The notes under the pieces: model-generated
Databases searched by the model: none
Told to the model about the DNA's origin: nothing
Seen by the model: only the letters and a program-made list of their open reading frames with translations
Part shown: one piece after another, positions 1-21,360 of the stretch
Position numbering within the stretch: the stretch's first letter is position 1
How the letters are laid out: each line of letters starts with the position of its first letter
DNA from: Tricharina praecox
Taxonomy: Eukaryota
Length of the DNA: 21,360 bases
Reading direction: 5' to 3'
NCBI RefSeq assembly: GCF_024521635.1
Contig: NW_026250412.1
Location: 1,178,001 to 1,199,360, forward strand
Made by a program: the position numbers and the translations under genes

Positions 1-215
1 GCCATACTTGATCCACAAGTTGTCACTCTCCGAAACACTGGTTAAAGTAGTCCCAGATAGGCCAGATATGTAGGTCAGGCATACCGATGCACGTCTAGCG
101 AGCTATGAGACGTCGGAAATAACGGCACTGGAGTCGCGGCGGGATGTAGTCGGCCTGACGTGAATCACTGACACCAAATCAGACCTGTCCTCACCACAAA
201 TACTACCGTAGTGAG

Positions 216-235
216 GAGAGAGAGAGAGAGAGAGA
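216..235. repeat. (GA)10 microsatellite
   Basis: Direct reading: gagagagagagagagagaga. Confidence 0.95.
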
Positions 236-1688
236 TCTTCAGTTTATTTCGTATAGTACAGTAGGGAGGATTTGGAGTGGCCCGCTGGTTGTTATTGCCG
301 ACCGATTTGCGTACCTCGTATGTGGCTGATGTGGGCTGTGGCGCTCAGCTGTTTACATCACCGAATGTTACGATGGGTGAAACAACAGCCACGCACACAG
401 TGTTGCGGAGGAAATCGGTACCTATACATACATTTGGGTGTGAGCCGTGGCGGAGAGTCGGGGGCTGTGTGCTCACTTCATACGCACCGTCGGGAAAGCC
501 GTGGACACCGGGCGGAAGCTGGCTACTGCGGCAACCGTTCTATTAGACGACGAACCATCCCTCGGACCGATGCCGCGGGCGCAACCACAAAACCCAGACC
601 CGCAAATAACTCTTCAAGGCTCAAGCAAGGAGGGAACCCTATGCGGCAAAGATAGCACCAGCACCCGTATCAGCATAAGCATAAGCATTAGTTAGTAAGC
701 ACTTAGCGGACGATCGCTGCAGTCAAGCCTCCATCCTGGTCTGTCTATGTATATATCTAGCAACGACAGCTGTCGGCGGATGATATGTCGGACAGCGAAG
801 AGTCGGGGATCCGAAACACAATTAGATAGCACGGATGAGAAAATGAAAGGCCACTGGCAGCGGACTAGGAAGGGGACCAGGAAGCGGAGAAGAGCAGGAA
901 ACTCGAGAGAATCTCCTGCATTGAGAGCGATGGCCTGATGGGGGATACGGCATACCGGCGTCTCGGCGTCTCGCAAAGTCGCAACGCGTAGCGGATGGTC
1001 TGAACCTCGCTTAGTCTTTCTAGCTATGCTAGGGAAACGGTAGCATGATAACTTCCTGCAAATACATATGACCGTGAGTATGTAGCACATCCTTTATACG
1101 TCTCACCAGGTACACGGACAATTGACTGATGCGTACCTGAGGCTTCGCGACCTGAAACTCGGCAGGCACAACCCTGCATCCTACTCTACCGGCACCCCTG
1201 GTTTGACCGCAATTCTGTCGCCTTCCACAGTATCCAATATGAGGTGTACGGGTTGCTTTGCTATGGTTATTGAACGATTATGTAGAATGGTTGGGCACTC
1301 CGACACACAACCACCAGTACCTACAGTATGAAACGGAGGGATTACTGGTCGTTATCTGTAGACCCTTGTCTCGGTTGATCGAGTGAAGCTTACTCGTCTT
1401 TACATAAGCTTAAGAGCTCAATTGCTGATCCTAGCTAGCGACACCGTACCAAGACTCGAGCCTTCGAACTCAGAGTTCATCACTCGGCGATCAATATATT
1501 TTCTGTACACCATCGCGAACATTCTCCATTGTCATCCGCCGTCGCTTTTTAACCGTCTTTCAAGTTCGAGTTGAGTCCTGGAATTTATATCCGCAACCGT
1601 TTCTACAACTTTATATGACTCCACTTTCAGGCCGCAAACTTTACGGTAATTTCACATTCCTAGGGCCGTTACCTAGTATTCGGGATCC

Positions 1689-1758
1689 GTGGCTGCAGTT
1701 GGTCAGCACTCGTCTAGGTATCTGTGGCTGCAGTTGGTCAGCACTCGTCTAGGTATCT
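1689..1758. repeat. Perfect 35-bp tandem duplication
   Basis: gtggctgcagttggtcagcactcgtctaggtatct occurs twice head-to-tail (1689-1723 and 1724-1758). Confidence 0.95.
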
Positions 1759-2300
1759 GGCCTCTGATCATTTCTTTTCGGAGATTGTCGCATCAGAACT
1801 CAGGTGCGGCTCAAGGTACCTACAATGTATGTAGGTAGCCTGGTAGGCTGCTTAAAATTTCCCGAACTCACCGGTATGTATCAGTAGGGTGTCACTCCGC
1901 TGTGTCGGGTTGCGGAGAGTTTTCCCGTGTTACTTGATTTGTGCTACATAACCAAAGTGCTCATTTCCAAACTCCATGCGGTGGTAGCGTGGGAGCACGA
2001 TACCGGTACCTGTACCGTATGCTGATGCGGTGGGATGTTTGGACTACCTACCGTATCGTAATTCTTGTTGTCGATCTCTCACTCGGCCCGTTGGACCGGA
2101 AGTCAAAATTCTTCCTCTCCTTTCCAGTGAGGAGACTGTCATGCAGCCTCTGCCATACATTGAAGCACACTAATTGGCCGCAGCTCCGCACGCTTAAGCA
2201 TACCCCGCGTTTAGTTTCTCGAACGCGGACACATAAAGGAAACCGGTAAGCTACCGGGAGCGCTTATTGCATGGTTACAGTTCAACACTCCGTCTTCGCA

Positions 2301-3251
2301 ATGTCCACCGACTCCACCACCACCGGCACCGAACCGCGCGATGGCACTCCGCCAGCCGCGCCCCAGCCCGATGCGTCGCAGCTAAGCTCTTATCCGGCGG
2401 GCTACACATGCCCCCCGTTGACGACGGAGGTGATGCTCCAGCACGGCGTGGTCGCGCAGCTCCTGTCGGCGCACATCCAGCGGCTCGTTCGTCTTGCCCC
2501 ACCGCCCCCTCCAAGTCCGCACTAACACCCCCCACAGCGCGAGAAAGCCTTCGCCGCGTTCCCATACCCGGGCATCGCGCTATACCAGTTCATCGAGTTC
2601 TCAGGCGGACTACCCAGCTACCCTCGGCTCGACTCGCTGCTATCACTTCTGCGCGCCGGCGGAATCCTCCTCGACGTCGGCTGCGGCATGGGTTCAGAGC
2701 TGCGGTACCTACGCTCGCACTCGGGCATTCCCGGCGAGCAGCTATTCGGCGCCGACATCAATCCCGCGTTCATCGAGCTGGGCCACGAGCTGTTTATGGA
2801 CTCGCCCGAGAGCACGGGGATCCGGCAGGGCGCCGCGGATATTTTCGATACGAGGCCGGAGTCGTCGTGGATTGTGCGGGAGCTGAAGGGGAAGTGTGCT
2901 GCCGTCCACGCTGCGAGCTTTTTACATTTGTTCGATTGGGCTAGGCAAGTGGAGGCCGCGCTGAGGATGGTTGGGTTCTTGGAGCGGAAGAAGGGGAATT
3001 TCGTGGTGGGAAGGCTGGCGGGAAGTCGTGCGGCAGGACAGTACCGCCATGCGCTGGGGGATGTGTGGCGCCACACACCGGAGAGCTTTGCGGAAATGTG
3101 GAGGGAGGTGGGGACTCGCTCGGGATTGGCGTTCGACGTCGAATGCACCGAGCCAGAGATACTGGTGTTTGAAGCTCCCGAAGGCGAAAAGTGGTCTCTG
3201 CCCGCGGAAGAGCAGGCGACGCAGTTCAGGTTTTGTGTTACTGTCGTTTGA
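2301..3251 (+). CDS. Class I SAM-dependent methyltransferase (fungal AusD/Trt5-like family), 2 exons: 2301-2486, 2538-3251
   Basis: A 51-nt phase-0 intron at 2487-2537 (GTTCGT...CACTAAC...CAG) removes an in-frame TAA. The spliced product reads ...HIQRL/REKAFAAFPYPGIALYQF...LLDVGCGMGSELRYL...LFGADINPAFIELGHELF...VHAASFLHLFDWARQ, with SAM-binding motif I (LDVGCGMG) and motifs typical of this family. An alternative in-frame ATG lies at 2271. Confidence 0.85.
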
Positions 3252-5062
3252 GTACCTACATACTGGCTCGGTGGCGGATGCGCGCGAGTGCGGAATCATC
3301 ATGTCATGATTGATCGTTTTACATGACAGTAACCGTCATGTCAAATTCTTTCGGTTCAAAAAACCCGCAGTGTGAACAACTAAAAGCCGGGCCTGACCTC
3401 CATATGTCTATCCACATCCGATAGCACTTGAAAGTCGAGAGGCCATCTCGCGTGGCCGACCCGGCCGGATGCGTGGATACTCGGATGTCGGATGTCTGGG
3501 TTCAACTAGAGTTGCGTCCGCTTGATTGATGGTAGAAAGAATGCGATGCCGGAACAACCAAGTAGTTTTGGACCAATCCGGGAACCGATTTTGCACTGGA
3601 GATGCCGACATAGGTACGTAGTACTTGCCCCAGATCTTGATGTGATCCCATCGACTGGCGGGAAGCGTTAGCGGCGCCTATCACTGTTTAGTGGGAAGGT
3701 GATGCGTGAGCCAACTTAGCCTTCCTTGATTCATCTCAAGTGACTGGATCTCTCTCGTTCCTTTGCGCTCGATTCGCAGTTTTTGAAGATGATATTTCCG
3801 TCGTACATCAAATAGCGCGATTCGGCGGTCGTCGCAAGAAAGTCAACATCCGGGGGTTTGGCACAGCTGGGTTTCCTCCCACGCCCGACACCGGCGTAGA
3901 AATTCCCGAGGGCCACGTAGAAAGCGCCGGTATGCTCTCCGTCCATGTTCCGGGCAGTCCGCGCTTGCCCAAGGTCCTACGGTGTATGGTCCCGCAGCAT
4001 TACTCGTAGAAGCCTGTCACATGATTTTTCATTCACTTGCTTTCAACAGACGCGATGACTTCACATGACGCTATTGCCCAACTTTTTTGAAGATAGACGC
4101 CTGAAAATGACGGTTGATCGACGGTCCGTGGAAGAGTAACGGGCGGACGCAGCGCCGCGGTGCCACGGGTTGCGGGTGCGGGTCGGGATGCGCAGAACTT
4201 GCTATGATGTAACATCACGTGATCCGAGACCCACCCGCCATCCCGATACCCGTCACCCGCCGTCCGTCTTGTTCTCCACCATACCACGACCGTACCAAGA
4301 CAACGCGGACCGGACTGGACTGCGTCAGTCCATCCCATCCAGACCGACGATGCTACATACCAAACACGGATCAAATGTTTCGCTAACCAAGCCCACAGTG
4401 CCAGCTTCTACTCTTGACTGGCGCAGTTCAGCGACTGAGAATACCAGCCCCTCAGTTATCGGCTCGTTGAGGTTTGAAGACACACTCACGGACGAGGGAC
4501 ACGGCATCTTTGGCAGTCAGGCGACCTCGTACGCGCGATCTATGTGCGGTCAGCAATCGCACTGGTTCGCTTCCAGATTAGCTAGCGCGTACCCCGCAAT
4601 CGCACAGCCCGACTCCCGGCCTGCTCTAGCGGATCTGTACTCCGCGCGGACCGCGACATCGCTGGGGGGTTTCTGTTTGTCTGCGTCGCGAGGAGAAGCT
4701 TCACTAACGAAATGTCTCCAGTTTGGAGGCTTGTAGTGCGCTACTACATACCGGCATCGGCAATGAGCATCGCACATACTATGGCGAATTCCAAGTTCCC
4801 GTGATTGACGTCACGCGACTCCACTTGAAATCTGCAGGAATTACGTACACAGCCCGTAAGCGATCGACGGTTGCAATTCCAAATCGGGAACCACGATGGC
4901 ACACAGCCCATTTGAAGCAGTTCGTGTGACCGCCCAGAGAATCCACATCGGCGGTACCGACGTGGCAATGCTCGGGTACTTGTTCCCCTCACCAGCCCTT
5001 CCCTCTCAGCTATAACCACCTCTGCAACAACCACCATCCTCCACGTTCACCATCACACTCAA

Positions 5063-5104
5063 ACGCAAACACCACGCAAACACCACGCAAACACCACGCA
5101 AACA
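5063..5104. repeat. 11-bp tandem repeat (acgcaaacacc) x~3.8 immediately upstream of ATG 5107
   Basis: Units at 5063, 5074, 5085 and a partial unit at 5096. Confidence 0.9.
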
Positions 5105-5106
5105 TC

Positions 5107-5755
5107 ATGTCTCCCATTAATACCGCCCTCAACACTGTCCGCAACACCGTCCGTGCGCGTGCCGCCGCCTCCGCAAGGACAAGTGTCGCCACCGTTGCGA
5201 CGAAAGCCACCGTTGCCGCCCCCGCTGTCGACGTCTCAGCATACCTTAAGCAAAACTTCCAGGTTCGTTGATGTCAGGCTGTTCACAGTTATCCCTCTGT
5301 CCGTGCGCAATCGATAGACGAGATGGGCTAACAAATTCGTCGCGTTGCAGGAGCCCAATTATGCTGCTTGGGGAGCTGCCGTATCATTACCGAGCACACC
5401 CATCGAGGTTCGTAATCCTGAATCCCCATCTTTGCCGACTCTAGTCCAGGGGTCTCTCTCTCTCTTTCTCGCAACACCACTGACGTCCCGAAGCCTGGCA
5501 GGAATATCTTCGGACAACTTAACCCCCTCGTCGATGTGCAAGAATACATGAGAATCAACGGCATCGTAAGTGTCCCTCCCCACTCTTTCTCCATCGCGCT
5601 GCAGACGCTCGGGCAGACCTGAGTTCTGTTCCCGATGAACCCGCCCCAACCGGGGAAGCGAACTGGCTCTAACCTTGTATCGGCAGGAGCCCAATTATTC
5701 CGCAACCATCTCGGCGAAATCGAGTCCATCGAACCCTGCCAAAACCGTGCGCTAG
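5107..5755 (+). CDS. Small hypothetical protein (~117 aa), 4 exons: 5107-5262, 5351-5407, 5494-5565, 5687-5755; internal duplicated motif
   Basis: Three phase-0 introns: GTTCGT..GCTAAC..CAG, GTTCGT..ACTGAC..AAG and GTAAGT..TCTAAC..CAG. The spliced frame is open to TAG at 5753-5755. The product contains P(A/L)VDV-x2-Y-x3-N-x2-EPNY-x-A twice. Confidence 0.65.
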
Positions 5756-6482
5756 TCCAAGCGCACCCGTGGCCTCTCACCAATCCGCTCGACGGATCAC
5801 AGGTGTGAATGTTGGATTAGGCCTCACAACTATGCGCCGTAACGTATCGCTGGCTGGAACGTGCGACTGCAGTGGCATCTCCGATTAAGAGTGGCTGCGG
5901 AACTGGTTTTCGGGTCGCTTGTCGGACGGAATTGGCGTTTTTATTTTATTTCTGGTGTATCCTGTCAATAACTAGCGATTGCCGTACGAGCACATAGTAC
6001 AATCACTTGCTTTCGAAGCAATTTTCAATTGATCCTTCCGTATGTATGTACGGGGTATTGCCTCCACGGTTACGCTGGGGTTCTGCGATCGGCCGGGGAG
6101 CTTTGGGTACTTTTGCTCTGCCGCTCGTCGTCCGGATCCGTTGTTGTGCTTCCCGTTTCTCGGTGTGCGATGCAAAAAGAAACATTGTATGGGGAGAGTG
6201 GGTAGCCGCCCCTAGGCCCACACCACACGAGTTGCACGAAAGTACACGGCCACGGAAAGACGCTTACTTAAGATACGACAGGTCGCCTTCTAGGAGGCGC
6301 ATGAAACAGAATGATCGTCTGTGCCCGCGCCCTGGCCGAGGCTGCCGAACTCGGCAGCTTGCGCGCAGGCGAGAAAGCCGAGGAAGGCCGCGCCGAAACA
6401 GGAGCAAGCGTTTGAGATCGGGAGCCGCTCATGCCGCGCAATGAAGGGCATATGTACCCGTTTCTTTTGGGTTTAAGAATCG

Positions 6483-8128
6483 ATGCATTCGACCTCATTG
6501 AATCATGGCAGATCATGTAACCTTTTTCACCCCGCCGTCCCCGCCCGCTGGCCGCCGGAGAGCTCGATACCGGTTCCCTATTGCTCTCCGCCGAACCATC
6601 GCCGCACAACCATCGCCGCTCAACCCTCCCCCCGGCGCAACCCCTCTCCCGTCGCAACCCCCTCCCTGTGCAACCCCCATCCCGTCACAACCCTCCCTGC
6701 ACAACCCTCCCCGCGCAACTCGTCAACGTTACTGCCAGCGAACCAGACGACTACCTACGGAGTCGAGTGATTGATCAGTGTTCTACAGGCTACATAGCGC
6801 GGTCTCCATATCAGTCGGAGTTGGGGCGAGAGGAGGAGGAATTATCAGCAAGAGGAGGAGTTGCAGCAAGAGGAAGAGGTGCGGTTACAGGAACTGTGTG
6901 AACTCCATTCGACCCCACCGCCAGGCTAGAGGTGTGTTGGTTTTGCGAGCGGTCCAACAACAAATCTTCCTTCTACACCCCACACCCACAACACACTCTC
7001 TGATGCGTCGCCGCGGTTTCTTTTTCAACGACCCCCTCGGGATAGCGGGACCTGCGAGACATGTACATCCTCGTCAACCCGCTATTCTCCCTACACCCGC
7101 GAACCTGATCGTGCTACGCCGAGTCTATAAGAACGATTCCCCGACACCTGGGGATCTGACCAGGCGCCGCGACGTGCTAGGTCGAGTGTAGAAGTATTCC
7201 TCGGATTCCGGGGAGCTGACGAGGCGCGATATGCTGTGGAGGATTCACACTCGCCTGGATCAACATCACTCACCGACAACGGAGGAACCAAACTCGAAGA
7301 GAATCCTGAAGACGTGGACAGCGACGGCGAACCCTAGTTAGACAGCATTGATCCCGGCATCGCAGATCCCAACCTCGACGGTCCCAGAGTCCGCAGCAAC
7401 GATGATCCTGCTGACGACGATCAGGATGATTCCGAACTGCAAGCCGCCCCAAAGCAGCCCCCGACATCGACCGATCCTCCGAAGACGCAGGTCTCGAGAA
7501 TGTCGACTTACGGCGCGTATGATCATATGGCTTTGGAGGGCGACGAAGAGGTGACTTTGCACCTGCCTATTCACGGAAGTCCCAACAACCAGAGAGCAGA
7601 CGTTCCCGATGATGTCGAAGATGGCGAGGTGCTACGTATACAATTTAGACGTCAACCCCCTCGGGGTACCATCTTCCATGGGTTACTCGGCGTAATGATG
7701 CCGGGATGCTCGGCAAGGCGTGGTGTGATATGGAACAGTCTTCTGCTAGCCTAAGCCTATTGAAGTTCCGCTATCAATACTGGGGAAAGGCGTTCATGCT
7801 GGCGAATGCGAGCAAGCAAGTCCGGAAGATCATCATTAAAGTTGGCAGCATCATCAGCCATAAAGCTTTTACCGACCCCGCGGTTCTACCACGCTTCTTT
7901 CGAGTGCAACGCATAGCTACAGTGAAGCTCGACTCGGCGCGTCACTGCGTGCTTCTCGTACTTCCGCTCCAGCGAAAGCCGGATCTTGAGAGCTCCAGGG
8001 CTCGGTACCAAGTCTTTGCGCTTGCAGCGGAGGATCAAGCCTCTATCCAAGCTCTTCCTTTGCAGGGTGTCCATCTGGAAGACCTTAAATTTGTTCGCCG
8101 CGACGCTGTTTGGAGGTGGAAGCCATAG
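6483..8128 (+). pseudogene. Possible decayed gene encoding a long low-complexity (P/S/T, E/Q and D-rich) protein with a more globular-looking C-terminal part
   Basis: One frame from 6483 to 7754 reads as protein-like (QQEEELQQEEEVRLQEL; EENPEDVDSDGEP; NDDPADDDQDDSELQ) but has stops at 6768, 6795, 6927, 7128 and 7335. It overlaps ORF 7706-8128 in another frame. No family recognised. Confidence 0.3.
6594..6719. repeat. Degenerate C-rich minisatellite, about 8 units of 14-17 bp with core CAACC(C)
   Basis: Recurrent units such as cgcacaaccatcgc, cgcaacccctctcc, cacaaccctccc. Confidence 0.7.
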
Positions 8129-9375
8129 GTAATACACTTCCTTTAGTCTCTACTTACCTACCTCATACTAATGTAGTATCATGGGATCCAGCTGAAACCG
8201 ACGTCTTGGTCGAAGGTTTCTATCCCTGGCTGCGGACTTGGGATGGACCTACTGTCAAAATGTCAAGACCTAGATGAGATCAGCTGCGATGAACAGTGTT
8301 ACCATGCGCGAAGTGTTTTGATTTGGTTTGTGAGCAGGCACGGTCGACGTGCGAGCGCTGAAAGCTAGACCCACCGAATCTGGTATAGCTAGGTCGGCTA
8401 AAGTTCGCCAAACTCGTGTATGTCTCGTTAGCTGTTCTGTCTGTCTGTTTGTCTTGTCATCTGATCTGTCATCGTGCTTATTGGAACTTGGTCGCGGTCA
8501 TCGTACTCATCGTGCTTTTTCGTTGTTTGTCCTGACTCCTGACCTCGACTCGCGAGGTTCTGGGATTTTTTGAATATCATAGGAGGTCTAGTCTCTCTGC
8601 TTGTCGATTCCTCTCTGGTGAACTACAATCTGTACTCTCTCTCTATCTAGTATCAAAGTTGCCAAAGGGTCTCCCCGGTCTTAGTGCTTCAGTATCTATG
8701 CATGTTTATATAATGCCATGAACCGATACCTGAACATACGATTCCGAGTTTCTGTAAAGATACCTGTATGCTGCCAAACTTTGGGCGTCCGGAGACGTTG
8801 GTTCAAATACCTACGTTTCCGCTGTGGAGGAGGCGAGACCGAGTGTCGACGCGGATATGGTTGCGTGGCGGGCGGTCGTGACCCAATGCCGTCACGGGAG
8901 CACCCACCACTTTGTAGGCATCGAGTTCAAGTACCGAGCACGAAAAAACCCGCGTGGTATAGTAATCTAGGCCGTGCAATCGGCGAGGTGAGCTGAGGAA
9001 AAGCTCTGGGTTTAACCCAGGGTGAAGACCTCTGTTCTTAGGGTTTCCAAGCCACCCCACCGGGGGTGGTGATGCTTTTTGTTTTTGGCTTGAGGAATGG
9101 AGCACAAAGTATCACTCGGTAGTGGCACGTGACCTTCGTCGACCCACTGGGGTTTTTTGTACTGTTTAATCATGAAATTTATAGCCGGTATCGCATGTGC
9201 GCAGCGAATCTGTGCGCAGAACCGGTATTTCGCTGGTGCTAGGGGTATAATAGTGGGAACCACTACGGCGGTATTTGTACATGTTCGCAGGTTGATCCCA
9301 CAAGTGACATGCCGTTAATTTCATGAAGAACCACAGTTTGAAACTTTCTTATGAAGAGTCATTCCATTTCTATCT

Positions 9376-10200
9376 TTAATCTTTATCCTCATCGTCATCG
9401 TCATCCTCATCCTCATCCCAATCAAACACGAATTCATCCATTCCATCCTCAGACACATACCTCTCACCGCCCTTCACATCCATCCCATCGGCCAAATCTG
9501 CCTCCAGCACATCATCTTCTTCTCCGTCGTCCTCTCCTCGCACTCCCAACGACACCTTCCATCGATTATTCCGCTCGAGTGCAACTTGATCCACATCATG
9601 GCTGGAAAACCACTTGAACCGGAGCTTCCGGTACTGCACAGCATAGATGTGTTCTCCGGGGGCGCCAAACTTCCGCTCATGCACGTTACCCGAGTCCAGA
9701 CCACCTTGCACCTCGCTATTTCCATCACCACCACCATCACCTCTAGCCTGGCCGTCCTTGTCCGCGAACTCCCCGCGCCTCTCGTAAACGAGCGCATCGA
9801 CGACGACATGGTAGCCGACCGTCAGATACATCTTGGCGCCGTCCTTGATCGCATCCAGGATCCACTCGCGCGTCGCTTTCTCCCCACACGCCTTTTTGAA
9901 CCACGCACCGGAGTTGTCGAGCTGGTATGTGCGCGCCTCGGTGGCGTTCGTGGTGATGGCGCCGATCGCGGAAAGCTTCAGGCGCGTCCGGAGACTGGCG
10001 CACCGCGATGAAGTTATCAGCTCTTGGAAGTTCTGCTGGGTTTTGACGACGACGCTGGGGTGTTCAGCGTCGGAGGAGGAGTCGCCGAACGGATAGTGGT
10101 AGTCTTGGTGCGGGTTTGTGGCGTTCCGCACGAGCCGCCCCAGCTGGACTGAGTCGCGAGAGAATAACCCGTGAGGGGGCAGGAGAAGGCTTGATCGCAT
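9376..10200 (-). CDS. Fungal gasdermin-like protein (RCD-1/HET-Q1 family), 274 aa, with acidic C-terminal tail
   Basis: Intronless ORF of typical fungal gasdermin size. Family-like motifs: LGRLVRNATNPHQDY, TYQLDNSGAWFKKA, TREWI, MYLTVGY, PGEHIYAVQYRK. The last 53 aa contain 29 D/E. It lies next to a CHAT protease gene, an arrangement reported for fungal gasdermins. Confidence 0.8.
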   Translation of the reverse strand: MRSSLLLPPHGLFSRDSVQLGRLVRNATNPHQDYHYPFGDSSSDAEHPSVVVKTQQNFQELITSSRCASLRTRLKLSAIGAITTNATEARTYQLDNSGAWFKKACGEKATREWILDAIKDGAKMYLTVGYHVVVDALVYERRGEFADKDGQARGDGGGDGNSEVQGGLDSGNVHERKFGAPGEHIYAVQYRKLRFKWFSSHDVDQVALERNNRWKVSLGVRGEDDGEEDDVLEADLADGMDVKGGERYVSEDGMDEFVFDWDEDEDDDDDEDKD

Positions 10201-10440
10201 TTTTGGAGAAGCTTTGGAGAAGAAAGTTGATTTTCTGATAGGTATTCGGAAGAGAAAGGCAGCCGATTGCAGTGATTCAATTGTCAGGGATGCGGACAGC
10301 TACCTAGCGAGCTGGCTGTGGACGACTGGCGGTCAGGCAGGGTTTAATACTCGTCACTATTCATCAAATCCCGCCTGCCGTGACTTCGTGCAAGAACTTC
10401 AACCTCCAAACTCCATGATATGCAATTGGCCGTAAAATAA

Positions 10441-10792
10441 TGAAGTATGTTCGACACCCATCGCGCCAGCGGAATTGAGGCTATGCTTATGGTGGTGTGG
10501 CGGAGCGAGAGAACCAGCTGTCGGAGGGAGGATCATTATCTATCGAATAGACGATCAAACTTTATGTACCGCCTCTTTCTTCTGTGTTTGTGTGCTCTTC
10601 TCTCGATCCCGCCTCCGACCTAGAGGGGCGTTGGCAAAAGAGCCCCTTGCAAAAACGGATTTTATTACTTGCCCTACGTATGGAACTGAGCGAGTTGTAG
10701 GCCTTCCTGGAAGGTCTGTTGCAGGTATTTCTGTAGGTGAATCATGTTCGACACCCATCGCGCCTGCAGAAATGAGGCTATGCTTATTGTGG
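10441..10792. repeat. Dispersed 55-bp direct repeat (10441-10495 and 10738-10792) in the gasdermin/CHAT divergent intergenic region
   Basis: tgaagtatgttcgacacccatcgcgccagcggaattgaggctatgcttatggtgg vs tgaatcatgttcgacacccatcgcgcctgcagaaatgaggctatgcttattgtgg: 49/55 identical, offset 297 bp. Confidence 0.9.
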
Positions 10793-11391
10793 CTTGGAGG
10801 TTGTTTGTGCGTTTGCACATCAACCGGCGCGTCTAGACGTTTGGTGAGGTTGCATCCAATGGACACTCACAACCGTGCATATGTGAGACTAATGACCGGT
10901 CATGTGTAGTAGAGATGGCCACTGGGAACTAGCCAACTGAAAGTCTCACCTGCTAAACCCATTTAACCGGATCAGATTGGGTACGATACGCAAGCAGTGG
11001 GGATGCATCTTGGCGAACTTGTGCTTTTACGTTTGCACCTATCAGCAAGCAAAACATGTCTTAGCAATTCGCATCCGCAAGGCAGTGCCCAGGTGCGGAC
11101 ATAATGATCGTTTGGGAGGGGTTAAGAGTGGCCGATGAAAAGTCTGTGCGGCGGGTTGCGGAAGGCTCGACGGCTCCTTTACCGTTACCTGAGTCGGTGG
11201 GCCCGGCTTTATCAACTATCACCGTCTCCATCGTCGACCTCCATCCCCGGCTTAAGACCACCTCCTTCTGGCAAATAAACCACCTACAGACGTGCGAGCT
11301 TTGAAACCATTTAAGCACGAGCAATTCGACACTTCCTATCGGAAAAACATCTAGCCTCATTCATACCTAGCAGACTCCACCTTCAAAGAAA

Positions 11392-11453
11392 GTAGGTAGC
11401 TATATCTACAGTCTTCATCAGGTTAAGCAGCCTAGATCTAACTGGTGAATCAG
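11392..11453 (+). other. Putative 5'-UTR intron of the TPR-CHAT gene
   Basis: GTAGGT donor, TCTAAC branch point and CAG acceptor directly abutting ATG 11454. The upstream frame has a stop at 11368. Confidence 0.45.
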
Positions 11454-12908
11454 ATGAATTCTCAAGACGAGCTCGCGGAATACCAGGAATTGTTCCTGCT
11501 CTACGAAAAAACCCATGAAATCGACTATCTCGAGGCAGCTATCGCGGTTGCTGAAACCATGGAGCAGTCGGACGACAACACCGTGGGAACCGACTTACGC
11601 AAAATGGTGAATCTGAAAGTCGAACTATCTCAAGCCGCGGCCGAACCAGATATTATTCCGCGGGGTGTTCCGCAAGACGATACCGAACATGCGGCAGAGA
11701 AAAGTGCGCAGATCTTCTCTCGATATCAACGAACGAAAGGATTGAAGGATCTGAACGATGCCATCGAGTTGGCAAAGATTTCGACCTTGACGCCCCCGAA
11801 GCATCCGGCTCGACCGCTTAGGTTGAGCAGAGTCTGTATGATGTTAGCGGAGAGATTCGAACGGCTTCGCAACGGTGATGACTACAATCACATCCTCCGA
11901 ATAATCACTGCGGTGCAAGATCTCACAGAAGATACTGCGAACGGAAGCGGAGATACTACCATCCAATCCTCGGTCTCGCGTATCATGGCATCCGTAATCT
12001 CCAGGATCGACGGCTGGATATTCAATGGCATCATTCGTTCTCTAGACGATCAGGTTGATGCCAGTCGCGTACTCATCGACCCACGAGCGGATAACCAGCA
12101 AGTAGGCGGCATGCAGCACTGGATCACCAAACGCCCAAACATGCCATATGTGCGCGGCGAGACCGACACAAGTGGCGCGAAAGGATCGAACGCGGGCATG
12201 ATGTATCATATCTTATTCCCGAGGGAACCGGAAGACATCGATGAAGCGGCAACCCACGAGAGTGAAATGCTGGCGGCGACTCCCCAGGAGGATCCCCGTC
12301 GAATGCACTGGTATTGTGTTCTGGGGCAGCAATTTTTGCGACGTTATGTCGAGCGCGAAGTGCCGGAGGACCTAGAGCTAGCCATCCGGTTCGGTGAACA
12401 AGCGGTTGCGGCAATTCCTCCAGGAAACATTGGACGGGTGCAAACATTGCTTTGCTGGGCAAATATATGCAGTGTTGTGCACATGGCTACGGGAGACTTG
12501 AGCCAACTCGATATTGTCATCCAGGTGGTTGAAGAGACGATATCTGCATCATCGGTGCCAGGCGCCCCCGCCAAATGGTTCTCCCTAACCTTGTTGGCAA
12601 GCGTTTACAGACGGAGACATGCGACGGCAAACGATGTGGATGATCTAGACGACGCAATCGAGCTTCTCGAAGAGGCAATGACTCTAACCAAAGATACCAA
12701 TCCCGTCGAATTGGCCGCGGAACGCGAAAGTCTGCTATCAGTCATATACCTCAGTGCTATCAATTCTACCTCCGACCTCGATCGGGCCATAAAACTCCAT
12801 GAAGATGCACTAGATATCGCCAAAGCAGCGGTACCCTCCGGACGAAACCTACGAGCTGAGAGACTCCGGCTTACGGCTTGTGGACTTGCTGTTCAGGAGG
12901 TTCCATAA
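11454..12908 (+). CDS. N-terminal part of TPR-like repeat/CHAT protease (helical repeats); frameshifted relative to the catalytic part
   Basis: Degenerate repeats typical of fungal CHAT proteins: KDLNDAIELAK, EDLELAIRFGEQAV, DDLDDAIELLEEAM, SDLDRAIKLHEDAL. The repeat series continues in another frame after ~12870. Confidence 0.75.
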   Translation: MNSQDELAEYQELFLLYEKTHEIDYLEAAIAVAETMEQSDDNTVGTDLRKMVNLKVELSQAAAEPDIIPRGVPQDDTEHAAEKSAQIFSRYQRTKGLKDLNDAIELAKISTLTPPKHPARPLRLSRVCMMLAERFERLRNGDDYNHILRIITAVQDLTEDTANGSGDTTIQSSVSRIMASVISRIDGWIFNGIIRSLDDQVDASRVLIDPRADNQQVGGMQHWITKRPNMPYVRGETDTSGAKGSNAGMMYHILFPREPEDIDEAATHESEMLAATPQEDPRRMHWYCVLGQQFLRRYVEREVPEDLELAIRFGEQAVAAIPPGNIGRVQTLLCWANICSVVHMATGDLSQLDIVIQVVEETISASSVPGAPAKWFSLTLLASVYRRRHATANDVDDLDDAIELLEEAMTLTKDTNPVELAAERESLLSVIYLSAINSTSDLDRAIKLHEDALDIAKAAVPSGRNLRAERLRLTACGLAVQEVP

Positions 12909-15087
12909 AACACACAACAAGGATGACCTTGCCCGTGGAATCAAATACGGCGAGAACATATTGAGAGCAGCTCGTTATTTGAAGATGGATTCGGAACTGA
13001 CAGGACGGAGATTCCTCCACCCCGAACTGATGCGAGAGGTTGCCCGGTTTGTGGGAGTCATGTTGGTTGACCGATACATACACTTGGATGGTGATCCAAC
13101 CGACCTCGATAAGGCAGAAAAAGTACTCCACAAGGCGATAGAGGGCGCAACCGGTACCCCTGCTTCCCACCTCCAATGGCGAATCAGCCAGTTGCACTTG
13201 GCAAAGTTCCGACAAACATCCAACCCTCAGGAACTCGAAAAAGCGCACAGGTGGATTCGAAAAGCGCTGGAAACGTTGCCTTCGAGCGATGACGAGTACA
13301 GGTATGTATTCGCGGAAGAGCTTGCAATGATAGTCGATGCACAAATGCAATACGAAAATACTCATACTGGGAATTACCGCGCGGTCATATCGAAATGGCA
13401 ACAACTGTTGATGTTATATTTGCAGCAGTGGGAATCAGAGAATTTGATGCCAAACCCCCGGATCCTTGGAGCTCGAAATGCGGCGAATATTTACCTCCAG
13501 ATTGGTATGGTGGAGGAAGCATACTCACTGCTAGAGAAGGCCGTCGCGGAGCTGCCACGACTGTGCCAACGTTCGGGACGACGGGATGACCAGCAGTATA
13601 TGCTGTCCTGTGCCGAAGTATACGAACTAGCAGCAATCGGAGCATCGGTCGCAATTCGAGCCGGGAGAGGCGCCTATCAAGCACTCAAAATGCTCGAGTT
13701 TGGTCGGGTGCTCATATCCGGGTTTTCCATCGATTGCAGGAGCGATCTGTCAGATCTCAGAGCATCCCACCCAGAGTACGCCGATATAGTCGAAAAGCTG
13801 AGAACTGAAATGGATTACCCACACGTTGAGGAGCGACGGCAACGCGGGCGGAAGCTCGCCACTGCTGAATTCGAAAAGATATTGCATCGTATACGACAGT
13901 TGCCCGGACACGAAGAATTCTTGCTTCCACCGCCGCCGGAATCCCTGATGAAAATTGCTGCGGATGGGACTATTGTTATGATCAATTGCAACGCGCATGG
14001 GAGCGACGCCATTACTGTCACATCCTCTTCGATACAGTCACTACCACTTCCTAGGCTCCTATACAAGGATGTCGAACAGCACATGGCTGGTATGAGCGCG
14101 AGTCTAAAAGGCACAGCACGAAACTACAACTCGAGGAACAAATCGATGGGTAAGCATCTTCTTTGGTTGTGGGAAGCGGTGGTGGCGCCAGTACTCGACC
14201 ATTTACAACTCGATGAATCCAACCCGACACGCATCTGGTGGATCGGGGTTGGAAAGCTAAGCATGGCCCCTTTCCACGCCGCTGGAGACCATTCCCCTGG
14301 CTCAACCAACAACACCCTCGGTCGAGCAATATCATCATATGTTCCGTCCATCAAAGCCCTTTCATACACACGCCAAAAGCAGCTCAACTTATTTCCCGAG
14401 CCCGACTGGCACCCCTCTTTTCCGGACCACGGCGAAGGACAGCCCGTGGCTACCGAAAAACCTCGACTCCTGATGGTCACTATGCCGACCACAGCGGGAA
14501 GTAGCCCACTTGCCGGGGCAAAACAAGAAGCTAAAGACATTGCCGGAGCATTATCCTCGGGTTCAGTTTCCGTAACGGAACTTGAGCGGCCATCCGCCGC
14601 ACAGGTTCTCGAGCAACTGCGAACACACCACATCCTACACTTTGCCTGTCACGGTATTTCGGACCTGGCCAACCCATCGGACAGTCGATTACTCCTGCAG
14701 AGTCCCGATCCGACCAGCAGCGAGCCAGACACGCTTTCCGTCCGTGCGGTGTCGAGCGCGAACACGGATGTGGCACAGATCGCATATCTATCGGCTTGTT
14801 CGACGGCGGAAAATCGTTCCGTACTCCTGGCCGACGAAGCTATTCATATCGCCAATGCCTTTCAACTCGCTGGCTTCAGCCACGTTCTAGCGACGCTCTG
14901 GGAATCCGATGATCGGCTTTGCCGACGGGTTGCGACGGAGTTTTATAAGAATCTGTTCAATGGATCGGCCGGCGTTGAGGGGCATCTTAAGGTAGCTAGG
15001 GCTTATCATCTGGCGGTGAAGACGGTTCGAGACAAGAAGCCGAAGGATTTTTTGGGATGGGCGCCGTTTATCCACACCGGTGCTTAG
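12880..15087 (+). CDS. C-terminal part: TPR-like repeats + CHAT (caspase HetF associated with TPRs) cysteine protease domain
   Basis: Motifs WLWEAVVAPVLDHL, RIWWIGVGKLSMAPFHAAG, ISSYVPSIKAL, ILHFACHG (catalytic His, codon 14650), AYLSACSTA (catalytic Cys, codon 14797), AFQLAGFSHVLATLW and WAPFIHTGA-stop. Confidence 0.92.
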   Translation: MDLLFRRFHKTHNKDDLARGIKYGENILRAARYLKMDSELTGRRFLHPELMREVARFVGVMLVDRYIHLDGDPTDLDKAEKVLHKAIEGATGTPASHLQWRISQLHLAKFRQTSNPQELEKAHRWIRKALETLPSSDDEYRYVFAEELAMIVDAQMQYENTHTGNYRAVISKWQQLLMLYLQQWESENLMPNPRILGARNAANIYLQIGMVEEAYSLLEKAVAELPRLCQRSGRRDDQQYMLSCAEVYELAAIGASVAIRAGRGAYQALKMLEFGRVLISGFSIDCRSDLSDLRASHPEYADIVEKLRTEMDYPHVEERRQRGRKLATAEFEKILHRIRQLPGHEEFLLPPPPESLMKIAADGTIVMINCNAHGSDAITVTSSSIQSLPLPRLLYKDVEQHMAGMSASLKGTARNYNSRNKSMGKHLLWLWEAVVAPVLDHLQLDESNPTRIWWIGVGKLSMAPFHAAGDHSPGSTNNTLGRAISSYVPSIKALSYTRQKQLNLFPEPDWHPSFPDHGEGQPVATEKPRLLMVTMPTTAGSSPLAGAKQEAKDIAGALSSGSVSVTELERPSAAQVLEQLRTHHILHFACHGISDLANPSDSRLLLQSPDPTSSEPDTLSVRAVSSANTDVAQIAYLSACSTAENRSVLLADEAIHIANAFQLAGFSHVLATLWESDDRLCRRVATEFYKNLFNGSAGVEGHLKVARAYHLAVKTVRDKKPKDFLGWAPFIHTGA

Positions 15088-15840
15088 GTCATGTGTTTTT
15101 GGATTCATTACATTTTTCTTTGGAAGGGGGATATCTGAATGATGAAGACCTTTTGGTGCAGCACATAGAGGTGTACGAGTGCCTCGGTGGGCTGGTAGGT
15201 AGACTGGTAGTGTGTTTAGGTCAAGTATCTTGTACACCACCTTATTACTCAGGTTGTGCAGTGACAATCTGAACCAATGATTCGCCTCTGTTTTTTTATC
15301 ATTACTCTATTACTTGCTGCGCAAGCTGTGATTACGTTGTCGATATCTCTTTCTATCGCGATGATCAGGAGGCTCACCTAGTTCCGACTTGGCATAGTTT
15401 CTTCCATTGGATGAAACAACAAACAAACAGTTGGGGCATCCGCCTGATTGATGGAGCCTCCTGGAGTCCTGGCGATTTTGACTGCAAATAGATTTGGATA
15501 TAATGGATAAAAGTCTCTGGAACCAGTCGTTTCGTTGGCCAGCTGAAATGCTCAGTCCTCATTCGCTGCGCCGGATACCTGGTAGTTCCACTGCGGCACG
15601 AACTGGGAGCTGTGTGGCTGGCGGCGAGCTGCGTCACCCAGAATGGGACGCAGCTGCCAGCGAGAACATTTGCGAGGACACAACCAAGATTCGCCAGGTG
15701 GCGAAAAAAAGAAAAGTGAGGCTTTCTACGTAGTGCATCTTTATAAGCCAGCAAAAGTTTATTCTAGCTTCGAGTCGTATCTAGCCGGCCTCCCCCTCGC
15801 ATTCAAACCGCAACCCCACCTCTGAACGACAATCGTTAAC

Positions 15841-17184
15841 ATGGATCCGCTATCCATCACCGTCTCCATCATCGCGCTAATCGGAGCCGCACGCAAAATT
15901 GCAGAGTCAGTGCAGGCCATCAGCGAGGCGCCGCGGCTGATCTGCACCGTGGTCAGCGAGACAAAAGTGCTGGCTTCGATATTCTCTCAACTCGACGTGA
16001 AATTTTTCCAGTCGACAGTGATACCGGACGATGCGATGCAGCAGTTTCAGCATCTACTACGGCGGATGCAGGCTCTGTTTGCGGAACTCGAGAAGGAGTT
16101 GGCCGGCGTTGTATGCATACCGGGAAGGCTGGGGCTGTTGGACCGTGTGAAGTGGGCGGCGCGAGAAGTGGATGTGAATCTCATACTGGCGGACTTGCTG
16201 CAACAGAAAGCATCGTTAAACATCATGATTGGCATCTGGACCGGGTAGTTAATCCACTCATCTACTTTTCTGTTTGATCCGAACATATAAGGCCCAACTG
16301 TACTGACGGGAATGGAAACTCACAGCCAGCAAAACAATCCCCAGAATAGATCAATTGCTGCTATTCTTCCGCACATTGTACCATCCCCGAACCCAGTCGA
16401 GCCGAGCCTCCCTTCCCAAGAACTTGCCAGAAAACGCCCGGTCCCACGGCTCAGCATTAACCTCAGCCGGCGACGTCCCGCGAATCGTTCTTCCACAGCT
16501 CTTCTTCAACGGAGCCTCCTCCCGCTTGCCGCCGTCCGTCTCGCACGTCTGGTACGTAACCAGACAGACCCGTGCGAAGACTTTATCGACGCGCCCGTCC
16601 CACCACAAGCGTCAGACATCGTCATCGACCGAGTCACGAATGTCGTCGAAACCCAACTCTCGTCGAAATCTTCAAGCCTCCGCGTGCTCATTGCCGGCCG
16701 TGTCTCCGTCAACGCAGAGTTCCGCGAGGCTAATCTGGCGAAGATGAAAGCCGAGGATTCGCTTTGCTATCAACTCCCGAACTCGGCCGCCTGGTTCAGA
16801 AAGGCAAAAGCGGATACGGAAACCTGCCGCTGGATGGAGGAAGCCCGCAGCGACATTTATTTCGTGGTCGGGTTCCGCACCCTCGTTCGTACCCACATAC
16901 TGGAGGCGAGAACCCGCGGAAGCTGTACTAGGCAAGGAGAGGATATCTGTGACAGCACTAGTACAATACAGGCACCGAGTGGGCAGGACTCGGAGGTCGT
17001 TGGGGGTGGCGAGATGGAGAATTCACACATTGATGCGCACGAGAGAAGCATACATGCTGCTGATGAGACTATATGTGCAATCCAATATAGGAAGGTAAAG
17101 TTGGGATGGCATTCCCGGAATGTGAGAAGCGCGACTTTGGAATCTGGCAGTCGGTGGGAACCAGTGTGGGGTCATCTAAGATGA
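15841..17184 (+). CDS. HeLo-like/SesA-type (fungal STAND N-terminal) helical domain fused to a gasdermin-like domain, 420 aa; exons 15841-16244 and 16326-17184
   Basis: Exon 1 begins MDPLSITVSIIALIGAARKI and contains LLDRVKWAA, typical of fungal NLR N-terminal helical domains. A phase-2 intron at 16245-16325 (GTAGTT..TACTGAC..CAG) restores the frame (GG/C). Exon 2 carries LARLVRNQTDPCEDF, YQLPNSAAWFRKA, IYFVVGF, ETICAIQYRK and LESGSRW, colinear with the 9376-10200 gasdermin. Confidence 0.75.
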
Positions 17185-17678
17185 AAATCACTCGTGGTCG
17201 GGGCCGGGCGTGTTGGTGAAAATGGAAAATACATGGTTACCGGCGTGGAAGCTTCTTGGATTCATGCATACGGTTCGCATCGGGCCCACGAGTGCGATCA
17301 ATCGGAAGTTTCTGTTTGCCGTGGATCCAAAACATATCTTGTGATGAGCGCATCTGTGTTTAATGACCAGCTCAATCTTCTACTCTCCGATTGGTCCGAA
17401 GTTAGTGCCCTTCCTCTACTAACAGGATTTTAACACGAGGCACAGGTGGCTGTGGCCGCAACACCACAATTGGATGGGGTTGGTGCGAGACAAGACCAGA
17501 ATGCAATGAACGGATTCAGAACATAATATTTCATTAAATTTCGCGTCCATAATTAGGTGATAGCAGCATTAAACACCGTCCCACTCCTTGCCTCCGCCAC
17601 TCCCGGGCCACGCCCTCCCGTTCATATTAGTATCCCTCTCTTTCTCCCCCCCTCACAGATCAGATTCCTCCGATGGAA

Positions 17679-19046
17679 CTATTTATACGTATAACAAAGC
17701 AATCCAGCCTCAAACTCATCCGGAGTTGTCCCTCGCGTATCCATGACCCGCGCAGTCTCCACCGTCAACCGATTACCACCCAACGGTCCCATGGTAAGCT
17801 CAAAGTCGAGCGTGACATTGCCCGGCGGAGGGTTGGGATACAGGTCCGCAAACAAGGGGACCCTGGGCGCAATCGGGTTTCCAACGTCGAAACGCCGTGC
17901 CGACGGGTTCGCTTGCTGCCATTTCCACCAGATACGGTCGATGTTCGCGTGGAACACGTAGAAAAGAGGGTCTCCGGGCGAGATGAAGACGTCGGCCATC
18001 TGGGGTTAGGGTTAGCGGCGGTCGGTATATATTCCTAGGGGGGGGACAACATACGTCTCCTTCGATGCAGAGATGACCAGCATTGTGGATTCCGAAATCC
18101 GTGTTCCAGTCGAGATTACCCTCAAGGGCGACGGCGAACCGCTCGTAGTTGGGGTTTTTAAGTACGTCGACTTCGCGACTGGGCTTCAACCACTCCCGTG
18201 CGGGCTCGCGGACGATATTGCGCTTGAGGCAGCGCTCGTGGTACGAGCTGTCGTTCGTGTGGCCGAGATGGATTACCTCATCCTTGAAGGCACCGCTATG
18301 GATACAACCTCCGCCGGTGTAGTCGAAGGTGGGGAAGGTCGGCAGTCTGGACAGCGGCGCGTCTGGGTCGTATTTACCGTTGCCTCCGAAGGAGACTTCG
18401 CCGTTCAGTAGAGGCGAGGCGAGGATGTCGCGGTAGTCTTTCGATTGGTCCCAATAACTGCATATACCAGTTAGGACGCGAAGCAGCAGTAGAGGGTGTT
18501 GGGGCACCTACGGAACTCCGCCAGCGTAACCGCATTCCTCTCTCAGGACGCGCTCATACTCGTAGAGGAAGAGCCTATGCCACGGAAGGAAGTGTCCGAC
18601 CCAGTGGACCATTGGCATCATAGATTGGTGTATCCAGATGAAATCTACAAGTACGGAAGTTAGCTCACCATTGTCATCCCCCAAAAGACACTCTGACTCG
18701 AAGATCGACCTTCCCATCGCGTTGTGATCCCTTCGGCATAACTACCCAGCTTCGGGGGTTTCGCCATCATGCACTTGACCGCCCGGAGGTAATCCTTTCG
18801 CTGATGCATGCTCAGATGCCGCCTGTGGTGCGGTTCACGTCAGCTCTGCAGTTGTGGGAATCGGGAAAGCAGTACACACCACTCGCGGCGAACAATCGGA
18901 TCGCTGCACTGTTCTTTGCCGGTGTGCTTTCCTTTGCTGTGCTGTGCTTCACTGGACTTTCGAGAGTCCGACTGTGCCGACGGTAATGCCGACGAAAGGG
19001 CAATAACACCGGTAAGGAGCGTGACGATGGTGGTTCTGAAGTGCAT
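17679..19046 (-). CDS. Secreted tyrosinase / di-copper centre protein, ~378 aa, 5 exons: 19046-18880, 18822-18710, 18644-18512, 18457-18055, 17999-17679
   Basis: Signal peptide MHFRTTIVTLLTGVIALSSA. Motifs IVRREWR, YLRAVKCM, CuA (DFIWIH..MVH..GHFLPWHR), PYWD and CuB (GIHNAGH..SPGDPLFYVFHANIDRIWWKWQ). Four GT-AG introns with CTAAC/CTGAC branch sites; the exon sum of 1137 nt is in frame. Confidence 0.9.
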
Positions 19047-21360
19047 GTTGATGATGGTCGGTGGTCTTCTGTGGCCATCAACTCACACGGGGAAGGCGCC
19101 GATTTTATATTCCGTGGAGGTACCCGGCAGGCTGAGACAATAGGAAGCCTATGGGCACTCGAGGTGACTCTGCTGGTCGACGAGCTGCCCCGGTGGAGTT
19201 GACTTCATGGTTACTGTTGTCCTCGACCGCGAGACCCGGTAGCGGCGGCGGAATGGTGCTGCTGTCCATTCCGGGGGTCTGCGAGAATCGCAGAAGGACT
19301 TCCCGTCTCATGGATCGTGCAATACGATATCGAAAAGGCTGTATAGGGCAACGTCAGGCCCCAACGGAACCAGGCCTTAGTTAGCGGCGATCTGTCTGGT
19401 AAATCAATAATAACACTCGATCCCGTCGTCGTAAGAGCGTCCAGGTGAAGATAGCGTCAAGTCGGCGTGAGCCCTTTTTGGATGCCACTGCGACATAAGC
19501 ATTGACTACCCAGTCCGCTGCCTGCCGGGGAGTGGGGAGGCTGGGGAGATAACCGAGTTGGTGCAGGGCTCGGGTGGGGGTGCATACGCTGATCCCCCAA
19601 TCATTCTCGAAGAGAATCATCTCACCGTGGGAGGATTGATGTTTGTTCCACGACATCCGTTGGCAACCGATTGTTCTCGCTTAATCTGGTATTCCGGTCC
19701 TACACACGTCTTCCACCTTGATGACTGATTGGCTTCAAGGTAGTGACCGGCATCAACTGGCTGGAGCAGTGCACATCCTGGACCGTGGGAGTCGATAGTT
19801 AGCTTCAGAATGTTGCTATGTAGGTACACCATGTGTCGACGTATCCGCAACGAACGATTATCGGCTTTGCCGATAGGTGTAGACTCTGGGCTCGCGCCTG
19901 GGGTGGAAGAATACCGTGATATCTCACTTAAGATGGACTGGTTTATTACCGTATGTGGCAGTAGGCTTTCTGTATCTGGCACCTTGTCCTGCGATACCAA
20001 AAGATAATTCTATCAGTTTTATTTGTTTTATTTACCGTCCAGGCAATAATCGGTGCGCCGAGCGTGTTAGAGAAAAAAACAGAACTGAGACAATACTTCT
20101 TGAGTAGATAAGTTAATGCGGTAGTTGGTCACCTTACTCTGGAGCAGTGGCCGAAACGCGGCACTCAGATAATGAGGGCTTTGCCGCAAACGAGGAATTG
20201 CCGGAGTCGGGGATGCCGTGCCCTGTTCTTCAGCCTACCGACCTGTTGTCGATCATGTCCACACTTATGATCCATCAACACCGCAGTAGGTATGCTGTTC
20301 TGGACGGCTGGAGACTCCACTTGCTATCTCAGAGATGCCTTGCCACGTATGCCTTACGCCAGGGGTGGTTGACGGAGCATCCGGACGCCAGTCGGATCGA
20401 GCCCGGTGGTGTGCCATCTCGAACAGGCCTTTTGGCGGGGGGTCTAAAAGGGCTTCCGAACTTGTCGGAGTTGGCACTAGGTAAGACGAGACATGTCCGG
20501 GAAACCCTACTCTAATAGTTTCGGTGAATCCTTCAGGTACGGTATTGTGGACGAGGAATGCCTAGGTATCCCAACATCGCCGCCGGGAACCGCACCCGAG
20601 AGAGAGACAAGACAGCGAAAACTATGTACGACGAATATTGCAGTAGGTGCTATACTATAGCTACCCCGACGCCGATCGTTTGACTGCCCCTGCTAACGCC
20701 GGGTGGACAGCTGTCAACCCCGAATACCAACACCGCTATAGTAACCGAATGCCAACTCCGACTTCGAAAGCGCTTGTAGGGGATCTAGTGTTGTGACGGA
20801 ATACCCGGCAGAAGCTTGAATTGTGCCTATATATAGGTACCTGATAACTGCAGCTGTACAGCGTCCCTGACTGGCTAGTCTTTGGCTCGCCGGACGGCTA
20901 TTCGGAAAACAGAAGCCTTGCAGCCTTGAAGGGTTTTTCTTTGCTGCGCTGTAACGAAAAGTATACCGGGTACGTGCCTACTTCAACCCGGTGAGTAGGT
21001 ACTGCACTACACATATCAAATTAACCCAACAGTATTTCCACATAGATAGGTAGGGGTCGATCTTTACATGAACATATACGCCACTCTCCCCGTCCCCTTC
21101 TTCAAGACTTACCAATTGCTCCGTCAGTCGACGGGAAGTGAGGGCTAATGTTGGGGGCGCTTGGTCGGGTGACCCATCTCGAATCACTCGTGTTTTTGGG
21201 CTTGAGCTTATTTTCCAGACTGAAGATACATATCCCCACTGATCCCTTTTCTACTATTCCAATGTAATGCTACGTATATCCTATGAGAGCATAATCCCGA
21301 TCACAACGCGACGCGGCTGCCGAATAATATTACCACTAGAGTCAACGTGGGAGAGGGCCC

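Follow-up and report, generated by a model that had tools for sequence, protein, structure and literature searches.

The known systems nearest to the locus reported here include fungal gasdermin systems. In Podospora anserina, the Q1-6/Q2L-6 and HET-Q1/HET-Q2 pairs each consist of a gasdermin gene clustered with a gene for a multidomain protease, as we also find in our case. RCD-1-1 and RCD-1-2 of Neurospora crassa (structures 8jyz, 8jyy and 8jyx) give the best profile and fold match to the gasdermin studied here and likewise do without a long inhibitory domain, but they possess no N-terminal module and share only 11-12% identity with our protein in structural alignments. RCD-1 is not known to be clustered with a protease and is activated by the pairing of its two alleles. 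TrichoGSDM from Trichoplax (8jyw/8jyv), our third Foldseek match, is a eukaryotic gasdermin composed of the pore-forming domain only, and differs from the protein described here in having neither an N-terminal domain nor a protease neighbour. It is kept inactive as a disulfide-linked dimer. To our knowledge, the ways of controlling a gasdermin that are understood are a C-terminal domain or tail, a disulfide dimer, or the requirement for a second allele. A different set of proteins has to be compared for the N-terminal part. HELLP, the HeLo domain of HET-S and the four-helix bundle of MLKL resemble it in being helical domains at the extreme N-terminus, with a hydrophobic first helix and a regulatory region following. 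They differ in what follows at the C-terminus: an amyloid motif, pseudokinase or NLR core in these proteins, and a second pore-forming domain in ours.

In this study we analysed a window of 21,360 nucleotides of the Tricharina praecox genome (the whole stretch of DNA presented above), which contains a cluster in the order canonical gasdermin, TPR-CHAT protease and, as the third gene, a HeLo-like-gasdermin fusion. Clusters of gasdermin and protease genes, including some with three genes, are described in the available text of PMC8851545, which also reports for Podospora that the TPR-CHAT protease processes its clustered gasdermin. The first gene of our cluster, which we call gasdermin A, lies at 9376..10200 on the minus strand and encodes a protein of 274 amino acids that starts with MRSS and ends in an acidic C-terminal tail. 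It is 33% identical to the second exon of the fusion gene (E 2e-27) and runs on for about 60 residues beyond the aligned part. The protease gene is found at 11454..15087 on the plus strand as two ORFs (11454-12908 and 12985-15087). Its CHAT domain matches PF12770 with an E value of 4.7e-37 (128.4 bits), in agreement with the initial annotation, which had referred to a CHAT protease. Weak TPR matches occur in both ORFs, and the second has an HFACHG motif at residue 552 and an SAC motif at residue 603. The two ORFs can be connected by 41 GT..AG joins, none of which is canonical or convincing. From the end of the CHAT ORF at 15087 it is 754 bases to the start codon of the fusion gene at 15841, on the same strand. 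The locus thus resembles that of Q2L-6 in its TPR-CHAT neighbour, with gasdermin A as the canonical member bearing an acidic C-terminal tail. Compared to HET-Q1 and Q1-6, in contrast, the fusion protein has no C-terminal tail and has instead an N-terminal extension of about 190 amino acids, made up of the HeLo-like domain and a linker. Any control by cleavage would therefore have to act on the other end of the protein than it does in HET-Q1.

The fusion gene appears in the genome as two ORFs on the plus strand and in the same frame, one of 135 amino acids (15841-16248) and one of 290 amino acids (16312-17184). The initial annotation had proposed that these are joined in frame by an intron of 81 nt at 16245..16325 to give a protein of 420 amino acids, and had suggested looking for a spliced transcript across the 16244-16326 junction. 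The proposed intron is borne out by assembled sequencing data. A single contig was obtained from each of two public runs, X1 (study P1) and X2 (study P2), with lengths of 1438 and 1526 nt; these contigs span 15780/15799 to 17298/17300, lack exactly the 81 nt of 16245-16325 with its GT..AG ends, and show no other mismatch; exon 1 ends at 16243/16244 in them. That X1 and X2 are RNA is only a guess, and a minor form that retains the intron is still compatible with the contigs. Both contigs are nevertheless cDNA-like, in that they lack an intron which is present in the genome and are bounded by the ends of the gene. The GTAGTT donor and the CAG acceptor named by the initial annotation are present in the sequence, and CTGAC, part of the TACTGAC that it had read as the branch, lies at 16303. 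The intron is of phase 2 and contains two in-frame stops, a TAG at 16246 and a TAA farther along. The sequence does not single out this intron, as one open frame over 15841-17184 can be had with 77 GT..AG pairs in the range of 40-400 nt, and it is the RNA-type evidence that decides. In the resulting model, exon 1 (15841..16244) contains the start codon and the N-terminal domain, encoding residues 1-134 and two bases of codon 135, and exon 2 (16326..17184) encodes the linker, the gasdermin domain and the stop codon, as supported by the contigs and by identity with the 420-aa P0162.

The spliced translation is letter-for-letter identical to XP_051340220.1/KAI5853626.1, a hypothetical protein of Tricharina praecox (Pezizales), and RNA data like those used here probably underlie this deposited model. 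In its main form the locus is a single gene that is expressed and from which a single intron, of 81 nt, is spliced. We also considered whether the two ORFs could be separate genes, one for a HeLo-like protein of 135 amino acids and one for a gasdermin of 290 amino acids starting from the ATG at 16312, as each ORF is open on its own and gene callers list the two ORFs apart on related contigs. This ATG sits, however, within the intron that is removed in both contigs, and the deposited NCBI model is the fused form, so that we regard two genes as extremely improbable. The soil metatranscriptome runs X3 and X4 contain just a 224-nt and a 163-nt piece of exon 2, which are too short to inform about habitat or splicing.

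The protein almost certainly combines three parts in one chain: a HeLo-like N-terminal domain, a linker, and a gasdermin domain without a tail. A full-length AlphaFold2 model was built from an alignment of 103 rows (A3) and has a mean pLDDT of 74.7 and a pTM of 0.54. The model may be slightly degraded in places, as A3 wrongly puts the first three residues of about 94 gasdermin rows at positions 76-78 and lays the C-terminal portion of one relative (P0006) over the gasdermin region. The initial annotation had described a helical domain, a Pro/Arg-rich linker of about 54 amino acids and a gasdermin, and the predicted structure agrees with this layout, with helices between residues 3 and 138 and the gasdermin fold from about residue 194. 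The arrangement of the domains relative to each other shows no confident packing at this pTM. A complex prediction of the N-terminal domain with residues 189-420, run with neither alignments nor controls, gave a score of 0.00, which speaks neither for nor against a contact.

The assignment of the C-terminal part to the gasdermins, first made from the sequence by the initial annotation, is supported by several comparisons. The domain, which we place at residues 189-420 (16486..17181, plus strand), is predicted to be beta-rich over residues 194-420 or so, with a core pLDDT above 90 and long hairpins in an extended, pore-like state. Foldseek ranks 8jyz_A, the pore of RCD-1, first (E 3.1e-9, probability 1.00, TM normalised on the target 0.55), and all eight matches with E <= 0.001 are gasdermins, seven of them pores and the eighth an oligomer of a bacterial gasdermin. 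VIA aligns 192 residues within 197-418 to 8jyz_A (Z 10.0, rmsd 4.7), and bacterial, GSDME, GSDMA3 and GSDMB structures follow with Z scores of 8-9. When a 97-row profile was compared with the PDB, its sole matches were RCD-1-1 (E 1.3e-3) and RCD-1-2 (E 1.2e-2), while exon 2 as a single sequence found no match in the PDB and no Pfam model matches the gasdermin part. An exhaustive search with exon 2 found 334 relatives at E <= 1e-3, mostly of 250-300 amino acids; word-index protein searches returned few relatives (2, 1 and 4 matches). On this combined modelling and profile evidence, residues from about 194 to 420 have a predicted gasdermin fold of the fungal HET-Q1/RCD-1-like kind. For most of the relatives the alignment begins between their residues 2 and 10 and between residues 55 and 65 of the exon-2 translation, which means that the usual start of a fungal gasdermin corresponds to the RSS at 16486 in our protein. 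The initial annotation had already pointed out the similarity of this RSS to the MRSS start of the second gasdermin, and the RSS indeed aligns to gasdermin A from its residue 2 on.

The N-terminal domain is harder to classify. In the full-length predicted structure it consists of helices at 3-58, 63-87 and 99-138 with pLDDT values of 67-87, and the protein opens with a hydrophobic helix, MDPLSITVSIIALIGAA. The initial annotation had called this domain HeLo-like or SesA. Its own scores fall short of this, as it reaches 15.4 bits against PF17111 (E 0.012, residues 1-88 only) where the gathering cut-off is 27.2, and 12.8 bits against SesA (PF17107) with a cut-off of 26.3. The claim holds by way of its relatives, which are 61-69% identical to it overall. 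Two of them, both about 64-65% identical, exceed the PF17111 cut-off: P0158 with 39.8 bits (its identity is 62% in BLASTP and 65% in alignment A1) and P0160 with 28.1 bits. P0159 and P0156 reach 22.9 and 21.8 bits. Five of the six members of alignment A1 match PF17111, the best with an E value of 4.2e-10, and four of the six match SesA, for which the best relative remains below the cut-off with 18.9 bits. In an ESM Atlas feature search with the domain, 24 of the 30 matches were PF17111 clusters, with a top score of 0.96. The accession PF17111 is the Helo_like_N, or HeLo-like, of the literature, according to the available text of PMC9815663. Its present name in Pfam is PigL_N. The structural comparisons are less specific. 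VIA finds generic helical bundles for residues from about 21 to 139, with Z scores of 8-10, which is the background that the tool states for helical models, and among them the coiled-coil domain of ZAR1 (6j5t_G, Z 8.8, rmsd 2.7, 108 aligned); MLKL and HET-s are absent from the best 50 VIA matches listed for the full-length model. Folding the domain from its single sequence gave a pLDDT of 51.9, too low for a fold search, and a PDB search with exon 1 as a single sequence returned only serpin matches at chance level (E > 0.1). With structural matches to generic bundles only, the family assignment is made from sequence, and on this basis residues 1 to about 140 can be described as a helical domain of the PF17111 (Helo_like_N/PigL_N)/SesA kind, SesA being the weaker second match, to a related family.

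Whether such a domain kills is a separate question. PF17111-type domains are found on many proteins, for example on PigL of a pigment cluster, from which the family takes its present Pfam name. Our domain might accordingly be an adaptor, an anchor or a regulatory module that localises the gasdermin or docks onto a HeLo-like or NLR protein. The PF17111 score below threshold and the background level of the structural matches both fit such a role, and so does P0006, a relative of 481 amino acids in which the same domain is joined to an unrelated C-terminal part. Against it, HeLo-like, PF17111 and SesA domains with a hydrophobic first helix are treated in the literature, as far as the available texts go, as a membrane-targeting type like that of MLKL, and this combination of first helix and family assignment is what we find here. 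We consider a non-killing N-terminal domain improbable.

Between the two domains lies a disordered Pro/Arg-rich linker, residues 143 to 193 approximately (16345..16497, plus strand). Its pLDDT is below 50 at residues 143-158 and 163-193, and the means of 10-residue blocks over 141-190 range from 31 to 44. Proline (10) and arginine (8) lead among the 54 amino acids from residue 136 to 189, followed by N and S with 6 each. Conservation in the linker is confined to one basic motif, LSINLSRRRP (16450..16479, plus strand), which lies just upstream of the gasdermin start and is kept in relatives, as LSLNLSRRRP in P0005 and as LTLNLSRRP in a reading frame of the metagenomic locus L001 described below. 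Its position and conservation make it a candidate recognition or cleavage element. We compared the tail junction of gasdermin A (SLGVRG) with the linker (NLSRRR) for a common cleavage motif, but these stretches are too short for any similarity to exceed chance. A stated site preference of fungal CHAT proteases was not found in the literature, as far as the available texts extend.

The most distinctive feature of the protein is where it ends. In the 97-row alignment its last residue occupies a position at which 89 rows have Arg. Nothing follows this Arg in our protein, where 90 rows continue for at least 20 amino acids (median 42), typically acidic. At most three residues follow it in six of the 97 rows. 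Two of these, P0045 and P0053, end shortly behind the Trp and look truncated. The remaining four, namely our protein, P0005, P0114 and P0024, end at the conserved Arg column or within two residues of it, and have N-terminal heads of 17-87 amino acids; heads of at least 30 amino acids are found in just 6 of the 90 tailed rows. Judged by this alignment, the short C-terminal inhibitory tail that a protease removes in this family is absent. In a FastTree phylogeny of 101 rows, our protein, P0005, the L001 gasdermin and P0016, all tail-less and ending in WGH[LM]R or WGHMRA, form a clade with 100% local support together with the fragments P0007 and P0008. As P0024 and P0114 are found elsewhere on the tree, the tail-less state needs at least three changes.

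The initial annotation had offered two mechanisms, a pair of killing domains in one chain or an N-terminal cap that cleavage in the linker would release. The lack of a tail in a gasdermin that ends at the conserved Arg leads us to favour the second, an inverse topology, and the tail-less end, the disordered basic linker with its conserved motif and the neighbouring protease together fit an activation by a cut in the linker. We propose that in this lineage the inhibitory element would have moved from the C-terminus to the N-terminus, where the N-terminal domain and linker may hold the tail-less gasdermin back from assembly. Once triggered via its TPR part, the CHAT protease would cleave the basic linker close to where the gasdermin begins and free a gasdermin with a near-native N-terminus, which could then form pores. 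The HeLo-like domain, now also free, may attack the membrane as well. The locus thus suggests that this gasdermin is controlled from its front end and not from its back end. An N-terminal cap that is removed by CHAT cleavage in the linker is a reading which we put forward tentatively. The fuller version, in which the regulation is N-terminal and one CHAT cut frees two membrane-attacking executioners, one of the necroptosis type and one of the pyroptosis type, seems to us possible but doubtful.

Observations on HET-Q1 bear on this proposal in both directions. According to the available text of PMC13475620, the N-terminal region of HET-Q1 inserts into the neighbouring protomer in the pore, and in a model of HET-Q1 the C-terminal tail contacts the N-terminus. 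A bulky N-terminal extension could block the contact with the neighbouring protomer. On the other hand, cell death is reported to persist when HET-Q1 carries an N-terminal V5 tag, and the same text describes imaging of HET-Q1 with GFP on its N-terminus (PMC13475620), so that an N-terminal extension need not inhibit. The absence of a tail by itself does not mean that a protein is active or primed either, since in the accounts available to us HET-Q1(1-239) is only slightly toxic and HET-Q1(1-237) is non-toxic.

The main rival to N-terminal control is a dual executioner that works uncut. In such a protein, acting as one unit, the HeLo-like domain with its free hydrophobic N-terminal helix would target or perforate the membrane and the gasdermin would provide oligomerisation and a second pore, with control exerted through expression, through partner proteins, or through pairing with gasdermin A in the manner of the two tail-less RCD-1 alleles. 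The HeLo-like domain is situated at the extreme N-terminus, where available accounts place it in HET-S, HELLP and NLRs, and tail-less fungal gasdermins that act uncut do exist, RCD-1 being our best structural match. The same cluster also contains two gasdermins, and conservation of the N-terminal domain (69% identity in P0157) is no lower than that of the gasdermin part (58% in P0005). This reading has to account for an adjacent protease of a type known, from the available part of PMC8851545, to cut gasdermins in such clusters, and for a long disordered basic linker which, with a conserved motif immediately before the gasdermin, has the look of a processing site. A tail-less gasdermin under no control would furthermore be expected to harm its own cell. 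We think a dual executioner acting uncut rather unlikely.

If the proposal of N-terminal control is true, a natural gasdermin that ends where tails begin, and that carries an N-terminal module, would mean that the inhibitory logic of gasdermins can be inverted. One polypeptide here unites the fungal counterparts of the executioners of necroptosis (HeLo-like/MLKL-like) and pyroptosis (gasdermin), and the interplay of both could be tested with a single construct and the adjacent protease. This is of clear interest for the field of fungal cell death, with the mechanism standing as a proposal. Full-text searches of open-access papers and preprints, and the available portions of PMC8851545, PMC13475620, PMC12881547, PMC9815663 and PMC10197012, yielded no description of a HeLo-like-gasdermin fusion or of a fungal gasdermin that is extended at the N-terminus and lacks a tail. 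Entries of this kind may be present in Dataset S1 of PMC8851545. The protein itself is already deposited, as hypothetical only, and what is new is that it stops exactly at the conserved Arg of the family.

The distribution of the fusion in other genomes can be followed only partly. A phmmer search found an exon-1-like domain in none of the other 149 gasdermin relatives listed, many of which are ORF calls on short contigs, so that an upstream exon would be missed. A search with exon 1 found four ORFs of 127-130 amino acids, of which three stop at the position of our donor and one reads on into it, the pattern that conservation of the donor would produce. For both P0157, a relative of exon 1, and P0005, a relative of the gasdermin, the source given is a Logan contig with a length of 3946 bases, which suggests that they share one contig. 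With the whole protein, the Atlas search gave feature scores of just 0.77, a lead at most, and no Atlas cluster with at least 50 members has this two-domain length.

Our scan of metagenome contigs returned 85 pattern matches, from which one locus, L001, was confirmed. Its N-domain ORF (4992-5441) is 46% identical to ours and ends at a canonical GTGAGT donor, and after a gap of about 200 nt it is followed, in identical strand and frame, by a tail-less gasdermin ORF (5655-6407). The 8 kb of L001 contain no CHAT gene. An in-frame TGA lies within the linker motif, so this copy may be defective or wrongly assembled; alternatively, an intron of 258 nt (5438-5695) may drop the linker and leave a protein of 384 amino acids. 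A further reading is that our gene is a decaying or decoy copy, in which a premature stop removed the tail and an upstream exon was gained, leaving a product that is non-functional or serves as a substrate that damps the protease. The in-frame stop in the linker of L001, its position beside a retrotransposon integrase ORF and the apparent rarity of fused forms, given the lack of such an Atlas cluster, could be read in this way. Our gene is spliced and expressed, however, its gasdermin core is modelled with high confidence, and the WGH[LM]R end is kept in P0005, P0016 and L001, within one clade, at 41-58% identity, which makes decay highly unlikely. The integrase ORF of L001 lies upstream.

The fused gene is not the only case in which a gasdermin carries an additional N-terminal part. 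Among the relatives found in the homologue search with exon 2, the 593-residue protein P0144 has a Pfam match to the phosphorylase-superfamily domain PNP_UDP_1 at its N-terminus (E 9.3e-8, 32.2 bits), and its gasdermin match in that search (residues 360-492) lies C-terminal to this domain. PNP_UDP_1 is listed among the N-terminal domains of fungal NLRs (PMC9815663), and P0144 is therefore a further gasdermin with an NLR-type N-terminal domain fused in front of it.

Two other relatives, P0114 (350 residues) and P0024 (305 residues), are tail-less gasdermins whose N-terminal heads comprise 87 and 17 aligned residues, respectively, and a Pfam search gave no match in either protein. Both fall outside the clade of the window protein in the gasdermin tree. 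The combination of a missing tail and an extended N-terminus may have evolved on more than one occasion.

In the metagenome contig L001, where an N-domain ORF precedes a tail-less gasdermin ORF, the linker frame contains an in-frame TGA at 5652-5654, within the conserved LNLSRRP motif (region 5438-5700). This stop codon could mean that the copy is a pseudogene or was misassembled, or else that a longer intron spanning 5438-5695 takes out the linker. The same contig also carries a retrotransposon-type integrase ORF (260-1696; Integrase_H2C2, E 1e-10), with about 3.3 kb separating it from the fused-type gene downstream.

In the AlphaFold model of P0162, the product of the fused gene, the gasdermin hairpins are extended between residues 234 and 337 (strands 234-257, 261-284 and 313-337), and the best structural matches of the gasdermin are pore-state structures. 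The extended hairpins are to be read as a property of the predicted model and not as a sign of activity. Near-identical pieces of exon 2, lying within 16469-16933 of the window, are found in two soil metatranscriptome runs of the same study, but the pieces (163 nt with one difference and 224 nt with none) are too short to bear on habitat or splicing.

At the neighbouring protease gene, the TPR ORF ends at 12908 and overlaps the TPR-CHAT part in another frame (window 12800-12990). The frame of the latter is open from 12814, with its first ATG at 12985. No canonical intron was found to join the two across this junction, where there are 41 weak GT..AG options, and the two parts may be separate genes, or else be linked by a frameshift or by an intron of an atypical kind. 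Directly downstream of the fused gene lies a tyrosinase gene of at least two exons on the reverse strand (17679-18507; PF00264, E 1.1e-11 and 3.2e-9), and close to the window start there is a methyltransferase-like ORF on the forward strand (2526-3251) with a sub-threshold match to Methyltransf_12 (E 3.9e-6).
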